DNA of 64,000 bases from assembly GCA_963710605.1 (NCBI GenBank), contig CAVQBA010000001.1, positions 1-64,000 on the forward strand, read 5' to 3'. Positions 1 to 64,000 of the stretch are shown here, one piece after another. The notes below the pieces were generated by a model that saw only the letters and a list, made by a program, of their open reading frames with translations, ran no database searches and had not been told where the DNA came from. This stretch comes from an uncultured cyanobacterium (GTDB taxonomy: Bacteria > Cyanobacteriota > Cyanobacteriia > Cyanobacteriales > Cyanobacteriaceae). The position numbers were made by a program, and so were the translations under genes. How positions within the stretch are numbered: the stretch's first letter is position 1; each line of letters begins with the position of its first letter.

Positions 1-93
1 ATCTGATACTAGTAATTTACACAACAATGATTTAAAGCACATTCATATAGTGTATATTTTACATAACAATAATTAACTTCTAAAATTATTCTA

Positions 94-1411
94 TCAGATG
101 TCTTTAAAGTTTCCTACAGATGGGTCAAAATTGACTTTACAAGTACCAGTTGAACCATTTCTATTCTTACCCACAATTATCTCCGTAACCCCTGTATCTT
201 TTGTATTTGAGTTATAGTATTCATCTCGGTAAAGAAGTAAACCTAAGTCCATATCCTGCTCTATATCCCCCGAATCTTTAATATCACCCATAGAAGGGCG
301 TTTATTGCTTTGCCCTTCAACTCCTCGGTTTATTTGGGCTAAAACGATAAAAGGAACATCAAACATTTTAGCGATGTCTTTACACGCTCCTGAATATTTA
401 CCAATAGCTTGAGATCTATTCCTGCACTTCTATCCCCTAATTTTTGGATATAATCTAATACGACTAAACCTATTTCTCCCTTTTCGGGGGCAACTGTATG
501 CCACGTAATACAGAACGCATTTTGGCAGGAGTTAATTGACTTGCAGGAGTATCATCAATAATTATTGGTAGTTGTGACACCTGCTCTAACGAAGATACTA
601 AAAGCTCATATTCTTCTTCATAAATTTGATTGTGTATCAGTCGATGAGAATCAATACCTGTGTGCATTGAAAGAAATCTTTTAGTCAACTGTTCGTGACT
701 CATCTCCGCACTAAAGATTACTACGGTTTGTGTTCTTTGGTACAATATAATTAGCAAAGTAACAACCAAGCCAACTTTTCCCCATAGATGGTATTTTTTT
801 TTAACCACAATCAAATCTTGTTTTATCAAACCGCCAATCAGTTGGTCAAGATTACTCAGTCCAGTAGAATAGGCATTCCTTGCTCCATCGCTAATTTTAC
901 CCAAGACTTCAATTAAACTATCACCAATAGATTTAGGGTCAAATCTACCTGTTTTCTTAGTAGTTATATCAAACAACTTCTGTTCGCTACTATCAAAGAC
1001 TGTTTCTAAATTGGCAGAAGTATCACTGGCTAGTTCAACTATTTCTTGTCCTGTTTGTCGCAATAAACGGCGTTGATACTTATTCATTACTAACTCAACA
1101 TAATGTTGAGCTGTTTTAGATGTTACTGTAGAATCTAATAATTGAGTTAACTTGAGAGTACCACCAACAGAATCTAAAAGATTATGGTCTTGTAACCAAG
1201 TGCTGATAGTAGTTAAATCAGTCGGTTTGTTTTGACGATATATTTCTAGAGCAAATTCATAAATCTTTTGATGAGCAGAAAGGGAAAAAGCATCGGCAGG
1301 AAGCTGTGATGCAATTAAACCGATAATTTTTGGGTCAAATAGAATACTACCAAGAATTTGTTCTTCGGCTTCTATATTTGCTAGGAGCTTATTTTGATTA
1401 ATCGTCTTCAT
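94..1411 (-). pseudogene. dnaB: DnaB-family replicative helicase (element-encoded), split by about four frameshifts; real decay or sequencing error
   Basis: N-terminal NIEAEEQILGSIL. Walker A remnant PSMGKS and VVLDYIQ in shifted frames; FSAEMS; C-terminal LAQINR..RPSMGDIKDSGDIEQDMD..GKNRNG. ORFs 470..1411 and 94..366 join into one protein. Confidence 0.85.
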
Positions 1412-2252
1412 TACGGAATAAGTTACTAAGGGCTTTTAATTTATCGTTGCTAATTAATTTTTGGTCAGAAGGAGTTGATTTACTGACTATTTGTTGATGT
1501 TCGGGTTTGGTAACTTCAGGTGTAGATGATTGGTGATTCCATCCTTCTTTAATCGCTTTGTTTAACCATCCCCCTGCGTTACTAACCTTGGACTGTGCTA
1601 ATTGTTCCTTCAAGGCAGAAATAGCTTCTAATACTTGTTGCTCTTCTGCTTGTTTGATAGTTTTTTTTAAAGTGGGATTAAGTTTAACACCTAATTCTTT
1701 TAGCTCCTTTTCAATTGAAACAGTAGAAGTTTGAGGTGGACTTGTCAAAGGAGGAACTTTAGTCATACGACTAATGGGGATAACTTTTTCTGCTATCTCT
1801 TGTTCTTTAACTTTAGTAAGTAGTCGTTCATTTTCTTTTTGTAATCTTTCTACTTGGTCTTGTAGTTGATAGACTCGATATACTTGTCCTGCAAGAGCTT
1901 CATTCTTTTTCTTTAGTTCTTTGTTTTCATTTTCTACCCGTTTGAGTCGCTCTTGTAACTTCGTGATGATTTTACCTTGGGCGGTAGAATTAGGTTTATT
2001 GAGCGGTTTAACAGGCATAGAATTTTGTTGACTACGAAGTTCTGCCACTCGTTGCTTCAACTCAGGATATTTATATAAATAACTCACACTGACTTGGGCT
2101 TCTCTGGCTACAGTGGCAAAGTTAATCTTGGCATTGATTTTGAGTAACTTTTCTATTGCTTCATGAACACGATTACGGGATTCTTCTTTTCTTTTCTCCT
2201 GAGTGGATTTAAGGGTTTCAATTAGTTGTTCTCTAATATCAAAGTCTGCCAT
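1398..2252 (-). CDS. Tn554 TnpC / DUF6262-like protein with coiled coil and extra C-terminal domain
   Basis: AIEKL..KINFATVAREAQVSVSYLY..ELKQRV HTH-like motif, then a long coiled coil; located after the recombinases. Confidence 0.75.
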   Translation of the reverse strand: MADFDIREQLIETLKSTQEKRKEESRNRVHEAIEKLLKINAKINFATVAREAQVSVSYLYKYPELKQRVAELRSQQNSMPVKPLNKPNSTAQGKIITKLQERLKRVENENKELKKKNEALAGQVYRVYQLQDQVERLQKENERLLTKVKEQEIAEKVIPISRMTKVPPLTSPPQTSTVSIEKELKELGVKLNPTLKKTIKQAEEQQVLEAISALKEQLAQSKVSNAGGWLNKAIKEGWNHQSSTPEVTKPEHQQIVSKSTPSDQKLISNDKLKALSNLFRNEDD

Positions 2253-4237
2253 TATGCTACCTCGTGTTGTAATGACTGAATAATCTTGTTAAGGGTGTCG
2301 GCTTGTCTGCCAAACTGCTCGACTAAAACATTTTGCCCATTGGCATTAGCTGTAGATTGTTTTTTCCTTAGCTCATCTCTAACTTTGATATATTGGTCAA
2401 GTTTATCGGGAGTAGCGACAAAATGATTGCAAGTATAACAAGCTCTGAACTTATGACAATCTTGGTCTAAATCCAGTCCACAATAACCATAAATGGGCGT
2501 GTTAATATGTGTTCCAGAGAGTTCTAACTTATGAGCAGTAGGATTATCCCAGAACGATTTAGGGAAGGATTCATAAGGTACTTGTTTACCTTCTGCATTA
2601 ACTAAGGCTTTTTGAATATGTCCTGCTTCTTTATTAATGAGTTCACAACTAACTTTGGTATAGTAAGTGCTAGTGGTAGCAAAATGTTTATGTCCTGCCC
2701 ATGCACTCACTACCGCTAAATCATGTCCTTGTTCAAAAAGATTAGTTAAGCGAGTAGAACGTAATATTTTGTTTATAAAGGTTGCTAGTTGTCCATTTTC
2801 ATCTCGGATGTCTAAAGTAGTAATTAGAGTTCTTATACTTTTCATTAATGGATGTGAATCATTACTTTGTACAACCTTCTTAACAGGTACTAGATTAGGT
2901 TGAGATGCTTTTGTTGAAGATAGACCGTGATAATGACAGAACAAATAATCATATTCATCCCCCCATAGATTTTTAACATAATCTAGCTGTTCTTGAACAA
3001 CTTTGGCGATAGTTCTACTAATAGGTATTTCATGGTAATCTTTATTTTTTGGTCTGTACCAACGTAGTTTCCAATATTGTCCTTCTTGTATTAAACAATC
3101 CTGTTTGAGTTGAGCTAGTTCAGATGGACGCATTGCTCCAAAATAGCAGATTAGATATATTCGAGCGATGGGGTCTGGTAAAATATGTAAATTGGCTTCT
3201 ATTTGCTCTGTAACTTTTTGTGATAGGGGATCTGGATTGCCTCGGCGACGTTTAGGATAGTCTTCATCTCGAATAATATCTTGGTCAATATCAAACCAAC
3301 CCTTAACTGTACCCACAAAGAAAAAATCTCTTAATGGAGTTAACTTGGATTTAGTAACTTTTTTCTCTTTTGATAGGTAGTCAAGAAAAACTGTACGATT
3401 AATCTGTTCAAAATCACTAATAGCAGTAGTTTGTAAGTAAATAGATAATGAGCGGAAGGCGACTAGAACATGGTTGATTGTTCCAAAAGCCTTTTCTATT
3501 TTGCATAAATGTTCGACATACTGCTTAGCTTTGTCTTTCAACCATTGTTGCTTAATCTGACTGAAGTTAGCGATGGAATGTGTTAAATTTTTTGGGTTGT
3601 AGTTGAGATTAAGGTTTCTCAAATCCCATCGCTCATCTTGCCATTGAAATGGTTTTATATGTCTGTCTTGTTGTGTGAAATAACTTAAATTTACTTGATT
3701 TAACTCAATATAATCGTATTGAGTTTTACGACAACTTCGACAACTAAATGTCTTTTTGTTTTGCTTATTAATTCCTGCAATATACATATCCATTGCATTA
3801 CATTCAGGACAAACAAAGCCTTCTATCCTATGATTCCGATACCAGACCACACCTTTATTCGTTGGGTCTTCAATGGCTTCATAACCACCTTTGATATTGC
3901 ATGAATCCTGCTGTATTTTTTGGCAGTGAGGACATCGAAATTGCCTTTTATTATTGGGTTGCTTAATTCCTCCTACTACCATTCCTAAATGATTACATTC
4001 AGGGCAGATAAACTCACCGTGATAGTCTTGTCCCCAATCAACCTGTTCATCAATCAATCTATCTGTTAAATAACGAGAACGATTGTTCAAATTAATTGAA
4101 GAAACGACTGAACCTCTGCAATTTGAGCATCGAAATTGTTGCTTACCATTATTCAGCCCCCCTAATTTCAAAGGCATTTCATTGCATTTAGGGCAGATAA
4201 ATTCTCCTTGATAGTCTTGTTTCCAATTAATTTCCAT
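2252..4237 (-). CDS. Tyrosine recombinase (Tn554 TnpB-like) with three N-terminal zinc-ribbon repeats
   Basis: GAMRPSE, KILR, AGH..TYY; C-terminal GYC..C..ACYTC motif. The ATG at 4237 overlaps the upstream stop and is a likelier start than 4270. Confidence 0.85.
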   Translation of the reverse strand: MEINWKQDYQGEFICPKCNEMPLKLGGLNNGKQQFRCSNCRGSVVSSINLNNRSRYLTDRLIDEQVDWGQDYHGEFICPECNHLGMVVGGIKQPNNKRQFRCPHCQKIQQDSCNIKGGYEAIEDPTNKGVVWYRNHRIEGFVCPECNAMDMYIAGINKQNKKTFSCRSCRKTQYDYIELNQVNLSYFTQQDRHIKPFQWQDERWDLRNLNLNYNPKNLTHSIANFSQIKQQWLKDKAKQYVEHLCKIEKAFGTINHVLVAFRSLSIYLQTTAISDFEQINRTVFLDYLSKEKKVTKSKLTPLRDFFFVGTVKGWFDIDQDIIRDEDYPKRRRGNPDPLSQKVTEQIEANLHILPDPIARIYLICYFGAMRPSELAQLKQDCLIQEGQYWKLRWYRPKNKDYHEIPISRTIAKVVQEQLDYVKNLWGDEYDYLFCHYHGLSSTKASQPNLVPVKKVVQSNDSHPLMKSIRTLITTLDIRDENGQLATFINKILRSTRLTNLFEQGHDLAVVSAWAGHKHFATTSTYYTKVSCELINKEAGHIQKALVNAEGKQVPYESFPKSFWDNPTAHKLELSGTHINTPIYGYCGLDLDQDCHKFRACYTCNHFVATPDKLDQYIKVRDELRKKQSTANANGQNVLVEQFGRQADTLNKIIQSLQHEVA

Positions 4238-5717
4238 TACTGTTGCCCTCCAACCCTTGAATACGAACAATTAATCTTTCTTTATCATCGGTAAGTCCTT
4301 TACTTTGTCTAACTAAACCCAAATTAGTAGCTATCTCCAATTCCTCATCTATTCTCTGTAAGTCTTGTTTGAGGTAGTTTAGGTCATCCGTGGAAGTGAG
4401 CCAATGTTCACATTGCCAACAAGCATTAACAGTTTGACAGGGTGATTTTAAAACAGGGCGATGACATTCCCCATAGTTCGTCGTTACCTGATACATTTTT
4501 CTTCGCATTAACTCAGTAATAACATTTTTGGGTTTATGTTCTTTTACTATCTTTCCTGTACTGTCAACGTACTTTGTACTCTGCATTAATTCCTGATACT
4601 CTTCTCCCACTACCTCCTTAAGTAAATGTTTGTAGTAGTTCTGCATATCGGGAGAACGGTGACGTAGATACTTTTGAATAATTAAGTCTCTTACTCCTGC
4701 ATTAGTCATTACCGTTGCCACAGTCTTTCTGAATTGGTGAGAACGAAAATGCCAAAGATTTCCTTCTTTTGTACAGATATTTTGTTCCTCTGCCAGTTTA
4801 TTAAGCCAACGACTAAAGCCATCTACTTTCATTATTCTAGGAGCAGGGTTATATTTTCCAAATATACCATCGTTGCTACCGAACAGATTATGATAAGTAT
4901 CACCAAAGTGTTCTCGAATAAAATCTTGTTGTTCTTTAATAACGGCTACAAGTTCTTCACAGATAGGTAATTCATCCTCTGTCTTATACTTTTCTGTCAG
5001 AAATCTCAACCGCCATTCACTCCCTCTCTTACGTAAACAGTCTAAAGGTAAATTCAGTAGTTCTCCTATGCGTAATCCTGTTGCTCGAATGATTAACACC
5101 ATTCTCTGCTTTGGTGAGGGAAGCAAATGCAAGTGTTCATCTAGCTGTTGCCATACTTCTTCGGGGATGTATTCTACTTCGTCATTCTTTGCTTGAGAAC
5201 CATGATACTTACCTTTAAACCAATAAGTATTGACATCCAACCAACCTTCTTGCCGACAAAGGTTAAAGAAGTTGATCAATGTCATATAACGTAAAGAGAT
5301 ACTTCTTTGGGATAAAGGTTTTTTTGTCTGTTTGCTTTTCGTTGAATGTAAGTAGTAATCGTATTCATCTAATAGTTGTTCATTGATATCTTCTACACTA
5401 TAAACAGACTTAGTTTTCAAAAAGATAGAGAACTCCCTCAAAGAAGCAACATCATTCTTTAGATACATTGCCGAATAATTACGTTTAGCCCGAATCAATA
5501 TGTAGAGCTTAGTCAGCAGCTTCAACCAATCTTGTTGAATTTTATCAAATCTAATAGTTAAAACTTTTTGATGTTGATTCACACTTAACCCCAAATCTTC
5601 AATGGTTCGCCAAACATCTTTTTGTAGCAAAGGATTATTTAATAACTCTCTAGCAGACTCATTCTGTTCTACTAACCATAACTCAGGTTGGCTATTCCAA
5701 TCTGGTATTGCATTCAT
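4227..5717 (-). CDS. Tyrosine recombinase (Tn554 TnpB-like)
   Basis: TGLRIGE, HQFR, LRHRSPDMQNYY catalytic set; C-terminal GEC..C..ACWQC motif. Confidence 0.9.
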   Translation of the reverse strand: MNAIPDWNSQPELWLVEQNESARELLNNPLLQKDVWRTIEDLGLSVNQHQKVLTIRFDKIQQDWLKLLTKLYILIRAKRNYSAMYLKNDVASLREFSIFLKTKSVYSVEDINEQLLDEYDYYLHSTKSKQTKKPLSQRSISLRYMTLINFFNLCRQEGWLDVNTYWFKGKYHGSQAKNDEVEYIPEEVWQQLDEHLHLLPSPKQRMVLIIRATGLRIGELLNLPLDCLRKRGSEWRLRFLTEKYKTEDELPICEELVAVIKEQQDFIREHFGDTYHNLFGSNDGIFGKYNPAPRIMKVDGFSRWLNKLAEEQNICTKEGNLWHFRSHQFRKTVATVMTNAGVRDLIIQKYLRHRSPDMQNYYKHLLKEVVGEEYQELMQSTKYVDSTGKIVKEHKPKNVITELMRRKMYQVTTNYGECHRPVLKSPCQTVNACWQCEHWLTSTDDLNYLKQDLQRIDEELEIATNLGLVRQSKGLTDDKERLIVRIQGLEGNSNGN

Positions 5718-6799
5718 TCTTCTTCCTCCTGTTCGATTACTCTTCGTAAGTCTGCTTCTTCAATCACATGAGAATACACATCTAACGTCGTTTGAATACT
5801 GGCGTGTCCTAATAAATATTTGACTCTATCAGGAGAATAACCTGCTTTGAGCAAACGAGTGGCATAAGTATGACGAAATAAATGGGCATAAACCTTGATT
5901 CCCGTTTTTTGGGATAATCGAGTAAACATGACACTCAAAACATCAGGACTGATGGGCTTACCTATTTCTCCTTCCCAAATATTGATAAATACGTACTCTG
6001 ACTCTATTTCAGGATATTCATAAAGCAGATAATCGTTGTACATTTGGATTAGCTCTGGTATGACAGGAATCGTTCGTTCTTGCCCTTTAGCCAAAGCACC
6101 ATTTGGGTTATCTTTTCTTTTTACTACTTTAATGTAGTTTTCTCCAAAATCACTCACATCCTCATGTTTTAGACCTAGTATTTCTCCTTTACGCATTCCC
6201 GTACCATTAAGCATAAGGATAATCAACTTGTCTCTTAAACGATTACAGGCATTGACCAATACTTCTACCTGCTCATCTGTTAAGCATCCTGCAAACTTTT
6301 TCTTGCCTTTGAGCTTAACTAATTTTTGACGAACGGGCTTAGTTTTAGCAATACCTGTGAGTAGTCCTTTACTACTTCTGTTTGTGATGCCATAGGGTAA
6401 ATGAAATCTGTCGAACTGTTTGAAGTCCACAGTCTTGTTGGCAATATGATATTCGTAAAACTGTGTTACCCCCGTAATCATACGATTAACGGTACTTTCA
6501 CTTCTAATGGCTTCTATTCCTTGTAGATTGATGACAGCTTTATCTCCAACTCTGAGCCAGTGAGCATAGTTTTCTAAATCGGAGACATTTACTTCCCTCC
6601 AATCCAAACATTGTTGTTGAAGAAAAAGCCACCAGTATCTTAAATCGTGTCCATAAGATTTGATGGTATTAGGTGATTTGGTTGTAGTCATAAACGTCAA
6701 AAAACGTTGTATTGGTTCGACAATTTGATAGTCCTCATCAAACATCAACCAAACTGGTTCGTTTGTAACGGGATCTATTCCCTTTTGCAAAGACAACAT
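5714..6799 (-). CDS. Tyrosine recombinase (Tn554 TnpA-like)
   Basis: SPNTIKSYGHDL, GMRKGE, HLFRHTYAT, LLGHASIQTTLDVYSH. Confidence 0.9.
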   Translation of the reverse strand: MLSLQKGIDPVTNEPVWLMFDEDYQIVEPIQRFLTFMTTTKSPNTIKSYGHDLRYWWLFLQQQCLDWREVNVSDLENYAHWLRVGDKAVINLQGIEAIRSESTVNRMITGVTQFYEYHIANKTVDFKQFDRFHLPYGITNRSSKGLLTGIAKTKPVRQKLVKLKGKKKFAGCLTDEQVEVLVNACNRLRDKLIILMLNGTGMRKGEILGLKHEDVSDFGENYIKVVKRKDNPNGALAKGQERTIPVIPELIQMYNDYLLYEYPEIESEYVFINIWEGEIGKPISPDVLSVMFTRLSQKTGIKVYAHLFRHTYATRLLKAGYSPDRVKYLLGHASIQTTLDVYSHVIEEADLRRVIEQEEEE

Positions 6800-6904
6800 A
6801 AACTTTACACAATGAAGAAATATATGTATAAGCTTAACATGTTATTAGGTAAAAAAAAGGGGTCTTTGTTGTTGTTGTTTATTATTAAATATTTGTATTG
6901 TATA

Positions 6905-7528
6905 ACCCATATCTAACCCAATCATTTTCTTTGTTTGAGGTAGTTCTGGGGTTATATCTCTTACGTCTAGCTTCAAGCAAAACTGAGAATAATAGCCGTC
7001 GCTTCTCCTAACAATACGGACTCTTTGTATTTGGAATTCTTGGAAATAAAATAAATCTCTCGAACCAATTAACTTTAGAGTACCGATATTGTTACCGTCT
7101 GTGAAGGTTATTCTTTTGTTGTCTCTATCTAACTTCCATCCTGACTTTTTCAACTCGATACTTCGTGTTCGCTTAGAAAACTGAGGATAACCCGCTTGGT
7201 GCGCGTTCCCTTGCGCCTGTCGGCGGCGCGGGGTCGCATCCGCTTTCTTCCCTTTTATGTCTTTTTTACAATTATCATAAAATTTGGCAATTGCCGACCA
7301 TGCTCTTTCTCCAGCTTGTTGACACGCTGTTGAATTTAATTGTTTGACAAAAGAAAACTCTTTTCTCAAATCTGTAGTATGACGATAAATATCTTTTTTG
7401 CCTACTCCTCTTAAGTCCATCCATAAACGAATACATTTATTACGCACGAACTTTACGGTACGAATACCTTCGTCGATTGCTTTAAATTGTTCTGGCTTTC
7501 CTTTTAATTTGTATTCTAATAAAAACAT
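6905..7528 (-). pseudogene. tnpB: IS605-family RNA-guided nuclease TnpB, truncated at RuvC-I (IGLDMG), with a 17-codon in-frame insert
   Basis: EYKLKGK..AIDEGIRT..FVRNKC..LNSTACQ..ERAW..GYPQF..ELKKSGWKL..GTLKLIG..VRIVRRSDGYY..IGLDMG. The following codons (YTIQIFNNKQQQQ...) are non-homologous read-through. Confidence 0.9.
7193..7243 (-). repeat. ~50-bp GC-rich structured dispersed repeat (SDR-like) inserted in frame in tnpB
   Basis: Aligns with the copies at 33396 and 48705; separates KGKK from GYP. Confidence 0.75.
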
Positions 7529-7621
7529 TTTACGCTTTTAACTACCGCATAAAACATTTTACCATACAGTTAGAAAAGTCGTCTTGAAAGACGAGGCTTT
7601 ATACCCAAAAGTTTTGGTAAA

Positions 7622-7924
7622 ATAAGTCAAACGCACGTCTTTCGTAAGCTAGGCAATGCTAATGGTATATCTGCTGGTATTCCTGATAGCTTACGTTGTA
7701 AGTCTTTAGGACACTCTGAAGCGATTAATCGCAAACATTATCAAACGTGGAGTCATCAAACGACTATTGATTTATTTAAAAACGCTAAACGTCAACCTAT
7801 TGATTTACAATCGTCCTTAAAACTAGCTAAAGCACCCGATAGCAACGTCAGTAAAAATCAAGTGTACGAACTTATTGCGAATATCTATCAGATTGATTAC
7901 GACGAGCTTATTAAGCTACTCTAA
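7622..7924 (+). pseudogene. C-terminal ~100 codons of a tyrosine integrase (island integrase), 5' part separated by the IS
   Basis: Manual translation ISQTHVFRKLG..CKSLGHSEAINRKHY..LIKLL* shows H-x-x-R, LGH and catalytic Y; begins directly at the IS TTAC target. Confidence 0.8.
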
Positions 7925-8238
7925 ATTACTTCTGTCAGAAATTAAAGGTGAGGTCGTTATCAATAGCTATAATGATAATAGTTAGTTAAAAATAAAATAT
8001 TAAATTTTAGTCAGCTTGACTTAGAGGTCATCTTTGATGTGTGAGAAATAGCAGAATAAAATTTAATTAAAGCATAATCGCTCTCTATTGTGCCAGTTCA
8101 GAAAGTGTCATATTGTAGGTTGACGTTGTACTTTTTGATTAAGTGTTCTACACTAGAATGAGTAAGTTTTGAGTAATTGCTACTAATTTTAAGTGTTGTA
8201 AGGGATAAAATACCATACGACGCTAGGAGTAGGGGCAA

Positions 8239-8312
8239 CGAGTGCGAAGGGAATCGAACCCCCGACAACCAGAACCGGAATCTGGTGCTCTATCCGACTG
8301 AGCTACGCACCC
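8239..8312 (-). tRNA. trnR-CCG: tRNA-Arg(CCG), CCA not encoded
   Basis: GGGTGCG/CGCACTC acceptor stem, GCTC/GAGC D arm, CCAGA-TTCCGGT-TCTGG anticodon arm, GGTTCGATTCC T arm. Confidence 0.97.
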
Positions 8313-8407
8313 AACTAATTAATAAGATAGCATTGATAATTGACAATTGACAAATAAAAATTGAAAAAAATTGAAAGTTGAAAAGAACTTTTATTGAACT
8401 AAACAAT

Positions 8408-8827
8408 ATGGATCATAATTTATCGTCGGCTATTTCGTTATTAAAAGAATATAGTACTCTCACTCCAAAAAAGGTTGAAACAGAGACACAAATCGAACAA
8501 TTACGATCGGCGGTAAAATTGGTAGTTAGTTTAGCTACTGCTCAAAATTTTGGTATTTGTGCTTCTAATGTATCTGAGGCATCTTCTGCTTTAGTTTCTT
8601 ACTTACAATCTTTAAAATGTGATCTTGAACTTCCTGCCAATATTGCCACTATCACAACTAACAATACTCCTACTTATTTAAAATTTAGTACTCAAAGGAT
8701 GTCTTTTAATATTGAACGTTATGATGGTAACGATCGTGGTGTTTTAATTACTATTTTCAGTGATGATCAAGAAGAAATAGTGGGAACTTATGGTTATTTA
8801 CCGCTAGACTTGTTTGAAGATAAATAG
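8408..8827 (+). CDS. DUF1824-like conserved cyanobacterial protein
   Basis: FGICA..YLKF..Y.G..RGVLI..GTYGYLPLDLF; ATG at 8408 preferred over TTG at 8378. Confidence 0.75.
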   Translation: MDHNLSSAISLLKEYSTLTPKKVETETQIEQLRSAVKLVVSLATAQNFGICASNVSEASSALVSYLQSLKCDLELPANIATITTNNTPTYLKFSTQRMSFNIERYDGNDRGVLITIFSDDQEEIVGTYGYLPLDLFEDK

Positions 8828-8950
8828 ACTGGCTAATTATTGATATTGGTAATAAATTGAATCTGTCTTGAATATTTATTTACTAATATCGATCGTTAAC
8901 TCTAAAATGATTAAAGTGATGATTAAGTCGTGACAAAGTTGAGCTAAAAA

Positions 8951-9121
8951 TTAATTATCATTAAAACACCAGCCAACGAAACCGAGGATGATTACTAATA
9001 AAGTAAGCTGTAGATAGTGATATAACTGCGAGGCAAAACCCAAAATGACAGAAATAATAGTAAAAGTTCCTAATTGATTCAACAAACCAATTAAAATCAC
9101 AAAAGCAAGTAAGTTAATCAT
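8951..9121 (-). CDS. Small hypothetical membrane protein
   Basis: Hydrophobic ORF with GGAGGG upstream of ATG 9121. Confidence 0.5.
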   Translation of the reverse strand: MINLLAFVILIGLLNQLGTFTIISVILGFASQLYHYLQLTLLVIILGFVGWCFNDN

Positions 9122-9394
9122 ATTACCCTCCAAACTGTTATTTATTTGATTATATTGTATTTTTTTGTTAACCACCACACGATCAAGAATATTGGTTCAA
9201 TGATAAATTGCAAGAAGAAGAAAAACTGAGTTAAGGCTCAAAAGTCAAACATTTTAATAGCTAATGAGTGGTAAGTATATTTCATTATTCATTATTGTTT
9301 GTGGTTTTCCGTATCCTCCATTGCTACTCAAATCTATAATCAACTATTTTATAATTGTTAATATAACTTAACAAAAACAAGATAAAATCAAACG

Positions 9395-10285
9395 ATGACA
9401 GTAAGTATAGATTCTATTCATAACGTAGTTGCGATCGAAGGTCACTATTGGCAATGGCGTGGAGAAAAAGTTTATTATGTTGAGGCGGGAGCAAAAAATA
9501 ATGACAAACCTGCTTTGTTATTAGTACATGGTTTTGGTGCTTCAACTGATCATTGGCGTAAAAATATTCATCAATTACAAAATGAATTTAATGTCTGGGC
9601 GATCGATTTATTAGGCTTTGGACGATCGGCAAAACCTGCGGGGGAATATAGTGGCAAACTATGGCAAGAACAATTAAACGATTTCATTACCGAGGTGATT
9701 CAACAACGTACTGTAGTAGCTGGTAATTCTTTAGGTGGATATGCTTGTTTATGTGCAGGGGCGAATTATCCTGATAATGTAGCCGGGGTAATTTTATTAA
9801 ACAGTGCAGGGCAGTTTTCTGATACAACAGTTGAAGAACCAAATTTGTTTCAAAAAGTCAGTGGCTGGACAATGCAAAGACGTATTGTCACTTATTTTCT
9901 GTTTAATAGATTACGTAACAAAAAAAATATTCGTAGTACTTTAGAAAAAGTATATTTAGATCCAACTACGATTACAGATCAATTAGTAGATGACATATAT
10001 CGTCCTTCTTGTGATAAAGGTGCATTAGAGGTATTTGGTTCGGTATTTAAAAGTCCTCAAGGAGAAAAAGTTGATGAGTTACTAGCTAAACTTAAAGTAC
10101 CTTTACTTAATATTTGGGGTGAATCAGATCCTTGGATACGTTGCCAAGAAAGAAGTTTAAAGTTTGAGCAGTATTATCCTAGCATTGAACAAACTTATGT
10201 CAAAGCTGGTCATTGTCCTCATGATGAAGTACCAGAAGAAGTTAATCGTACTATCAGCGATTGGATGAACAAAATTAATCTATAA
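9395..10285 (+). CDS. Alpha/beta fold hydrolase
   Basis: LLVHGFGAS, DLLGFGRS, GNSLGG nucleophile, AGHCPHDE. Confidence 0.92.
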   Translation: MTVSIDSIHNVVAIEGHYWQWRGEKVYYVEAGAKNNDKPALLLVHGFGASTDHWRKNIHQLQNEFNVWAIDLLGFGRSAKPAGEYSGKLWQEQLNDFITEVIQQRTVVAGNSLGGYACLCAGANYPDNVAGVILLNSAGQFSDTTVEEPNLFQKVSGWTMQRRIVTYFLFNRLRNKKNIRSTLEKVYLDPTTITDQLVDDIYRPSCDKGALEVFGSVFKSPQGEKVDELLAKLKVPLLNIWGESDPWIRCQERSLKFEQYYPSIEQTYVKAGHCPHDEVPEEVNRTISDWMNKINL

Positions 10286-10365
10286 CAACAAACGTCTGTA
10301 GTTAGGACACCTTGATCGATTTCCCCTCCCTTATAAAGGAGGGGTTAGGGGTAGTTACGCTTATC

Positions 10366-11139
10366 TTAATATTGGGGTGCCGCAATTAAGATGATTTTTT
10401 CGATAATTTTTGGTGCGAGGCGTTGACCCCAGACGGCTAAATAACTTTGCCATCCCACTAAAATTTCGTCCGAATCTTTTTCTAATCCTTTAACTAATGC
10501 GATCGCTACTTTTTTAGGAGTAGTTTTTTTGACAAAAGCAAAAGTTTTTAACTCTCTAGACATATCGGTGTCTGTCAAAGAAGGAAGTAAAGCTATTACC
10601 TTTAATTTATGAACCGAAAGCTCACTTCTCAAGGCTTGGGTAAATCCTAAAATAGCAAACTTGGTAGCCGAATAAGTTGACATTGTCGGTGCGGCTACTT
10701 TGCCCATTAAGCTAGAAACATTAACAATAGTACCTTCTTTTCTCGTTGCCATCCTTCGAGCAACTAGACGGGTGATAGTGTACATCCCCATCAGATTCAA
10801 AGACATTTCTGCTTGAACTTGAGGGAGTTTTGATTCTAAAAACGGTACTTGATGGGCAATACCCGCACAGTTTACTAATAGATGAATTGGGCCATAATCT
10901 CGCCAAGCTTTGGCTACGGCAATATTGACAGCTACAGGTTCGGTTAAATCTAAGGGGATAATTACGGTTTCTACGTCGATCGTTTCTTTTATTTCTTGAG
11001 CTAATTGAGCTAGTTGATCACCATTACGAGCTACTAATAACAGTCGTTTTAAACCTTGCCCGGCTAATTGCTCAGCGATCGCTCTTCCGATGCCACGAGA
11101 TGCTCCTGTTACAAGAGCAGTTTTTCCTTGTATTTTCAT
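10366..11139 (-). CDS. Short-chain dehydrogenase/reductase
   Basis: TGASRGIG, NCAG, YSATK; ATG start MKIQ. Confidence 0.92.
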   Translation of the reverse strand: MKIQGKTALVTGASRGIGRAIAEQLAGQGLKRLLLVARNGDQLAQLAQEIKETIDVETVIIPLDLTEPVAVNIAVAKAWRDYGPIHLLVNCAGIAHQVPFLESKLPQVQAEMSLNLMGMYTITRLVARRMATRKEGTIVNVSSLMGKVAAPTMSTYSATKFAILGFTQALRSELSVHKLKVIALLPSLTDTDMSRELKTFAFVKKTTPKKVAIALVKGLEKDSDEILVGWQSYLAVWGQRLAPKIIEKIILIAAPQY

Positions 11140-11538
11140 TATTTTAAACAATCTCCATTTTTTGATGAGACTAAAGTTTTGATGTGCTAGACAACAATTG
11201 GGGAATTAGTTTTTTGATGCGTTTTCCCAATTGATGTAAATGTAGAACATAAATTATATGCCTCCTGAATACGAGCATTAAATGGATTAAGTACATATCA
11301 TGGATTTGTTATTAAATCAATGATAATTAATCATTCTTGATTAAAAACTTAATTAGTTGCCATCCTATCTTAGTCAATTTGCGAAAATAGGTGAGGAAAA
11401 CCGAACTAATTAGGTACGGTCGTTGATCAAAGTGTTAATCAATAGACGATCGACGCTTACTGAAAAGTATGTAAAGATTCTGGTATATTTTTTCATAAAT
11501 CTCAACAATACTATAGTTGTGACCTCCCCCAGAATTGG

Positions 11539-11771
11539 CAGGGCTGTTTCATGTCTTATGTTTGTATTTTCTACAACGCCAAAAATACCAGTAAATTTAG
11601 CCGTTTTTTTCTAATAATAAAAAGATAATATGACCAAATCGCTCGATCGAGTATGTAGTAGTAATAGCTTCTAGCTATTTATTTTTTGCTTCTAGCTATT
11701 TATTTTTTGCTTCTAGCTATTTATTTTTTGCTTCTAGCTATTTTCTTCTTTTTGAGAATGAAACAGTCCTG
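11539..11771. mobile_element. 233-bp MITE (ISAs1-like termini) with 11-bp target duplication and internal 21-bp tandem repeats
   Basis: TIRs CAGGGCTGTTTCAT / ATGAAACAGTCCTG; direct repeat CCCAGAATTGG at 11528-11538 and 11772-11782; GCTTCTAGCTATTTATTTTTT x3 plus a partial copy at 11667-11743. Confidence 0.85.
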
Positions 11772-11850
11772 CCCAGAATTGGGGGATGAGTGGGGGCGGG
11801 AGATGAGTGGGGGCTTTCTTTGTACTTCATAATGGCGATAATTGCTATAT

Positions 11851-13179
11851 CTAAGAACATTTTTCCTTTTCTTCTTCCATCTTCGTCTCAATCTGCGAAG
11901 GTAATCCTAATTGCACGTTGTTGTAAAGAGAATCAAATTCTCGTTGAAAATGTGTAGCTACCAATTGATTGTAGATAATTAAGAGAGTTTCATCATTAGT
12001 ATGATTTGCGGCGTTTGACCAATTATGAGAACCTGTAATTACGGTATAAGTATCGATAATGGCGAATTTATGATGTAGTTTGTCTCCTTTTGCTAAACTG
12101 GGAATACCGACAGTTGTGATAGGTTGCTTCCAAGGGCGATTATTTTTTTCGTAACGACATTTATTAAGTATCTCAACACCGAGTAAATCTAATCCTTCGC
12201 TATAGTAACGATAAGCAAAACTACGATCGATTAAAGCTCGAATTTGTACCCCTTCTAAAGCTTCTTTTTCCATTGTATTAGCTATTTGTTGATCGCTAAA
12301 AACAAACAAGGCTAAATCGATCGAATCGTTAGCAATTTGTAAAGTTTGACTAATTAAGCCATTACTACTATTTTGCCACGAACTAGAAGGGCTATCAGGA
12401 GAAAATTTAACAGTGATAGTTGCTCTATCCAAACTAATAGTTTTACTTACTCGCTGCGGTTTTTTTAAACCAAATAAACTATCTTTTTTTCCACCTACTC
12501 CATCACCCCATAAATAATTGAATTCTTCGGTAAATAGTTGTGCTAAATCAGGACTATTAATCACTAAAATATGATTAGTATTACCTCTGGTTTCTAAGTT
12601 GTCAAAATCGCCATGAATACCACTTAAAGTAAAATTAGCTGAGCCTGTAAGGACTTTTTGCCCATCAATAACCATAAATTTATGGTGCATTAAACCGCTA
12701 CCTTTACTACCATCTTCTGTATCGTCAATGATAGGGATATTATTCTGTTTGAGTAAGGTTAAACCGTGTTTATCGGGTAGTTTATCAGTAGGAATATTAT
12801 AATTATTTTCCAGTACTATTCTTACTCTAATACCTTTGTTTTTTTGCTGAATAATCGATCGTGCTATTTTACTTAAATTTAATTCTTGTACGGCAATATC
12901 AATACTTGTAGTTGCTGAATTGATTTGCTCAATGATTACGGCTTCTAAGTCATCACCATTACGCTCAAGATTGCGATAAGATTCTTGATATTTTCGATCG
13001 ACTGCCTGATTATGATTAAAATAAACTTGTATTTGCGAATCTTGCGGTAAGGATGAAATTTTTTGGGAATTACTACCGCAACTATTAATAAATAACGAAC
13101 AACCCATTAATGTAAATAACAAGATTAAAAATCGATCGATCGTTATTAATCTTACTATCTTAAAACGGGTGTATTTCAT
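11851..13179 (-). CDS. Phospholipase D-family (2x HKD) nuclease-like lipoprotein, cyanobacterial ComA-like
   Basis: HHKFMVID..TGSANF and HHKFAIID..TGSHNW; N-terminal hydrophobic segment ending in a lipobox-like SC. Confidence 0.85.
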   Translation of the reverse strand: MKYTRFKIVRLITIDRFLILLFTLMGCSLFINSCGSNSQKISSLPQDSQIQVYFNHNQAVDRKYQESYRNLERNGDDLEAVIIEQINSATTSIDIAVQELNLSKIARSIIQQKNKGIRVRIVLENNYNIPTDKLPDKHGLTLLKQNNIPIIDDTEDGSKGSGLMHHKFMVIDGQKVLTGSANFTLSGIHGDFDNLETRGNTNHILVINSPDLAQLFTEEFNYLWGDGVGGKKDSLFGLKKPQRVSKTISLDRATITVKFSPDSPSSSWQNSSNGLISQTLQIANDSIDLALFVFSDQQIANTMEKEALEGVQIRALIDRSFAYRYYSEGLDLLGVEILNKCRYEKNNRPWKQPITTVGIPSLAKGDKLHHKFAIIDTYTVITGSHNWSNAANHTNDETLLIIYNQLVATHFQREFDSLYNNVQLGLPSQIETKMEEEKEKCS

Positions 13180-13185
13180 TATTAA

Positions 13186-13404
13186 TTATTTGATGATATT
13201 GTAAGAATCTATTTCTAATACATCTCCTACCATAGCGATCGTCATAATACCTTTTTTGATTTTACCTTCGATCGTCACCTTCAAATCATTTTCTTTAATT
13301 TCTGCTGGAGGTTTATACAACTCGTAAGTAACTCCTTTGTCACTAACAATTGTCCATGTACCAACTCCGACTGGTTGATATTTAACTGTTCCTGTTACTG
13401 TCAT
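13186..13404 (-). CDS. Small conserved hypothetical (OB-fold-like) protein
   Basis: 72-aa ORF co-oriented with neighbours; G.W..YEL motif. Confidence 0.7.
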   Translation of the reverse strand: MTVTGTVKYQPVGVGTWTIVSDKGVTYELYKPPAEIKENDLKVTIEGKIKKGIMTIAMVGDVLEIDSYNIIK

Positions 13405-13545
13405 AATTTTTACTCTTTTATTTTCATTTTACCGTAACGATCGTCTTAAAAAGTTAGTAATCTCAAAATCATCTGTAAAGACTTTGCGTTGTAACATCTG
13501 AGGCGAAAGTGTCTATAACCAAGAGTTTATTTTATTAAAACATTT

Positions 13546-14442
13546 TCATCTATTATTAGTTACTTCTAAATAAATATGTTGTAAACTAATTGTTTCTTTT
13601 CTAATTGAAAGTAAACTTATATTTTCTAATTGAGAGATAATAGTTTTTAAATCAATATTTTCAGTTAAAAGAAAGGCTAATTCTTGATTATAATAACGAT
13701 GTTGCCAACCCAATTTTTTAGCTTGTAAAATTAATTTTTCTACTTCATTGGTACTAATAAAAACTAACTCTTGTGCCGGTATAATTTGTTTTAATTGAGC
13801 TAAACTACCTTCGACGATAATTTTACCTGTTTTCATAATACCAATACAATCGCATAATTTTTCAGCTTCATCTAATAAATGAGTTGTCAATAAAATTGTT
13901 ATTCCTTGTTGTTTTAAAGCCAAAATTAATTGCCAAATATCATACCTAATCTCAATATCTAATCCTGTAGTTGGCTCATCTAAAATTAATAATTGCGGAT
14001 TATGAATTAAAGAAGAGGCGATATTTAGTCGTCTTTGCATACCACCGCTTAAATTAGCTACTGTTTCGTTTTGATATTCAACTAATTTAACTGCTTCTAA
14101 ACTACGATAAATATTACTGGTTAATTTTGTGCCAGTCAAACCATAGATTTTGCCAAAAAATTCTAAGTTTTCTCGACAACTTAAATGAGAATAAAGTAGA
14201 TTTTCTTGGGTAGCAATTCCTAATAAATATTTAGCTTGATGATTAAGCGGATTATTATTCAACAAAATTGAACCATCTTTATATTTAGTTATGCCGCAAA
14301 TAATATTAATTAAAGTAGTTTTTCCCGCACCGTTTGCTCCTAATAAGCCATAGATTTCGCCTTTATTTAATTGTAAATTTAAATTGTCTAAAACTCTTTT
14401 TTGACCATAATATTTAGTCAAATTATTAATTGCTAAAACCAT
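13546..14442 (-). CDS. ABC transporter ATP-binding protein (ABC-2/drug exporter type)
   Basis: GANGAGKT, LSGGMQRR, LILDEPT. Confidence 0.93.
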   Translation of the reverse strand: MVLAINNLTKYYGQKRVLDNLNLQLNKGEIYGLLGANGAGKTTLINIICGITKYKDGSILLNNNPLNHQAKYLLGIATQENLLYSHLSCRENLEFFGKIYGLTGTKLTSNIYRSLEAVKLVEYQNETVANLSGGMQRRLNIASSLIHNPQLLILDEPTTGLDIEIRYDIWQLILALKQQGITILLTTHLLDEAEKLCDCIGIMKTGKIIVEGSLAQLKQIIPAQELVFISTNEVEKLILQAKKLGWQHRYYNQELAFLLTENIDLKTIISQLENISLLSIRKETISLQHIYLEVTNNR

Positions 14443-14570
14443 TAAAAGCTAAGAATTGTTAGTAAAGAATAAGCGATCGAAGTATTTTATTTTGACGAAA
14501 AAATATAAGATTATTCCTAATATTTAAGCTCTAAACTTTATCACCCTTATTCATTGTCAATTGTCAATTG

Positions 14571-15812
14571 TCAATTGTCAATTGTTTGACTCATTGCTAA
14601 TCCTGCTAACCATCCAGTTGTCCAAGCATTTTGAAAATTAAAACCACCTGTTACTCCATCTATATCGAGTATTTCTCCTGCGAAATGAAGATTAGGACAT
14701 ATTTTACTCATCATCGTTTGAAAATTAACTTCTTTAAGCTTAACTCCACCACAAGTGACAAATTCTTCTTTAAATACTCCTTTTCCTTGAATTTTGTATT
14801 GACTATTAGTTAATTCAATCGCTAACTTTTCTAATTCTTTTTTACTTAAATCTGCCCAAATTTTATCCGAATTATCTAAACTATATTTAACTAGATTTTG
14901 CCATAATCTTTTTGGTATTTCTAATTGATTATAGTTAATAATTTTTTGTTTTTTTACTTGACTTTTAGCTTGTAATAGTATCTCTTTAATTGATTCTGGA
15001 TTATAATTTGGAAGCCAATTAATAGTTAAAGATGACTGATATTTCGACTCATTTAAAAATCTTGCCCCCCATGCCGACAATTTCAGTATAGCAGGGCCAC
15101 TAATCCCCCAATGAGTCACTAATAATGCTCCTTGTTGATGTAGTTTTTTGCCTTTTTTAAGATTAATTTTAACCTCAACGTGCTGACTACTAATTCCTGC
15201 TAAATCGGCTAAACGAGTGTCATTTATTTTGAGAGTAAATAATGAAGGTACGGGTGAAGTGATTGTATGCCCTAATTTTTTTGCCCATTGATAACCGATT
15301 GGGTTACTTCCTGTAGCTAGTAGAAGATGTTTAGCTTCAATTATTTTACCTGACTTTAATAATAAATTAAAACCCGATTCTGATTTGGTAATTTCTTTAA
15401 CGGGTGCTTGAGTAATAACTTGAATACCTAATTGGTGAGCAGTTTGAGTGAGACAATCAACAATTGTTTGCGAATCGTTGGTAACAGGAAACATTCTGCC
15501 GTCGCTTTCTGTTTTTAATTTTACACCTCTAGAGGTAAACCAATCAATCGTATCTTGGGGTTGAAAACGAGAAAAAGCCCCCCGTAATTCTCTACCACCA
15601 CGAGGATAATAAGTAACTAAATCACTAACATTAAAACAATTATGAGTGACGTTACATCTACCACCACCAGATATTTTTACTTTACTTAAGGTATTTTTAC
15701 TAGCTTCTAAAATAGTTACACTAAGACGAGGATTTTTGATAGCACAATTAATTGCCCCGAAAAAACCTGCCGCACCTCCACCGACGACGACAACTTGAGA
15801 TTTATTACTCAT
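14571..15812 (-). CDS. HI0933/BaiN-family flavoprotein
   Basis: GGGAAG, KVKISGGGRCNVT, EFVTCGGV, DGVTGGFNFQNAW. Confidence 0.92.
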   Translation of the reverse strand: MSNKSQVVVVGGGAAGFFGAINCAIKNPRLSVTILEASKNTLSKVKISGGGRCNVTHNCFNVSDLVTYYPRGGRELRGAFSRFQPQDTIDWFTSRGVKLKTESDGRMFPVTNDSQTIVDCLTQTAHQLGIQVITQAPVKEITKSESGFNLLLKSGKIIEAKHLLLATGSNPIGYQWAKKLGHTITSPVPSLFTLKINDTRLADLAGISSQHVEVKINLKKGKKLHQQGALLVTHWGISGPAILKLSAWGARFLNESKYQSSLTINWLPNYNPESIKEILLQAKSQVKKQKIINYNQLEIPKRLWQNLVKYSLDNSDKIWADLSKKELEKLAIELTNSQYKIQGKGVFKEEFVTCGGVKLKEVNFQTMMSKICPNLHFAGEILDIDGVTGGFNFQNAWTTGWLAGLAMSQTIDN

Positions 15813-15906
15813 TAAAAGTTAAGAGTTAGGAGTTAAGAGTTAAGAGTGAACAATCGATAACTAATTGTTCTTTATTAATTCATTGTTAATTGTCAATTGT
15901 CAATTG

Positions 15907-16789
15907 TCAATTATCATCAGGTTTCCAATTGAGTGAATCACTTTGAGTTACTGTTTGTTTATAATTATCACAATTTAATTCTTCAACTCCTAACCAGTCT
16001 CCTAGTTTTTGTAAATCTTGATTAAAAACTGATTTGAGATAAATAATATTTTCTGATTCTAATTCAGGCTTTTTTTGCATCATCCACATACTTTTAACTG
16101 AATCACGTACACTTTGAGGTATCAAGTTTTTTCTGATTTCTTTAAGTAAAGGTGCTTCAACGAAAAAATCACGGATAGCACTTTTACGCATTCTTTTTTG
16201 TGAGACATTAGCGGCTTCGACTTCTTGCCATTGTGGTGGATGAGGATAACCAATAAACTGACAAATTCTGGCTAATTCTGATTGAGGAGAAGTTAGTAAT
16301 TTTTCAAAAAAAACAGGTAAGACTCGCTCTTTACCAAAGGTATCAAAATATGGTTGCAGTTGCTTTGTGTATTGACTATAAGCAATTAATTCGGGATATT
16401 TTTCGACAGCAGGATTGATTTTGACATCGATCGCTTTTTGACTCCATTCATGGATATACTGAGAAACGAGTCGATCGAATCGGATGACGAATCACATAAA
16501 TAAATTTGGCATTGGGTAAATGCTCTTGAATTCTAGTGATAGTCTCAGGATAAGTAGGTAGTTTGGTGTAGTGAGTACTAGATTCTCCTGCCAAATCTTC
16601 GGTTTGAGCGTCTTGAAAATGAGAAAGATACCATGACATTCCTTTAGTATATTCTTCATCATTACTAAAAAAATTAGGCTCTTTTAATTCTGTCATAAAA
16701 ATCCCATCTTGTAGTGCTAATTGCTCATGAAGACTACTAGTGGCACATTTCATTGCACCAATAATTAAAAAGTTAGGTAGTTTAGACAT
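15907..16789 (-). pseudogene. Sulfotransferase split by one frameshift near 16480 (possible sequencing error)
   Basis: PNFLIIGAMKCATSSL, KEPNFF; removing one base gives RHPIDRLVSQY.. in frame with ORF 15907..16191. Confidence 0.85.
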
Positions 16790-16854
16790 CAGAATTGATA
16801 ATTAATAATTGATAATAATTGTTTACTATACGATTTTTTACTGTTATTATTCTA

Positions 16855-17819
16855 TTAACTTCTTGGTTTTAATGGATTAAGCCAATGTGACCAAATATCT
16901 ATTGCTTCTGAGTTACAGGTTTGTGGCTCTATTTTTTGAATAATTTCTCGAGTTAAAGAAATCGATCGTCCAATTAACCATAAAATATTAGCAAACCATA
17001 ATCCAAAAATACCGTAAAATTTAGCAAAATAACGAGAGCGAGAGGCATACAAATAAGCAGGAGGGCGTTTGCGTAAAGCAACATCTTTTTTAACCGAGCC
17101 ACTTCCACCCCTTAAATGCACAACTCTAGCCAGAGGATAATGAATTATTTGCCAACCTGCTTCAGTTGTACGACGACAATAGTCAATATCATCAAAGTAC
17201 ATAAAATAATCTTCATCCATCAAACCAATTTTACTAATTACTGATTTTCGGATTAAAACACAAGCAAAACTTGTCCATTCAACTTCTATCGGTTGCTCAA
17301 AAACAGGTACTGGTACGTATTGTACTGATTCAGTGTTTTAGTAATAATTCCGGTGTTAGCTGATTTAATTAATTCGTTGAGAGGAGAGCGATTACGAAAA
17401 CAACTAATTTGTGGTGTGGCATCTAACCATTCTAAGCGAGGGCTGATTATTCCTGCTTGAGGATATTTTTCGAGGGCTTCTAACAAAAGTTTGATCGCTC
17501 CTTCACGAACGATCGTATCACTATTAAGTAACAAATAATTTTCAGCTTCGATCGCTTTAATCCCGACATTATTACCGTAAGAAAATCCACCATTGATAGG
17601 CGAGGCGATTAGTGATACCCATTCGCTCCAATTATGATCATCAATTGCTTTTTGAATTAATTCAACCGAATCATCTTGGGAGTCATTATCAACAACAACG
17701 ATATTCGCCTCTGTGGAATTATTTAGATTCGGAATGGTTGAATGTAAGCAATCGATCGTTAATTGTGGTGTTCGATAATTAATAATGACGATCGCAAGAG
17801 AATATTTTTTTTCACTCAT
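16855..17819 (-). pseudogene. GT2 glycosyltransferase split by a frameshift near 17317 (possible sequencing error)
   Basis: VVVDNDS, NGGFSYGNN, LLLNSD; the shifted frame continues VEWTSFACVLIR..GLMDEDYFMYFDDIDYC. Confidence 0.85.
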
Positions 17820-17886
17820 AGTTATGATTTGTGCTTCTTTAAGTTAAATAAACTGGTGGTTTGGCTCAATTAAAAATATGATTATT

Positions 17887-18822
17887 TTATTTCAATTGTT
17901 TTTGTTGAATTTCACCCATTTTCAATCGACTTTGTTTTGCTAAAGATTTTAAACCTAATTTGCGAGACATATATTCAGACATAACTAAAGGTAAACCAAA
18001 TCTATTGATTCTAAAATTAATTCTGTACCACCAGTTTTGTAATAACAATTGTTGTTTTGTCGAAGCATTTAATTCTAAATGTGGTAAACCACTTGGTTGA
18101 TATTGTTTTTGAGTTAATAAATTTCCAACTTTTGATTCAATTAATTGTATTTCTCTATCAGATAATTTTTTACGCCATTGCGCTGCTAATTGAGGATTTG
18201 GTTTAGTGTAAGTCGAATTTACGGGATTCATCATCGCTTGGTTATAATCTATACCTAAAAACTCAGAGATAGTGGTTAAGGTTTTTTCTGGCTCACGAAT
18301 TAGATTTTCATAACTAATTTCAATATATCTATCCTCAGAAATTTGGCTTTTGAGTCGATTCCAGAGTTTTTCTACTTCTATCCATCGATCGATTCCATAC
18401 CAAACATTACCAGCCCAACCCATACCAATACAAGAACGAGCAACATCACGAGGATCTCTGATAAGATGAATAAAACGCACATCAGACCATATATATAATA
18501 GTCGATCGAAATGTCGATGAACTGTGGCACAAATCACCGGTTTTTGATCGAGTTTTCTTTGTTGTTGTAAAAAATCATCGACTAATTCAGGATAAGTTAA
18601 ATTATGCTTAATTTCTAAACCTGTAGAACGAAAAATACGATCGATTTCCAAATGTTTATAATAAGTATCTAAATCAGGATAATCACCTTTATCGCTGACT
18701 AAATCTACACAATATTCAAATTCTTTGAGCCAACTAACATCAGGATGATGCTTAACCAACTCCCTTACTAAAGTTGTTCCCGATCGTTCTGCACCCACTA
18801 AAAATACTGGCTTTTCTATCAT
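17887..18822 (-). CDS. Sulfotransferase family protein
   Basis: PVFLVGAERSGTTL (5'-PSB), HLIRDPRDVARS (3'-PB). Confidence 0.9.
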   Translation of the reverse strand: MIEKPVFLVGAERSGTTLVRELVKHHPDVSWLKEFEYCVDLVSDKGDYPDLDTYYKHLEIDRIFRSTGLEIKHNLTYPELVDDFLQQQRKLDQKPVICATVHRHFDRLLYIWSDVRFIHLIRDPRDVARSCIGMGWAGNVWYGIDRWIEVEKLWNRLKSQISEDRYIEISYENLIREPEKTLTTISEFLGIDYNQAMMNPVNSTYTKPNPQLAAQWRKKLSDREIQLIESKVGNLLTQKQYQPSGLPHLELNASTKQQLLLQNWWYRINFRINRFGLPLVMSEYMSRKLGLKSLAKQSRLKMGEIQQKQLK

Positions 18823-18987
18823 TGTTCTGGTTTTGATAAAATATAATGCGAATTAATCTGTCAAAATTTTATTATATAGACATAACAATTAATCGTTAAA
18901 AACTTTTTTTAATTACAATCGGAGGACAATTTTCATCGAGACTTAACTCTAGAATTAGTAATAATGATAATATAACTTAGCCAAACT

Positions 18988-20418
18988 TTAATCCTTGACT
19001 GACTGATATATATTTTTAAATTCTCTTTGTCGTTTTTTATGATCAACTATCGGTGAAGGATAATCACAATCTTCTATATTTTCAGGTGGTATTTTTCCTG
19101 TGACTAACTCTTCGGTATCTAAATGACGAATCTCAGGTAACCATTGACGAATGTATTCTGCATCTTGATCATATTTTTGAGCTTGAGAAGCAGGATTGAA
19201 GATACGTAAGGGTTTGGGGTCCATTCCACTAGAGGCACTCCATTGCCAACCACCATTATTAGAGGCTAAATCACCATCATATAGTTTTTGCATAAAATAC
19301 TTTTCTCCCCAACGCCAATCGATAATTAAATCTTTAGTTAAAAAACTAGCTACTATCATCCGACAACGATTGTGCATCCAGCCTATTTCATTAAGTTGTC
19401 TCATCGCCGCATCAACGATCGGATAACCTGTTTTACCCTCACACCAAGCGGTAAATAATTCTTCGTCGTTTTGCCACGGAAAATGTTTAAAATGTTCCCG
19501 ATAAGGACCATCTGTCAATTCTGGGTAAAAATAAAGACAATGCTGATAAAACTCTCGCCATGCTAATTCTTTTTGCCAAGTAATGATATTATCTCTAGCT
19601 TCATCACTACTACAATTATCTAATTGTTCGATCGTCTTTTGCCAAATTGTTCTAACTGAAATTGTGCCAAACTTAATTGCCGCACTCAATTTAGAAGTAC
19701 TATCTAATGCTGGATAATTTCTTTGCTCATTATAATAAACTAACTTATCATGACAAAAATACTCTAATTGTTCTTGAGCCGCTTTTTCTCCGGCGGATAA
19801 TAACAATTCATTGTCCCAACTATAACCTAGCTCTTTCAAAGTAGGAATTGAACCTGCTCCTAAATCTTCGGCTATGGCTGTTTGCTCCTGATCTAAACCC
19901 ACTAATTTATCAGGAATGGGGACAGGGTCATCTTTAGGTTGTTCTGCCCAATTACGCCAAAAAGGAGTATAAACGTTGTAGGGTTTTTCCTGACTTTTAG
20001 TCAGAATCTCACCGGGGGCGTGTAATAATTGATCCCAAAATGTTTTGACTTTAATATTTTCGGCTTCTAATTTTTCGGTTATTTCTTGATCTCGATCGCG
20101 GGCAAATGGTTCAATATCATTATTCCAATAAACTGCTTCTGCTTTTAAAGTTTTTGCTAATTCAGGAATTATTTTTTGAGGTGTAGAATGAAAAACTAAC
20201 AAGTCACTACCTTGTTTGTGATAATTTTCTTTTAATTCTTCTAATGAACCTAAAAGATATTTAACTCTTGCAGGAGCAATATCGTCTCTTTCTAAAATAG
20301 CAGGATCTAAACAAAATAAACTGATAACTTTAGGTGTTTCTTTGTAAGCGTTATGTAATCCCAAATTATCTTTTATTCTTAAGTCTCGACGATGCCAAAA
20401 AATAATTAATTTATCCAT
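18988..20418 (-). CDS. phrA: Class I CPD DNA photolyase
   Basis: WHRRDLR, WREFY, GKTGYPIVDAAMRQL..GWMHNR, DGDLASNNGGWQW. Confidence 0.93.
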   Translation of the reverse strand: MDKLIIFWHRRDLRIKDNLGLHNAYKETPKVISLFCLDPAILERDDIAPARVKYLLGSLEELKENYHKQGSDLLVFHSTPQKIIPELAKTLKAEAVYWNNDIEPFARDRDQEITEKLEAENIKVKTFWDQLLHAPGEILTKSQEKPYNVYTPFWRNWAEQPKDDPVPIPDKLVGLDQEQTAIAEDLGAGSIPTLKELGYSWDNELLLSAGEKAAQEQLEYFCHDKLVYYNEQRNYPALDSTSKLSAAIKFGTISVRTIWQKTIEQLDNCSSDEARDNIITWQKELAWREFYQHCLYFYPELTDGPYREHFKHFPWQNDEELFTAWCEGKTGYPIVDAAMRQLNEIGWMHNRCRMIVASFLTKDLIIDWRWGEKYFMQKLYDGDLASNNGGWQWSASSGMDPKPLRIFNPASQAQKYDQDAEYIRQWLPEIRHLDTEELVTGKIPPENIEDCDYPSPIVDHKKRQREFKNIYQSVKD

Positions 20419-20527
20419 ATTTTACTTAATATTTATTCTAATTAATTATACCAAAAAAGCTAATTTATAATTAATAATTGAATAAATTATTTACTGAATA
20501 AAATAACCAATTATTAACTATAAATTA

Positions 20528-22639
20528 TTAAGTAATTTGGTAAACAAAACTAAAAGTTACCCAAGAATTCATATTTAAAGCGTAAACATCGTTGGTATTT
20601 GGAGCTACATTATTAATTTGATGTAAATCTTCTAAGACCGATTTAGCCATATTAGCTGAGTTTTTTAAACTTAAAATTTGTTCATTTTGGGCTTTAAAAC
20701 CATTATTAATTCTTAAGCTTTCAAATGTTTTAGTTAAAGGTGATTTAGAACAAATAATAATTAGTTCTCCTAATCCTTTATTATCATTAATAAACCATTG
20801 AATACTATCGCTATTTTTAGGTAATGTTTTGGTTTTATTTGCTGTAACTAATTTTAATTCAGGACTATTAAATACAGAAATTTCTTGAACAGGATTAATA
20901 TCTAATACCATAAAATATAAATCCTCTTGGTTTTGATTATCAATTTTAATATTAATCGAACTATTTTGCGGTATATTGATTAATCGATCGTTTTGTATTT
21001 GTGATTGGTCATCTACACTAGAAGTAGATTTAACGCACTTGTAAACAGAATCATTATAATTAACTTCTACAGTACTAGTAACAGCTAGAGTTGAAGAATA
21101 TTCATTGTAAGTTAGATTTAATAATTTATAGGCTAAATCCGTATTTAAATAATTAAAATCTTCAAAACGTTTTACTGCACTATGAATTCCTTCATGTTCT
21201 GAAGTAGGATTAGTATATTTTAATGCTACTCCCGTAGGTGAAAATAAGCTATATCCTTGTTTTTCATCTGATTTATCGAGAATATAATCCACAAAATTAT
21301 TACCAATGGTAGATACAGCCGAAACAACTCCAATTGTACTTAAAGCACTAGTAGCATCAACTTTTTCAATTTTAGTTAGATTATTATTTAAACCAATATT
21401 TAAACCTAATTTTTCAGGCAAAATTCTTAATAATTCTTGAACAACTAAACCTTTTTTAATCAAATTAATATTATCAGTATTGACCGTTCCTTGAATAGTA
21501 TTTCCGCTAATCGAATTTATTTTTATCGTAATATCTTTTCCTTCGATATTTTTAACTTTTAAAATTGAATTAACTGTATAATTCAACAAAATAAGTAATG
21601 GTAAACCCAACAGTTTTACTTCGACATTATTTGGTGGATTAATATTACTAATAATACCTATTCCTTGGGATTTAGGTGAAAAAGATAGATGATAATTAAT
21701 ACTATTAGACAAATCTTGTGGTGATAATTCTATTTGACTAAGTTGATTGCTATATAAAGATATTTTAGTCGCTATTTTACTTTTCAAATTAGTGTTATCA
21801 ATCGGTTTAAAAGTTGTCCACATCGACTGAGTCAAGGTGTAGGTAAACAAACCTGCATGAAAGTTATTAGTATTTATTTCGACGGCGATATTCTCTGTCG
21901 TTGGGTATAAAACTATACCTGATAAAGAAGACTTTTGTTGACTGTTGGTGATACCTAATGCATATTGAGGATTTAGTTGTTGTTGGAAGTCTAATACTGT
22001 TTGAGCGATAGTAACTTGAGGATTGTATTGATAACCTCTTAAGGATATTTGTTTTTGAATTGAGTTAGATGCAGAAGAAAAGCTAGTATCAAAAACAAGA
22101 GTATATTTCTTGGTGTTGAGGTTTTCAGCTAAACTAATCATGGTATCGAGTAAAATATCATCTACTTGATTATTTTTAGCGTCCATCGTATCGTAGGTAA
22201 TAATACTTTTAACGGTAATATTCTTAGAGTCTGGATTATTAACAAGTACATTTCGACCATACCCACTAAAATGGAAAACAACTACATCATCTTTAGTGGC
22301 TTGTTGTAAGTGTTGGTTAAAACTAGTGATGATATTATCTCGAGTCGCTTTTTCGTCGGTAATAATCAAAATATCTTCAGGTTGAAAGCCGAAACGATGA
22401 ATTAGGAGTAATTTTTGTAACTCGACATCTGTTTTACAACCCTTTAAATTGCTATTACCGCTGGCGTATTTATCGATACCGACTAGTAATGCTAGTTTTC
22501 TTGCCGTGGGATTATCGTTAATAGTGGCGGCATAAGCATCTAATTGAGTAGGAGAAAAAACGGGTAGATTTTCCCATCCCCAAATTGTGGCGATACTGGC
22601 GGTTACTCCTTGTAAAAAATTTCTTCTAGAAAATTTCAT
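20528..22639 (-). CDS. Tat-signal caspase-like (C14) pseudo-orthocaspase with C-terminal DUF4384-like domain
   Basis: SRRNFL Tat motif; KLALLVGIDKY, LKGCKTDV; FSGYG and FDTS at the catalytic positions. Confidence 0.85.
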   Translation of the reverse strand: MKFSRRNFLQGVTASIATIWGWENLPVFSPTQLDAYAATINDNPTARKLALLVGIDKYASGNSNLKGCKTDVELQKLLLIHRFGFQPEDILIITDEKATRDNIITSFNQHLQQATKDDVVVFHFSGYGRNVLVNNPDSKNITVKSIITYDTMDAKNNQVDDILLDTMISLAENLNTKKYTLVFDTSFSSASNSIQKQISLRGYQYNPQVTIAQTVLDFQQQLNPQYALGITNSQQKSSLSGIVLYPTTENIAVEINTNNFHAGLFTYTLTQSMWTTFKPIDNTNLKSKIATKISLYSNQLSQIELSPQDLSNSINYHLSFSPKSQGIGIISNINPPNNVEVKLLGLPLLILLNYTVNSILKVKNIEGKDITIKINSISGNTIQGTVNTDNINLIKKGLVVQELLRILPEKLGLNIGLNNNLTKIEKVDATSALSTIGVVSAVSTIGNNFVDYILDKSDEKQGYSLFSPTGVALKYTNPTSEHEGIHSAVKRFEDFNYLNTDLAYKLLNLTYNEYSSTLAVTSTVEVNYNDSVYKCVKSTSSVDDQSQIQNDRLINIPQNSSINIKIDNQNQEDLYFMVLDINPVQEISVFNSPELKLVTANKTKTLPKNSDSIQWFINDNKGLGELIIICSKSPLTKTFESLRINNGFKAQNEQILSLKNSANMAKSVLEDLHQINNVAPNTNDVYALNMNSWVTFSFVYQIT

Positions 22640-22860
22640 TGTTAAATTTTGTCACCAAAATTAATGGTAATAGCTTTATCTAAATCATTGATTTTATCGT
22701 ATCAAAATTACGCTCAATAATTTTCAAAAATGTACAATTGATGATGGATAGTTTACATTACCTCTAACTAAATGTAAGAGAATTAGACACCAGAATGTTT
22801 GTTCTTTTTTTCTTTAAAAGCAAATGTTTTTCATTTCTCAATAAAAAACGTTATCTTTAT

Positions 22861-23664
22861 CTATAAGCCGATGTATTCTAAATAACTGGATAACAACCAT
22901 TCTCCTGCAAACATAGCGGTGATTGCACCCAAGACTAAAAATGGACCAAACGGAATCGGATTACCTTTAGATAGACGTTTGATGATAATTCCACCAACAC
23001 CGACAATCGTACCATAAAAACAAGCCACAAAAGTAGTAATCAGGACATTTTTCCATCCTAACCACACTCCTATCATAGCGGTTAATTTTGGGTCAGCACC
23101 TCCCATTGCTTGTTTTTGAAAAATTAATGTACCAAGAATTAAAATAATATCTAATAACCAAATTCCTACCACGCCACCAAGAATACCTTGAAAGAGAAAA
23201 TTAATTCCTCCTGAGAGATTATTGTCAACAAAACCTAACCAAAATTGATAAATCAAACCGATAACTAAACCTGATTGAGTTAGTGGGTTAGGTAAAGTCA
23301 TCGTATCTAAATCAATCCAAGCTAATGCCATTAGCCAACTAATGAAGATAACATAACCTAAACTGAGCCAGATAAAACCAAATTGATAAAAAACAGCAAC
23401 AAATAGTAAACCTGTCAATGCTTCAATAAAAGGATAACGAAAAGAAATTTTTGTCTGACACCAACGACATTTACCCTGTAACCATAACCAACCGAATACA
23501 GGTACATTTTCAGTTTTGCCTAAAGGATGTAAACATTGAGGGCATCGAGATGGAGGATGAATCAATGATAAATTCGCCGGTAACCGATAAATCACTACAT
23601 TAAGAAAACTACCAATACAAGCACCATAAATAAAAACAATAAAGTAAATAAGGAAAGTAATCAT
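22861..23664 (-). CDS. pilD: Type IV prepilin peptidase
   Basis: GSFLNVVIYRLP, SRCPQC, GKCRWC, IDLD..LP, MGGADPKL, IPFGPFL; ATG 23664 is the likely start. Confidence 0.93.
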   Translation of the reverse strand: MITFLIYFIVFIYGACIGSFLNVVIYRLPANLSLIHPPSRCPQCLHPLGKTENVPVFGWLWLQGKCRWCQTKISFRYPFIEALTGLLFVAVFYQFGFIWLSLGYVIFISWLMALAWIDLDTMTLPNPLTQSGLVIGLIYQFWLGFVDNNLSGGINFLFQGILGGVVGIWLLDIILILGTLIFQKQAMGGADPKLTAMIGVWLGWKNVLITTFVACFYGTIVGVGGIIIKRLSKGNPIPFGPFLVLGAITAMFAGEWLLSSYLEYIGL

Positions 23665-23771
23665 TATAAAAATTAAGGCTTTACCAATTAAGAATACTTC
23701 AATAACCTTAGTATAATTTGTTGACCAGAAAATCAAGGGTTTCAAGCCCCGAATCTCCCCCCTTCAGTAAG

Positions 23772-24004
23772 TAGGGCTGTTTTTCATTCAAAGGAAGAAG
23801 AAAATAGCTGGAAGCAAAAAATAAATAGCTAGAAGCAAAAAATAAATAGCTAGAAGCTCAAAATAAATAGCTAGAAGCTATTACTACATACTCGATCAAT
23901 CGCTCGTTGGTTACATTATGTTTTTACGAAAGCGAAAAAAATAGCTACATTTACTGCTATTTCTAGCGTTGTAAAATTTTTAAATTATACAATGAAATAG
24001 ATAA
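23772..24004. mobile_element. Second, inverted and degenerate copy of the 11539 MITE
   Basis: TAGGGCTGTTTTTCATTC start; AAAAAATAAATAGCTAGAAGC 21-bp repeats; ACTACATACTCGATC matches copy 1 in reverse. Confidence 0.8.
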
Positions 24005-24040
24005 TAGTCAATCGTTAAATTCAAAAAGAATGAAATAAAA

Positions 24041-25255
24041 ATGAATCAGCAAAACCAATTGCAGACAACTATCCCTCTTTCTTTGGTTAGCTATGGTAAT
24101 AAAATAATGCTAGTTATAAGATATGTTGAAGGTTGGACTGGTTTAACATTTGAAAAAGCCGAAGAATTAGTAAAAACTGTACCTGTTAAATTTGAAATAT
24201 CAATCGCTTCAAACAAACGTATCGCATTTCTCGACATACTTGAAGAATTACACAAACAAAGGATTGAAATTTATTTAGATGAAGATTTAAAACTAAGTAC
24301 ATTAGAATTAAAGAATCGAATTGATGAAGTAAATGATGAAACTACATTAGTTGAACGTTTAAGACAAATATTTCAGTCTTATTTCTATCTCAATCCAGAT
24401 TCAAATCGAGAAAAAATTTTAAAGGCAATGGCTTCTAATCCTAATACACCTTTAGAATTATTAGAGATATTAGGTATATATTACCCCGAGCAATTTTTAG
24501 ATAATCCTGCCTTCGATTTGTACTTATTTGCTAACCCCAACTTTTTAGCTGAAATACCAAAACAGACTTTAATTAGTTTACTCGATACCGATCGAGTTCC
24601 CAAATCATTGATTTCACTTATCTTAAATAACTCTCAAAATACAAATACATATATGTTGATTTTGAATAGCCATCATGATATTTGGAATCAATGGAGAAAA
24701 GACAACCCGAAAGTCAAAATCAATTTAAAGAATGCCAGACTCATGGGTGCTAATTTAGAAAATGTCAATTTAGAAAATGCTGATTTGAGAAGTGCTGATT
24801 TGAAAGAGGCAAATTTGAAGAATACTAATCTACTTAATGCTGATTTGAGAAATGCTAATTTAAGTGGTGCTAAATTAGATGACAACAGTAAAATATATTC
24901 TAAATGGCGACTAGTTTGCGAGATTGTTAGTAACGAGCAATCGAACCTGAATCTAGCTGGTGCTGATTTAGAAGATGCTAATTTAAGTTATGCTTATCTC
25001 AAAGGTGCTAATTTAAAAGGTGCTAATTTAGAAAGTGCCAATTTAGAAAATGCCGATTTGTCATTTGCTCATTTAGAGGGTGCTAATTTAAAGGATGCTG
25101 ATTTATTCATTGCTTATTTGAGAAATACTAATTTAAGTGGTGCTAATTTAGAAAATGCTGATTTAACAGATGCCAATCTTACTGGTGCGGATTTAAGGCA
25201 AATTAAAGTTAATAGTCAGACAAAAATCGACTCTCAATGGTTAAATCAAAAATAA
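24041..25255 (+). CDS. Pentapeptide-repeat protein with N-terminal L7/L12-CTD-like and LRV-like segments
   Basis: Long A-[ND]-L-x-x arrays; ASNPNTP motif. Confidence 0.85.
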   Translation: MNQQNQLQTTIPLSLVSYGNKIMLVIRYVEGWTGLTFEKAEELVKTVPVKFEISIASNKRIAFLDILEELHKQRIEIYLDEDLKLSTLELKNRIDEVNDETTLVERLRQIFQSYFYLNPDSNREKILKAMASNPNTPLELLEILGIYYPEQFLDNPAFDLYLFANPNFLAEIPKQTLISLLDTDRVPKSLISLILNNSQNTNTYMLILNSHHDIWNQWRKDNPKVKINLKNARLMGANLENVNLENADLRSADLKEANLKNTNLLNADLRNANLSGAKLDDNSKIYSKWRLVCEIVSNEQSNLNLAGADLEDANLSYAYLKGANLKGANLESANLENADLSFAHLEGANLKDADLFIAYLRNTNLSGANLENADLTDANLTGADLRQIKVNSQTKIDSQWLNQK

Positions 25256-25364
25256 TTCTTTTTAATCAAGATAATGAATTAGTCAACGAAAAATTAGTAT
25301 TGGTAATTTATTTTTCTACATAAATCGATTTGAAATAATTTATGATTTTAATCGTTTTTTTCAT

Positions 25365-26444
25365 TTAAAACAAACTAATTATTCCTAACCAAAACAATAG
25401 TATTAATAAACAACTAAACCCAATCGTTAAACGAGCTTGTTGTGGATTTTTAGTAATAATTGAACTCATTACCGAGCCTTCTGGATAAACAAAAGTAACT
25501 ATTGTTGTCAGACTCAAAACACCTAAAATCCAGTTTTGAACACTATTGAAGTTTTGGGTAAACAAGAATGGTGAAGTAGCGAGGGTAAAACCGAAAACGA
25601 TCGTTGTTAAGACAGAATAAAAAAGACTAACTTGAGCTTTAGGGGTAACAGAAGTATCTTTATTATTAACTTGAGTGATACCAAAATCAATCGTTAAATG
25701 AGGGGAAATAATACTCATTAACCAAGATAAAAATAAAATTAAAGTTAATCTAGGCAAGAAACTAATCGTTTCGCTATTAAGATAAGTTGTAGTCATAATA
25801 AACCAACTAATAGCTAACCACAATAACCATTTAATCATCACCAAAAATTGATCGGCAAAATGACGTATTGATTCAATAACTTGAACTAATTTTGTTACTA
25901 AAGGATGGTTGACAAAGTAATCACGGAATTTAGTTTTTAGTTTTTGTTGCCACGAAGGAGAATCTTGATTTGATGTTTCTGTTGGAATTGGAGTTAATTT
26001 AACTTTTGCTTGAGCGATACAACTACCAAACTTAGCTGTAATTGTATAATCGCCTATTTTGTCATCCGCAAAAAATAAACCATCTTGATAGATTACTCCT
26101 CCTGAGGCTTCCCATTTAACTTGCTCGATAGGAATTTGATTATGCTCAGAATCGATGCCAAAAACTGTAAAAATTTTTGATTCGTGATAATGTAATTCAA
26201 CTAACTCAGGAGAAATGATAATTTTTTCAAATTGCGGTAATTTATCCGAAAGATGATTTTTCAGAATAGAGTAAGCAAGATTAATTTTTTGAAGTTTTTT
26301 TTCGGCTTTTTTTTGAATTCTACCTTTATTTTCTAGCCTATCTGGATGCCAAACAAAGACTATATCTCGATAAGCTTCTTTAACTTCTTGGAGAGAATTA
26401 GTTTTCTCTAATTCTAATATGCGATAACTTTCTGGCAAATCCAT
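25365..26444 (-). CDS. J-domain membrane protein
   Basis: N-terminal J domain with WHPD; several C-terminal hydrophobic helices. Confidence 0.85.
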   Translation of the reverse strand: MDLPESYRILELEKTNSLQEVKEAYRDIVFVWHPDRLENKGRIQKKAEKKLQKINLAYSILKNHLSDKLPQFEKIIISPELVELHYHESKIFTVFGIDSEHNQIPIEQVKWEASGGVIYQDGLFFADDKIGDYTITAKFGSCIAQAKVKLTPIPTETSNQDSPSWQQKLKTKFRDYFVNHPLVTKLVQVIESIRHFADQFLVMIKWLLWLAISWFIMTTTYLNSETISFLPRLTLILFLSWLMSIISPHLTIDFGITQVNNKDTSVTPKAQVSLFYSVLTTIVFGFTLATSPFLFTQNFNSVQNWILGVLSLTTIVTFVYPEGSVMSSIITKNPQQARLTIGFSCLLILLFWLGIISLF

Positions 26445-26481
26445 TCAAAATAGTTAATAGTTAATCGTTAATAGTTAATAG

Positions 26482-27153
26482 TTAATTTTCACTCGGTGGT
26501 ATAACTTCTACTTCTTCTTCTTCTTCTACTTCATTATTAATCGGTTGTGGTTCTAAGTTGGGATCATTTATTTCTTGAGGATGAGGGATAAAGAACAACA
26601 ATAAGCCTGCTAAACACACGCTAACAAAGCCTAAAGCCGCAGGTGTGGTCTGTTCTACGACAGAGACTTCAGACATCCGATAACGACGGGATAATGGCGT
26701 TAATTCATCTTTTATTTGTGGTAAAGTTTGGTTATCTTGGGTAAATTGATCGATCGCATCTTGAAGATCAAATAATTGAATTGTGCTTAATTCTATTTCG
26801 AGTTTTTGTGCTTCGGGGTTATCTTTTTCTTCTTGCCAAACTAGTAAGTGCCGATTTTTATTGTCTATTTTTTTTAACTCTAGATAATGACTATCAACAT
26901 GAGTATTATCCACAGGATGATTTAAACCGCTCAATAAGCTTTGGGTATAACTACTAACCACCTGAGTTAGATTTTCTAGTAAAGTTAATCCTCCTTGTAA
27001 AATAGCTGGAGGTGTACTCATGATTTGACATTTTGCGAGAGTCAAAACTGACATTACCTGCGAAGAATTATCCTCACCATTATCATCAGTAAAACCTTGT
27101 AAAGATAAAATACAATTAGGAGAAAAATATTGACGATCGATCGAATTACTCAT
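26482..27153 (-). CDS. DUF4335-like cyanobacterial protein
   Basis: RQYFSPNCILSLQG, LSTIQLFDL..AIDQF, single TM. Confidence 0.75.
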   Translation of the reverse strand: MSNSIDRQYFSPNCILSLQGFTDDNGEDNSSQVMSVLTLAKCQIMSTPPAILQGGLTLLENLTQVVSSYTQSLLSGLNHPVDNTHVDSHYLELKKIDNKNRHLLVWQEEKDNPEAQKLEIELSTIQLFDLQDAIDQFTQDNQTLPQIKDELTPLSRRYRMSEVSVVEQTTPAALGFVSVCLAGLLLFFIPHPQEINDPNLEPQPINNEVEEEEEVEVIPPSEN

Positions 27154-27368
27154 AGATAAATAGACAAAAAGACAAAATCTGAATAATAATTTAATAATTT
27201 AATAATTTAATCATATAGCTAGATAAACTTAAAACACAAAACAAACGTTGTTTTCAACTACTTAGCTACAAGTTATCATAAATATTTAATAATAGGTTAT
27301 AAATACTTACTATCAAATATAACTCTACACTATTAAACAACTATTTGAGAATTAAAACTTTTGAGTTT

Positions 27369-27998
27369 TTATTTCACCTCTCCATCAAAAAGACTAGTCC
27401 AAAATCTTTGTTTACCTCTTGTGCCAGTACAAAAAACTAATTCTTCTAGTAAAGACAAAGCCAAAGTATTTAATTCTTCAGTAGATGATAAATAATATGC
27501 TACTTTAGCACGACGAGAATTCATTCTTCTTTCAAAATGAGATTTGAATCGAGTAAAATATTGTGAAAGACGAAAATTATTTTCCAAAGGCATATCTTTA
27601 TTATCCATCTGTTGTACAGCAACTAGTAACTGACGAATAGGAAGCATAAATTTTTTGGCAGATTCAATCGTAATTAATGTTAATGCTTTAGCCTGATTAG
27701 GGGTTAATGATTCTCTGGTGTAACATTTTCGCCACGGATTGCTACAACGTAAATGCCACAAACTGAGTCGATTATGGATTATGTCATTTAATTCTAACTG
27801 TTGAGCGATCGCTAACATATATTCAGAACCACCTAACTGTAGTGCTTCTAAAGCCAAAAGTAGTAAATCAAGATGTTTTTGAACCTTAATCATACTTGCG
27901 GTAGAAGAAACAGGAATATCAGATAATTCCCCCAGAATAGCCTCTGGTGAAGACGTTAGAGTATTTTGGTTAACTACTTCAGAACTAGATTCGGTCAT
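27369..27998 (-). CDS. DUF3038-like cyanobacterial protein
   Basis: LDLLLLALEAL, LRCSNP, LVFCTG..G..RFW.SLFDG. Confidence 0.8.
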   Translation of the reverse strand: MTESSSEVVNQNTLTSSPEAILGELSDIPVSSTASMIKVQKHLDLLLLALEALQLGGSEYMLAIAQQLELNDIIHNRLSLWHLRCSNPWRKCYTRESLTPNQAKALTLITIESAKKFMLPIRQLLVAVQQMDNKDMPLENNFRLSQYFTRFKSHFERRMNSRRAKVAYYLSSTEELNTLALSLLEELVFCTGTRGKQRFWTSLFDGEVK

Positions 27999-28235
27999 TA
28001 AAAATACAGATTGATTAATTTGAAAGTTTATTCTAACTTAAAAATGCCCATAACAGGATTAACAATCATCAATCAAATAAAATTAGGAAATTAATATTTA
28101 TTCTTTATTTTACTTCAAACCCATATCATTCAATAGATTAACTATAATTAGTTATTAATTATTTACTCTAATTCTAGCCATTTTTGGGTAAAATTTAGTA
28201 ACTACTAACTTTAAAATATTACTTAACCCGACAAA

Positions 28236-29000
28236 ATGCCAAGCGAAACAATAACACTAATGTCAAGTCGAGAAATCGAAAAAATGCGTCAAGCAGGAAA
28301 ACTAGCCGCTCAGTTACTAACACATTTAGGCAAAATGGTTCAACCCGGTGTTAGTACTTATTCCATCAATCAAGAAGCCGAAAAATGGACACAAGCACAT
28401 GGTGCTAAAAGTGCACCTCTAGGTTATCATGGTTTTCCTTGTTCTATTTGTACTAGTGTTAATGAAGTAATTTGTCATGGCATTCCCAATAAAAAACAAA
28501 TTCTACAAGAAGGAGATATTATCAATCTCGATGTGACACCTACTTTGGATGGTTATCATGGAGATACATCAAGAACTTTTTTTGTAGGTACACCATCACC
28601 ATCAGCTAAACAATTAGTAGAAGTTACCGAAGAATGTATGTACAGAGGCATTAATGCTGTCCAACCCGGAGGTAGAATTGGTGATATTGGGGCGGCGATT
28701 CAAGAATATGCTGAAAGTTTTGGTTATTCTGTCGTGAGAAATTTTGTCGGGCATGGTATAGGTAGAGTTTTTCATACACCTCCACAAGTCCCTCATTATG
28801 GTAAAAAAGGTACAGGTAAAAAGTTACGCCCCGGAATGGTATTTACGATCGAACCAATGATCAATATTGGTACTTATGAATCTGAATTATTAGATGATGG
28901 TTGGACGGCTTTAACTAAAGATAGAAAGTTATCCGCTCAATTTGAACATACTATTACTGTTACTCGTGAAGGAGTAGAAATTTTAACTTTAGATAAATAA
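28236..29000 (+). CDS. map: Methionine aminopeptidase type I
   Basis: CTSVNEVICHGIP, DGYHGDTSRTF, GHGIG, FTIEPM, SAQFEHT. Confidence 0.96.
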   Translation: MPSETITLMSSREIEKMRQAGKLAAQLLTHLGKMVQPGVSTYSINQEAEKWTQAHGAKSAPLGYHGFPCSICTSVNEVICHGIPNKKQILQEGDIINLDVTPTLDGYHGDTSRTFFVGTPSPSAKQLVEVTEECMYRGINAVQPGGRIGDIGAAIQEYAESFGYSVVRNFVGHGIGRVFHTPPQVPHYGKKGTGKKLRPGMVFTIEPMINIGTYESELLDDGWTALTKDRKLSAQFEHTITVTREGVEILTLDK

Positions 29001-29060
29001 AAGAATACAGATATCAACTATCAACTACTCTTCCCCTTCTTGATAACTTAATCATAAATT

Positions 29061-30311
29061 ATGAAAAAAATTCAACTAGTCTTACTAGTGATTGTTTTAG
29101 CGTTTTGTTCTTGTTTTTTAATCAATCCTAGCTCAGCTTCTGCCTATACAGAAGAAGAAAAGTTAGTTATGCAATCTTGGCGTTTAGTCAATGAGGCTTA
29201 TTTGGATGATTCTTTTAATGATCAAAATTGGTGGTTATTAAGAAAAAAATTTCTGCAAAAACCATTAGAGAATAAAGAACAAGCATATCAAGTCATCGCC
29301 GAGATGTTAGCCACATTAGATGATCCATATACTCGCTTGTTACCACCGCAAAAATATCAAAATCTACAAATTACTACCTCAGGAGAATTATCGGGTATTG
29401 GTTTACAAATTAGTATCAATTCTGAGAATAATCATATCGAAGTAGTTAGCCCTTTACCCGGCTCTCCTGCTGATGTTGCAGGAATAAAACCACGCGATCG
29501 AGTTTTAAAAATAGATGGTATTGTTGCTGATACTCTTAGTCTAGATGAAGCCGCTAGCAAAATTCGGGGCGAGGCGGGTACTTATGTTGAAATTGATCTT
29601 CAATCTAATGCTGATTCTACTGTCAATCATTACAACATTCTTCGGGATACACTAGCTTTAAGTTCGGTACTTTCTCATTTAGATACCTCTGTCTCTGATT
29701 ATCCGATCGGTTATTTGAGACTTAATCAGTTTAGTGGTAGTGCTACTCATGATCTTCAAAATGCGATCGCTGAACTTGAAACAGAAGGTGCTAAAGCATA
29801 TGTTTTAGATTTAAGAAATAATCCAGGTGGTTTATTACAAGCAGGTATCGAAATTGCTAGATTATGGCTACCCGAAAGTACCGTTGTTTATACAGTCAAT
29901 CGTCAGGGTATTTTTGGTAGTTATACCTCTAATGGTAATCGGATGACTGATGCACCGTTAGCTGTTTTAGTTAATGGTGGCTCGGCAAGTTCAAGCGAAA
30001 TTGTTGCAGGGGCATTAAAAGATAACGATCGAGCTGTATTAGTCGGTGAAAAAACTTTTGGGAAAGGTTTGATTCAATCCTTGTTTGAACTGCCTGATGG
30101 GGCAGGAATAGCTATCACTGTAGCTAAATACGAAACTCCTAATCATGAAGATATTAATAAAAAAGGTATCTTACCCGATGTTGAGGTAAATCAAGAGCCG
30201 ATTAGTTATTTTGAAATTACGACTGAAAAAGATCAACAGTATCAAAAAGCGGTTGATTATTTAATTAATTCAGAAAAAGGAGCAACTACTATGATTACTC
30301 AAAAAAATTAA
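29061..30311 (+). CDS. ctpA: Carboxyl-terminal processing protease (D1-processing CtpA type)
   Basis: PDZ plus S41: LDDPYT, DLRNNPGGLL, SASSSE, TFGKG; N-terminal WRLVN..D.SFN.QNWW. Confidence 0.88.
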   Translation: MKKIQLVLLVIVLAFCSCFLINPSSASAYTEEEKLVMQSWRLVNEAYLDDSFNDQNWWLLRKKFLQKPLENKEQAYQVIAEMLATLDDPYTRLLPPQKYQNLQITTSGELSGIGLQISINSENNHIEVVSPLPGSPADVAGIKPRDRVLKIDGIVADTLSLDEAASKIRGEAGTYVEIDLQSNADSTVNHYNILRDTLALSSVLSHLDTSVSDYPIGYLRLNQFSGSATHDLQNAIAELETEGAKAYVLDLRNNPGGLLQAGIEIARLWLPESTVVYTVNRQGIFGSYTSNGNRMTDAPLAVLVNGGSASSSEIVAGALKDNDRAVLVGEKTFGKGLIQSLFELPDGAGIAITVAKYETPNHEDINKKGILPDVEVNQEPISYFEITTEKDQQYQKAVDYLINSEKGATTMITQKN

Positions 30312-30402
30312 TCGAAGGTTTTTTTTGGTAATGAATAAAGATAAGATGCGATCGTTTTTAGGTTGAATGATATTCAACCCCTACGTAAGGATATTAACAA
30401 TC

Positions 30403-30565
30403 TAACGTTATTTCAAATGAGAATCAAACAATTAATTGTCTTGATGTTTTAGTTTAATTTATTAAACGACACTCTTTAGCCTTGTAATTAAGACTCAAGG
30501 TGGTTACTAAACTTATACCTTCAATATAATTATCACTGTCTTAATTTTAATTTGAACGGCGATTA
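30403..30565. repeat. Degenerate MITE-like element (family 2), inverted copy of 51151..51314
   Basis: Shares AGTTTAATTTATTAAACGA, TTAGCCTTG..TCAAGG and CTGTCTTAATT with the reverse complement of the 51.2 kb element. Confidence 0.6.
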
Positions 30566-30647
30566 TCTAATTTTTACCTTAATTTGATTAAGGCAAATCG
30601 ATCGAATAATTTTGGTTAGCCTTATATAGCATTTCTCACAATCATAA

Positions 30648-30684
30648 AAAAGATGAATCCAATTATTAATCAGATTCATCTTTT
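30648..30684. terminator. Possible bidirectional terminator between convergent ctpA and desC
   Basis: AAAAGATGAATC..GATTCATCTTTT inverted repeat with A/T flanks; the loop is large. Confidence 0.45.
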
Positions 30685-30802
30685 CTTTTTTTAGTTAAGG
30701 AAACTTTAATTATTAGTTGGGATGTTAATCACAAAAAAATAGTTTTTCTTTACCCGACAATTTCTTTAGCAAAATTAAACCTAATACCCAACCTCAAAAC
30801 CT

Positions 30803-31630
30803 CTACTCTTTAACAGGTACAGGGGCTAGTTTAATGTTTTTCGCTAAACCAAAAATTGAGAGAAATTTAATCGTTAACCAAGTTATATCAACTTCCCACC
30901 ACTGTAAACCGTGACGAGCAGAATATTGATAAGCGTGGTGATTATTGTGCCAACCTTCACCGAAAGTTAAAATAGCAACCCACCAACAATTACGGGAATG
31001 ATCATTAGAGTCATGACTAACATAACCAAACTTGTGTGTAGCACTATTGACAAACCAAGTTGCGTGGAAAACTAACACTAAACGAACGAAAATCCCCCAA
31101 ATTACCATTGACCATCCGCCCCACCATAACAGAAGTAATCCTAAAACTACTTGAACGGGAATGAAATACTTTTCGCAAAACTGATAAAATTTATCATTTT
31201 GGATATCTTTGGTGTATTTAGGTACATCTGCATTAGCAGGGTTTTGAATAAACATCCAACCTAAATGACTCCACCAAAAACCTTTATTAGAATCATGGGG
31301 ATCGCCATCATGGTCAGAATACTTGTGGTGAATACGGTGTAAACCAACCCAAGAAATAGGGCCACCTTGACAGGCTAACGCTCCACAAAAAATGAGGATA
31401 TACTCTACCCATTTAGGAGTTTCAAAACTGCGGTGAGTTGCTAAACGGTGATAACCTAAAGTAATACCTATACCAGCGGTTATCCAGTAAAGAAAAGCTG
31501 CTACACCGATCGCTTTCCAGCTAAAATTGCTAGGTAAAAAGGCGAGTAAGGCTACCGAATGGATAAAAGCCATGTAAATAATAATATGCCATGCTGGAGG
31601 TATCTTTTCTGAGGTTGTTGTAATGGTCAT
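30803..31630 (-). CDS. desC: Delta-9 acyl-lipid desaturase
   Basis: His boxes HRLATH, HRIHH, HNNHH; FGEGWHNNHH. Confidence 0.93.
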   Translation of the reverse strand: MTITTTSEKIPPAWHIIIYMAFIHSVALLAFLPSNFSWKAIGVAAFLYWITAGIGITLGYHRLATHRSFETPKWVEYILIFCGALACQGGPISWVGLHRIHHKYSDHDGDPHDSNKGFWWSHLGWMFIQNPANADVPKYTKDIQNDKFYQFCEKYFIPVQVVLGLLLLWWGGWSMVIWGIFVRLVLVFHATWFVNSATHKFGYVSHDSNDHSRNCWWVAILTFGEGWHNNHHAYQYSARHGLQWWEVDITWLTIKFLSIFGLAKNIKLAPVPVKE

Positions 31631-31950
31631 TATAATGATCGAAATCTACTAATATTGTTAATTGATTGAGTACGATAAAATTACGTTTTTTTGAGATAAG
31701 TTTTGATTTGCTAAATCAGCTAAAAAATCGCAAAAAAATTTTTGGAAAATAGCCTTTTCTAATCAATTACATTAGTGCTATTAATGTTTATTGACTATTT
31801 AACTAATATATCACTTTTCAAATTATAAACTATAAAATGTCATAATTTACGATCGTCACCTAAAATAATTCTTAGGATTAAAAGCTGGTTACATTTAAGC
31901 AAATATAAACAGACAAATTAAGCAAAAAAAATAGTTAACAAATTTTAAAA

Positions 31951-33258
31951 ATGAACAGTAATTTTTCGACTCTTTCTTTAAGTCAAATTCAAGAAAAACT
32001 TAATCAATTAGATTTGAATTCTCTTGAAATTCTAGAATGGGAAGACACGAATCAGTGGCAGAAAAAGATTAACAAGTTAAATCAAACAAAATGTCTTTCT
32101 CGCTACTTAGTTATCCCAAATACCAAAGATATGTTATCACAATTTATGAAGGTTTGTGGTGAACAACAATGGAGAATTTACCCTATAGGTAATGGGAGTA
32201 AAATAAGTTGGGGGAAATCGCCTAATGAGTTTGATTTTTTTGTAAGTACTGTCAAGCAAAATAATATTATTGAACATGCTGTGGATGATTTGATTATAAC
32301 AGTTGAATCAGGAATGACAATTAATGAGTTACAAAAGTACTTATCTACTCACGGACAGTTTTTCCCGATCGATGCCTGTTATCAAGAGGAGGCAACCATA
32401 GGTGGAATCGTGGCTACAGCGAATGCAGGTAGTTGGCGACAACGTTATGGTGGGGTAAGAGATTTGATTTTAGGTATTTCTTTTTTACGTAGCGATGGGC
32501 AAGAGGTGAAAGCAGGGGGAAAGGTAGTTAAAAATGTAGCAGGATACGACTTAATGAAGTTGTTTACAGGTTCTTATGGTAATTTAGGATTAATTACCTC
32601 AGTGACTCTACGTTTGTTTCCTATACCCAGTGATTCGGCGACTATTTTGGTGACAGGAGAAATAGAAGCGATCAAAAAACTACGGACAACGATCGTTTGT
32701 TCTGGTTTGACTCCTACTTGTGCAGATTTACTTTCTCCTTCTATTGTCCAAAACTTCGATTTAGGCAACAATTTAGCTTTATTACTTCGTTTTCAAAGTA
32801 TTAGTGCTAGTGTCAAACAACAACTCTCACAAATCCAAACATGGGCTACGGAGTTAGATTTAACCACTCACACTTATCAATCTGAGGCAGAATTACAGTT
32901 GTGGCAAAAAACTAAACAGCTAAGTAGTATTACTACGGATAATAAAAATATACTGTGTAAAATTGGCATTATTTCTAACCAAACAGTTGATTTTTTAGCT
33001 AATTGTCAAGGTGATTGTGTTTTAAATATTAGTACAGGTGTTGGTTATGGTGTTTTCCCTACTTCAACAAGTGTCACTGCTTTAAAAAATTTACGGGAAT
33101 TATGTGAAGAAAATTCAGGTTTTTTAACTATTTTAGAAGCTAATGTTGAGATAAAAGAAAAAATCGAGCCTTGGGGTTATGTTGGGAATATTCAAAGGAT
33201 GATGCGGATATTAAAAGAAAAGTTTGACCCTCAAGGTATTTTTATCGATCGAGTATAG
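31951..33258 (+). CDS. glcE: FAD-binding oxidoreductase, glycolate oxidase subunit GlcE-like
   Basis: ATIGGIVAT, RYGGVRD, GGKVVKNVAGYDLMKL, KFDP. Confidence 0.85.
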   Translation: MNSNFSTLSLSQIQEKLNQLDLNSLEILEWEDTNQWQKKINKLNQTKCLSRYLVIPNTKDMLSQFMKVCGEQQWRIYPIGNGSKISWGKSPNEFDFFVSTVKQNNIIEHAVDDLIITVESGMTINELQKYLSTHGQFFPIDACYQEEATIGGIVATANAGSWRQRYGGVRDLILGISFLRSDGQEVKAGGKVVKNVAGYDLMKLFTGSYGNLGLITSVTLRLFPIPSDSATILVTGEIEAIKKLRTTIVCSGLTPTCADLLSPSIVQNFDLGNNLALLLRFQSISASVKQQLSQIQTWATELDLTTHTYQSEAELQLWQKTKQLSSITTDNKNILCKIGIISNQTVDFLANCQGDCVLNISTGVGYGVFPTSTSVTALKNLRELCEENSGFLTILEANVEIKEKIEPWGYVGNIQRMMRILKEKFDPQGIFIDRV

Positions 33259-33260
33259 AA

Positions 33261-33342
33261 AGCTATAAGCTATAAGCTATAAGAGTTAAGAGTTAAGAGT
33301 TAAGAGTTAAGAGTTAAGAGTTAAGAGTTAAGAGTTAAGAGT
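33261..33342 (+). repeat. Heptamer STRR array (TAAGCTA)~3 then (TAAGAGT)9
   Basis: Read directly from the sequence. Confidence 0.9.
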
Positions 33343-33395
33343 CTTGATAGTTGAAACAGACGTTTGAGACAACAATTAATACTTCTTACTCATTA

Positions 33396-33483
33396 CGGTG
33401 GAAGCCCGCTCAGATGCGTAAGACGCAAGGGAATGCTCACTCCTGACGGGAAGGCTGACCAAGACGGGAATGTCCACCAAGAC
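33396..33483 (+). repeat. Nested SDR-like structured repeats within an ACTCATT heptamer array
   Basis: CGGTGGAAGCCC start; three GGGAA-N-type 3' ends, two of them ending CCAAGAC. Confidence 0.75.
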
Positions 33484-33503
33484 ACTCATTACTCATTACT
33501 CAT

Positions 33504-35141
33504 TTAAATGGGGCAATCTAAACCTTGTGATTGACGAGAAAAACGAATATTCTCACTATAATCAACAGGGCAATCTATGACAGAAGGTACATTTTGAGCT
33601 AAAGCTTCTTTTAGAGTAGGAATCAAATCTTCGGCACTTTCTACTCGATAACCTTTCAACCCCATACTTTCGGCAAATTTAACAAAATCAGGGTTAGTAA
33701 AATCAACAAAACTAGTACTACCAAATTGATTCATTTGTTTCCAACCAATCAAACCATAACTATTATCATTAAAAATCAAAGTCACAAAAGGAGTTTTAAT
33801 CCGTGAAGCTGTTTCTAACTCTTGACAATTCATCATAAAACCACCATCTCCTGTTACTGCCACCACATTTTTATCTGGATAGATTAATTTAGCCGCTAAT
33901 GCCCCCGGAATCGAAAAACCCATCGCCGCAAAACCGTTAGAAATAAGACAAGTATTCGGAGATTCACCGTGATAATTTCTTGCCATCCACATTTTATGCG
34001 CACCCACATCGGAGATAACAATATCTTCAGAATTCATTACCTGTCTTAAGTCGTAGATAATTTTTTGTGGTTTGACAGGAAAACCTTCATCATCAGCATA
34101 TTTTTCATAATCTTCTTTTATTTCTGTCCGTAAGCTAGTGGCGAAGGGCTTTTCTTTTCCTGTGCGATCGCATCTACTAACTATTTCATCTAAAGCATCA
34201 GCGATATCACCAACTACTTCTACTTTAGGAATATAACTACTATCAATCTGCGCAGGTGTTGCGGCAATATGAATAATTGGTGTTGTACCGTCTAGATTCC
34301 ATCGTTTAGGAGAATATTCAATTAAATCATAACCGATCGCAATAATAAGATCACTTTGTTCAAAAGCACAATTAATAAAATCTCGTTGTTGTAACCCAAC
34401 TGTCCACAAAGCCAATGGATGTAAATAAGGAATAACACCTTTACCCATAAAAGTATTAGCAACGGGAATTTGTAAACGGGTAGCAAATTCGGTTAAAGCA
34501 TCTGCCGCCCCCGCACGAATAGCACCATTTCCGACTAAGATTAAAGGATTTTTAGCTTTAGCGATCGCAATAGCGGCATTATTAACACTACCATAACTCG
34601 CATAAAACTTCTCCCGATTATCTTTAGTTAACGGTTTTCCTTCTACTTCCATCGCCGCTATATTTTCTGGTAAATCGATATGCACTGCCCCTGGTTTTTC
34701 TTTTTCGGCTATCTTAAAAGCCTTACGAACCACTTCAGGAGTAATACCGGGGCGAACAATTTGTGTATTCCATTTAGTTATCGGGGCAAACATAGCCACT
34801 AAATCAAGATATTGATGAGATTCAATGTGCATTCTATCCGTACCTACTTGCCCTGTTATCGCTACTAAAGGAGCACCGTCTAAATTAGCGTCTGCAACCC
34901 CCGTAATCAGGTTGGTCGCCCCCGGACCTAATGTAGAAAGACACACGCCTGCTTTGCCCGTTAAACGTCCGTAAACATCAGCCATAAAAGCCGCACCTTG
35001 TTCATGACGAGTGGTAATGAAACGAATCGAAGAATTTTTTAATGCTTCTAAGATATCGAGGTTTTCTTCACCGGGTAAACCAAAAATATATTCTACACCT
35101 TCGTTTTCTAAACACTGAATTAATAATTCGGCTGTATTCAT
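33504..35141 (-). CDS. Acetolactate-synthase-like ThDP enzyme; probably cyanobacterial 2-oxoglutarate decarboxylase (Sll1981 type)
   Basis: MNTAELLIQCLENEGVEYIFGLPGEENL, RHEQGAAFMA, GDGGFMMN..N ThDP motif. Confidence 0.85.
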   Translation of the reverse strand: MNTAELLIQCLENEGVEYIFGLPGEENLDILEALKNSSIRFITTRHEQGAAFMADVYGRLTGKAGVCLSTLGPGATNLITGVADANLDGAPLVAITGQVGTDRMHIESHQYLDLVAMFAPITKWNTQIVRPGITPEVVRKAFKIAEKEKPGAVHIDLPENIAAMEVEGKPLTKDNREKFYASYGSVNNAAIAIAKAKNPLILVGNGAIRAGAADALTEFATRLQIPVANTFMGKGVIPYLHPLALWTVGLQQRDFINCAFEQSDLIIAIGYDLIEYSPKRWNLDGTTPIIHIAATPAQIDSSYIPKVEVVGDIADALDEIVSRCDRTGKEKPFATSLRTEIKEDYEKYADDEGFPVKPQKIIYDLRQVMNSEDIVISDVGAHKMWMARNYHGESPNTCLISNGFAAMGFSIPGALAAKLIYPDKNVVAVTGDGGFMMNCQELETASRIKTPFVTLIFNDNSYGLIGWKQMNQFGSTSFVDFTNPDFVKFAESMGLKGYRVESAEDLIPTLKEALAQNVPSVIDCPVDYSENIRFSRQSQGLDCPI

Positions 35142-35216
35142 AATCATCAACCCCTTTTTATCTATTTTATTGATTTAGTTTAATCGGCTTGAGATATCCT
35201 AGAAGAAGAAGTAGTA

Positions 35217-35909
35217 GTGGTAGTCGTAAAAAATGATCTTCAAAAATCGATCGTTTATCCTTTACTATTTCTGGTGAAAAAAACTTTTGTGCTAATAATT
35301 CGTGTGAATACTAATAACCAATCTGTAACTTCTTCTTCTACTCCTAATTCTCACTATTTGATTGATCATCCAGCGATAGGAATACCTCATCATCCTTTGC
35401 AATACCGAGCTATTGGAGTAATTGAGGGTGTTTATTCTCCTGCTGATAATATTATCACTAAAGGGGTCATGACTACATCGCAAGGGGAAGAATTTGAAGC
35501 TGTTTTATTAGCTAAAACAATTAGTGCTGTCAAAAACCATATTGACTTAAAGCAAAAACAAAATTGGGTTGTTTATCCTCATACTATACCTGATACTGAT
35601 GATATTCATTTTCAGATAGCGGGGGTTTATTATCCTTCTCCATTGCAATCAATTCCTTTACCTGATAATTATTTTTCCATTCGAGGCGAGGTTGTTTATT
35701 CTTCTAAGTACAAGCAGAAGATAGTTGTACAGGTGTTAGATAATAATTTTGTTTATCGTCACAAGGCTAGAAGTTTTAAACTAGAAATTAAAGGTAAAAT
35801 TCCTGATAATCGTATTAAACATTTTTTTTCTTTAAGTGCAGGTTTAGAAAATAAAACTATTGTTGTTTATGATTATATGGATTTAGGTTTTGTCGCTGTC
35901 AATGTTTAA
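35217..35909 (+). CDS. Conserved hypothetical cyanobacterial protein (start uncertain)
   Basis: QYRAIG, WVVYP, YFSIRGEV motifs. Confidence 0.75.
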   Translation: MVVVKNDLQKSIVYPLLFLVKKTFVLIIRVNTNNQSVTSSSTPNSHYLIDHPAIGIPHHPLQYRAIGVIEGVYSPADNIITKGVMTTSQGEEFEAVLLAKTISAVKNHIDLKQKQNWVVYPHTIPDTDDIHFQIAGVYYPSPLQSIPLPDNYFSIRGEVVYSSKYKQKIVVQVLDNNFVYRHKARSFKLEIKGKIPDNRIKHFFSLSAGLENKTIVVYDYMDLGFVAVNV

Positions 35910-36057
35910 TACAAGCCTATCGTCTGAAAGTATCGATTCCAAACTTTAATCTTGATAATTAACCTCTAAAAGAGGTTACTACAGCTTTCCCCCTCAAAAA
36001 TTTGAGACAGTCTTAACAGCAGGGTATTTAAAAACAAGAAGGAAGATAATTGTCTAA

Positions 36058-36288
36058 CTAGTCGTTGCAATTATTTTCCCAAGTTTCTGGTTGTAATAAA
36101 TCAATGACATGATCTCGGAGTAGAAATTCGTGTAATTCTAATTCTAACTCGATCGATCGCCATTCTCCTGCTGGGATAAATTGACAGATAGCATAAATAG
36201 GTTGCTGACGACTTAATAAACCTCTATTAACTAATTCTTTAGCTTGATTTTTAATTGTCTTGATTGAATGGATGGCATTATTTTGCAT
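36058..36288 (-). CDS. DUF4327-like protein
   Basis: LSRQQPIY..IPAGEW..IE.ELE..FLLRD..DL..E.W. Confidence 0.8.
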   Translation of the reverse strand: MQNNAIHSIKTIKNQAKELVNRGLLSRQQPIYAICQFIPAGEWRSIELELELHEFLLRDHVIDLLQPETWENNCND

Positions 36289-36630
36289 CTCAACTTCACC
36301 TTTTTTTTAGTTTAATTTAAATTAATAATTTTCAATGATTTTTACAATTTTTAATTAACCTTAATCTTTGTCATCAGTAAAGGTCAACTACAATTTAAAT
36401 TATATTCAATTATCTTCATGTTAACTTATTCTTTTAATTTATGGTGAAAATCTTAAGATTTAATTTCTTTAACTATTTAAGCTTAATTTATGTTTAAATT
36501 AATAATCAATAATCAAATTTTTTACCGATTGCTTATTATCTTTATAAGTATTGATTTTTATCTATGAGTTATTTATCAGTATTGATGATTGTTATATAAT
36601 ACTTATAAACTGTCTTAAATCGCCAACGTT

Positions 36631-37536
36631 ATGAGCAAAAAAGCATTATTACTGATTAATCGTCATTCACGTAAAGGACAGAATTCATTACCTTTAGCCG
36701 TCGAATATTTTTATGATCATGGTTTAGAGTTAATTATCAAACCGATTAAAGATTTCAGTGAATTAGGGGTAGTAGTCAGAGAATATGCCCCAAGAATTGA
36801 TTGTGTTATCGTTGGTGGTGGTGATGGTACACTTAATGCGATCGTTGATAGTTTAGTTGAAACAAATTTACCGTTAGGTATTCTACCCTTAGGCACAGCT
36901 AATGATTTAGCACGAACTTTAGGCATACCCATAAATATCAAACAAGCTTGTGATGTCATTGCTAATGGTATGCTCAAATCGATCGATTTAGGATGTGTGA
37001 ATGGTAAATACTTTTTTAATGTTGCCAGTATCGGTTTAAGTGTCGATATTACCAACAAATTAACAGGTTGTTTAAAAAAACGTTGGGGTATCTTAGCTTA
37101 TGGAATCACAGCGTTACAAGTAGTTAGTAAAACTCGTCCGTTTAGAGCTACGATTAAAGTCGATGATCAAGAGTTACCGATTAAAACAGTTCAAATTGCG
37201 ATCGGTAATGGAAAATATTATGGTGGTGGAATGGCAATTGCTGAGGATGCGGCAATTGATGATCAAAGATTAGATTTATATAGTATTGAATTAAAACGTT
37301 GGTGGCAAGTTTTCCCGATGATTTGGCGGTTACCTAAAGGTGAGCATGAGGATTTAAAATGGGTAAGAACGATCGAAGGTAAAGAAATTGAAATTCATAC
37401 CACTAAATCATATGATATCAATACCGACGGTGAAATAACTACCTTTACCCCAGCTAAATTTAAAGTTGTGCCTCACGCCTTACAAGTATATGTACCTCGG
37501 AAGAATGGAGAATTGAAAATTGAGAATGGAGAATAA
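36631..37536 (+). CDS. YegS/diacylglycerol kinase-family lipid kinase
   Basis: GGGDGTLN, PLGTANDLAR, NGKYYGGG, DGE. Confidence 0.92.
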   Translation: MSKKALLLINRHSRKGQNSLPLAVEYFYDHGLELIIKPIKDFSELGVVVREYAPRIDCVIVGGGDGTLNAIVDSLVETNLPLGILPLGTANDLARTLGIPINIKQACDVIANGMLKSIDLGCVNGKYFFNVASIGLSVDITNKLTGCLKKRWGILAYGITALQVVSKTRPFRATIKVDDQELPIKTVQIAIGNGKYYGGGMAIAEDAAIDDQRLDLYSIELKRWWQVFPMIWRLPKGEHEDLKWVRTIEGKEIEIHTTKSYDINTDGEITTFTPAKFKVVPHALQVYVPRKNGELKIENGE

Positions 37537-37565
37537 AAGACGTTGCAGTACTAATAGTAGTAATA

Positions 37566-37739
37566 GTAGGATGGGTTAGGCGTGTATCCATTATCAACTT
37601 CAACAAATAGATGAATAACGATTGCCGTAACCCATCATCAATAAATTTGTCTTTAGATACATACATATTTGTGTTGGGTTTCGCTTTTATTTTATATTTT
37701 GTTTATATAACAAAGCTTTGTTTGCTCAACCCAACCTAC
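37566..37739. repeat. REPIN-like composite of two inverted GTAG-type REPs
   Basis: GTAGGATGGGTTAG..GTAACCCATC and GTTGGGTTTCGC..GCTCAACCCAACCTAC. Confidence 0.7.
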
Positions 37740-37801
37740 TGGCTACTTTCTTTTGTTTAGGTAAAGCTACTTCTTACTCATTACTTCTTACTCAATTTAG
37801 G

Positions 37802-38893
37802 TTAAACGTTATTAAGAAATAACATCACATCTCCTTCTTTGACAATATACTCTTTACCTTCAGAGCGGACTAATCCTTTTTCCTTAGCCGCTTTCATAGT
37901 ACCATTTTCGACTAAATCTTGGTAAGAAACAGTTTCAGCACGAATAAAACCTCTTTCAAAATCACTATGAATTACACCCGCGGCTTGAGGTGCAGTCATT
38001 CCTGCTACAATTGTCCATGCACGGCTTTCGGTTTCTCCTGTGGTGAGGTAAGTACGTAAACCTAACAATTCATAGGTCGCCCGAATTAAAGATTGTAAAC
38101 CACCTTCGGTGACACCTAATGATTCTAAAAATTCGGCTTTGTCTTCAGGAGATAAATCAATCAACTCTGATTCTACCTGTGCAGAAATAACCACAACTTT
38201 AGCACTTTCCTCCGCGGCTTTTGCTTTTACTTCTTCTACCCATTTATTGCCCTCGGCTAAATCTTCATCACTGACATTAGTTGCATAAATAACGGGTTTA
38301 GAAGTAAGTAAACCCATGGGTTTAATAATCTCTTCTTCTTCTTCGGTTAATTCAACTAATCTAGCAGGTTGCCCTTGATTAAGTATTGGTAATATTTTCT
38401 CTAAGACAGCTAATTCATCGGCTAAGGAGTTATCTTTTTTGGCTTGTTTTCTTAATCTTTCAGTCCGTTTTTCGACTTGGGCTAAATCGGCTAATGATAA
38501 TTCTAAATTAATTATATCCATATCTCTGACAGGATCAATCGAGCCTGAGACATGAATAATATCATCATCTTCAAAACATCTTACTACATGAACGATCGCA
38601 TCAACTTCTCTAATATTAGCTAAAAATTGATTTCCTAAACCTTCACCTTTACTCGCACCTTTAACTAAACCGGCAATATCAACAAACTCCATCCTCGTTG
38701 GTACAATTTTGACTGAATTAGATATTTTGGCTAAGACATCTAAACGCTCATCAGGTACAGCTACTACCCCCACATTTGGTTCAATAGTACAAAAGGGAAA
38801 ATTAGCCGCCGTGGCTTTAGCGTTAGCGACTACGGTATTAAATAAGGTTGATTTACCGACATTTGGTAAACCGACAATTCCTGCTTTTAACAT
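37802..38893 (-). CDS. ychF: Redox-regulated ATPase YchF
   Basis: GIVGLPNVGKST, ANFPFCTIEPN, DIAGLVKGAS.GEGLGN, HSDFERGFIRAE. Confidence 0.96.
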   Translation of the reverse strand: MLKAGIVGLPNVGKSTLFNTVVANAKATAANFPFCTIEPNVGVVAVPDERLDVLAKISNSVKIVPTRMEFVDIAGLVKGASKGEGLGNQFLANIREVDAIVHVVRCFEDDDIIHVSGSIDPVRDMDIINLELSLADLAQVEKRTERLRKQAKKDNSLADELAVLEKILPILNQGQPARLVELTEEEEEIIKPMGLLTSKPVIYATNVSDEDLAEGNKWVEEVKAKAAEESAKVVVISAQVESELIDLSPEDKAEFLESLGVTEGGLQSLIRATYELLGLRTYLTTGETESRAWTIVAGMTAPQAAGVIHSDFERGFIRAETVSYQDLVENGTMKAAKEKGLVRSEGKEYIVKEGDVMLFLNNV

Positions 38894-39165
38894 AGATTGA
38901 TAGTTAGTAATTGATAATTGATAATTGATAATTGATAATTAAAGTTTTCTCAACTTTCATCCTGAGGAAGTAAAAGTAAGTTTTAATTAGATATTCGATC
39001 GATCATCTATTATAAACCGAAGTAGATGGTTGCTAGTAATACTTTTCTTACTTACTAGAATAAGTTTGTGTTTGAAAAACGATCGTTTCTTCTGCTTTTT
39101 GTTTTACTGACAAATTTACTATTTGTTAAAGGGTGTAAGCCTTACACCCCTACAAATCAATAATT

Positions 39166-39402
39166 TTAAAATCTTACAGGAAAAAACTTTAATCGCTCAG
39201 TAAATTCGGTTTCATAAATCCTTTCAACTAAAAAATCAGTATCGGTATTTTCGATTCCTTCGATACTATCCATCATTTTCAGAAAGTTAGGATGATGGGC
39301 AATGACACCATCTTTGGTGTAAGCAATCCATTCACCCCTATATTGCTTGAGCGTATAACGATTGTCTTTGTACCATTCTATCGGTGTTTGAGTCGTGCTT
39401 AT
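39166..39402 (-). pseudogene. Start-less ~78-codon remnant with a DUF5678-like motif
   Basis: Manual translation ISTTQTPIEWYKDNRYTLKQYRGEWIAYTKDGVIAH..FFPVRF*; not in the ORF track. Confidence 0.55.
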
Positions 39403-39622
39403 GATTATCCATCATTACACTACAAATTTTAATTATCGATCGAGTATATATCGATCTAAACACAAAAATAACTATTGATTAAAAATAACTTAAATATAAA
39501 TCAAACATAATTTTAGCAATGAAAGTTGTTGTAATTAATTAGCCACAATGACCCAAATTAGCCTAAACTAATCTAATAATGTCTAGTTTAGTAAAAAAAT
39601 ATATATTTAGGAGATTAAAAAC

Positions 39623-39811
39623 ATGGGAGTAATATTCCAATTATTATTAGCCGCTTTAGTATTTTTCTCATTCGTGATGGTAGTTTATGTACCAGTTGCT
39701 TATGCTTCACCTCAAAATTGGGAGCAGTCTAAATCCTTACTCTATTTGGGTTCAATTATTTGGTTTGCTTTAGTGATTTTGGTTGCTGTTTTCAACTTTT
39801 TCGTCGTTTAA
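39623..39811 (+). CDS. psbZ: Photosystem II protein PsbZ
   Basis: 62 aa; [23 protein letters not shown]; conserved position upstream of ribH. Confidence 0.95.
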
Positions 39812-39938
39812 GATTGTTTTTGAGAAAAAATATTTAAGAAGATTTAGAAAACCATTATTAGATGGGCAAAAATAAAATTAATTTTTAATCTAAGTATTTT
39901 TGCCTATTCTATATTTATTAAGAATTATTAATTTTAAC

Positions 39939-40418
39939 ATGGCAGTTTTTGAAGGTAATTTTCAGGATACCAAAAATTTACGTATAGCGATCGTTATTGG
40001 ACGTTTCAATGATTTAGTCACCAACAAACTTTTAGCAGGTTGTCAAGACTGTTTGAAAAGACACGGTGTTGATATCAACCCAGAAGGCACTCAAGTAGAT
40101 TACGCTTGGGTACCAGGTAGTTTTGAAGTGCCTTTAATTACAAGCAAATTAGCTTCTACAGGTAATTATGATGTCATTATTTGTTTGGGGGCGGTAATCA
40201 GAGGAGATACTCCTCATTTTGATTATGTCTGTAGTCAGGCGGCAAAAGGAATTGCGGCTGTAGGTATGAAAACGGGTGTGCCGACTATATTTGGTATTTT
40301 AACTACCGATACAATGCAACAAGCCTTAGAAAGGGCTGGAATTAAAAGCAATCTTGGTTGGGGTTATGCGATGAATGCTTTAGAAATCGCTACTTTAATG
40401 AAACAACTTCCCAATTAG
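39939..40418 (+). CDS. ribH: 6,7-dimethyl-8-ribityllumazine synthase
   Basis: [37 protein letters not shown] at 39939. Confidence 0.96.
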
Positions 40419-40646
40419 CAGTTAGCAATTAGCAATTAGTAATTAATAATTATATTTATTTTAATCGATCGTTTGAGGTAAAACTAATTACATCAATGAT
40501 TTAGTTTGTAGGGACGTATCAGTGCTACGTCCTTCATAATGTAGGCATTCTGTACGATCGGTTTTCATTTATAATCTGAACTATGTTAATCTCTAGGTAT
40601 TTATGTACTAAAAAAGTATAATAGAGATAAAATAAGTTGAAGGTAA

Positions 40647-42674
<2,028 letters not shown>

Positions 42675-42957
42675 CAAAGGGCAAAGGGCAAAGGTAAAAT
42701 GCTTATATATTAATAGTTTGAGCCTTTATATTTGTCCTAACTGTTATGGCTACTACTATACAAATAACAATGATACAATTCTGGTTTTAAAATCTTAGTT
42801 TACAGATTCGACTCTAGCGGATTCACAAGAGTATTAAATGAGAATTAGAGGCGAGTTTCATACTAGAATTTCCCGATAAATATTAATGTCTCAACCCTAT
42901 TTTAAACGATTGTAATTATTTAAAATAAGAACAAAATAATTTTGCACAAATACTTAA

Positions 42958-43158
42958 TATAGCAATTATTGGTGAAATGAAGTATAAACTAATCCCCCAC
43001 TCATCCCCATCCCCCTTGCCACGGGGCTTACAAGCACCTGAAATCAATTCAGGTGACAGCCCCTCCCCTTCGTAAGGGGGAAATTTAAGGATGCTTCGCT
43101 TTTATTTATGGGGACTTACCAGTTGTAACTGTACCTTATAATTATGAGAAACGCTATA
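42958..43158. repeat. TATAGC-bounded MITE-like element containing C/G-rich palindromes
   Basis: TATAGC..ATGAAGTA at left, TACCTTAT..GAGAAACGCTATA at right; internal CACCTGAA..TTCAGGTG and TCCCCTT..AAGGGGGA. Confidence 0.5.
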
Positions 43159-43211
43159 GTTTTAAAATATTTATCTAAGTAGATAAACTTTATTTTAGTT
43201 TTTAATAAAAG

Positions 43212-46200
43212 CTAATCTTTGATAATAGATTGGTTATCATTACCAATTTGCTCAATAATTTTAGGGAATTCTTCTAAACTATGACTTAAAGAATCAAGTT
43301 CTATATTAAGAATATGTTTTTTGAGATTATGAGCATATTCTAATAACAATTGTTGATTATATTCTTGTGCTTCCTCTTCTAAAGAATTAGCAAACTTTCT
43401 GACTTCAGATATTATTTTTGTTTGTTGTATCTTCTTCCATTGTTTTAGATATACAGTATCTAATTTAGTTATCAAATTAATTAATTTATTTGATATATTA
43501 GTTGAACTAAATATTTTTTGATAGTGGTTATTTATACTCGTAAAAATCTCTTTTTTAGCCAAAACTTGCTCAGGTAAAACTAATTTCAAAGCTTCTACCA
43601 AATTACCAATACTAATCGGCTTATGAAGAAAACCTTTAACTAAACTTGATGGTTGAATTTGAGTATAAATTTCTACATCAGTAGTAATTATAATAATTGG
43701 TATAGTATTAGTTAATTCGTTTTTAGATAATAATTTAATAGTTTTTATTATATTCAAGTAGGGTGTATTCAAATCTAATAAAATTACATTTGGTTGATAT
43801 TTACTCGCTACCATCGGTACTTTTTCACCATTATCAATAATTAAAAGTTGATGTGTAGAATCGGTAAAATAAGACTCAATTAAATCTGAATTAGACGTAA
43901 TTTCATTCACTAATAAAATAGTACTAGGAGCAAAAATAGTTAATTTATCATTACAACTATCATTGATTAGTCTATTAGTCATTGTCTCTAAAGATTGAAT
44001 CTGCTTAAATATAACTAGAAATTGGCTACCTTGATTGACTTTACTCTCAACATAAATATTACCATTGAGCATAGTTACTAGCTTTTTAGTGATAGCCAAA
44101 CCTAAACCAGTGCCACCATATTCACGATTACTTTGCCCATTTTGTTGAGTAAAAGATTGGAAAATATTTACTTGCTCTTGTTTAGGAATACCAATACCTG
44201 TATCTTCAATTAAAACTGATAAATTACATTGAGAAGAATTGGCTATTTGAGTCTGACTTGATTTAACCGTTATTTTTACATAACCATGAGAAGTAAATTT
44301 AATCGCATTACCAATTAAATTAAATAATATCTGTCTTAGTCTTACCTCATCAAAAACAATATAAAGAGGTACATTTGCTTCGATTTCTAAGTTTAAATTT
44401 AATCCCTTTTCTTCTGCTTTTAAAGAAAAAATATTGACTATTTCATATAGTAATTCATGTAAACAAATTGAGACAGATTCGGGTTGCATTTTCCCGGCTT
44501 CTATACGAGATAAATCTAAAATATCATCAATTAAAGACAGCAAAATTTTACTACTAGAAGTAAGTGAGTTAAGATAACTTTTACCTTCATCGTCATCCAC
44601 TATATCTCGTAATAAATCTGAAAAACCCAAAATAGCATTCATTGGAGTACGAATTTCATGACTCATATTAGCCAAAAACTCACTTTTAGCTACATTAGCA
44701 ATTTCGGCTTTTTCTTTCGCTTTCTCTAATTCGATCGATTTTTCTTTTAAGGTGATAAAAATTTCTGCTTGCTCAATTGCCATACCCAAGGGGTTTGTGA
44801 TATGTTTTAATAAATGTATTTGTTGGGATTGCCAACGAAAAGGATGATGATAATATGCGGCTAATAATCCCCAAAGATTATTCCTCACAAAAATAGGTAT
44901 AATACACATCGCTTCAATTCCAAATTGCTGATAAACCTCTAAATGGCAAGGAGAAAAATTAGCTAAATTAATGTTGTTGATAATAAAAATATTTTTTTGA
45001 CGATACCTACCACCTTGATGAGTTTGAAGATAAGTATCATTCCATACTCTTTGAATGTTTTTATCTAATAAAGAAGGATATTTAGATTGAGCATTTTCGG
45101 CGATAAATTCTCCTCCCCAATTTTGATCAAATTTGTAAATAGCAACGACATCACACTCTAAAAAATTTCTTACTTCTGAGGTAGTTGTATCACAAATAAT
45201 CTCTAAATCGATCGTTTCACGCATTTTTTGTATAATAGAGTTAACTGTATTATGCAATTGTGCATTTTCTTTGAGAGTTATTTCTCGACTTTTTTCAACG
45301 GTAATGTCCATAACAATACCATTCCACATAATTATACCTGAAGATAAAATTTGTGGTTCGGCTGTAATTTTTATATACTTTTGTTGATTACTATTAGTAA
45401 ATATTTCTGTTTCAAAGCTTAGTCTAGAACAATATTTAGCTGATAAATCTAAAGATTGATAAAGTTTTTTTAATTCGGTTGCCGGTAAAATTTGGAAAAT
45501 TCTGTCGCTTTTTTTGATTACTTCTTCTGGTGTTACTTCAAAAATACTATTAACAGCCTGACTGACAAAAGTAAAAGAATATTGATTATTTCCATCATCT
45601 AACAATTGAAATACCATTCCGGGTACTAAACTAGTTATATCTTTTAATTGTTCATTATTCAAGGTTTTATGTACTGAAGAATTAATCTGATTAATAATGG
45701 TTATTCCACCTTGATAGATACCATCTTCATCGTTAATTTTTTGAGAATAGACATTAACCCAAGTGTGAAAATCTTGTTTGTTTTTTAATTGATAGTTTTT
45801 GCCCCGCCCATAAAGATTATTATCCTGAGGAGATAGCTTGAAATCAATAATTTCTTGTTCAACAATTTCTTGCCAAGATTGTCTGATTAGTGTTTTTTCA
45901 TCATAACCGAAAATATTTTTTAAAGCAGGATTATTAAAAATAATATTATAATCACGATCGTACACACAAATGCCTTGAGAAGAATTATCAAGTAAAAAAG
46001 TAACTAGTTTCGGTGGCGAGTTATTTAACTGCTCAAATTCTTCGATTGCTGATAATTGCTTGATGTTTTCTAAGTTATGATTACTTTTATGATTATTTAT
46101 CCACTCCTGCCAACAAGATAACGCTTTTTGCCAAAGTATTTCATTATTACTACCACCATTAATACTTTGTGTTGATTGATTTTTTTTACTGTTAGGAGAG

Positions 46201-46217
46201 TCTGAATACTTACTCAT
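43212..46217 (-). CDS. Hybrid histidine kinase PAS-PAS-GAF(cyanobacteriochrome)-HisKA-HATPase-REC
   Basis: [55 protein letters not shown]. Confidence 0.9.
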
Positions 46218-46525
46218 TTGAGTATTTATCTTGTTTTTTGCTATTTTTTAGTTATTTAAAGTTATATTAATTGTACCCAATTCACCTTTTTTATTAAACA
46301 ATTTATCCACTTTTTAAATAATTAAAATTATTATATATCTACTTTTAAATAACAATTATACAACTAAATTTTTCTTTAATTGTTTATTTATTCTTAAAAC
46401 TTTATGAACATATTATTAAGTAATTGTTAAGAAGAAAATAACCAAAGCTTTTTCACTAAAATGTATATATCATAATCTTTTATGATTTAAAGTTTTTTTG
46501 ATTGAGAATTGAGGATTAGGTAGTA

Positions 46526-46912
46526 TTATTTGAGATGAAAAGGTTTTTCTTGCCAATCGACAGTCCAATCTTTTTCGTTTAAATATTTAAGTAAAGGCAT
46601 AGTTACTTCTATGCTACGACAAAACCAATATTGTTTTTCTTGTTGAGAATTAGTAACAACTATTTGGTATTGATACGCATGACCCAAAGTTTTTAGCAAT
46701 CCAGGGTATCTTTTAAGTTGTTTTTTAATTTCTGATTGAGAATAAGTAACGATCGTGTTTTTTTTAAAGTGAGGTGGTATCTTAAACTTATACTGAGGTT
46801 TCTTTGGCTGTGAAGGCTCAGAAAATGATTTCTTTAGCTGAGAGGGTTCAGAAAATGGTTTCTTTAGTGGTGGTTTTTTACGAAGGATTCGAGGCGAAGA
46901 AAAAGGGAACAT
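46526..46912 (-). CDS. Hypothetical protein with a short internal repeat (KKxFSEPSQ x2)
   Basis: ORF with a 30-bp tandem repeat; ATG 46912 preferred as start. Confidence 0.6.
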   Translation of the reverse strand: MFPFSSPRILRKKPPLKKPFSEPSQLKKSFSEPSQPKKPQYKFKIPPHFKKNTIVTYSQSEIKKQLKRYPGLLKTLGHAYQYQIVVTNSQQEKQYWFCRSIEVTMPLLKYLNEKDWTVDWQEKPFHLK

Positions 46913-47272
46913 AACGTCTTTTACCAACAGACTATAATATATAGCAGTAAATCGAATCATAAGCAAATCAATAAGTTGCGATCGATACTGTCTATTTTTT
47001 ATTCACAACTTGTGCTTATATAAATTATTTTAATGTATTTTTTAGTGTAATGACTCAAAAATAATTAATAGTTAATAATTAATCATCGTTTTAACTATTA
47101 TTTCTACAAGTAACTTTAGCAAGATTGTGATTAAGTTAACGATAAAATAGTGAAGCTATAAGCCATAGCCTATAGCTTTTAATCAAGACAACTAACCCTC
47201 ATTACTATCGATTCTCGATTTTTTTTTGGCATTTACTTGTTGCCATTATGTTAAGTTAATGGTGGTTACGTT

Positions 47273-47635
47273 TTAGGCGGCGAAAGATTTACCACAACCA
47301 CAAGTTTGACTAGCATTAGGATTAGTGAATTGAAATCCGCCACCAATCATTGCATCGCTAAAGTCTAAGACTAAACCGTATAAATATAACATACTTTTAC
47401 GATCGCAAATGATATTAAAACCATCATAATCAAAAACTTCGTCGTGTTCACCTGCATTATTAACATCTTCAAAATCCATTAAATAAGACATTCCTGAGCA
47501 TCCGCCTTGTCTAACACCTACTCTTAAACATAAATTTTCGTTACCTTGTTGTTGCTTTAACGCCAAAATATGCTTAAAAGCAGTAGGAGTTAATTGAATT
47601 CCTTGTTTATTTTTAGTAGCTACTTCTTGCGTCAT
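47273..47635 (-). CDS. HesB/IscA/SufA Fe-S cluster assembly protein
   Basis: [21 protein letters not shown]. Confidence 0.93.
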
Positions 47636-48026
47636 CTTTTCTCTTCTTAAATTTATTCTTTGATTATCATTCTATTGTACAACCAAAAACAATGAACAAT
47701 GAACAATGAATAATGAACAATGAATAATGAAATAATTATATCGAACACTATGGTATGTATAACAATTGAGAATTGAGAATTAATATTGTTAAAACTAGCT
47801 AGTTAAGATGATAGTGACAATCAAATAGTCATTTTCGTTCCGAACACTATGGTATTACTAGATGATTACGGATCTTAACGTTCTTTTTTAGTTATTATTG
47901 TTGATAACGATCGAGTTTTGTCACTATATTTCTTATATTGTCAGCATCATTAATTAATCAGAATTAATAGGATGAAGGATGAATAATAACACTCAACTTA
48001 GTAGTTAAACTCTTAACTCTTAACTC

Positions 48027-48599
48027 TTAACTCTTAACTCTTGTCGTGTTTGTTTGCATCGTTTTGTCTCCTTCTTGCCAATCTACAGGGCAAACTTCGT
48101 TATCATGAGACTGAACATATTGAATTGCTTTTAATACCCTTAGGGTTTCGTTAATGCTACGACCTACAGCTAAATTATTAGTGGTAATATGTTGGAGTAT
48201 GCCATCTGGATCAATAATAAATAAACCTCTTAAGGCAATCCCTGAGTTTGGTTCAAGTACATTATATTCTTGGCTGATTTGTTTAGTCAAATCCGAAACG
48301 AGTGGATATTGAATCTCTCCTATCCCACCTTGCTTTTTATCTGTTTGTATCCAGGCTAAATGAGCAAATTCGCTATCTACAGAGACTCCTAATACTTCTG
48401 TGTCTAAATCACTAAATTCTGTGTAACGATCGTTAAAAGCGATAATTTCTGTTGGACAAACGAAGGTAAAATCAAGAGGATAAAAAAACAAAACTACATA
48501 TTTACCCTGATAATCACTCAAACTAACTACCTGAAATTCTTGATCAATTACCGCCGTTGCTGTAAATTCAGGGGCTTGTTTGCCAACAAAAACAGTCAT
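48027..48599 (-). CDS. 2-Cys peroxiredoxin (AhpC/Prx1) with shortened C-terminus
   Basis: [14 protein letters not shown] and EVCP. Confidence 0.93.
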
Positions 48600-48704
48600 A
48601 TTTTATATAATTGGAATTACAAATTTTTGGTTAACAATTCACCAGTAATGAATTAGGTGTTAGGGAATGAGTAAGGAGTAAGAAGTATTGTCAATTGTCA
48701 ATTG

Positions 48705-48753
48705 CGGTGAAAGCCCGCGTCGGCGTAAGACGCAAGGGAATGTTCACCAAGAC
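48705..48753 (+). repeat. 49-bp SDR-like structured repeat within a TCAATTG heptamer array
   Basis: CGGTGAAAGCCCGCGTCGGCGTAAGACGCAAGGGAATGTTCACCAAGAC; stems GGTGAA/TTCACC, CCC/GGG, GCGTC/GACGC. Confidence 0.8.
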
Positions 48754-48842
48754 GTCAATTATCAATTATCTTTTGCCTCTTGTCCTTTGTTAATCAATTA
48801 TTATAGCATTGATAGTCGAACTAAATAATAGAAACGATCGAG

Positions 48843-50618
48843 TTGAATATGATAAATTTCTTGAGTAAGTATTATCGCCAAAAATGGCAAAAACTATTTT
48901 CGTGGCTAATTATTTTTAGTTTTAGTGCCTTAGTTTTTTCAGGTTGTCAATTTACTCAAACATCAGCCAATCCAAGAATAGTTCAAGCAATATTAAGTGA
49001 CCCTAAAACATTTAATGCCGTTTTATCGCAAGAATCACCTAATATTTTTGGGATAACTTATGAAGGGTTAACTAAAGAAAATGTGATTACAGGAGAAGTA
49101 ACACCTGCATTAGCTAAATCATGGCAATTTTCACCAGATAAACTAAGTATTACTTTTACTTTAAAAGATAATTTAAAATGGTCTGATGGCGAGCCTTTAA
49201 CCGTTGATGATGTTATTTTTAGTTATAATCAGCTATATCTTAATGAAGAAATTCCCTCTAACTCTAGAGACAGTTTGAGAGTAGGAAAAAGCCAAACTTT
49301 ACCAATAGTTGAAAAAGTAAACGACTCGCAAGTTAAATTTACTATAACAGAACCTTTTGCCCCGTTTTTACAAAGTACTAGTTTGTCTATTTTACCTAAG
49401 CATATTTTAGAGGAAAAAGTTACTCAAAAAGACAGTGAAGGAAAACCGCTTTTTCTTTCTTATTGGGGTGTCGATACACCAGCAGATGAATTAATTGTTA
49501 ATGGCCTTTATAAACTGAAAAATTATACGACTTCTCAAAGAGTAATTTTTACCAAAAATCCTTATTATTGGCAGAAAGACGCAGACAATAACGATTTACC
49601 TTACATAGAAGAAGTAGTCTGGGAAATAGTCGAATCAACCGATACATCTTTATTACAATTTCGATCGGGTAGTCTTGATAGCGTTACTGTCAGCCCCGAA
49701 TATTTTTCCTTACTCAAAAAAGAAGAAGATAGAGGTAACTTTACTATTTATAATGGTGGTCCTGCTTATGGTACTACCTTCATGTCATTTAACCTTAATC
49801 GTGGTAGTCGTAATGACCAACCTTTAGTTAATCCGATTAAATCTAAATGGTTTAATGACCTTGATTTTCGTCGGGCGATTGCGATCGCACTAAATCGAGA
49901 TAGAATGATTAATAATATTTATCGTGGTTTAGGAGAGAAACAAACCTCACCCATATCAGTCCAATCACCTTTTTATGATCCCACCCTCGAAAGTTATGAT
50001 TACGCTCCTGATTTAGCCAAGAAAATGCTTTTAGAGGCAGGTTTTCAATATGATTCCGATGGTAATTTAATCGATCGAGATAATAATCAAGTTCGTTTTA
50101 GTTTACTAACTAATGCAGGAAATAAAATTAGAGAATCTTTAGGTACACAAATAAAACAAGATTTGAGTACAATTGGAATTACCGTTGATTTTACTCCGCT
50201 TGCGTTTAATATACTAATAGATAAAGTAACTAATTCTTTAGAGTGGGATGCGATCGTACTTGGTTTTACAGGCTCAAACGAACCTCATGGAGGAATAAAT
50301 TTGTGGCTTCCTGACGGTAATTTGCATATGTTTAACCTTAATCCACAAGCAGGAAGAGAATCAATACAAGGTAGAGTAGTGCAAGATTGGGAGCAAGAAA
50401 TTGCCGATTTATATACCGAAGCCGCTAAAGAAATAGACATCGAAAAAAGAAAAGAAATTTATGCCCAAGCCCAACAATTAGCAGTAGAATATTTACCACT
50501 TATTTATCTAGTTAATCCTTATTCTTTATCTGCGGTGAGAAATAATATTGAAGGTATAGAATATTCAGCTTTAGGTGGTGCTTTTTGGAATATCGAACAA
50601 CTCAAAATCAATGAATAG
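48843..50618 (+). CDS. ABC transporter substrate-binding lipoprotein, family 5 (peptide/nickel)
   Basis: Lipobox FSGC, SDPKTFN, LKWSDGEPLTVDDV. Confidence 0.92.
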   Translation: MNMINFLSKYYRQKWQKLFSWLIIFSFSALVFSGCQFTQTSANPRIVQAILSDPKTFNAVLSQESPNIFGITYEGLTKENVITGEVTPALAKSWQFSPDKLSITFTLKDNLKWSDGEPLTVDDVIFSYNQLYLNEEIPSNSRDSLRVGKSQTLPIVEKVNDSQVKFTITEPFAPFLQSTSLSILPKHILEEKVTQKDSEGKPLFLSYWGVDTPADELIVNGLYKLKNYTTSQRVIFTKNPYYWQKDADNNDLPYIEEVVWEIVESTDTSLLQFRSGSLDSVTVSPEYFSLLKKEEDRGNFTIYNGGPAYGTTFMSFNLNRGSRNDQPLVNPIKSKWFNDLDFRRAIAIALNRDRMINNIYRGLGEKQTSPISVQSPFYDPTLESYDYAPDLAKKMLLEAGFQYDSDGNLIDRDNNQVRFSLLTNAGNKIRESLGTQIKQDLSTIGITVDFTPLAFNILIDKVTNSLEWDAIVLGFTGSNEPHGGINLWLPDGNLHMFNLNPQAGRESIQGRVVQDWEQEIADLYTEAAKEIDIEKRKEIYAQAQQLAVEYLPLIYLVNPYSLSAVRNNIEGIEYSALGGAFWNIEQLKINE

Positions 50619-50756
50619 GTTTTAGGTGTTAGGTTTTAAATATCAGGATTTAAGAAGTACATTTTATTAGAAATTGAGAGTATCAATTATTTTTTTGTTT
50701 ATTGTCAATTGTCAATTGTCAATTGTCAATTCTTTATTTAACTATTAACTATCGAC

Positions 50757-51131
50757 ATGAAATATAAATTTAGTTTTTCAAGTTTCGTCTTTGCCTCATT
50801 TTTAACCATAACTGGTTGTACTAATTTAATTGGTTTAACAATTGCTTCTCCTGAAACTATCGATGTTGAAGCGGTGAAAAAAGAAGAATTAATTGATGAT
50901 TCGCTTAAAGTAACAGGTATCGTCGAAAAAATAATTCCAATGTTAGATTATACAGCCTATCTGTTGAGAGATGATCAAGAATTGATTTGGGTAACGACGA
51001 ATAAAAAAGCACCTAAAAAATTTGAAGCAGTAACAATAAAAGCCTTGATTAAAAATCAAGTAATGATTATAGAAGGAGAAGAGTATAATGAATTTTATCT
51101 AGAAGAAATTGAACGGATAATTAAGGATTAA
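50757..51131 (+). CDS. Hypothetical OB-fold lipoprotein
   Basis: Lipobox ITGC; G.V..P....AY.L.D...IWV. Confidence 0.65.
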   Translation: MKYKFSFSSFVFASFLTITGCTNLIGLTIASPETIDVEAVKKEELIDDSLKVTGIVEKIIPMLDYTAYLLRDDQELIWVTTNKKAPKKFEAVTIKALIKNQVMIIEGEEYNEFYLEEIERIIKD

Positions 51132-51150
51132 GAATGATAGTTTTTTAATA

Positions 51151-51314
51151 TATAGTCATTTAAAAAAAGAATTAAGACAGTAATAATAATTCTAAAACCA
51201 AAGTACTAAACCCGCCTTGAACTATCGTGCAAGGCTAATATCCTGTTCGTTTAATAAATTAAACTTAAATTCAAATATAGCACTCGTGTGTCATTTTTAT
51301 TTAAAATAACTATA
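51151..51314. repeat. MITE-like element (family 2) with TATAGT termini
   Basis: Imperfect TIRs TATAGTCATTTAAA..GACA / TGTC..TTTAAAATAACTATA; internal GCCTTG..CAAGGC palindrome. Confidence 0.6.
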
Positions 51315-51517
51315 AAATGAGAAAGAAAATTTATTATTTTAAAATCTAAGTTCAATTCATTGAATGTTATTATATGAACCTTCTAAATTCGTCCCTAAGG
51401 TGACTCTAAGGCTTTCAATTCGATAAAAATATATTAAACTTAAAATAAAGATTTAAGGTAGGTATTAATTAATAATTATTAATTATTAATTATTAATTAT
51501 TAATTATTAATTATTAA

Positions 51518-52372
51518 TTACCGATCGAATCTCATGCTAATATCTAACCAAGACGATCGAGTTATAGTAGCACTAGTAGAAATATAATCAACACCAGTAG
51601 AAGCAATATTTTTAATTTTAGTCAATGTAACGTTACCTGAGGCTTCTATTTTGATTAAAGAATTTTCTTGACGAATGAATTTAACTGCTTTAGTCATTTC
51701 TTCGATACTCATGTTATCTAACATAATAATATCAGCACCTTGTTCGATCGCTATTTTCACTTCTTCTAAACAACTAGTCTCAACTTCAATCGTAAGAGGA
51801 TAAGGCATTGAAGCACGAATTAATTTAATTGCTTTATCGATACCACCTGCGGCTTTGATATGGTTATCTTTAATCATCACAGCATCATCTAAACCCATAC
51901 GATGATTAATCGCACCGCCTACAGTAGAGGCATATTTTTCTAGGATTCTTAAACCAGGAGTAGTTTTACGAGTATCAACTAATTGGGTGGGATAATCGGC
52001 AATTGCTTCGACATATTTTCTGGCGGCTGTAGCAATACCGCTTAAGTGCATAACTAAATTAAGGGCGAGTCTTTCTCCTGTTAACAAAGCGGACATCTTA
52101 CCTTCTAATTCCCAAATTTTACTCCCAACAGCTAGTTTTTCTCCTTCTTCAATGTTGAAGTTATATTCCATCTTCTCATCTAAAAGGGCAAAGACTTTTT
52201 GGGCGATAGGTAATCCTGCAATAACTCCTTCTTCTTTTAATAACCAATGTGCTTTACCAACTGAAGAGTTATCATTAAAAATACATTCGGTAGTACGATC
52301 GCCACGACCAATATCTTCTAATAACCAATCACGAATCAGGGTATCTAAAATCAAAGGAGAAGGAAGGGGCAT
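51518..52372 (-). CDS. nadC: Nicotinate-nucleotide pyrophosphorylase (carboxylating)
   Basis: EDIGRGDRT, DTRKTTPGLR, HRMGLDD..IKDNH, IMLDNM, EASG. Confidence 0.96.
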   Translation of the reverse strand: MPLPSPLILDTLIRDWLLEDIGRGDRTTECIFNDNSSVGKAHWLLKEEGVIAGLPIAQKVFALLDEKMEYNFNIEEGEKLAVGSKIWELEGKMSALLTGERLALNLVMHLSGIATAARKYVEAIADYPTQLVDTRKTTPGLRILEKYASTVGGAINHRMGLDDAVMIKDNHIKAAGGIDKAIKLIRASMPYPLTIEVETSCLEEVKIAIEQGADIIMLDNMSIEEMTKAVKFIRQENSLIKIEASGNVTLTKIKNIASTGVDYISTSATITRSSWLDISMRFDR

Positions 52373-52573
52373 AATTGAGAATTGAGAATTGAGAATTGAG
52401 AATTGAGAATAATTAAAATTTACTAATTGACTAAGGTTTTTAATTGACGAATATAAAACCTAGTTAATTGTATTTAGAGTTATAATTTTTTAGTCTGAAT
52501 CAATTGTCAACTGTCAACTGTCAATTGTCAATTATGAACTATACTTTGATTACAAGTTTATTAATGATAATGA

Positions 52574-53311
52574 ATGACAGAAGATTCTTATTTGTATGAA
52601 TATCAATCGTTAGTATCGGGTATTTTGATTAAAAGATATAAACGATTTTTAGCTGATATAGAACTTGATACAGGAGAAATAGTTACCGCTCATTGTGCTA
52701 ATACTGGTCCTATGATAGGAGTTTGTGAGGCAGGTAGTCAAGTAATGTTATCTAAAAGTGATAACCCCAAACGCAAGTTAGCCTATAGCTGGGAATTAAT
52801 CGCCGTTGGTGAAACAAATCCTGTTTGGGTAGGTATCAATACCGCTTTACCAAATAAAGTTATCAAAATAGCATTACAACAACATTTAATACCTGAATTA
52901 GCCCATCAATATGATGTAGTTAAAAGCGAAGTCAAATTTGGGCAAGACAGAAAAAGTAGAGTTGATTTTGTTTTAACTGATACTGAATCTGATATAGAAA
53001 CTTATGTTGAAGTGAAAAATACAACTTTGGCTGAAGATGGAGTTGCTTTGTTTCCTGATACCGTAACTACCAGAGGGCAAAAACACTTACGAGAATTGAT
53101 GGCTTTACCTGCTGAGACTAAAAAAGTGATGTTATATTTTATCAACCGCTCGGATTGTGAATTGTTTGATGCCGCCGAAAAGTACGATCGTACTTATGCC
53201 CAATTATTCACCGAAGCCATAAGTAAAGGGGTAAGCATCTTACCAATTCGTTTTGATGTTACCCCTAAAGGTGTTAAATATTTAGGAAAAGCGAAGATAA
53301 TTAATAATTAA
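52574..53311 (+). CDS. sfsA: DNA/RNA nuclease SfsA
   Basis: RYKRFLAD, AHCANTG, SRVDF, VEVK, FPDTVTTRGQKHL. Confidence 0.95.
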   Translation: MTEDSYLYEYQSLVSGILIKRYKRFLADIELDTGEIVTAHCANTGPMIGVCEAGSQVMLSKSDNPKRKLAYSWELIAVGETNPVWVGINTALPNKVIKIALQQHLIPELAHQYDVVKSEVKFGQDRKSRVDFVLTDTESDIETYVEVKNTTLAEDGVALFPDTVTTRGQKHLRELMALPAETKKVMLYFINRSDCELFDAAEKYDRTYAQLFTEAISKGVSILPIRFDVTPKGVKYLGKAKIINN

Positions 53312-53382
53312 TAATTAATAGACACCTGCAAAAATTGTAGTGTGACAATCAGTTTTCGGATTCAGGACGATTATCTAAGGGT

Positions 53383-53649
53383 TTATTCATAATGAGTCCA
53401 CATTCTAATCACTTTAATGCTTTTTGTGTCTTCCAATATTTGATAAACTAAACGATGTTTAATATTAATTCTGCGAGAGTAATATCCTTGTAAATCTCCG
53501 ATTAATTTTTCATAAGGTGGATAAGATTCATAAGGGTTATTTTTAATTACATCAAGTAGATTATTAACTTGCTTACCCAAACCAGAAGAAGCAATTTTTC
53601 TGGCATCTTTTTGAGCCTGTTTTGTAAAAACTAACTCCCAGTTATCCAT
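53383..53649 (-). CDS. yoeB: Txe/YoeB-family toxin
   Basis: PPYEKL.GDL.G.YSRRIN.KHRLVY..WTHYE. Confidence 0.92.
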   Translation of the reverse strand: MDNWELVFTKQAQKDARKIASSGLGKQVNNLLDVIKNNPYESYPPYEKLIGDLQGYYSRRINIKHRLVYQILEDTKSIKVIRMWTHYE

Positions 53650-53902
53650 TTAGAATATTTCTGACAGTTGATTCCTCAATACACTCTGATGATGGTATTT
53701 GTCCTCCTTCTTTGATCGATTCGAGCATATTAGGAATTGAACTTAAATAAAGAGTTTCTTGAATTGCATTCCATTCCGATTCAGAAATTAATACAGCATT
53801 TCCCGTTTTTCCTTTTAATAATATCGGCTGATTCTTGTCAATAGTTTGAACGACTAAATTATTAAGATTATTGTTATCTTGATTAATAGTAACTGTTTCC
53901 AT
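53642..53902 (-). CDS. yefM: Phd/YefM-family antitoxin
   Basis: GNAVLISE.EW.AIQETLYLSSIP.M; overlaps the toxin start. Confidence 0.88.
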   Translation of the reverse strand: METVTINQDNNNLNNLVVQTIDKNQPILLKGKTGNAVLISESEWNAIQETLYLSSIPNMLESIKEGGQIPSSECIEESTVRNILNG

Positions 53903-54241
53903 CTAATTAAACTCCTTAAATTGCAAATAACAAGCTAAACAAGGCAAATCATTATTTTCTTTTTTCAGAATTGACTCTAATTGATTAGGAAAAGAAAATA
54001 AATTATTTTTTCTCTTTATTTTGAAATAAACTAGATAATTCTATTTTCATCACAATTTATTAATGTTGTCGTTATCAGAAAATATTGCCTCAAAATATTT
54101 TGAGCGATTTCATCACAAGAGGCAATATCATTATTTTACAATCATGAATAAGTTAACTATTTATCGATGTGATAATAGTAGGCAGTGCATCGCCCTACAG
54201 TCTTTACTTTTTAGACGTTTGCACCAAACCTCTCTACTAAA

Positions 54242-54982
54242 TTAACTGACTCCTAAATAAGCGGCAACGAGAAATAACCCATCAGTCACAATAGTAGTCA
54301 AAACAGCACTAGCAAAAGCAGTATAATGAAGTTCTTTTTTGATAATACCCCACAAACTGATTGCTAAAAGTATATTCGCTAATAAAATCGCCCAACTAAT
54401 TCCCCAAACACTATGTACTTGCCCGATCGCACCTTCTAGTAAAGGTTTGACTAAAGTCGGGTCAGTTTTCATTATTTCTTGCCAGTAAGGAATCAAACCC
54501 GCAATATAAAAATATAAATCAGTAATCGCTGTACCAATTAATGAGCCTAAATAAAAGTAGTTACCAATTAAACCCCAGCCTCTTTTAATTCCCCATATCG
54601 CAAAAGGTAAACCAATCGCTTCAATCGGAATATGAATAGCAGGATAATCTCTTAACCAACCCCAATAAATCGAACCACATAACCAACTCCAAGCAAAACC
54701 CCAGAGTAAATCACCCCAAAGGTATTTATCTTCTTGTTTTTGCCAATGCCAACCTAAAGCTAACCAAAAACCAGTTAACGCCAAACTTAGCCAAGGTAAT
54801 ACTCTTACTAACGGTGCTTGAAAAAAAACAGGTACTGATACTAAAAATGCCGCCGCAGAAAAAACTAATACTTTTTGACGTTTTTGCTCGTGCCACCACC
54901 AACTGAGAAGAAAACGTACTATATTTTCTTTAGTAGTCGGAACAAAGGTGTTTATTTGGGATAAAAAGGTATGGTATAACAA
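54242..54982 (-). CDS. DUF3120-like membrane protein
   Basis: FLVSVPVFFQAPLVR, WGDLL.GF.WSWL.GSIYWGWLR. Confidence 0.85.
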   Translation of the reverse strand: MLYHTFLSQINTFVPTTKENIVRFLLSWWWHEQKRQKVLVFSAAAFLVSVPVFFQAPLVRVLPWLSLALTGFWLALGWHWQKQEDKYLWGDLLWGFAWSWLCGSIYWGWLRDYPAIHIPIEAIGLPFAIWGIKRGWGLIGNYFYLGSLIGTAITDLYFYIAGLIPYWQEIMKTDPTLVKPLLEGAIGQVHSVWGISWAILLANILLAISLWGIIKKELHYTAFASAVLTTIVTDGLFLVAAYLGVS

Positions 54983-55817
54983 AATTACTTATAATTACTT
55001 AAAATTACTTAATATATCTTCACTCAATCTTAGAATATTTTGTCGATAATTGCTTGGTTTTAGTCTTATCGATCGTCAAAAATTCTGATTAAGTTATCCC
55101 CTAAGGGGGTATATATAGAATCATAACCCGATCTCTGGGAAAAGTCAACTATAACCTAACAGTAATACTTTGGGGTGAAAACCAAAATTATGTAAACTGT
55201 TGATTCTCAGCGATTAATCCAAAGTTAAAGATATTGTTAAGTATTTCGCCCTTGATTGCTATTACGATCGAATCTTTATGAGTATCAGCTTTATTTTTTC
55301 AGTCCATTTGCAAGTGATACAATCGTCTCTTGACAGCCTTTATCCGATCGTACTAATTATATTTGTGGCGTTTCTCATCTTTACTTTACGAGGCACAGTT
55401 TATGTTTTCAAGTTACTAAAAAGCGGTACGAAGCATCCTTTATCCTCCCATAGAATTGAGAGATAGAGGGGGCGGGGAATTTAAAAGAATTTATATGTGC
55501 TTGATAATATTAATAATAGCTATACCTAAATCACAAATATATTTTCTTGTTTCCTATTCACCTGATTCGTTTAATAAATATTGCGTCTATTGGTTTGTAT
55601 CTAACCATTCTTCGGTAAAATGTAAGTGTGTAAAAGAAGGACAAAAGCCGTTATCTAAGATAAATAACAGATCGTAAATCACTTAAAAATAGACGATCGA
55701 AGACAAGAAAAATAGAAATCAGTAAATCGTTAAATAGAAATAGTATTAATGGCGATCGAACGATGTAAAACTCAAGTGGGCTACAATTATGGTAATAGTT
55801 ATCAGTAGTAAATTAAG

Positions 55818-56078
55818 ATGAGCAAAACGGCAACCGTAAGAGCAAGAATCGAACCTGAGTTAAAGAAAAATGTAGAGAATATTTTTGAGCAATTAGGATT
55901 AAGTACAACTGAAGCTATTAATCTTTTTTACAAACAAGTCGAACTACACCACGGATTACCTTTTGAAGTGAAAGTTCCTAATCAGGAGACGAAAATAACT
56001 TTTGAAAAAACCGATCGAAAAGAAGAATTAGTTGATTGTAAAGATGTAGAAGATATGTTTAATCAGCTAGGAATTTAA
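55818..56078 (+). CDS. dinJ: RelB/DinJ-family antitoxin
   Basis: VRARIEPELK..LGLS..EAI.LF.KQV....GLPFEV..PN.ET. Confidence 0.9.
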   Translation: MSKTATVRARIEPELKKNVENIFEQLGLSTTEAINLFYKQVELHHGLPFEVKVPNQETKITFEKTDRKEELVDCKDVEDMFNQLGI

Positions 56079-56080
56079 CA

Positions 56081-56353
56081 ATGATTCCATCTTATACCAA
56101 ACGTTTTCAAAAAGATCTTAAAATTATGCAAAAAAGAGGCAAAAATATCAACAAACTTAAAAAAGTAATTCAAATACTAGTTAATCAAGAACCTTTAGAT
56201 GCAAAATATAGAGATCATAAATTAGTAGGAAATTATCTTAATCGTCGAGAATGTCATATAGAACCTAATTGGTTATTGATATACAAATTAATTCCTCAAG
56301 ATAATCAAATTATATTTGAAAGAACAGGCACACATTCGGATTTATTTAACTAG
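56081..56353 (+). CDS. yafQ: YafQ-family mRNA interferase toxin
   Basis: F.KDLK, YRDH.L.G, RECHIEPNWLLIY, RTGTHSDLF. Confidence 0.93.
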   Translation: MIPSYTKRFQKDLKIMQKRGKNINKLKKVIQILVNQEPLDAKYRDHKLVGNYLNRRECHIEPNWLLIYKLIPQDNQIIFERTGTHSDLFN

Positions 56354-56517
56354 TATCTAATATATTGTCTTCAGTTAACAAATACGGCACTTGTATTATT
56401 CTTGGTCAAAACGACTATAACTGTTAGCGATTGATTATTGATTGTTTATCATCTTGAATATTGTTATTGTTATAAATAATCCAGACTTTCGATCGAATAA
56501 TAGAATAATAATCAATT

Positions 56518-57129
56518 ATGAACAATCAATTAAACACAGAAGAATATAAACGTAAAATGCAACGCCGTAAGCAGGTGCAAGACGAGCGTTTAGCGAAGAT
56601 GAAAGCAGAGAAAGGCTTGATTATTGTCCATACAGGAGATGGTAAAGGAAAAACAACCGCCGCATTAGGAATGGTAATGCGATCGATCGGGCATGGCTAT
56701 AAAGTAGCTATTATTCAATTTATTAAAGGTGCATGGGAACCAGCAGAAAAAGAGATTCTAGCACAATATTCACAACAGTTAGATTTTTATGCGATGGGTG
56801 AAGGTTTTACCTGGGAAACACAAGATAAAGAAAAAGATATTGCCACCGCCGAAAAAGCATGGGCAAAGGCAAAAGAGTTTATCTTAAATCCAGATTATCA
56901 ATTAGTCTTGTTAGATGAAGTAAATATTGCTTTAAAACTTGGCTATCTTAATATTAATGATGTAGTCAGCACTTTAGCCGAAAAACCAGAATCTAATCAT
57001 GTCATTCTCACAGGCAGAGGTGCAAAACCTGAATTGATTGAAGTAGCTGATTTGGTTACCGAAATGAAATTAGTCAAGCATCCATTTAGAGAGCAAGGAG
57101 TCAAAGCCCAAGCAGGGATAGAATTTTAA
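56518..57129 (+). CDS. cobO: Cob(I)yrinic acid a,c-diamide adenosyltransferase
   Basis: TGDGKGKTTAA, QFIKG, GEGFTW, LDE, LTGR, KHPF..G..AQ.GIEF. Confidence 0.95.
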   Translation: MNNQLNTEEYKRKMQRRKQVQDERLAKMKAEKGLIIVHTGDGKGKTTAALGMVMRSIGHGYKVAIIQFIKGAWEPAEKEILAQYSQQLDFYAMGEGFTWETQDKEKDIATAEKAWAKAKEFILNPDYQLVLLDEVNIALKLGYLNINDVVSTLAEKPESNHVILTGRGAKPELIEVADLVTEMKLVKHPFREQGVKAQAGIEF

Positions 57130-57199
57130 GTAATAGGGAATAGGGAATAGGGAATAGGGAATAGGTAAGGAGTAAAAAGTTAGTTTTTTTTATGGATAA

Positions 57200-57682
<483 letters not shown>

Positions 57683-57743
57683 CTAAATATTCACACGCAA
57701 ACTACTTAAATCAAAAACAGTATTCATTCTCAATTCTCAATTC

Positions 57744-58916
57744 TCAATTCTCAATTACCATCGACATTACTTGCTCTAAAGTCTTGGCTAGATTATCAAG
57801 ACTATAATTTTCTTGGCAACGTTGTCGGGCTAATTTGCCTTTATTAATTGCTTCTTCTTGTTCTTCATTTAAAATTAAATTAATTGTTTCAACGATCGTT
57901 TCAGGTGAATTTGGCGGAACTAAATAACCCGTATCCCCTAAAATAATCGGTATATCGCCAACAGTGGAAGCTACGATCGGTTTTGCCATTGCCATCGCTT
58001 CTACTAGCTCTAAAGGACATCTAGCTATCTGTGTAGGCTCATCAGTCGGGCATACCAAGATAATATCAGCAACCTCGATTAAACCCGCTGTTTCTAAAAA
58101 AGGTCGTGCCGCACTTAAGATTAATAACGATGACCATTTTTGATATAACTGTTGTCGGTATTCGTTGTATTGGGGATTACCACCTAAAAGAAACAACCGA
58201 ATTTGAGGATTATTTAATTTAGCTAGGGCTTCTAATAATTCTTCGATGCCTTGATTAGGTTTAACAGTACCCGTAATCATGACTAATTTAAAATCATCTA
58301 AACCAATTTGTTGACGTATTTGTTGACGATCGAATCTAGCCCGATTATAAACTTCTGTATTGACACAATTAGGTAGATAAGTGCCACCATAACGAAATTC
58401 TAAAAATTTACTACTAACCGTAATACCATTAACACGATCGAGCATATTTTCTAACGCTCTTAAATAAACAGGATGTTGCGGATTCGCTAGTTTACCACGA
58501 GCTGAAAGTACACTACTAAACAAATTACCTTCATACTCAGATTCTTCTTCTCCCCATTTAGCTATCTCCCAATCATCTAAATCGATAATAATTGGTTTTT
58601 GATTCTTCTTTCGCCACGTCTTTAACAAAGCCAAACCAAAACTAGTTAATTGCGGTTTGATGACATATAAAATATCACCTTCAATATCCGCTAAAAATTT
58701 GCTCGCTATTTTAACTAAATTGGGTAACTTAGAACCGCCGATATAAGCGATCGGTATATTATAAGGAGGTTCTGGGTACATTTGTTCACCAAAAATAAAA
58801 CCCAGAATTTTTACTTCATAACCAATTTTTTGTAATCCTTGTGCAATAATATATGCTCTAGTCGTACCCAGCGACGAAACATCAGGAACTAAAATCGAAA
58901 TTTTTTGGGGGGTCAT
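57744..58916 (-). CDS. GT4-family glycosyltransferase
   Basis: EAMAMAKPIVASTVGDIP..G.LV.P. Confidence 0.85.
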   Translation of the reverse strand: MTPQKISILVPDVSSLGTTRAYIIAQGLQKIGYEVKILGFIFGEQMYPEPPYNIPIAYIGGSKLPNLVKIASKFLADIEGDILYVIKPQLTSFGLALLKTWRKKNQKPIIIDLDDWEIAKWGEEESEYEGNLFSSVLSARGKLANPQHPVYLRALENMLDRVNGITVSSKFLEFRYGGTYLPNCVNTEVYNRARFDRQQIRQQIGLDDFKLVMITGTVKPNQGIEELLEALAKLNNPQIRLFLLGGNPQYNEYRQQLYQKWSSLLILSAARPFLETAGLIEVADIILVCPTDEPTQIARCPLELVEAMAMAKPIVASTVGDIPIILGDTGYLVPPNSPETIVETINLILNEEQEEAINKGKLARQRCQENYSLDNLAKTLEQVMSMVIEN

Positions 58917-58964
58917 AAAGTAAAATGAATTAGATATGAAGAATTATTACATTATTAATCATCA

Positions 58965-59738
58965 ATGAATATTATCAGAATACCCGTCTTAAGTGACAAC
59001 TATATCTTTTTACTCCATGATACGCAACTAAATACAGTAGCAGTAGTTGATCCAGCCCTTGCTGAACCAGTACTCGAAAAAATTAATGAATTAGATGCAA
59101 AATTAGTAGCCATATTTAATACTCATCATCATAGTGATCATGTAGGAGGAAACAAAGAATTATTAAAACATTTTCCATCAGCAGAAGTATATGGCGGAAA
59201 AAACGATCGAGGTAGAATTCCACAGCAAAAATATTTCCTAGAAGAACAAGATGTGGTAGAGTTTGCCCAAAGGAAAGCGGATGTATATTTTGTCCCCGGA
59301 CATACTAAAGCCCATATCGCTTATTATTTTCCACCGATAAATGAAGGCGAATGGGGTGAACTTTTTTGTGGTGATACCATCTTTGCTGGTGGTTGTGGAC
59401 GTTTATTTGAAGGCACTCCTACTCAAATGGTAGATTCGATCGGTAAATTAAGAAACTTACCTGACACAACTAGAATATGGTGTGCTCATGAATATACATT
59501 AAATAATTTAAAATTTGCATTAACAGTAGATGTTGACAATCAAGAGTTACAAAAACGCTTTAAGCAAGTTACCCTAGACAGGGAAAACAATATTCCGACA
59601 GTACCAACTACTATGGAAATGGAAAAATTAACTAATCCTTTTTTGCGTTGGGATGATTCAAACATCACCTCAGCAATGGCTTTAGAAGAACCAGCAAGAG
59701 TTTTTGGACGTTTGAGAGGCATGAAAGATAATTTTTAG
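58965..59738 (+). CDS. gloB: Hydroxyacylglutathione hydrolase (glyoxalase II)
   Basis: THHHSDHVGG, PGHT, FCGDT.F.GGCGRLFEG, CAHEYT, NPFLR. Confidence 0.95.
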   Translation: MNIIRIPVLSDNYIFLLHDTQLNTVAVVDPALAEPVLEKINELDAKLVAIFNTHHHSDHVGGNKELLKHFPSAEVYGGKNDRGRIPQQKYFLEEQDVVEFAQRKADVYFVPGHTKAHIAYYFPPINEGEWGELFCGDTIFAGGCGRLFEGTPTQMVDSIGKLRNLPDTTRIWCAHEYTLNNLKFALTVDVDNQELQKRFKQVTLDRENNIPTVPTTMEMEKLTNPFLRWDDSNITSAMALEEPARVFGRLRGMKDNF

Positions 59739-59826
59739 TTATGATTATGGCTAAAGAATATTTTAATTCCTTCAAAGATATTAAATTATTAACAAAATCT
59801 ATCTGAATTGATTGTGTGAGGACAAA

Positions 59827-61320
59827 ATGACAGAAGGAAAATTACCCAACTCAGGGATTAGTAATAATACCCTAAAACAAAGAAGGAAAGTTGTTAAAGC
59901 TAGACCAAAAAATACCCCTGCCAAATCTAAATTTAGTCGGAAACATTTCTTTCTCGGTTTTGGTTTTAGTGGTATCGCTGTTTTTTCAATTGGTATTGGT
60001 GCTTTATTAGCGTTATCTTTATCAGGTACACCTCTTAAACAAGTACGTTTGACCCCTGAGGAGGAAGCTGTTTTTAATAATGAAGAAACCGTAACTTTCG
60101 ATAATTTAAATATTTCTAAACTTTCTCGCCCTGTTAATATTTTAGTGATGGGAATTAAAGTATTGACAACTGATGTGCCTAACCAGAAACACGAAGATGT
60201 TGGTTATCATGCTTTAGTCAATTCTTTTCAAGGTTTGTCTGATAGTATGCTACTAATTAGGTTTGACCCTGAGCAAGATCATGTTAGCGTTTTATCTATT
60301 CCTCGTGATACCAAAAGTTATGTTGAAGGTAAAGGGATAACTAAAATCAATTCGGCGAATCAAGTGGGTGGCCCTGCTTTAGCGGCTGAGTCGGTAAGTG
60401 GTTTACTTAATGATGTCAAAATCGATCGTTATGTTCGTATTAATGTCCAAGGTATTGAAAAATTGATTGATGCTTTAGGTGGCGTTAATCTCTATGTACC
60501 TCAAGATATGAAATATACTGATCACAGTCAACATTTATATATTGACCTTAAACAAGGGCAACAACGTCTGAATGGAGATAGAGCGTTACAGTTTCTACGT
60601 TTTCGTTACGACGCTTATGGTGATATTGGTCGAGTACAACGTCAACAAACTTTTATGCGTGCTTTAATCGAACAAGCTTTGAATCCGAAAACTATTCTTC
60701 GTTTACCTGATATTTTAGACGTAGTTCGATCGCATTTAGATACTAATTTAAGTACCAATGAATTGATCGCTATATCAGCTTTTGCGGCACAAAAAAGTCG
60801 ATCGGATGTCAAAATGGTGATGTTACCCGGTGATTTTAATCAGCCAGAAGAAGGGCAAGCTAGTTATTGGTTACCTCATACCAGCAAAATAGAACAGATA
60901 ATGACAGAACATTTTGCGGTTGAATCTGATGAATTTGATTATCAAATAGCGACAACTGATAACGAATTTAATCCTCGTCGTCTAAAAATTGCTGTTCAAA
61001 CTAATGAAGAAAATCGAGAAAATGCTCGACAATTAGTTAGTTATTTAAGAACAAATGGTTATCGTGGTGTCTATCTCACTCCTCAAATTTATGCTAAACC
61101 GCTTTCGGAAACTAAAATAATTGCTCAGCAAGGAGATAATTTGTCAGCAGTTAAAATTCGTGCTGATTTAGGTTTAGGTGAAGTATTAGTTCAAAGCACA
61201 GGGGTGATTAATTCTGATATTACCATTCAAGTAGGACAAGATTGGGATGATTCTCCTTTCAATCCTTTTTATCAAGAACAAAATGATGATTTTCAAACTA
61301 TTTCTTATGAAAATGAGTAA
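59827..61320 (+). CDS. LCP (LytR-CpsA-Psr) family protein with LytR C-terminal domain
   Basis: SDSMLL..LSIPRDT, KINSAN, RFR.D..GDIGRVQRQ; ATG at 59827 (start uncertain). Confidence 0.9.
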   Translation: MTEGKLPNSGISNNTLKQRRKVVKARPKNTPAKSKFSRKHFFLGFGFSGIAVFSIGIGALLALSLSGTPLKQVRLTPEEEAVFNNEETVTFDNLNISKLSRPVNILVMGIKVLTTDVPNQKHEDVGYHALVNSFQGLSDSMLLIRFDPEQDHVSVLSIPRDTKSYVEGKGITKINSANQVGGPALAAESVSGLLNDVKIDRYVRINVQGIEKLIDALGGVNLYVPQDMKYTDHSQHLYIDLKQGQQRLNGDRALQFLRFRYDAYGDIGRVQRQQTFMRALIEQALNPKTILRLPDILDVVRSHLDTNLSTNELIAISAFAAQKSRSDVKMVMLPGDFNQPEEGQASYWLPHTSKIEQIMTEHFAVESDEFDYQIATTDNEFNPRRLKIAVQTNEENRENARQLVSYLRTNGYRGVYLTPQIYAKPLSETKIIAQQGDNLSAVKIRADLGLGEVLVQSTGVINSDITIQVGQDWDDSPFNPFYQEQNDDFQTISYENE

Positions 61321-61515
61321 TAATTAACAGTTGATAGGGATTAGGAGTTAGGAGTGAAGATTGAGTAATGAGTAAGAAGTAAAGAGTAAGAAGTAATGAG
61401 TAAGAAGTAAAGAGTATTAATTGCTAATCCCCAATCCCTAAAACCTAATCTGTTATCTGTTCACTATTTACTGTTATCAATTATGATAATTATGGTTCAT
61501 TATCTATAATCATCA

Positions 61516-62472
61516 ATGAGTTATCAACAAGAAAAAGAAGTAGCTATCAAAGCTGTTATCAAAGCCGCTAAGTTATGTCAAAGAGTCCGAGAGGATATTC
61601 CTCCTGCGATCGAAAAAAAAGATAAAAGTCCTGTTACTGTCGCCGATTTTGGTTCTCAGGCAATTATCTGTAAAGCTTTAAAAGAAGCATTTCCCTCTGC
61701 TCAGATTGTCGGGGAAGAAGATGCTACTGCTTTACGCAAAGAAGGGCAAGAGGCAACAGTTGAAAAAATTACGGGTTATGTATCTGAAGTAATCGAGACA
61801 GCCACCACAGATAATGTACTTGATTGGATTGATTATGGTAACGGTAAAGTAGCCGATCGTTTTTGGACTTTAGATCCGATCGATGGCACAAAAGGGTTCT
61901 TACGTCAAGATCAATATGCGATCGCTTTAGCATTAATTGAAGATGGCGAAGTTAAATTTGGTATTTTAGGCTGTCCTGCTTTAAGTTTTGATGAAGGTGA
62001 GACAGGATTCATTTTTACTGCCATTAAAGGTGAAGGTAGTTATCGGATGCCCATTACAGGTGGCGAAGAGACTAAATTAGAAGTAGTTAAAAGTGATGAT
62101 GTTAGTCGTTTCCGTTTTGTCGAAAGTGTAGAAGCCGCTCATGGTAATCAAGATCTACAAAATTCGATCGCTAAAGCTGTGGGAATCACCAGCGATTCAG
62201 TTAGAGTTGATTCTCAAGCCAAATATGGTATTGTCTCTTCAGGTGAAGCCGCTTTATATTTAAGATTACCTTCTCCTAAATATCCTGACTATCGAGAGAA
62301 TATTTGGGATCACGCCGCAGGAGCGATCGTAGTCGAAGAAGCAGGCGGTAAAGTAACCGATATGTATGGCAAACCACTAGATTTCGCTACAGCTAGTAAA
62401 ATGCACGATAATCGAGGTGTAATTGTTAGTAGTGGTCCAATTCACGACGCTGTGATAGAAGCACTTAAATAA
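61516..62472 (+). CDS. HAL2-like 3'(2'),5'-bisphosphate nucleotidase
   Basis: DKSPVTVADF, GEED, WTLDPIDGTKGF, DSQAKY, WDHAAG. Confidence 0.92.
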   Translation: MSYQQEKEVAIKAVIKAAKLCQRVREDIPPAIEKKDKSPVTVADFGSQAIICKALKEAFPSAQIVGEEDATALRKEGQEATVEKITGYVSEVIETATTDNVLDWIDYGNGKVADRFWTLDPIDGTKGFLRQDQYAIALALIEDGEVKFGILGCPALSFDEGETGFIFTAIKGEGSYRMPITGGEETKLEVVKSDDVSRFRFVESVEAAHGNQDLQNSIAKAVGITSDSVRVDSQAKYGIVSSGEAALYLRLPSPKYPDYRENIWDHAAGAIVVEEAGGKVTDMYGKPLDFATASKMHDNRGVIVSSGPIHDAVIEALK

Positions 62473-62874
62473 TTAGTAATTAATCATTAGTAATTAATAA
62501 TTGAAATCTTTTTTTTTAATTACATTGTTAGGTCATGATTATTTGACCTAATTACTCAATTATTCACTGATCTTATATTTGATGATTTTTTGACTGTTTT
62601 AAACGATCGAAATAAAAATTTTGTCGCTGGTAGCTTACTAAAGTTCAAGTTATTATTTATTTAAGTTTCGATAAAGAAGTTGATTATTTTAAATCGGTCA
62701 ATAACAATCTTCTTAGACACAAGTACTAACACTCAGATAAAATAATAAAAAGCAGAGGCTTAAATAGTTTTGTCAATCAACTATTAACCTGTCTTGCTTA
62801 GTCAGCATTCTATATGCGTCTGTCGCATTACTAGCAGGCTTATGAGCGCTATTAACTATTAACTATTAACTAAA

Positions 62875-64000
62875 ATGACTATTGCTCGTACTATTTGCCT
62901 TGGCTTTTTAGCAGTAATTGTTATCGGCACAATCTTGTTAATGACACCTTTGGCAACAGAAACAGGAGAATGGAACAACTTAATTACCGCTTTGTTTACC
63001 TCTACTTCGGCTGTTTGTGTCACTGGATTGATTGTTGTTGATACTGGCTCTTATTATTCTTTTGTCGGTGAATTAATTATTTTATGCTTGATTCAAATTG
63101 GTGGGTTAGGTTACATGACAACCACTACCTTCTTAATTCTGTTGATTGGTAAAAAATTTGATTTCAGTCAAAAAATTGCGATTAGTGAATCATTCGATTG
63201 ACCTTTTATCCTTGGTAGTCGTAATTTACTTATTTCTGTATTTGCCACCACAATTATCTTTGAATTATCGGCTATTTTTTTGTTATTACCCACTTTTTCC
63301 CAAGATTTTGGTTTTAAAAAAGGGTTATGGCTTTCAGTTTTTCATGCTATAAGTGCTTGGAATAATGCAGGATTTAGTCTTTTTGTTGATAGTTTAACGC
63401 CTTATCAAAGCTCTTTAATTTTTAATTTGGTCATCACCGCTTTAATTATTTTTGGTGGTATTGGTTATCAAGTAATTATCGAATGTTATTTATCGCTAAT
63501 TGATTTATTTAATCGTCGTCCACGTTGTAAGTATGATTTTTCTCTTAACTTTAAAGTAGTTATAAGTACTACGGTTGTACTTTTAGGTTTAGGAACGATC
63601 GCTTTTTTGATGACCGAGTATAATAACCCCGAAACTCTTGCTTCTTTATCTTTTCGTGAAAAATTAATTGCGGCTTGGTTTCAATCTGTCACAACTCGTA
63701 CCGCAGGTTTTAATACGATCGATATTGGTCAAATGACCACAGCAGGATTGTTTATCACGATCGGTTTAATGTTTGTTGGTGCAAGCCCTAGTGGTACAGG
63801 AGGCGGGATTAAAACAACAACTCTCAGCATTTTAGCTAATACAACTAAAGCCGTATTAAAAGGACAAGAACAAGTAATAGTTTATAAAAGAGAAGTCGCT
63901 TTTGGGTTGATATTAAAAGCAATTGGTGTTGTTTTTGGTTCGGTAGTTACGGTTATCTCCGTTATTGTGTTACTCACAGTGCTTCATCCTGAATTTGAAT
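62875..64000 (+). pseudogene. ktrB: KtrB/TrkH K+ uptake membrane subunit, in-frame TGA at 63199-63201, runs off the window end
   Basis: LFTSTSAVCVTGL, IQIGGLG; the same frame after the stop gives FHAISAWNNAGFSL, FQSVTTRTAGF, MFVGASPSGTGGGIKTTT. Confidence 0.88.

Follow-up and report, generated by a model that had tools for sequence, protein, structure and literature searches.

A probable Tn554-family transposon of a cyanobacterium with a DnaB-family helicase gene

Introduction

One end of a contig from an uncultured cyanobacterium (the window, the whole stretch of 64,000 nucleotides that was analysed) carries genes resembling those of Tn554 next to a gene for a DnaB-family helicase, which raises the question of whether the helicase belongs to a mobile element and, if so, what it does there. 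The movement of Tn554 and of its multi-recombinase relatives, the SEs (strand-biased circularizing integrative elements) and the GInts, is unsettled, and in the parts of the literature drawn on here replication-dependent copy-out is no more than a model. An earlier note, made from the sequence of the window, had proposed a new element at 1-6904. We find that the locus is very probably a Tn554-family transposon of 6.9 kb that inserts in a site- and orientation-specific manner. It is free of cargo and encodes one TnpA-like recombinase, two of TnpB type, a TnpC with an extension and a helicase of the DnaB family. To this identity taken together with the mechanism proposed below we assign a probability of roughly 50%.

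Results

Gene content and boundaries

The features of the element, its target and its second copy are listed here.

6845..7620, minus strand: target, the 5' half of an IS200/IS605-type element with its tnpB cut by the insertion (NF040570 guided_TnpB positions 2-205 of 389)
1..6913, minus strand: whole element, copy A, matched by copy B at 98.3-99.8% identity
6800..6913, minus strand: left non-coding end, with motif AATAATAAACAACAACAACAAAG at 6864-6886 and 9-mer TTGTGTAAA at 6804-6812
5714..6799, minus strand: YR1, TnpA-like tyrosine recombinase, 361 aa (Phage_integrase, Phage_int_SAM_1)
4227..5717, minus strand: YR2, TnpB-like tyrosine recombinase, 496 aa (Phage_integrase, Phage_int_SAM_5)
2252..4237, minus strand: YR3, second TnpB-like recombinase, 661 aa from ATG 4237 (Phage_integrase and zinc-ribbon models)
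1398..2252, minus strand: extended TnpC-like protein, 284 aa (DUF6262, E 1e-12)
470..1411, minus strand: N-terminal part of dnaB, 313-aa ORF (DnaB and DnaB_C; TIGR00665 positions 4-301)
94..429, minus strand: C-terminal part of dnaB in another frame, listed ORF 94-366, open to 429 (TIGR00665 positions 322-433)
1..93, minus strand: right non-coding end, downstream of dnaB, with a second TTGTGTAAA at 16-24
C5:328357-332074 plus C2:1-3410, split over two other contig ends: copy B, 98-99.8% identical to window 1-6913

The five minus-strand ORFs are present in the order that the earlier note gave, as are the four overlaps that link them: 4 bp between YR1 and YR2 (ATGA, 5714-5717), 11 bp between YR2 and YR3 (4227-4237) if YR3 starts at ATG 4237, TTG 4270 being also open, 1 bp between YR3 and the TnpC-like gene at 2252 (TAATG), and 14 bp between tnpC and dnaB (1398-1411). 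The assignments made there are all borne out by model matches, namely to Phage_integrase in the three recombinases, zinc ribbons in YR3, DUF6262 in the fourth protein and DnaB with DnaB_C in the fifth.

The genome holds two copies of the element with different flanks. The left end of copy A, on the side of tnpA, maps to 6909-6913. Its right end, on the side of dnaB, coincides with the first base of window and contig alike and was set from copy B only. A GAT / TGGG microhomology leaves an ambiguity of a few bases at both ends, which are for this reason placed to within a few bases only. When the flanks of copy B are rejoined they give a single uninterrupted tnpB frame, whose gap-free alignment with a paralogue spans 335 aa (73% identity) and which has the insertion junction at residue 201. 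Both ends are therefore mapped and no target duplication is evident; dnaB consequently falls inside the element, as had been claimed. The proposal of an element at this place is borne out, and its end at 6904 falls 5-9 bp short of the mapped one. The other flank of copy A is absent from the assembly, in which a search for the truncated half of its tnpB found none.

Each of the copies abuts contig ends, and numerous small indels separate the two, as might suit a duplicated segment, or an artefact of assembly where contigs end, in place of a mobile element. This explanation is nevertheless highly improbable, given that copies A and B are differently flanked, that the flanks of copy B rejoin exactly, that uninterrupted copies of the tnpB targeted by copy A exist elsewhere in the genome (C6:583043-584435 and C6:940906), and that the same unit is met again in another genome, where it forms repeats of 6.75 kb, and in a finished plasmid sequence.

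Insertion sites

The tnpB fragment cut by copy A runs on into the element and reaches a stop at 6845. Copies A and B, and a plasmid copy from elsewhere (L062), are all inserted at the GxDxG codons of an IS200/IS605 tnpB in the orientation of that gene, so that insertion is specific for site and orientation without evident target duplication, a mark of the Tn554 family. TnpB is an RNA-guided nuclease, and with these insertions at its active-site codons a further example is gained, in TnpB-rich genomes, of a mobile element that has another as its target. As a universal target tnpB was rejected, since other relatives are inserted in other genes; their sites are 23S_rRNA_IVP genes, a Strawberry-notch-like helicase gene and ORFs without family, and one further type of site adjoins a C-5 methylase gene.

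The three recombinases

Over 352 aa, YR1 shares 36.6% identity (E 1.7e-79) with TnpA from a Tn558-like element that resides on a Staphylococcus plasmid, and both proteins are 361 aa long. The TnpB of the same Tn558-like element is matched by YR2 at 27% identity over 473 aa (E 1.4e-38) and by YR3 at 24.6% over 491 aa (E 2e-22), and YR2 and YR3 are 25% identical to each other. The R..K..(H/R)xxR..H..Y positions, assigned by eye on alignments, are kept in all three recombinases: R203, K238, H306, R309, H332 and Y342 in YR1, R216, K243, H327, R330, H353 and Y362 in YR2, and R370, K397, R493, R496, H516 and Y526 in YR3. Following this region YR2 has a conserved C-terminal cluster of four cysteines (C418, C427, C433, C436) with a counterpart in YR3 (C586, C594, C600, C603), and these columns are conserved with the Tn558-like TnpB. 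The zinc ribbons at the N-terminus of YR3 match the models Zn_ribbon_InsA, IS1595 and IS1_IS1595_Zn, and a search of the YR3 sequence against PDB chains returned no match. The earlier note had taken the element for a hybrid of Tn554 and RIT; the extra recombinase is a second TnpB paralogue, and a hybrid origin is for that reason rejected.

TnpC and the non-coding ends

The TnpC-like protein shares 35% identity with the Tn558-like TnpC (a DUF6262 family protein in RefSeq) across 122 aa and has 160 extra residues. Its AlphaFold2 model opens with the helical N-terminal DUF6262 domain, continues through a long coiled coil into a small helical domain, and closes with a C-terminal helix, the tail, which is attached by a disordered linker. 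When PDB folds were searched with this model, none reached E <=0.001; the top match had E 1.2, and a DnaD-like one at E 4.6 carries no weight.

The motif AATAATAAACAACAACAACAAAG of the left end is conserved, being found also at the left ends of L062 and of two further, intact relatives from Waterburya (L016 and L017). The 9-mer TTGTGTAAA has just two occurrences in the element, one in each non-coding end and in direct orientation. By a rough estimate such sharing has a chance of about 1 in 10, higher in AT-rich DNA, and the match is marginal. No inverted repeat of at least 8 nt was found between the two element ends. Scans of 1-7700 for promoter-like sites gave 22 where 25.3 are expected, and those for terminator-like sites gave 4 where 4.2 are expected, neither above chance; the left end showed no clear promoter.

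These features bear on the possibility of a plasmid-like phase, in which excision would be of the ordinary kind and the circle would be kept temporarily as a small replicon with TnpC as its origin-binding initiator or loader and DnaB as its helicase. Circularization would bring the two non-coding ends side by side (about 207 bp together), with a 9-mer in common that is unique to them within the element, the predicted architecture of TnpC, whose helical N-terminal domain and coiled coil are joined by a C-terminal helix on a tether, would suit such a role, and replication modules occur in other integrative elements such as the tycheposons, as far as the part of 10.1101/2020.12.28.424599 drawn on here describes them. 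The marginal nature of the 9-mer match argues against such a phase, as do the results that neither iterons, DnaA boxes nor a Rep-type protein were found and that fold and sequence searches with TnpC gave no replication-protein match (best E 1.2), and we consider it unlikely. Our preferred reading, with TnpC as the partner of DnaB in copying the element, likewise meets a locus in which no initiator, loader, primase or origin was identified.

The DnaB helicase

As assembled, the dnaB of the window is broken into three frames. The stretch between its N- and C-terminal parts sits in the third frame, indels that compensate each other scramble the Walker A region in comparison with an intact relative and with copy B, the dnaB indels lying at about 418-489 and 718-801, and the two pieces score 216 and 114 bits, below the TIGR00665 cut-off; the C-terminal part is 79% identical to the relative L011. 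In this genome dnaB is broken in both copies at different places, which could reflect assembly error or decay. With its dnaB in this state, copy A would at best depend on a helicase supplied in trans.

In the relatives examined the gene is intact. All 17 of these DnaBs are open at 434-464 aa with invariant Walker A and Walker B motifs, the three tested exceed the TIGR00665 cut-off (462-466 bits against 385.25, over positions 1-434 of 435), and an 8-bp overlap of tnpC with dnaB is identical in 13 of 17 relative pairs examined. The element DnaBs score below the cut-offs of the SPI-7-type island model NF040583 (319-341 against 655) and of the phage model TIGR03600 (374-377 against 498.65). A check of their grouping, which the earlier note had called for, placed the 17 element DnaBs in one group apart from the chromosomal DnaBs; the chromosomal DnaBs in the comparison, this genome's own among them, carry inteins.

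DnaB can drive branch migration, and a role as a recombination motor in place of replication has to be weighed. The junction hexamers are GATATG and GATTTG on the left and, for copy B, GATAAC on the right. Differing hexamers would be expected under the footprint rule of Tn554, by which a 6-bp core passes from the previous site to the new right junction, but copy A lacks its right flank and the crossover point cannot be fixed. Since the cores differ between sites, recombination crosses mismatched cores, and DnaB might drive branch migration or strand exchange through the non-identical cores of element ends and target. The element DnaBs are however full-length and of cellular type, including the N-terminal domain, and no such motor is needed for recombination by Tn554 or by the sister elements that lack DnaB, so that this role appears quite unlikely. 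That the element carries its own DnaB suggests copying during movement.

Recurrence of the architecture

In order to place these observations we make use of a sample of 52 fetched cyanobacterial loci, which were found via TnpC, so that the fractions given here are not population frequencies. The 55 TnpC-like genes on these loci have dnaB directly downstream in 35 cases and lack it in 8 scorable cases, with 8 unscorable and 4 dropped. The order YR1-YR2-YR3-TnpC-DnaB, whose recurrence the earlier note had proposed to check, is present in 24 complete copies in addition to the window, and the possibility that such clusters generally lack an adjacent dnaB is answered by the 35 of 55. The existence of DnaB-less sister elements means that an own helicase gene is not obligatory for the family. 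Presence of the TnpC tail motif and presence of DnaB coincide in all 44 scorable cases (36 with both, 8 with neither, 0 discordant), a pattern defined after the sequences were seen and resting on few independent contrasts: counting well-supported branches there is 1 such pair, and the best tree yields 5.

The same sample bears on the idea that dnaB is a passenger, that is, cargo just behind the TnpC-like gene with no role in transposition. Sister elements without DnaB exist, in some relatives dnaB is followed by further genes (in L018, for instance, by a HATPase_c_3 ORF of 453 aa), and the cargo of GInts begins at the ginD stop codon in the part of PMC5385486 drawn on here. On the other hand dnaB is the sole non-recombination gene in the 6.75-6.9-kb copies, it overlaps tnpC, its products form one group with a mean column identity of 73%, higher than the conservation of the recombinases, and the TnpC tail is altered whenever DnaB is absent. 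A passenger is accordingly improbable, and a role for the helicase within the cycle of the element is preferred.

Discussion

Proposed mechanism

The helicase most likely serves copy-out replication or replication of the excised circle. The three recombinases, assisted by TnpC, would carry out strand exchange between the element ends and a short target resembling the joined ends, which here would be the GAT(A/T)TGGG stretch encoding the GxDxG motif of an IS200/IS605 tnpB. DnaB would be made by translational coupling with TnpC, whose C-terminal tail may bring it either to the intermediate of recombination or to the circle after excision. Unwinding of the element by DnaB would then let the host replisome copy it, as in the copy-out proposed for the related SEs, with the donor copy kept. 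This sequence of recombinase exchange, recruitment of DnaB by TnpC and copy-out by the host replisome is, as a whole, given slightly less than an even chance.

A more specific reading, which we hold only tentatively and regard as rather doubtful, combines the extended TnpC as a dedicated DnaB adaptor with lineages that home on the catalytic-motif codons of tnpB. The N-terminal domain of TnpC would bind the element ends and the tail would load the element's own DnaB onto the junction made by the recombinases; different lineages would home on the GxDxG (RuvC-I) and AD (RuvC-III) codons of tnpB, and the elements would be parasites of IS200/IS605 that knock out an RNA-guided nuclease at the landing site. 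If the adaptor part were true, this would be the first known tyrosine-recombinase transposon that brings its own helicase for copy-out replication. 

Independently of that reading, a family branch that keeps a conserved, translationally coupled replicative helicase provides genomic evidence for replication within the cycle, and the compact five-gene system offers a testing ground for this idea through mutation of the helicase or of the TnpC tail.

Comparison with known systems

The helicase-bearing layout appears new, in that we found no description of it in full-text literature searches; the earlier note's view of it as uncatalogued stands to that extent. Its background needs amending in one respect, as three recombinase-like genes with a TnpC-like fourth are already described for GInts and SEs in the parts of PMC5385486 and PMC10214605 used here.

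The closest likeness is to the Tn554 family (Tn554 and Tn558, from Staphylococcus and Enterococcus). The element encodes a TnpA-type recombinase, a large TnpB-type recombinase and, after tnpB, a DUF6262 TnpC, in the order in which their homologues stand at one end of Tn554-family elements, and it shares with them site- and orientation-specific insertion, no evident target duplication and a short variable core at the junctions. According to the literature consulted, Tn554 requires TnpA, TnpB and TnpC and its transposition route is unsettled. The element differs in having a tnpB-type gene twice, the second paralogue with N-terminal zinc ribbons, in a TnpC of 284 aa against 121 aa (more than double), in the presence of a DnaB helicase gene and absence of resistance cargo, and in its cyanobacterial hosts and multi-copy target genes such as tnpB.

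GInts and RITs are set apart from the element by published descriptions. In the portion of PMC5385486 relied on, GInts (ginABCD) have three recombinase-fold proteins and a small TnpC-like fourth in one operon at the 5' end, a layout also found here, and the next gene begins at the stop codon of the fourth, a further likeness; they insert site-specifically and form circles on excision. GinC is reported there to be without catalytic residues, whereas YR1-YR3 all keep the arginines and the tyrosine, and GInts are described with 2.5-70 kb of cargo, from Proteobacteria and a few other phyla, and with no mention of a helicase. RITs (recombinase in trio), in the part of PMC10214605 covering them, likewise have three tyrosine recombinases that all possess the catalytic tyrosine, but consist of these recombinases only, of 315-410 aa, between 34-bp terminal inverted repeats and without a TnpC-like protein; here a TnpC-like gene and dnaB are present.

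SEs (intA-tfp-intB-srap) have the same order of an ordinary recombinase, a middle protein, a large recombinase and a small TnpC-like protein. As described in the parts of PMC10214605 and PMC9345347 used, a copy-out-like route that needs replication has been proposed for them as a model only, and they leave a 6-bp footprint, as does Tn554; they differ from the element in a Tfp without catalytic motif, in being restricted to Gammaproteobacteria and in that no helicase gene is described. An SE/GInt-like four-gene module on a Pseudomonas plasmid is weakly similar to the element (YR1 24.7%, E 8e-15; other proteins E >=0.005). Tycheposons of Prochlorococcus, in the part of 10.1101/2020.12.28.424599 available to us, are also cyanobacterial and use a tyrosine recombinase for integration; a small module for replication, in which DnaB-type helicases occur, may be part of them, but they have one integrase, tRNA gene targets and cargo, and no TnpB or TnpC is mentioned. 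The DnaBs of SPI-7-type islands and of phages are, like that of the element, DnaB-family helicases encoded by mobile elements.

Gene content and ends of the element

Five minus-strand ORFs occupy the first copy of the element (copy A, window 1-6913), and direct reading of the sequence confirmed both the coordinates and the chain of overlaps described in the earlier note, the overlap sequences being, in gene order, ATGA, ATGGAAATTAA, TAATG and ATGAAGACGATTAA. Pfam and NCBIfam matches agree with its assignment of three tyrosine recombinases (the third with a zinc ribbon), a TnpC-like protein and DnaB.

Genes of copy A, with Pfam/NCBIfam matches
5714-6799, minus strand: YR1 (TnpA-like recombinase), Phage_integrase
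4227-5717, minus strand: YR2 (TnpB-like recombinase), Phage_integrase
2252-4237 (or 4270), minus strand: YR3 (TnpB-like recombinase), Phage_integrase plus N-terminal zinc ribbons
1398-2252, minus strand: TnpC-like gene, DUF6262
470-1411, minus strand: dnaB, 313-aa ORF, DnaB plus DnaB_C

The assembly comprises 3.93 Mb in 7 contigs and is 84.88% complete, the window being the start of contig C1. Window positions 1-6913 are found once more, with 98.3–99.8% identity, as copy B, one part of it at the C5 end and the other at the C2 start; these two contigs overlap by 220 bp. The two copies differ in 68 alignment columns, many of which are small indels in clustered patches. On the tnpA side they stop matching at window positions 6909-6913, with different DNA beyond. 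Since the window begins at the dnaB side of copy A, the dnaB-side end was taken from copy B, whose flanks match the same paralogous C6 gene, with 18 + 35 = 53 bp at the junction versus 53 bp there. Joined in silico, these flanks give a single 345-aa frame with the junction at residue 201, and the rejoined target aligns to the paralogous TnpB with 73% identity over 335 residues and 0 gaps. There is thus no evident target duplication, and because the uninterrupted tnpB frame is restored and the dnaB stop codon lies 93 bp from the element end, dnaB belongs inside the mapped ends, as had been claimed. GAT and TGGG are present in both target and element, which leaves a few bases of uncertainty in the position of each end. 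Beside copy B (G000:C5:325850-326236 of the source genome) there is a short dispersed repeat of ~50–150 bp, which matches dozens of sites on all large contigs with 80–100% identity and looks like a miniature repeat family.

As assembled, the dnaB of copy A is damaged. The 313-aa ORF spans positions 4-301 of the DnaB profile and another frame (97-429) spans positions 322-433, with the piece between these parts in a third frame; in the Walker A stretch, indels that compensate one another have scrambled the sequence. The fragments are 43–53% identical to the chromosomal dnaB of the source genome. That gene (L003, G000:C1:153946-159555, outside the window) contains long inserts, presumably inteins, and is divided into a 1143-aa frame and a separate 238-aa frame, so a frame break occurs there too in the same assembly.

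Recurrence among cyanobacteria

A large protein collection contains 444 relatives of the TnpC-like protein at E ≤ 0.001, cyanobacterial wherever the source is named. Across 401 genomes sampled evenly from the phylum, 9 (source genome included) contain a TnpC match at E ≤ 1e-15, with 0 of 6 for genomes of the source's own family. We compiled 52 loci, 51 from a one-genome-per-species scan plus an added Chondrocystis plasmid locus (L062). Among their 55 TnpC-like genes dnaB lies directly downstream of 35, contrary to the earlier note's refuting condition that such clusters generally lack it, and is missing after 8 that are full-length and have 700 bp or more of sequence beyond them; 8 were unscorable, and 4 that were short or masked were dropped. 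As the loci were recovered via TnpC, these fractions describe the sample, not natural frequencies. The order YR1-YR2-YR3-TnpC-DnaB, whose recurrence the earlier note had made the thing to check, is found in 24 complete copies besides the window, and four copies combine two recombinases with TnpC and DnaB.

A 6,753-bp repeat with only the five genes inside is common to two Waterburya copies, and a sister Waterburya lineage (L015 and L018–L021, positions 5270-5635 and 12265-13623) shares an 8.9-kb unit with an extra 453-aa ORF. This ORF lies 3' of dnaB and has a weak HATPase_c_3 match; a scan of the L015, L018 and L021 flanks places the unit within a 23S_rRNA_IVP (four-helix-bundle) gene in all three. 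Family elements also occur nested or side by side (L013, 5599-12161; L024, L033, L037, L061), and L013 holds a three-recombinase element whose dnaB is interrupted by a two-recombinase element that has a dnaB itself. In L062 (AP018282.1 64993-84066) another transposase pair, inserted into the element, separates YR2 from YR3, and the dnaB was annotated as two pieces by the depositors.

Element-encoded DnaB helicases

Seventeen of the 35 tnpC-dnaB pairs were chosen for close study. In all 17 dnaB is open (434–464 aa), and 13 of them have the same 8-bp tnpC-dnaB overlap. The aligned DnaBs have a mean column identity of 73%, with invariant Walker A, Walker B and C-terminal motifs. Each of the three DnaBs that were tested scores above the DnaB equivalog cut-off with the full profile covered, and below the phage and SPI-7-island DnaB cut-offs. 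The nearest other clusters in a search of 1.84 billion representatives are 41–50% identical and include long multi-stretch proteins; one of these carries the name of a cyanobacterial replicative helicase. All 17 element DnaBs cluster together (SH-aLRT 93) in a quick 64-row tree, separate from the long intein-type proteins, among which the source genome's chromosomal DnaB falls. Two-recombinase elements have DnaBs that fall within the three-recombinase set, whereas their TnpA lies outside the three-recombinase clade, which suggests that the module underwent exchange between element lineages.

The extended TnpC

The AlphaFold2 model of the extended TnpC (mean pLDDT 73.9) has five parts.

Parts of the TnpC model
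Residues 3-78: helical N-terminal domain
Residues 91-156: long helix
Residues 177-236: small helical domain
Residues 240-263: disordered stretch
Residues 269-278: final helix

Every TnpC that precedes dnaB ends in a KLxSxxKLKxLSxxF-type motif, and all scorable TnpCs without dnaB have a different, longer C-terminus (..GEWxPFxxMxxxYPL..). With a tail pattern composed after inspection of the tails, motif and dnaB were both present in 36 cases and both absent in 8, with 0 discordant. A tree built from TnpC residues 1-165 gives only 1 independent contrast if just the well-supported branches count and 5 if the best tree is taken as it stands, and because these are few the association is suggestive, not proven. 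The longer C-terminus is that of the sister elements L035, L036 and L039–L045, which have three recombinases without dnaB; small ORFs without a Pfam family come after TnpC in L035 and L039.

Insertion targets

Copy A interrupts a tnpB other than that of copy B. The fragment corresponds to NF040570 positions 2-205 of 389, uninterrupted copies lie on C6, and the other half was not found in the 84.88% complete assembly. The cut gene belongs to the window copy (6845-7620) of a ~1.4-kb IS200/IS605-type element with a 420-aa TnpB, present in several copies (also C6:583043-584435 and C6:940906-942047); a profile from two seed TnpBs finds 27 TnpB-like ORFs in the source genome. In tnpB orientation, the insertion point follows the IGLDMG codons for copy A, the LGVD(L)G codons for copy B and the AGFDFG codons for the Chondrocystis plasmid copy; we take this to be the RuvC-I active-site motif. 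Two Waterburya copies are inserted after ..SAD and ..NAD of OrfB_IS605 proteins, with ..NIL.. downstream, presumably the RuvC-III motif. The two-recombinase elements L053 and L055 split tnpB genes too, and other relatives occupy 23S_rRNA_IVP genes, a Strawberry-notch-like gene, a site beside a C-5 methylase gene and unassigned ORFs. The junction hexamers GATATG, GATTTG and GATAAC appear compatible with footprints of the kind that Tn554 and SEs are described as leaving.

Relationship to known elements

Three recombinase-fold genes with a TnpC-like gene are already known from GInts (PMC5385486) and SEs (PMC10214605, PMC9345347), a copy-out route is a proposal of the SE literature (PMC10214605, PMC9345347), and a recombinase classification is available (PMC8138268). 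Tycheposons are cyanobacterial elements that have an integrase and, optionally, a helicase module (10.1101/2020.12.28.424599). The portions covered of these sources and of PMC9881144 contain no Tn554-type module with DnaB, and the full-text literature search found no published description of one, in line with the proposal that the architecture is new. The mechanism of the helicase-carrying element is something we infer.

The fexA element on a Staphylococcus plasmid, whose layout we take to be that of Tn558, encodes proteins of 361, 637 and 121 aa; the 121-aa product bears the annotation DUF6262 family protein. YR1 matches its TnpA (36.6% identity, 352 aa, E 1.7e-79), YR2 and YR3 match its TnpB (27%, 473 aa, E 1.4e-38; 24.6%, 491 aa, E 2e-22), and the N-terminal 125 residues of the TnpC-like protein match its TnpC (35%, E 1.2e-15); identity between YR2 and YR3 is 25%. 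These similarities argue that the element is a Tn554-family member carrying an old tnpB duplication. In alignments of 14 sequences each, with positions assigned by eye, the expected arginines, lysine, histidines and tyrosine are kept in YR1, YR2 and YR3, and the C-terminal four-cysteine cluster in both TnpB paralogues. The element is real, a variant of the Tn554 kind with a helicase as a conserved core gene, for which the literature searched gave no earlier description. Much more remote is a Pseudomonas plasmid module with four genes in SE/GInt layout, with 24.7% identity to YR1 (E 8e-15) and E values of 0.005 or worse for the element's other proteins.

Follow-up and report, generated by a model that had tools for sequence, protein, structure and literature searches.

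The window analysed here is a stretch of 64,000 nucleotides of contig CAVQBA010000001.1 from an uncultured cyanobacterium (assembly GCA_963710605.1). Its first ~6.9 kb (1..6913, minus strand) is a mobile element that contains three tyrosine recombinase genes, a tnpC-like gene and a dnaB pseudogene, all on the minus strand. The recombinase of 361 aa in the TnpA/IntA position (5714..6799) matched Phage_integrase with an E value of 5e-30 and has a SAM-like N-terminal domain. The middle recombinase of 496 aa (4227..5717; Phage_integrase E 2e-18) covers positions 5-170 of the 172 in that profile, and Arg, His-x-x-Arg and Tyr are kept by eye. The large recombinase of 672 aa, in the TnpB/IntB position (2252..4270), showed a match to Phage_integrase (E 4e-14) as well as to several N-terminal zinc-ribbon families. 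On reading the translations by eye, all three recombinases appear to retain their catalytic residues. tnpC begins (start codon at 2252) immediately where the gene for the 672-aa recombinase ends. The same arrangement, tnpC directly after recombinase genes, was seen across 33 related loci as far as sequence upstream of tnpC was available.

A second copy of the element is found in the same genome (C5:328357-332074 plus C2:1-3410), with 98.3% identity over window positions 1-3414 and 99.8% over positions 3195-6913. The similarity extends from the contig start to 6913, and C2 continues into unrelated sequence. Comparison of the two copies is limited to one junction, the other end being at a contig edge. 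The ends of the window element share no inverted 8-mer, that is, terminal inverted repeats are absent, and the element ends 93 bp beyond the dnaB stop. Other genomes carry elements of this kind in multiple identical copies, a Calothrix record (loci L084/L087) among them, and comparison of copies within those genomes delimited elements of 5.4 and 6.7 kb, ending ~125 bp past dnaB. In the multicopy elements of 5.4-6.9 kb, dnaB is the sole gene besides the recombinases and tnpC, and sister elements contain exactly two recombinases and tnpC. Since the element ends just past dnaB, dnaB is a core gene and not passing cargo.

The tnpC-like gene (1398..2252, minus strand) is intact, as judged from an ATG-started ORF of 284 aa (P0001) that aligns end to end with its relatives. 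The initial annotation had described a 284-aa protein that runs past an HTH into a linker and a helical domain, and we recovered this ORF from 2252 to 1398 on the minus strand, with the strings ELKELGVKLN, VLEAI and VSNAGGWLNKAIKEGW in its translation. The range discussed there, 1398-1725, corresponds to TnpC residues ~177-284. Residues 13-120 (1893..2216), spanning the HTH and the start of the coiled coil, matched DUF6262 (PF19776; 48.7 bits, cut-off 29 bits, E 1e-12); 'DUF6262 family protein (TnpC)' is the label used for Tn6188 in Table 1 of a paper on Listeria (PMC11947258). HTH_24 matched weakly at residues ~41-76 of TnpC homologues (P0026, E 2.5e-4; P0143, E 3e-5), and the coiled coil is predicted from the sequence along with weak matches to coiled-coil families. 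Beyond DUF6262, a P/S/T linker (K165-S178) and two further conserved C-terminal elements are seen, and TnpC is therefore not a small single-domain protein. The second-copy tnpC of this genome is broken, as assembled.

The first of the two C-terminal elements, hereafter the tail, is a four-helix domain at residues 179-241 (1530..1718, minus strand), delimited by alignment, profile search and AF2 helices. The helices were predicted at residues 176-186, 193-201, 204-219 and 226-236, and the model of a relative showed a fold identical in kind, with a pLDDT of ~95. Residues N225, G228-I234, E236 and W238 are invariant in the four closest relatives. A profile of 4 sequences and 63 columns retrieved 201 representative proteins at E<=1e-3, 77 of them at E<=1e-10, from 1.84 billion searched, confirming the helical tail as a discrete domain, conserved far beyond chance. 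Of 72 proteins that were scanned, 38 have the tail after DUF6262; among the 34 that do not, 31 are fragments of less than 240 aa. A TPR protein retrieved by the same search (P0121) was a false positive. No significant match to the tail was found in Pfam, NCBIfam or PDB sequences, and the single sequence did not match any PDB sequence. Matches in Pfam at E<=10, namely SBDS_domain_II, Rep_1 (E 0.05-0.06), Ku_PK_bind and DUF2508, were sub-threshold noise, and tail profiles searched against PDB returned weak matches or repeat-protein false positives only (PPR, armadillo designs).

The tail was also detected near the C-termini of three plasmid-borne proteins of 811-856 aa, P0068 (E 7.7e-12, profile positions 5-62), P0103 (1.4e-8) and P0131 (1.9e-6; positions 5-61 in both), and in P0140 (4.4e-6). 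The N-terminus of P0068 scored 0.92-0.96 against AEP-TOTE, PriCT_1, RepB_primase and Replicase in Atlas, and a search of PDB sequences with P0103 gave nothing meaningful. Relatives of P0068 occur in 81 plasmid records including pSYSG, all genera among those listed being cyanobacterial, and include a T. variabilis gene annotated as 'replication-related protein'. A tblastn search with the tail matched five plasmid records, of which three are annotated as DUF6262 family and two as hypothetical. The AEP-type plasmid proteins (pSYSG, Nostoc, Crocosphaera) resemble TnpC in the four-helix domain (E 7.7e-12 to 1.9e-6), and carry the F-x-x-W domain that is seen, together with the tail, in class-2 TnpCs. 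They differ in having an AEP primase-like N-terminus in place of the TnpC HTH, and are found without recombinases. Models of class-2 TnpCs and AEP proteins place a helix, three strands and further helices after the tail. These plasmid proteins are putative initiators. The Rep of pSYSG was stated to be unknown in a passage of a 2024 paper (PMC10899382).

A likeness of the TnpC C-terminus to those of replication initiators had been suggested in the initial annotation. In pSK41 RepA (Bac_RepA_C) and in DnaD-like domains, as in TnpC, a small helical bundle ends a DNA-binding protein, an initiator in those cases. [quoted passage not shown] Alignment by hhalign placed tail helix 3, the loop and helix 4 on this domain with a probability of 1-4% (P 0.01), one of the comparisons using a 52-sequence alignment of RepA C-terminal domains (4%, P 0.01). 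Leads from Atlas were L_lactis_RepB_C (0.80) and Bac_RepA_C (0.77). The DnaD domain 2i5u_A matched two independent models of the tail with Z-scores of 5.1 (rmsd 2.4, 56 aa) and 5.4 (rmsd 2.4, 57 aa), ranking 5 and 4 among 48,161 chains, tied with unrelated helical bundles. With both models, a VIA structure search found nothing above the helical-bundle background, and barely covered the second domain of class 2; Foldseek against PDB gave nothing at E<=0.001. Neither DnaD nor Bac_RepA_C matched the tail in Pfam at E<=10. The replication protein family of STY4528 islands (NF040582, STY4528_fam) weakly matched 10 of 117 tail-bearing members (best E 3.7e-4), far under the cut-off of that family, and a search with NF040582 in the genome of the window gave no match. 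Pointers to kinship with DnaD and RepA C-terminal domains are thus repeated but weak and below significance, the fold and profile scores being too low to exclude a common four-helix arrangement. A tblastn search of a phage collection with the tail found no match at E<=1. What holds of the suggested likeness is that plasmid proteins of the AEP type share the tail; the similarity to DnaD and RepA, which does not reach significance, and the suggested link to phage proteins are not supported.

The dnaB pseudogene (94..1411, minus strand) matched the DnaB N- and C-terminal domains in Pfam and NCBIfam on two fragments (PF00772, E 2.5e-26; PF03796 on both fragments). The tnpC stop codon (TAA) lies at 1400..1398 and the dnaB ATG at 1411..1409; the genes therefore overlap by 14 nt (1398..1411), in line with the overlap first annotated, and comparison with the N-termini of intact relatives confirms this dnaB start. 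Small indels have scrambled the Walker A region, and further shifts of frame occur close to aa 303 and 327. Compared with copy 2, indels lie at window positions 418, 485, 724, 742, 770, 792 and 946. As assembled, dnaB is broken in both copies of this genome; with both dnaB copies and the second tnpC broken, the element system is decaying here. Relatives elsewhere have an intact dnaB. With the first sequence of their alignment as reference, the DnaBs of the elements show 69-87% identity, and Walker A, Walker B and the other helicase motifs are invariant. A branch with 100% support separates them from four host DnaBs in a tree, and their bit scores were 713-779 as against 499-512 for host DnaBs. 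The C-terminal fragment from the window also matched the model of SPI-7-type DnaB (E 2.6e-31).

The coupling of tnpC to dnaB is conserved, in support of the initial annotation. A tail-bearing tnpC lies upstream in 75 of the 76 element-type dnaB loci with upstream sequence, adjacent or overlapping in 71, and at class-1 loci dnaB is directly downstream of tnpC in 23 of 24, the remaining one stopping at a contig edge. The initial annotation had further tied the tail to the helicase, and here the data point the other way. All nine class-2 loci whose flanks were examined have the tail in a TnpC without dnaB, and an even sample of 200 cyanobacterial genomes contained the tail in 7/7 full-length TnpCs, only two of which adjoin dnaB. 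Class 2 is the larger group among the representatives (78 versus 25 + ~8), and in three genomes with class 2 only, a search for the element dnaB found the host dnaB only. Since the tail is present in TnpCs that lack dnaB, a pattern that the initial annotation had itself named as counting against its reading, it is not the helicase-specific feature.

The dnaB-specific feature of TnpC is instead a separate terminal helix, the second of the conserved C-terminal elements, with the motif KLISNDKLKALSNLF at residues 265-279 (1416..1460, minus strand), identified from an AF2 helix and its co-occurrence with dnaB. AF2 placed the helix at residues 269-278, the block means of pLDDT for model residues 91-110 being 70 and 82. 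Of 68 distinct C-termini linked to dnaB, 64 have a motif of this type, L-x-x-L-S-x-I-F; the seven unlinked ones all lack it. At locus L058 the gene overlapping the end of tnpC codes for a C5-methylase instead of DnaB, and the motif is still retained. Its conservation can therefore not be put down to overlap with the dnaB start, and this explanation was ruled out. Co-occurrence of the motif with dnaB can also follow from plain physical linkage of neighbouring DNA.

TnpC proteins of the Tn554 type have a size of ~125 aa. The window protein resembles those of the Tn554 family (Tn554, Tn6188) in its N-terminal DUF6262 and in the position of its gene directly after tyrosine recombinases, but differs in its 284 aa, with the linker, four-helix domain and terminal helix, in the coupling of its gene to a helicase gene, and in an element with three recombinases. 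With Tn554-like, SE and GInt elements, which have a site-specific target with a 6-7-bp core, the window element shares recombinases (361, 496 and 672 aa) together with TnpC, as well as multiple copies and defined ends without terminal inverted repeats. In SE and GInt, as here, the accessory gene (Srap/GinD) is the fourth after three genes of the tyrosine-recombinase fold and its product has a coiled coil; however, the middle protein there is without catalytic residues, which all three window recombinases appear by eye to keep. Sections of PMC10214605 and PMC5385486 call TnpC the counterpart of Srap/GinD, discuss a replicative 'copy-out' route, and report Gamma- and Betaproteobacteria as hosts of SE/GInt; the words 'DnaB' and 'cyanobacteri' are absent from the main text of both.

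Initiator-helicase modules of phages and genomic islands (for example SPI-7-type islands, which combine a replication protein of the STY4528 family with an island DnaB) are alike in that a DNA-binding organiser gene adjoins a dedicated DnaB-family helicase. They differ from the window element in context, which here is a tyrosine-recombinase transposon of 5-7 kb and neither a phage nor a large island, and the window element is without a loader gene. A full-text literature search, though not exhaustive, found no description of a DnaB-carrying tyrosine-recombinase transposon in cyanobacteria. The elements described here are a new, DnaB-helicase-carrying cyanobacterial branch of Tn554-like elements.

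Our preferred reading, to which we assign a probability of roughly 45%, is that this TnpC is the accessory protein of a Tn554-like transposon whose core genes include a DnaB of its own, and that the C-terminal half of TnpC connects replication with the recombination complex or with the element once excised. The N-terminal HTH/coiled-coil part (DUF6262) would act as the recombination accessory, as in Tn554, and the four-helix domain as a general replication-module domain that contacts the replisome or DNA, whether or not the element has its own helicase. The short, amphipathic terminal helix would then give the element's own DnaB a specific point of attachment, and the overlapping genes may allow TnpC and DnaB to be made in a fixed ratio. 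A helicase loaded at the element could permit the transposition intermediate to be copied. The adaptor role of TnpC put forward in the initial annotation is plausible but unproven. The data establish the domain architecture, the homology with plasmid proteins, the coupling of the genes, their co-occurrence and a distinct DnaB lineage, and we infer from there a physical TnpC-DnaB contact, loading of the helicase and transposition by replication.

A stronger version, which we consider rather unlikely, holds that these are self-contained replicative elements in which TnpC is both the initiator and the loader of the element's DnaB, with the four-helix domain as a new recruitment domain. The HTH/coiled-coil half of TnpC would sit on the recombination complex, while the initiator-type module and the terminal helix would load DnaB onto the strand-exchanged intermediate, so that the element would be copied out and not cut out. 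If true, the four-helix domain would be a helicase- or replisome-recruitment domain that these elements have in common with cyanobacterial plasmid initiators.

The tail may alternatively be a DNA-binding module for the element end, an origin or single-stranded DNA and not a protein adaptor, in which case only the terminal helix, if anything, would touch DnaB. DNA is bound by the C-terminal domains of DnaD, and C-terminal regions of AEP-type proteins often carry origin-binding domains. Occurrence of the tail with or without dnaB and its presence in AEP-type proteins are consistent with such a role, as are a possible winged-helix-like layout after the tail in models of class-2 and AEP proteins, and nearest natural folds that include nucleic-acid binders (SYNCRIP NURR, Z 7.0; the DnaD domain, Z 5.4). 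However, these Z-scores are within the chance range for helical bundles, no DNA-binding family was matched at significance, and TnpC already has an N-terminal HTH. We regard a DNA-binding tail as unlikely.

Less likely still is a C-terminal half that serves recombination only, through oligomerisation or recombinase contact, with dnaB as a selfish or beneficial passenger and the link to tnpC as mere operon organisation. PMC10214605 and PMC5385486 describe TnpC, Srap and GinD as accessory factors of recombination; the tail is universal in the sampled cyanobacterial TnpCs, with dnaB or not, and the element has multiplied here although both dnaB copies are broken. Against this, the tail also occurs in plasmid proteins of the AEP type, which are not associated with recombinases, dnaB belongs to an old, conserved and element-specific lineage as the only extra gene of the 5.4-6.9-kb elements, and the dedicated terminal motif appears only with dnaB. 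Lastly, recombinases are often paired with oligomeric ATPases in transposons, TnsC, MuB and IstB being examples that serve other transposons, and gene coupling and the terminal motif would fit any TnpC-DnaB partnership, but co-option of a DnaB-family protein as a target-capture or regulatory ring ATPase that TnpC joins to the recombinases, with no replication, is improbable given the full replicative-helicase architecture of the element DnaBs, with the N-terminal domain and all motifs, and the replication-type proteins that are the other home of the tail.

There is as yet no settled mechanism for the movement of Tn554-like, SE and GInt elements. The authors of the SE work propose a copy-out route, which requires replication of the strand-exchanged intermediate, and the text in which they do so names no replication factor (PMC10214605). 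A dedicated helicase gene that overlaps the end of tnpC, whose product bears a module of the plasmid-initiator type, offers a concrete handle on this replication. The helicase and the replication-type tail hint that these elements carry their own replication gear and perhaps copy themselves with it. The tail is, in addition, an uncharacterised domain common to transposon and plasmid proteins of cyanobacteria, which is relevant to work on cyanobacterial plasmids: identification of the Rep proteins of the large ones is still in progress (PMC10899382).

The TnpC-like protein of the window (P0001, 284 aa) is encoded on the minus strand in an operon-like row of overlapping genes, consisting of three tyrosine recombinases of 361 aa (6799..5714), 496 aa (5717..4227) and, with zinc ribbons, 672 aa (4270..2252), the tnpC ORF itself (2252..1398), and dnaB in two pieces (1411..470 and 366..94). 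The contig ends where the window starts, and a second copy of the element is split across the ends of two other contigs of the genome, with C2:1-3410 being 98.3% identical to window 1-3414 and C5:328357-332074 being 99.8% identical to window 3195-6913. Since similarity between the copies stops at position 6913 on one side and exactly at the first base of the window on the other, where C2 runs on into unrelated DNA, the element is ∼6.9 kb long; its edge lies 93 bp beyond the end of dnaB. The recombinases of the two copies are 99.8% identical and tnpC-dnaB only 98.3%, with 12 small indels and one alignment-end gap concentrated in the latter. Either the helicase half is decaying faster, or the recombinase half has been homogenised. 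A separate repeat family at window 6896-7620, with copies on contig C6, abuts the element end and has ∼18 bases in common with it. The element appears to have inserted beside or into this repeat, whose 227-aa ORF (6845..7528) gave no Pfam match at E ≤ 0.01.

Residues 13-120 of P0001 gave an above-threshold match to Pfam DUF6262, which is labelled TnpC of Tn6188 in Table 1 of a Listeria paper (PMC11947258). The tnpC stop (1400..1398) falls within dnaB, giving a 14-nt overlap, and the dnaB ATG at 1411 is consistent with intact relatives. As this match and overlap are present, and the linker and tail strings quoted in the initial annotation occur in the translation, its description of the ORF was accurate. 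Weak matches of the N-terminal part (P0001 residues 40-135 and relatives) to NCBIfam VPA1267_fam, presumably a small protein of another recombinase-trio system, were seen in 28 of 117 proteins (best E 3.4e-6), a sequence similarity which hints that this part of TnpC may be akin to that protein. The window carries an intact tnpC and copy 2 a frameshifted one. Different small indels break dnaB in both copies, with the P-loop region lost and frame changes near aa 303 and 327 in the window, and a frame change near aa 151 in copy 2; the window's copy is a decaying example of such elements. The host dnaB, outside the window (C1:155458-159505), gives three non-contiguous matches to the element copy (45%, 43% and 53% identity), the pattern expected for an intein-interrupted gene.

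A 63-residue profile of the tail (P0001 residues 179-241), made from four close relatives, was searched against 1.84 billion representative proteins, and matched 201 proteins at E ≤ 1e-3, 77 of them at E ≤ 1e-10. A Pfam scan of the first 72 found DUF6262 preceding the tail in 38, and 31 of the 34 others were fragments of <240 aa. AlphaFold modelling of P0001 residues 172-284 (mean pLDDT 72) predicted helices at 176-186, 193-201, 204-219 and 226-236, and an additional one at 269-278. A relative for which more sequences were available gave the same four tail helices at a block-mean pLDDT of 90-96. The tail is a genuine domain, and showed no significant match to Pfam, NCBIfam or PDB sequences.

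The initial annotation linked the motif of this tail to the C-termini of plasmid and phage replication proteins. The plasmid part was borne out for this lineage, because the domain lies close to the end of P0068-type plasmid proteins, while the phage search gave no match. The domain was found near the C-terminus of three proteins of 811-856 aa from the profile search, P0068 (E 7.7e-12), P0103 (1.4e-8) and P0131 (1.9e-6), and within P0140 (480 aa, E 4.4e-6). The N-termini of all four had no Pfam match. P0103 weakly matched a PrimPol model (E 0.004), and residues 1-340 of P0068 fell in the Atlas among AEP-TOTE, PriCT_1, RepB_primase and Replicase clusters at 0.92-0.96, with a family or clan common to 7 of the 10 best family-bearing matches. 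Relatives of P0068 are carried on 81 plasmid records, the genera among those listed being all cyanobacterial. pSYSG of Synechocystis 6803 is one of these plasmids, and one relative is a T. variabilis gene with the annotation 'replication-related protein'. The Rep of pSYSG is stated as unknown in a 2024 paper (PMC10899382), and P0068-type proteins are best regarded as putative rather than proven initiators.

Kinship of the tail to known initiator C-terminal domains is no more than a lead. The DnaD-domain protein 2i5u ranked 5 of 48,161 chains against the first tail model (Z 5.1, rmsd 2.4, 56 aa) and 4 of 48,161 against the second (Z 5.4, rmsd 2.4, 57 aa), in a tie with AAA+ lid domains and designed bundles. 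Atlas leads for the tail, L_lactis_RepB_C and Bac_RepA_C, scored 0.77-0.80, under the trusted level, and hhalign placed helix 3, loop and helix 4 onto the C-terminal domain of pSK41 RepA with P 0.01 and a probability of 1-4%. A tail that binds DNA, and not protein, is a less likely alternative to the protein contact considered below.

Searching from the tail gave 33 genomic loci in two classes, all in cyanobacterial records except for one bin labelled Verrucomicrobiae. In class 1 (n = 24), TnpC is 276-297 aa long and carries, after the tail, a linker and then a terminal L-x-x-L-S-x-I-F-type motif; two or three recombinases lie upstream, and dnaB starts inside the tnpC end at 23 loci, the 24th stopping at a contig edge. 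In class 2 (n = 9, one genome contributing five), TnpC measures 309-337 aa, a second domain that opens with F-x-x-W follows the tail, and dnaB was not found in the flanking DNA examined. This second domain (L029:8986-9387) was modelled as a long helix with F-x-x-W at its start, three strands and two helices (pLDDT >90); it matches no Pfam family, lacks a clear structural neighbour, and is common to class-2 TnpCs and AEP-type plasmid proteins. The uncultured Verrucomicrobiae MAG (L015) holds a complete cyanobacterial-type class-1 element on a 225-kb contig, reflecting either a binning error or transfer beyond cyanobacteria.

The search from dnaB gave 80 loci, 76 once the four without upstream DNA were set aside. 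A tail-bearing tnpC lay upstream on the same strand at 75 of them (71 adjacent or overlapping, 4 at 1.2-1.3 kb), L105 being the single exception; these loci are not independent, because they partly coincide with those of the tail search and some are repeated copies, and hold 68 distinct TnpC C-termini. When 200 cyanobacterial genomes were sampled evenly, 7 besides the window's own contained DUF6262, and the tail was present in 7 of 7 full-length DUF6262 ORFs, two of class 1 with dnaB adjacent and five of class 2. Among 153 collected proteins, 78 were class 2, 25 class 1 (with ∼8 more by eye), 28 ended after the tail and one was a false positive. TnpCs that lack a neighbouring helicase therefore commonly carry the tail, a pattern which the initial annotation had listed as counting against its adaptor proposal.

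dnaB is a core gene of the elements and forms a distinct lineage. Aligned element DnaBs share 69-87% identity with the first sequence of the set and have invariant helicase motifs, and a branch of 100% support (FastTree) separates 68 of them from 4 host DnaBs. Class-1 genomes have two dnaB genes (element 713-779 bits, host 499-512 bits), and only the host gene was found in the three class-2-only genomes searched. Within-genome comparison of copies delimited elements of 5.4 and 6.7 kb, ending ∼125 bp past dnaB, an 8.9-kb form with one additional ORF, and a 4.0-kb class-2 element of two recombinases and tnpC only. The additional ORF (681 aa; L006:10761-12806, Waterburya records) follows dnaB and weakly matches a GHKL ATPase (HATPase_c_3, E 8e-5). 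At least five near-identical copies of the 4.0-kb minimal element, whose tnpC bears the tail, occur in the Calothrix sp. PCC 7716 record (L029-L033, ∼5520-9500); the element behaves like a tyrosine-recombinase-driven insertion sequence.

The helicase-specific feature of TnpC is its terminal helix, the motif being present in 64 of 68 distinct dnaB-linked C-termini compared to 0 of 7 without dnaB. Conservation merely through overlap with the dnaB start was ruled out, because the motif is kept in L058, where the 1.2-kb gap between tnpC and dnaB is filled by a C5 cytosine methylase gene and it is this gene that overlaps the end of tnpC. The methylase gene (L058:4704-5981; PF00145, E 4e-65) overlaps its neighbours at both ends, and L059 and L061 probably carry the same insertion. 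The classes were interleaved in a quick TnpC tree, whose well-supported branches require at least 13-18 switches. For four loci that fall in one DnaB clade and have a variant of the terminal motif in common, a group picked after the trees were seen, a single clade on the TnpC body was rejected (AU test, p 0.019). This suggests that the motif and dnaB travel as one module relative to the TnpC body, though plain adjacency gives the same pattern. It is improbable that the C-terminal half of TnpC serves recombination only, with dnaB as a passenger. Co-option of DnaB as a target-capture ATPase is the most doubtful reading.

We favour, at a probability of roughly 0.45, a two-part TnpC. The N-terminal half would be a Tn554-type recombination accessory part and the C-terminal half would couple the element to replication, with the four-helix domain as a replication-module domain of general use and the terminal helix as a putative handle for the element's own DnaB. 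The gene overlap may allow TnpC and DnaB to be produced in a fixed ratio.

The element groups with Tn554, SEs and GInts, in which tyrosine recombinases are combined with a TnpC, Srap or GinD accessory protein. The middle proteins of SEs (Tfp) and GInts (GinC) are described as lacking catalytic residues, whereas the window's three recombinases (2252-6799) all keep, by eye, catalytic-type residues (Arg, His/Lys-x-x-Arg, His, Tyr). The paper on SEs discusses a replicative copy-out route, and gives Gamma- and Betaproteobacteria, Staphylococcus and Enterococcus as hosts (PMC10214605). 'DnaB' and 'cyanobacteri' are absent from the main text of the SE (PMC10214605) and GInt (PMC5385486) papers, and the portion of the full-text literature covered yielded no description of DnaB-carrying cyanobacterial tyrosine-recombinase transposons. 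The element belongs to a kind already known, and represents a new, helicase-carrying and initiator-tailed branch of Tn554-like transposons.

Follow-up and report, generated by a model that had tools for sequence, protein, structure and literature searches.

The closest described systems are the transposons of the Tn554 family, known from Staphylococcus and Enterococcus with relatives in Actinobacteria, and the SE and GInt elements. In the Tn554 family a small recombinase, a large recombinase and a DUF6262/TnpC protein are encoded co-directionally, and the element inserts site-specifically within a gene, bringing along 6 bp of its previous site as a footprint, as is also described for SEs (PMC10214605, available portions). 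In the available portions of PMC5385486 and PMC10214605, SEs and GInts have four coupled genes at one end (small recombinase, middle paralog, large recombinase and small TnpC-like protein) and show target specificity with a 6-bp spacer or footprint; SEs are given as known from Gammaproteobacteria alone, and GInts from Betaproteobacteria as well (PMC10214605). [quoted passage not shown]

The window, i.e. the whole stretch of 64,000 nucleotides of cyanobacterial DNA that was analysed, begins with a Tn554-like element of about 6.9 kb (window 1-6905), of which the source genome contains two copies. Its third gene, B2, encodes a large recombinase with an N-terminal array of three zinc ribbons. The reading preferred here, to which about an even chance is given, is that B2 would be a catalytic subunit of the TnpB type, and the array an accessory, flexibly tethered DNA-reading domain that would contribute to a lineage-specific choice of target.

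Genes of the element and their relatives

The genes, and a C-terminal feature of B2 that is shared with its relatives, are as follows.

5714..6799, minus strand: A, small TnpA-like recombinase of 361 aa (Pfam and NCBIfam matches)
4227..5717, minus strand: B1, paralogous recombinase of 496 aa without the zinc-ribbon array and with H-Q-F-R kept (open reading frame, profile match, comparison of B2 with B1)
2252..4237, minus strand: B2, large tyrosine recombinase of 661 aa (open reading frame and translation; Pfam Phage_integrase; protein P0001)
2429..2482, minus strand: C-terminal Cys cluster of B2, C586-x7-C594-x5-C600-x2-C603, followed by a long helix pair (invariant in 50/50 homologues)
1398..2252, minus strand: DUF6262 protein of 284 aa in the TnpC position (PF19776, E 1e-12)
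94..1411, minus strand: DnaB-like helicase gene in two frames, 470-1411 and 94-366 (Pfam DnaB and DnaB_C)

These genes form a translationally coupled cassette in the order A, B1, B2, TnpC-like DUF6262 and DnaB-like helicase, and all five proteins would be made from one operon. The reading frame of B2 is uninterrupted from 4270 to 2252 (minus strand); the putative start is the ATG at 4237, which is preceded by GGAGGG 8 nt upstream and overlaps the stop of the upstream gene by 11 nt. The DnaB-like gene is kept after DUF6262 in many loci, and its frame break in the window may be an assembly indel. An alignment of the two copies of the element shows 22 small indels and 27 mismatches, and the sequence quality of the repeat is therefore imperfect. 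The same cassette is found in other cyanobacteria, for example within tnpB on the finished Chondrocystis NIES-4102 plasmid and within tnpB in a further locus (L040).

At the profile level B2 belongs to the tyrosine recombinases (PF00589, E 4e-14, 53.2 bits, cut-off 27.1), and 172 homologues were found at E ≤ 1e-3. Conservation among the homologues rules out a chance or pseudogene origin of the pattern. The best Foldseek matches of the predicted core are XerH, IntI, XerA and Cre (E 1e-7 to 1e-5), and its fold also resembles Tn1549 Int and lambda Int; a sequence search of solved structures returned one weak XerC-like match only (E 0.02). The first-pass annotation had proposed that B2 is a duplicated TnpB-like protein, and B2 and the adjacent B1 are indeed paralogs (E 5e-33).

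Adjacent tnpA-, tnpB- and tnpC-like (DUF6262) genes, the gene set of Tn554-like elements, are thus present. A shares 30.6-36.7% identity with the small recombinase that Tn554-like elements encode on plasmids of Staphylococcus and Enterococcus, and the DUF6262 family also includes a 121-aa gene located after tnpB in the staphylococcal element. B2 and B1 match the large TnpB of that element with E 6e-14 and E 2e-23, respectively, and align with it at the W-x-x-D-x-W-D-x-R-N-L motif, throughout the core and at the C-terminal Cys cluster, which is common to all three proteins; in the AF2 model of B2, helices occupy residues 610-660. Gene sizes (361, 496 and 661 aa) and the presence of a DUF6262 partner favour the Tn554 side over RIT elements, which are set apart here by their description in the available part of the literature.

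The locus differs from Tn554 in several respects. Where Tn554 has a single large recombinase with HxxR, this locus has a pair of TnpB-like paralogs, of which B2, the one bearing the N-terminal extension, lacks the HxxR His. The extension is a zinc-ribbon array, while in the staphylococcal TnpB it consists of about 190 residues without Cys motifs or a Pfam zinc-ribbon match. The cassette also includes a DnaB-like helicase, and it is found in cyanobacteria, to which this class of transposon is thereby extended; the targets are glycine-loop codons such as those of RuvC-I in tnpB. A literature search that covered titles, abstracts and text passages found no account of the B2 family, of Tn554-type recombinases with zinc ribbons or of tnpB genes interrupted by recombinase elements; the word 'zinc' is absent from PMC5385486 and PMC10214605, the two papers on SEs and GInts.

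The zinc-ribbon array

B2 residues 1-174 correspond to window 3715-4237, the span in which the first-pass annotation had recognised three zinc-ribbon modules ahead of a recombinase core with an altered HxxR box and otherwise kept catalytic residues, an observation that holds throughout. The modules are as follows.

4085..4234, minus strand: module 1, residues 2-51, CPKC...CSNC (module HMM 69 bits; NCBIfam IS1_IS1595_Zn 32.9 bits; three-stranded in AF2 models)
3890..4045, minus strand: module 2, residues 65-116, CPEC...CPHC (module HMM 78 bits; AF2 strands 84-111; Dof/NrdR matches with Z 4.1-4.3)
3695..3853, minus strand: module 3, residues 129-181, CPEC...CRSC, adjoining the recombinase core (module HMM 72 bits; Pfam Zn_ribbon_InsA 25.8 bits)

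Each module has its own W-F lead-in and two CxxC knuckles: W5-x7-F13-x-CPKC and F35-x-CSNC in module 1, W68-x7-F76-x-CPEC and F100-x-CPHC in module 2, and W132-x8-F141-x-CPEC and F164-x-CRSC in module 3. The Cys motifs are as had been described, but the spacing of seven residues between W and F applies to the first two modules only, that of module 3 being eight. Across 39 sequences with three modules, each of the 12 Cys of the array is either invariant or conserved to at least 90%. Modules 1 and 2 are 84% identical in DNA over 50 nt (window 4181-4230 versus 3992-4041).

The kinship of the modules with the ribbons of IS1 and IS1595 (InsA type), also claimed earlier, is confirmed by the NCBIfam profile IS1_IS1595_Zn (NF050000), which scores above its cut-off of 28 bits, and IS256_N_4Cys likewise exceeds its cut-off (29 versus 27 bits). 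Pfam Zn_ribbon_InsA falls just under its cut-off of 26.1, as does Zn_ribbon_IS1595 (24.3 bits, cut-off 25.4), and Elf1 gives a weak match. With the IS1 InsA, IS1595 and IS256-type transposases the modules share a C4 ribbon with two CxxC knuckles; they differ in being fused to a tyrosine recombinase rather than to a DDE transposase or an HTH domain, in the W-x7/8-F lead-in that is the B2 family's own, and in being repeated as positional orthologs. Tandem InsA-type ribbons followed by an HTH domain occur in other proteins (P0168, P0165). Matches to the array at E ≤ 1e-3 comprise only 49 representative proteins among 1.84 billion.

Structure prediction by AF2 gives three separate three-stranded, putatively zinc-binding units (pLDDT about 70-89) joined by low-confidence linkers. 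Three separate ribbon-like units are thus predicted, while their resemblance to solved folds is weak: the nearest are the nucleic-acid-binding zinc ribbons of Dof (with DNA), NrdR, L37ae, TFIIS and Elf1, with Z of 2.9-4.3. A search of the ESM Atlas with residues 1-190 gave a best score of 0.77, below the useful range.

As had been anticipated, the number of modules differs between elements, from 0 to 7 with a mode of 2 in 120 homologues; counts were made with a module HMM built from homologues, because counting by regular expression misses degenerate units. The modules are positional orthologs, with 47-50% identity at the same position and 28-36% at different positions. The array diverges faster than the core (array-to-core identity ratio of 0.54-0.91 in 45 pairs). 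It stands where other TnpB-type recombinases have their N-terminal extension. The B2 family thus puts a recognisable and countable domain at this extension, with one to seven modules in natural variants and several well-defined targets, which makes the role of the extension directly testable.

Zinc ribbons often mediate protein contacts, and can also bind protein or RNA. The array might accordingly be a protein-interaction or regulatory module that docks DUF6262, the DnaB-like helicase, A, B1 or a host factor rather than reading nucleic acid. Its charge is only mildly basic (pI 7.8-8.8 for the modules), and the translational coupling of all five genes suggests a complex of fixed stoichiometry. 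The array is present, however, in sub-families without DnaB, and its closest sequence families are DNA-binding zinc ribbons of transposases, elsewhere paired with HTH domains. Such a docking role is considered quite unlikely, and a DNA-reading role of the array is preferred.

Catalytic residues of B2

Two sites in the core require attention.

2759..2770, minus strand: box N-K490-I-L-R493 in place of H-x-x-R (K490-R493; translation and column counts in 50 homologues)
2660..2662, minus strand: Tyr526, the presumed nucleophile (invariant in 50/50 homologues; aligned with the Tyr of TnpB and TnpA-like proteins)

Five of the six residues of the catalytic set R-K-H-R-H/W-Y are present in B2 at the sequence level, the first His being replaced by K490. 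The earlier reading of a KILR box with R, K, the second H and Y kept is borne out by the translation and by the alignment, in which R370, K397, R493, H516 and Y526 are invariant in 50/50 homologues down to about 50% identity. The His is indeed replaced, but this is not a peculiarity of the present copy: position 490 is relaxed throughout the family, with Lys in 37 of the 50 homologues, Arg in 7, Ser in 4, Asn and Cys in one each, and His in none. Since S, N and C are also tolerated, the Lys is not a conserved functional replacement. In B1, R, HxxR, H and Y are invariant in 35/35 proteins encoded at these loci.

Because the five residues are kept, B2 should still be able to cut and rejoin DNA. 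It might instead be a non-catalytic architectural paralog comparable to Tfp of SEs or GinC of GInts; its chemistry would then have disappeared together with the HxxR His, and cutting would be left to A and B1. The absence of His from position 490, the S, N or C found there in 6 of 50 homologues and the retention of HxxR in 35/35 B1 proteins are in line with such a role, and related elements have a non-catalytic middle protein, according to the available portions of PMC10214605 and PMC5385486. Tfp and GinC, however, are described there as lacking the catalytic residues. B1 has the full set and B2 lacks the His only, so that neither is the extra recombinase-like protein without a catalytic motif that marks SEs and GInts. 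The invariance of five residues in 50/50 homologues is hard to explain without catalysis. Moreover, type IB topoisomerases have K-x-x-R at the position of HxxR, and Cre mutants in this His keep activity. A purely architectural B2 is therefore very improbable, and a catalytic B2 is preferred.

Element ends, insertion sites and choice of target

The ends and the target of the copy in the window are as follows.

6906..7528, minus strand: N-terminal part of the interrupted IS605-type tnpB gene, the target (99% identical to an intact 420-aa tnpB)
6906..6911, minus strand: crossover hexamer TATGGG, the last bases of the G-L-D-M-G codons of tnpB (junction comparison)
6895..6905, minus strand: left terminal arm TTATACAATAC, the first bases of the element in gene orientation (junctions of the two copies and the empty site compared)
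6868..6879, minus strand: (AAC)4 tract inside the left end (tract 68-92 nt upstream of gene A in 25/26 loci)
1..9, minus strand: partial right terminal arm (GTATCAGAT..), within which the contig begins (copy 2 continues ..GTATCAGATAA-CTTAGG-tnpB)

The two copies interrupt different tnpB paralogs of the IS605 type, and in each the insertion point immediately follows the G-x-D-x-G codons of RuvC-I (G-L-D-M-G or G-V-D-L-G). The intact gene at the empty site, on another contig of the same genome (C6), encodes 420 aa, matches OrfB_IS605 and is 99% identical up to the crossover point; a further tnpB paralog used for comparison is 72-76% identical, and the flanks match HTH_OrfB_IS605 and OrfB_IS605. 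Comparison of both copies with the intact gene thus confirms the insertion at a tnpB junction that had been reported earlier. The target is roughly GGnnnnGAYnTnGG, encoding G-x-D-x-G. With insertion at the catalytic RuvC-I codons of tnpB in this lineage, one mobile element inactivates another.

The ends of the element are imperfect inverted arms, TTATnnnATAC and GTATnnnATAA, with a 6-bp crossover spacer; once joined, the arms would flank this spacer as in a classical core site of a tyrosine recombinase. Judged from junction sequences, copy 2 and four related elements (L012, L013, L017 and L024) show site-specific insertion with a 6-bp core and a donor-site footprint and without a long target duplication. 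In L012 the left and right hexamers are identical, and in L013 they have a single mismatch; those of copy 2, L024 and L017 differ. The hexamer beside the right end would stem from a site that the element occupied earlier, in line with what is described for Tn554 and SEs.

These ends bear on a reading in which the array binds arm-type sites within the element's own ends, not the target, and assembles the synapse and sets directionality in the manner of lambda Int. Integrases of that heterobivalent type likewise have an extra N-terminal domain tethered to a core-binding and catalytic recombinase, the extra domain of B2 being putatively DNA-binding but of a different fold and repeated. In six elements, words resembling GTGTAA or ATGTAA occur repeatedly within the subterminal 130 bp at either end, an (AAC)3-6 tract stands at a fixed place in 25/26 left ends, and the tethered multi-domain layout predicted by AF2 suits the bridging of distant sites. 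The subterminal words and AAC units, however, do not track the number of modules (four AAC units occur with 1, 2, 3 or 4 modules), and no repeat matching the array in period was detected. Own-end binding is regarded as unlikely. The preferred reading is that the array would anchor B2 to DNA beyond the core site and thereby help to choose the target.

The left arm type TTATACAATAC is also found in related loci, and elements that share it have different targets; the target is therefore not dictated by the arm alone. In relatives the insertion sites are other glycine-loop codons, in genes for methyltransferases, P-loop proteins and helicases, and one element (L017) lies inside a C5-methylase gene at G-G-L-D-L-G. 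G-x-D-x-G codons are found at the left junction in six of nine elements with at least three modules, two of the six being copies of one element, and in none of 16 with at most two. The association between module count and target is confounded by kinship and has exceptions: three elements with three modules (L034, L033 and L055) use other sites, and L021, with two, has tnpB on its right flank. The array-to-core identity ratio (45 pairs) is no higher in same-target pairs than in pairs with L033 and gives no clear signal of target coupling. Of the earlier interpretation of B2, then, the paralogy, the kind of ribbon, the variable repeats and the tnpB junction are supported, while a role of the array in DNA reading and target selection is putative, the evidence for it being correlative.

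In a stronger version, the modules would be a natural modular DNA-recognition array, each reading a short stretch beside the crossover site, and by gaining, losing or exchanging modules the transposon would be redirected to a new conserved motif in coding sequence, for which the G-x-D-x-G of tnpB, C5-methylase and endonuclease V-like genes, P-loops and methyltransferase-like glycine loops are candidates. This version is judged unlikely. If true, the array would be a protein-coded target selector, programmable in evolution, of a tyrosine-recombinase transposon, and the present lineage a dedicated parasite of OMEGA/TnpB nuclease genes. An array that directs insertion would be of interest to recombinase engineering.

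The ends of more distant relatives were placed by eye. Pfam and NCBIfam gave no match for the open reading frames flanking L012/L013 (E-P-A-[VI]-G|T-G) and L058/L086 (H-T-G-Y-T-H|), or for the flank of L054; the motif flanking L012/L013 is presumably motif I of an N6-methyltransferase. The flank of L046 weakly matches deoxyribonuclease V (E 0.006, 16 bits).

The B2 recombinase and its zinc-ribbon array

The five cassette genes of the Tn554-like element lie on the minus strand, with successive overlaps of 1-14 nt, in the following order:

5714-6799, minus strand: A, 361 aa
4227-5717, minus strand: B1, 496 aa
2252-4237, minus strand: B2 (P0001), 661 aa
1398-2252, minus strand: DUF6262 protein, 284 aa
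94-1411, minus strand: DnaB-like helicase, in two frames

B2 occupies a single open frame (2252..4270), and its likely start is the ATG at 4237, which follows GGAGGG by 8 nt and gives an 11-nt overlap with the upstream gene's stop. Residues 1-181 comprise three units (the array), each about 50 aa long and recurring every 64 aa or so, built of W-x7/8-F-x-C-P-x-C, about 18 residues including a Gly and a basic patch, and F-x-C-x-x-C. The three repeats that the first-pass annotation described ahead of the recombinase core are present, except that unit 3 reads W-x8-F instead of W-x7-F. The units score 69, 78 and 72 bits with a module HMM built from homologues, units 1 and 2 share 84% DNA identity over 50 nt, and each of the 12 array cysteines is present in all, or in at least 90%, of 39 three-module sequences. 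The likeness to IS1 InsA-type zinc ribbons is borne out by NCBIfam, in which IS1_IS1595_Zn (32.9 bits, cut-off 28) and IS256_N_4Cys (29 bits, cut-off 27) exceed their thresholds; the Pfam matches (Zn_ribbon_InsA, Zn_ribbon_IS1595 and Elf1) are all sub-threshold. The array evolves faster than the core (array/core identity ratio 0.54-0.91 in 45 pairs).

AF2 models of whole B2 (pLDDT 77, pTM 0.39) and of residues 1-190 (pLDDT 69.5, pTM 0.36) both contain three separate three-stranded units. Because the linkers fall below pLDDT 50, the array resembles beads on a string. Among solved folds, those nearest to it are zinc ribbons, namely Dof with DNA (Z 4.3) and NrdR (Z 4.1-4.2), followed by L37ae, TFIIS and Elf1 (Z 2.9-3.8); these matches are consistent with a zinc-ribbon fold, with scores as low as the small domain size would lead one to expect. 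The array presumably binds DNA; alternatively, it may serve protein docking, and its pI of 8.4 is mildly basic only.

Beyond the array, B2 is a tyrosine recombinase (PF00589, E 4e-14) with a core fold closest to XerH, IntI, XerA and Cre, and it ends in an invariant C-x7-C-x5-C-x2-C cluster followed by a helical hairpin. An alignment of 50 homologues, picked across the 120 listed of 172, shows no variation at R370, K397, R493, H516 or Y526. At position 490, where HxxR has its His, 37 sequences carry K, seven R, four S, one N and one C; none carries His. The change seen in the window's KILR box is therefore a trait of the family at a relaxed position, and K490 is not a defect of the window's copy. 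Type IB topoisomerases have K-x-x-R at the equivalent place. A less likely reading is that B2, with its altered box, is non-catalytic; since the other five catalytic residues are strongly constrained, however, the alignment argues that B2 is still an enzyme, and it probably cleaves DNA.

Relation to Tn554 and distribution of the family

The proposal that B2 is a duplicated TnpB-like paralog is supported by the adjoining B1, which matches it at E 5e-33 (25% identity), and by alignment of both with staphylococcal TnpB (B2 E 6e-14, B1 E 2e-23). A W-x-x-D-x-W-D-x-R-N-L motif and the C-terminal Cys cluster both fall within the aligned regions. B1 has no array, and its box is still H-Q-F-R; none of the 35 locus-encoded B1 proteins departs from R, HxxR, H and Y. 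The Tn554-like element of a Staphylococcus epidermidis plasmid has the same gene order (TnpA 370 aa, TnpB 687 aa, DUF6262 protein 121 aa), and A shares 30.6-36.7% identity with the small recombinases of elements of this kind. At the place of B2's array, staphylococcal TnpB instead has an N-terminal stretch of about 190 residues that lacks Cys motifs.

Tn554-related, SE, GInt and RIT elements have been described from Firmicutes, Actinobacteria and Proteobacteria in PMC5385486, PMC10214605 and PMC3414803, and the last gives the N-terminal extension of the long recombinase no recognisable domain. Full-text literature searches returned no description of a zinc-ribbon array on a Tn554-type recombinase, of the cyanobacterial B2 family, or of recombinase elements targeting tnpB.

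A large protein collection holds 172 B2 homologues (E<=1e-3). Those that are named are all cyanobacterial, and one is annotated 'Tn554, transposase B'. Among the 120 listed, the HMM counts zero modules in 3 proteins, one in 6, two in 69, three in 37, four in 3, five in 1 and seven in 1, so that repeat number varies between elements as had been anticipated; the three zero-module proteins, all short, may be truncated calls. Homologue lengths rise in steps of about 65 aa. In 35 three-module and 68 two-module proteins, modules that share a position are 47-50% identical from one protein to another; modules from different positions are 28-36% identical, whether they come from one protein or from two. 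This marks the units as old positions, each conserved in its own right, and the same difference speaks against recent slippage as their origin. The extra N-terminal unit of three-module proteins has the next unit downstream as its nearest relative.

The array matches only 49 of 1.84 billion representative proteins (E<=1e-3), mostly fragments of the B2 family and a few unrelated proteins with tandem InsA-type ribbons and an HTH. The cassette occurs in 12 loci of species-representative genomes, in 61 metagenome loci and, at E<=1e-60, in 6 of 401 sampled cyanobacterial genomes, including the present one. The order A-B1-B2-DUF6262 persists even in relatives at 27-29% identity, whose B2 has 2-4 modules; DnaB is missing in some sub-families.

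The DnaB-like helicase is a fifth, translationally coupled gene in many relatives (L013, L017, L024 and others) and is missing from one sub-family; it may have a role in replicating a circular or copy-out intermediate. Two related loci (L013, 12289-17775, minus strand; L022, 4853-8818, plus strand) carry a second, more distant cassette of similar kind adjoining the first, that of L022 having just one large recombinase, of 659 aa and with no more than faint module matches, between A and DUF6262.

Element ends and insertion in tnpB

Across related loci the left end has the consensus TTAT-nnn-ATAC, and the right end reads GTAT-nnn-ATAA, then six bases (the hexamer), then the flank. Joined ends would, from these sequences, give two inverted arms with a 6-bp spacer between. 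In the clade of the window's element, the hexamer ends in GG at 13 of 15 left and all 6 right ends.

Hexamers of individual elements (left; right)
Second copy in this genome: TTTGGG; CTTAGG
L024, Chondrocystis plasmid: TTTCGG; TGTGGG
L017: CCTGGG; TTTGGG
L012: CGTAGG; CGTAGG
L013: GATTGG; CATTGG

In 25 of 26 loci gene A is preceded, at a distance of 68-92 nt, by an (AAC)3-6 tract (6868-6879 in the window), the family's most conserved non-coding feature; among related left ends, its unit number shows no correspondence with module number. At one locus (L071, 2351-2390) a right arm, a hexamer and TTATGTAATA follow in succession, resembling a right end abutting left-arm-like sequence; this could represent joined ends, a tandem insertion or an arm-mimicking target.

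The genome (G000; 3.93 Mb, 7 contigs, 84.9% complete), whose contig C1 begins with the window, holds a second copy of the element, split between the end of C5 and the start of C2 and 98.3-99.8% identical to the first. Both copies begin, in gene orientation, with TTATACAATAC, and upstream of each is the N-terminal part of an IS605-type tnpB, a different paralog in each case (flank domains HTH_OrfB_IS605, E 2e-13; OrfB_IS605, E 1e-13). The gene is cut directly behind its RuvC-I codons, after ..G-L-D-M-G in the window and ..G-V-D-L-G at copy 2. An intact tnpB on C6, 99% identical to the window's fragment, represents the uninterrupted site, and copy 2's tnpB continues in frame on C2 straight after ..GTATCAGATAA-CTTAGG, as judged against a 72-76% identical paralog. 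The location at a tnpB junction is thus confirmed for both copies. Targets are plentiful, given 24 OrfB_IS605 matches in the genome. Between the copies there are 27 mismatches and 22 small indels, so the interrupted frames of DnaB in copy 1 and of several copy-2 genes may reflect assembly errors, not decay.

The C-terminal half of copy 2's tnpB (L010, C2 3400-9900) is interrupted again, by reverse-transcriptase ORFs of group II introns and by an IS630-like transposase, with its zinc-finger end at 9573-9878; the locus is a nest of mobile elements.

Targets of relatives and module number

Targets of related elements, assigned from junction sequences and flank domains (ends of more distant relatives placed by eye)
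tnpB at G-x-D-x-G: window, copy 2, L024, L040, right flank of L021
C5 cytosine methylase at G-G-L-D-L-G (PF00145, E 3e-50, from profile position 16): L017
Short ORF ending A-G-V-D-I-G (weak endonuclease V match): L046
ORF at E-P-A-[VI]-G/T-G (slash, junction): L012, L013
Strawberry-notch-type helicase at A-G-G-T-G: L015
RecD-like P-loop: L034, L059
RsgA P-loop, opposite orientation: L080
GIY-YIG protein: L076
CoiA_N protein: L033
H-T-G-Y-T-H motif: L058, L086

The DNA pattern GGnnnnGAYnTnGG is common to three unrelated target gene families, which points to recognition at the DNA level. The left arm is of type TTATCTTATAC in L015-L018, L017 and L040, and of type TTATTTAATAC in L012, L013, L024, L046, L080 and L042. 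One arm type goes with different targets, and the arm therefore does not fix the target. On a rival reading the array may bind arm sites inside the element; the reading put forward here is that it contributes to target choice.

As to module number and target, the left junction lies at G-x-D-x-G in 6 of 9 elements with at least three modules versus 0 of 16 with two or fewer, but the elements compared are related to one another, and among the six a single element is counted twice, through its two copies. L034, L033 and L055 depart from the pattern, and two-module L021 (1234-2731 and 10745-11389) has tnpB (G/LKEF.., slash as before) at its right junction and a group II intron RT/maturase ORF that extends into the left one; its unlike flanks suggest rearrangement between copies. 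In the core tree, module number and target both change inside one well-supported clade (100/98).

Elsewhere in the window, 11523-11864 contains short repeats of about 140-260 bp and 45-70 bp, which have dozens of copies, 74-98% identical, spread over all seven contigs and are probably MITE-like elements. An ORF of 442 aa (11851-13179, minus strand) with a lipoprotein-like N-terminus has two H-x-K motifs (..MHHKFMV.., ..LHHKFAI..), typical of phospholipase D-type enzymes.

Follow-up and report, generated by a model that had tools for sequence, protein, structure and literature searches.

A Tn554-related mobile element with three tyrosine recombinases and a DnaB-like helicase, found at the RuvC-I codons of tnpB in an uncultured cyanobacterium

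The window analyzed here is a 64,000-nucleotide stretch from an uncultured member of the Cyanobacteriaceae (assembly GCA_963710605.1, contig CAVQBA010000001.1, positions 1 to 64,000 of the forward strand). At its start lies an element of ~6.9 kb that encodes three tyrosine recombinases, a TnpC-like DUF6262 protein, and a DnaB-like helicase, and that abuts the 5' half of a tnpB gene. The features are listed below by window position.

1-93, minus strand: right end of the element, placed by alignment with the second copy of the element in contig C2
94-1411, minus strand: DnaB-like helicase gene in two frames (1411-470 and 366-94), recognized by domain matches; intact (436-467 amino acids) at the same place in relatives
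1398-2252, minus strand: TnpC-like DUF6262 protein, 284 amino acids, with a long C-terminal extension (Pfam DUF6262, E 1e-12; E 5e-16 to the 121-amino acid DUF6262 protein of L038)
2252-4270, minus strand: recombinase 3, long TnpB(Tn554)-like protein with N-terminal zinc ribbons, 672 amino acids (E 8e-23 to the 637-amino acid TnpB of L038)
4227-5717, minus strand: recombinase 2, short TnpB(Tn554)-like tyrosine recombinase, 496 amino acids (E 1e-42 to the same TnpB of L038)
5714-6799, minus strand: recombinase 1, TnpA/Xer-like tyrosine recombinase, 361 amino acids (Pfam Phage_integrase, E 5.2e-30)
6845-6905, minus strand: left end of the element, with an 11-bp terminal inverted repeat (6905-6895), an A+T-rich stretch, and a CAA-repeat run (~6878-6866); kept in 10 of 10 related loci
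6906-6911, minus strand: proposed attL crossover spacer, the six target bases adjoining the left end; identical in the intact sister tnpB, with a layout predicted from eight complete relatives
6906-7528, minus strand: 5' half of tnpB (IS200/IS605-type, residues 1-208), 99.3% identical to the intact C6 sister and breaking off two bases into the second Gly codon of RuvC-I GxDxG
7529-7620, minus strand: upstream end of the host tnpB insertion sequence; likeness to the sister copy ends at 7620

In printed alignments, recombinase 2 retains Arg, His-x-x-Arg, and His/Tyr, and recombinase 3 has Lys in place of His in His-x-x-Arg. Among the proteins of the element there are also weak NCBIfam matches to gamma-mobile-trio GmtY and to the VPA1267 family. 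In relatives, e.g., L018:10671-12065, a full DnaB-like replicative helicase with both N- and C-terminal domains directly follows the TnpC-like gene; the dnaB of the window is either broken or mis-assembled. The contig itself starts two bases short of the last base of the element's terminal inverted repeat.

The host gene could be read closely against an intact relative. The minus-strand ORF at 7528-6845 encodes 227 amino acids and is TnpB-like through residue 208; its residues 5-210 match positions 2-205 of the 389-position NCBIfam profile guided_TnpB (NF040570) with an E value of 3.7e-20, at a score below the full-length cutoff of that profile because half of the protein is present. An intact sister tnpB in the same genome (420 amino acids, C6:584343-583084) is 99.3% identical at the DNA level to window 6896-7620, and its protein carries Pfam OrfB_IS605 (1.9e-22) and TNB (2.8e-19). 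Against the solved ISDra2 TnpB, the sister protein aligns with an E value of 8.8e-32, and the Asp of its motif falls on chain residue 191 (hand count on the printed alignment), which we take to be the RuvC-I catalytic Asp. The Asp codon of the Gly-Leu-Asp-Met-Gly stretch in the window is at 6913-6911, and the switch from tnpB to the element, read on the minus strand against the sister copy, occurs between 6906 and 6905, i.e., the two sequences split two bases into the second Gly codon. Past 6905, the tnpB frame continues for 19 codons in A+T-rich DNA to a stop at 6847-6845. An initial annotation made from the sequence had placed the motif Asp at this codon, where the ORF and the sister alignment now agree, and had proposed that an element oriented like tnpB was inserted at its RuvC-I codons and truncated the nuclease gene; the sister comparison, which that annotation had suggested as a way to define the crossover, and the ISDra2 alignment bear these proposals out. 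Judged from its reading frame, the tnpB of the window is severed after RuvC-I and is thus set apart from RuvC-II/III, the zinc finger, and the 3' end of the gene.

Upstream of this tnpB, a plus-strand 3' piece of a tyrosine integrase gene (~7620-7925, read by eye) faces a tRNA-Arg(CCG) gene on the minus strand (8238-8313). The putative integrase fragment begins exactly at the end of the tnpB insertion sequence (7620), and on this by-eye reading of the integrase, window 7620-8313 resembles an older tRNA-associated island in which the tnpB element disrupted the integrase. Elsewhere in the genome, G000:C6:936500-944100 holds a cluster in which tnpB fragments belonging to the family of the window's tnpB are nested and inverted.

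A second copy of the element is present in the same genome, distributed over two contigs. Window 3195-6913 corresponds to the end of contig C5 at 99.8% (C5:328357-332074), window 1-3414 corresponds to the start of contig C2 at 98.3% (G000:C2:1-3410), and C5 and C2 overlap by 220 bp at 99.5%. The tnpB that hosts this second copy is 26% identical to the tnpB of the window (tblastn, aligned N-halves), and the element enters it at the same codon, in a Gly-Val-Asp-Leu-Gly stretch; both copies in this genome (2 of 2) are thus at tnpB RuvC-I. The N-half of the second tnpB on C5 covers guided_TnpB profile positions 1-202, and the piece past the element on C2 covers 202-350; by Pfam, HTH_OrfB_IS605 lies on the left, and OrfB_IS605 positions 23-112 and TNB lie on the right. 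As tnpB resumes with nothing lost, the gene is cleanly split and the second copy is an insertion, not a deletion. The 3' half of this second tnpB is itself split by two group II intron reverse-transcriptase genes (Pfam; L081, G000:C2, 4470-9465) and also holds an ORF that is IS630-like by eye, with the last tnpB piece at 9561-9875; mobile elements are here nested three levels deep. Between the two copies of the element, there are 26 substitutions and 17 small indels in the distal part and two substitutions and five indels in the proximal 3.7 kb, the indels being mainly 1-5 bases long and clustered near contig ends. These differences look like consensus errors near contig ends, and the broken dnaB of the window and the frameshifts of the second copy may be assembly errors instead of decay.

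The earlier expectation that the 3' half of tnpB would resume on the distal side holds for the second copy; for the copy in the window, the distal half is absent from the assembly, since contig C1 begins within the element's right end. None of the seven contigs (genome 84.9% complete) holds an unattached 3' half of the sister-type tnpB, and only two loci match the sister 3' half at 98% or more, both in C6 and both continuous across the site. One may suppose, then, that the locus in the window is not a simple insertion, i.e., that a deletion or rearrangement took the 3' half of tnpB, or that the assembly produced an artefact at a repeat. The start of the contig within the right end, the failure of a separate 3' half to assemble, and the many small indels near contig ends, where the assembly is imperfect, would all fit such a history. 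Against it, the left junction sits inside a 364-kb contig, and the same junction architecture occurs in a finished plasmid and in several independent assemblies. Moreover, the two C6 loci would share ~99% identity with the missing 3' half, and we infer that a repeat of this kind is enough by itself to explain the contig break. We consider a deletion, rearrangement, or artefact quite improbable and take the copy in the window as a simple insertion in what follows.

Relatives were sought with the 361-amino acid recombinase in genome contigs (10 loci), in metagenome contigs (six loci), in a plasmid database (one close match among 358 records), and in phylum, order, and family genome samples. The phylum sample gave 12 of 401 genomes at E ≤ 1e-60, and the order sample gave 21 of 401 at E ≤ 1e-120; at this latter threshold, the element is missing from all 19 genomes sampled from the family of the host. 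One related family is positive in 13 of 61 genomes. The relatives found in this way are all cyanobacterial. The five-gene block including DnaB recurs in most of them, and one subclade is without DnaB.

The insertion sites of these relatives were then compared in a tally of 37 distinct junctions, counted and de-duplicated by hand with several flanks read manually. Loci were merged as follows: L046 with L037; L049 and L063 with L015 and L024; L064, L016, and L019 with L017; L057 with L023; L055 and L090 with L054; L059 and L061 with L060; and L066 with L065. Left out of the tally were L039, L044, and L050 (flankless), L089 (partial), and L027-L036 (distant, 38-45% identity). Please note that the readings of the flanks of L083, L085, L086, L087, and L092 are tentative, and that the flanks of L020, L026, and L041, which are 33-37 amino acids long, were read by motif only.

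Eight of the 37 junctions are in tnpB, five of them at the RuvC-I codons and three near the C-terminus. The RuvC-I junctions are the two in this genome, one in the finished Chondrocystis plasmid AP018282.1 (L037), one in a metagenome contig (L040), and one in genome G401 (L079). In the plasmid, an IS200 tnpA and a tnpB N-half lead into the element, and the C-half follows with OrfB_IS605 positions 23-118 and TNB. In L079, the right flank is a tnpB 3' half starting from OrfB_IS605 position 23 and a group II intron reverse transcriptase/maturase forms the left one; the chimeric flanks suggest recombination between two element copies, and counting L079 as a tnpB junction needs a later rearrangement. 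The right side of L040 (8100-9377) has no canonical end and is directly followed by an intact-looking cytosine-5 methyltransferase gene that may be either cargo or the outcome of a recombination of two element copies. Near the tnpB C-terminus, there are two copies in two tnpB genes of G719 (L088 and L091; Pfam OrfB_IS605) and one in L041 (by motif only). The codon phase of the junction is identical in four different tnpB genes, whose N-halves stop at guided_TnpB profile positions 201-205 of 389, a coincidence far beyond chance.

Outside tnpB, GxDxG codons are also hit in motif I of two cytosine-5 methyltransferases and in one endonuclease V gene; 29 of the 37 junctions lie away from such codons. 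The methyltransferase of L018 resumes past the element at Pfam position 14 (the second such site, L020, is read by motif only), and the endonuclease V gene resumes at Pfam position 32 past an 11.7-kb element. In all seven GxDxG junctions with a left flank, the target frame enters the element in the direction of the recombinase genes. Other targets are a Strawberry-notch-like helicase, a RecD-like helicase, a photolyase, 23S-IVP-like genes, GIY-YIG genes, a P-loop-like stretch, one unnamed family, and unknown DNA. The three copies in 23S-IVP-like genes of G720 (L085, L090, and L092) are at the same motif of paralogues. The flanks of L045, L059, L078 (both sides), and L051 gave zero Pfam or NCBIfam matches and may resemble SAM-methyltransferase motif I. 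In a tree of recombinase 1 (quick method, SH-aLRT only), the targets are scattered over at least four subclades, and the tnpB-inserted plasmid element L037 falls in a well-supported clade with L045, which is inserted in an unrelated gene.

Both ends could be defined in eight elements, namely the C5/C2 copy, L037, L018, L015, L068, L077, L078, and L079. Their terminal 11-bp inverted repeats match at 7-10 of 11 positions, and their left and right six-base spacers differ at 0-2 of six positions, a low count that is partly circular since the right ends of L068, L077, L078, and L079 came from a search allowing at most two spacer mismatches; two of these four right ends are backed by resumption of the target gene. 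The motif-plus-spacer search found no right end in nine of 13 loci, which may carry extra cargo or be rearranged. Where the uninterrupted gene can be reconstructed, it equals the left flank, one six-base stretch, and the right flank; as there is only one six-base stretch in that gene, insertion contributed, besides the element, one more six-base stretch of slightly different sequence on the right. A degenerate 14-base word of the Gly-x-Asp-x-Gly targets occurs 129 times in this genome, 22 of them at the RuvC-I of the 28 tnpB-like loci. The six bases at the right junction of the second copy recur, behind two bases with which an Asp codon is complete, at the RuvC-I of another tnpB (C4:1256614), which is compatible with an earlier stay in a tnpB.

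Inverted arms flanking a 6-bp spacer are the layout of Xer/dif-type core sites. [quoted passage not shown] A circular or copied-out intermediate would carry the two 11-bp arms around a six-base spacer, and crossover with a target bearing a similar spacer, at positions that we infer from the layout of the complete elements, would leave the six bases of the target at the left junction and the similar, non-identical carried spacer at the right one. In the case of the window, the six bases comprise the final base of the Asp codon, the whole codon after it, and two bases from the Gly codon; together with the upstream Gly codon, they make up the degenerate word, which any Gly-x-Asp-x-Gly coding stretch can supply. 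Insertions in tnpB would survive because tnpB is dispensable, and tnpB would also offer many copies of the word. The DnaB-like helicase would be carried as conserved cargo, possibly with a role in copying of the element, which may be active at the present day.

How special tnpB is as a target needs to be weighed with some care. The initial annotation had seen it as the att site of the element and the element as a parasite of another transposon. That tnpB is a repeated target is clear from the eight junctions in 37 and from the RuvC-I sites in the plasmid, the metagenome, and G401. A stronger version of this claim, in which tnpB evolved as the dedicated attachment site and the element is a specialised IS200/IS605 parasite recognising tnpB as such, draws on the position of both copies in this genome at RuvC-I, on the five RuvC-I junctions with three more near the tnpB C-terminus, including those in two tnpB genes of G719, and on the ~3% expected for two tnpB hits under even use of the 129 motif sites (22/129 squared). 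However, 29 of the 37 junctions are outside tnpB, close relatives are found in methyltransferase, endonuclease V, helicase, photolyase, IVP, and GIY-YIG genes, the first two of these being GxDxG targets as well, and targets are scattered on the tree, with L037 in tnpB grouping with L045 in an unrelated gene; loss of insertions in essential genes could also inflate the share of tnpB without any recognition. We therefore regard a dedicated tnpB site as unlikely for the family. At the other extreme, insertion might be near-random, requiring only the last few bases before the left end, so that hits in tnpB would reflect abundance and dispensability. The very diverse targets across the family and the 28 tnpB-like loci of this genome speak for this, but those loci make up only 28 kb of 3.93 Mb (~0.7%), the codon phase is identical in the four tnpB N-halves (profile 201-205), and several copies per genome are at the same motif of paralogues (G000, G719, and G720), which leaves near-random insertion very improbable. 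What the junctions show is that tnpB is a recurrent target, one among several.

A bolder extension is conceivable, which we offer tentatively and hold to be doubtful. Each new site might be chosen through a heritable six-base "memory" of the preceding one, which the spacer would have taken over from the donor flank. A lineage would thereby be locked on the codons of one short catalytic motif in a selfish gene family with many copies; this would be tnpB RuvC-I in the present genome and, among relatives, the tnpB C-terminal motif, methyltransferase motif I, or IVP and GIY-YIG genes. The element of this genome would, on this view, be a true hyperparasite, moving among IS200/IS605 copies and disabling their RNA-guided nucleases while its own DnaB drives copy-out replication.

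TnpB, from which Cas12 descends, is encoded by one of the most abundant genes of prokaryotes. An element that repeatedly lands on the codons of the TnpB catalytic site would be a natural antagonist of RNA-guided nucleases, and the locus is a clear case of a transposon nested in a transposon. The short codon stretches of catalytic motifs are the most invariant DNA words among diverged paralogues and would therefore be portable landing sites after horizontal transfer. A travelling six-base spacer would provide a simple handle to retarget tyrosine-recombinase integration, and the conserved helicase bears on whether Tn554-like elements use copy-out.

As to prior work, this element is not described in the accessible part of the literature on Tn554-type and other tyrosine recombinases in cyanobacteria, which mentions one recombinase element in comM, and a search of the literature on DUF6262 found only unrelated work. 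No printed report of a tnpB target was found in the portions covered of the literature on tyrosine recombinases, TnpB, and cyanobacteria, including PMC13565253; the supplementary att and host tables of the GInt study might list similar cases.

Recombinase 1 is 36-39% identical over 93-99% of its length to TnpA-type plasmid proteins of Staphylococcaceae, Proteus, Mycobacterium, and others. One of these belongs to a Macrococcoides plasmid (L038) on which tnpA, the 637-amino acid tnpB, the 121-amino acid DUF6262 gene, and qacH form a unit beside a JAB-domain gene, which is the only radC link seen here. Both larger recombinases are homologous to the same region of the L038 TnpB (E 1e-42 and 8e-23), which represents the large Tn554 recombinase type with a Cys-rich C-terminal part. 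On these homologies, the element is a Tn554 relative whose large recombinase is duplicated; its recombination genes thereby number four, as in the layout of GInts and SEs, and a helicase is added. The proposal that it belongs to the Tn554 family is thus right as to relationship, but with three recombinases and DnaB, it is not a plain Tn554.

Homologues of the TnpA, TnpB, and TnpC of the Tn554 family (Tn554, Tn558, Tn6188, and Tn6674) are all found in the element. Like Tn554, it shows site- and orientation-specific insertion in coding sequence, short imperfect inverted repeats at its ends, and six bases at the right junction that resemble, and need not equal, those at the left. In contrast to Tn554, there are two TnpB-like recombinases instead of one, the TnpC-like protein is more than twice as long, the three-gene module is replaced by four recombination genes and dnaB, and the hosts are cyanobacterial. 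Tn554 targets radC, whereas the element targets GxDxG codons of tnpB and other genes. RIT elements likewise have three adjacent tyrosine recombinase genes. An assignment as an RIT element was considered and rejected: as given in the relevant portion of PMC10214605, RIT recombinases are 315-410 amino acids long, with 34-bp repeats and no TnpC-like gene, compared with 361, 496, and 672 amino acids, 11 bp, and a DUF6262 protein here.

The GInts (ginABCD; Bardaji et al. 2017, PMC5385486) are close in layout, by which likeness is judged here, as far as the main text of that paper describes it: three consecutive integrase genes and a small TnpC-like gene stand at the 5' end, ahead of cargo and a short A+T-rich 3' end. 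Excision of GInts as circles depends on all four genes. According to the same text, GInts encode three integrases and the TnpC-like GinD and have imperfect flanking repeats with a proposed 6-nt stagger, and integration rose tenfold when the att of the element was made more target-like. Imperfect flanking direct repeats and an insertion specificity shared by distant members are also common to GInts and the present family. The differences from that main text lie in the hosts named there, which are Proteobacteria, Verrucomicrobia, Bacteroidetes, and Firmicutes ("Cyanobacteria" occurs zero times), in the published targets, an ABC transporter gene and ssb, and in the repeats, which are 10-17 nt in GInts and six definable bases here (PMC5385486).

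The SEs (IntA-Tfp-IntB-Srap) resemble the element, on layout and in the section of PMC10214605 that describes them, in the order of ordinary recombinase, middle protein, large recombinase, and TnpC-like protein. In SEs and in Tn554-related elements, 6 bp of the donor left flank are copied to the new right junction (PMC10214605, same section), and the left and right six bases of our elements are compatible with such a carried 6-bp footprint. Two differences emerge from that section: Tfp is said to lack the catalytic residues that the 496-amino acid middle protein keeps here, and the published SE hosts are Gammaproteobacteria only. A copy-out model has been proposed for SEs, one of which is inside a gene of an IS3 element, as stated there (PMC10214605), and by analogy the resident helicase of the cyanobacterial element would make sense under copy-out of the SE type.
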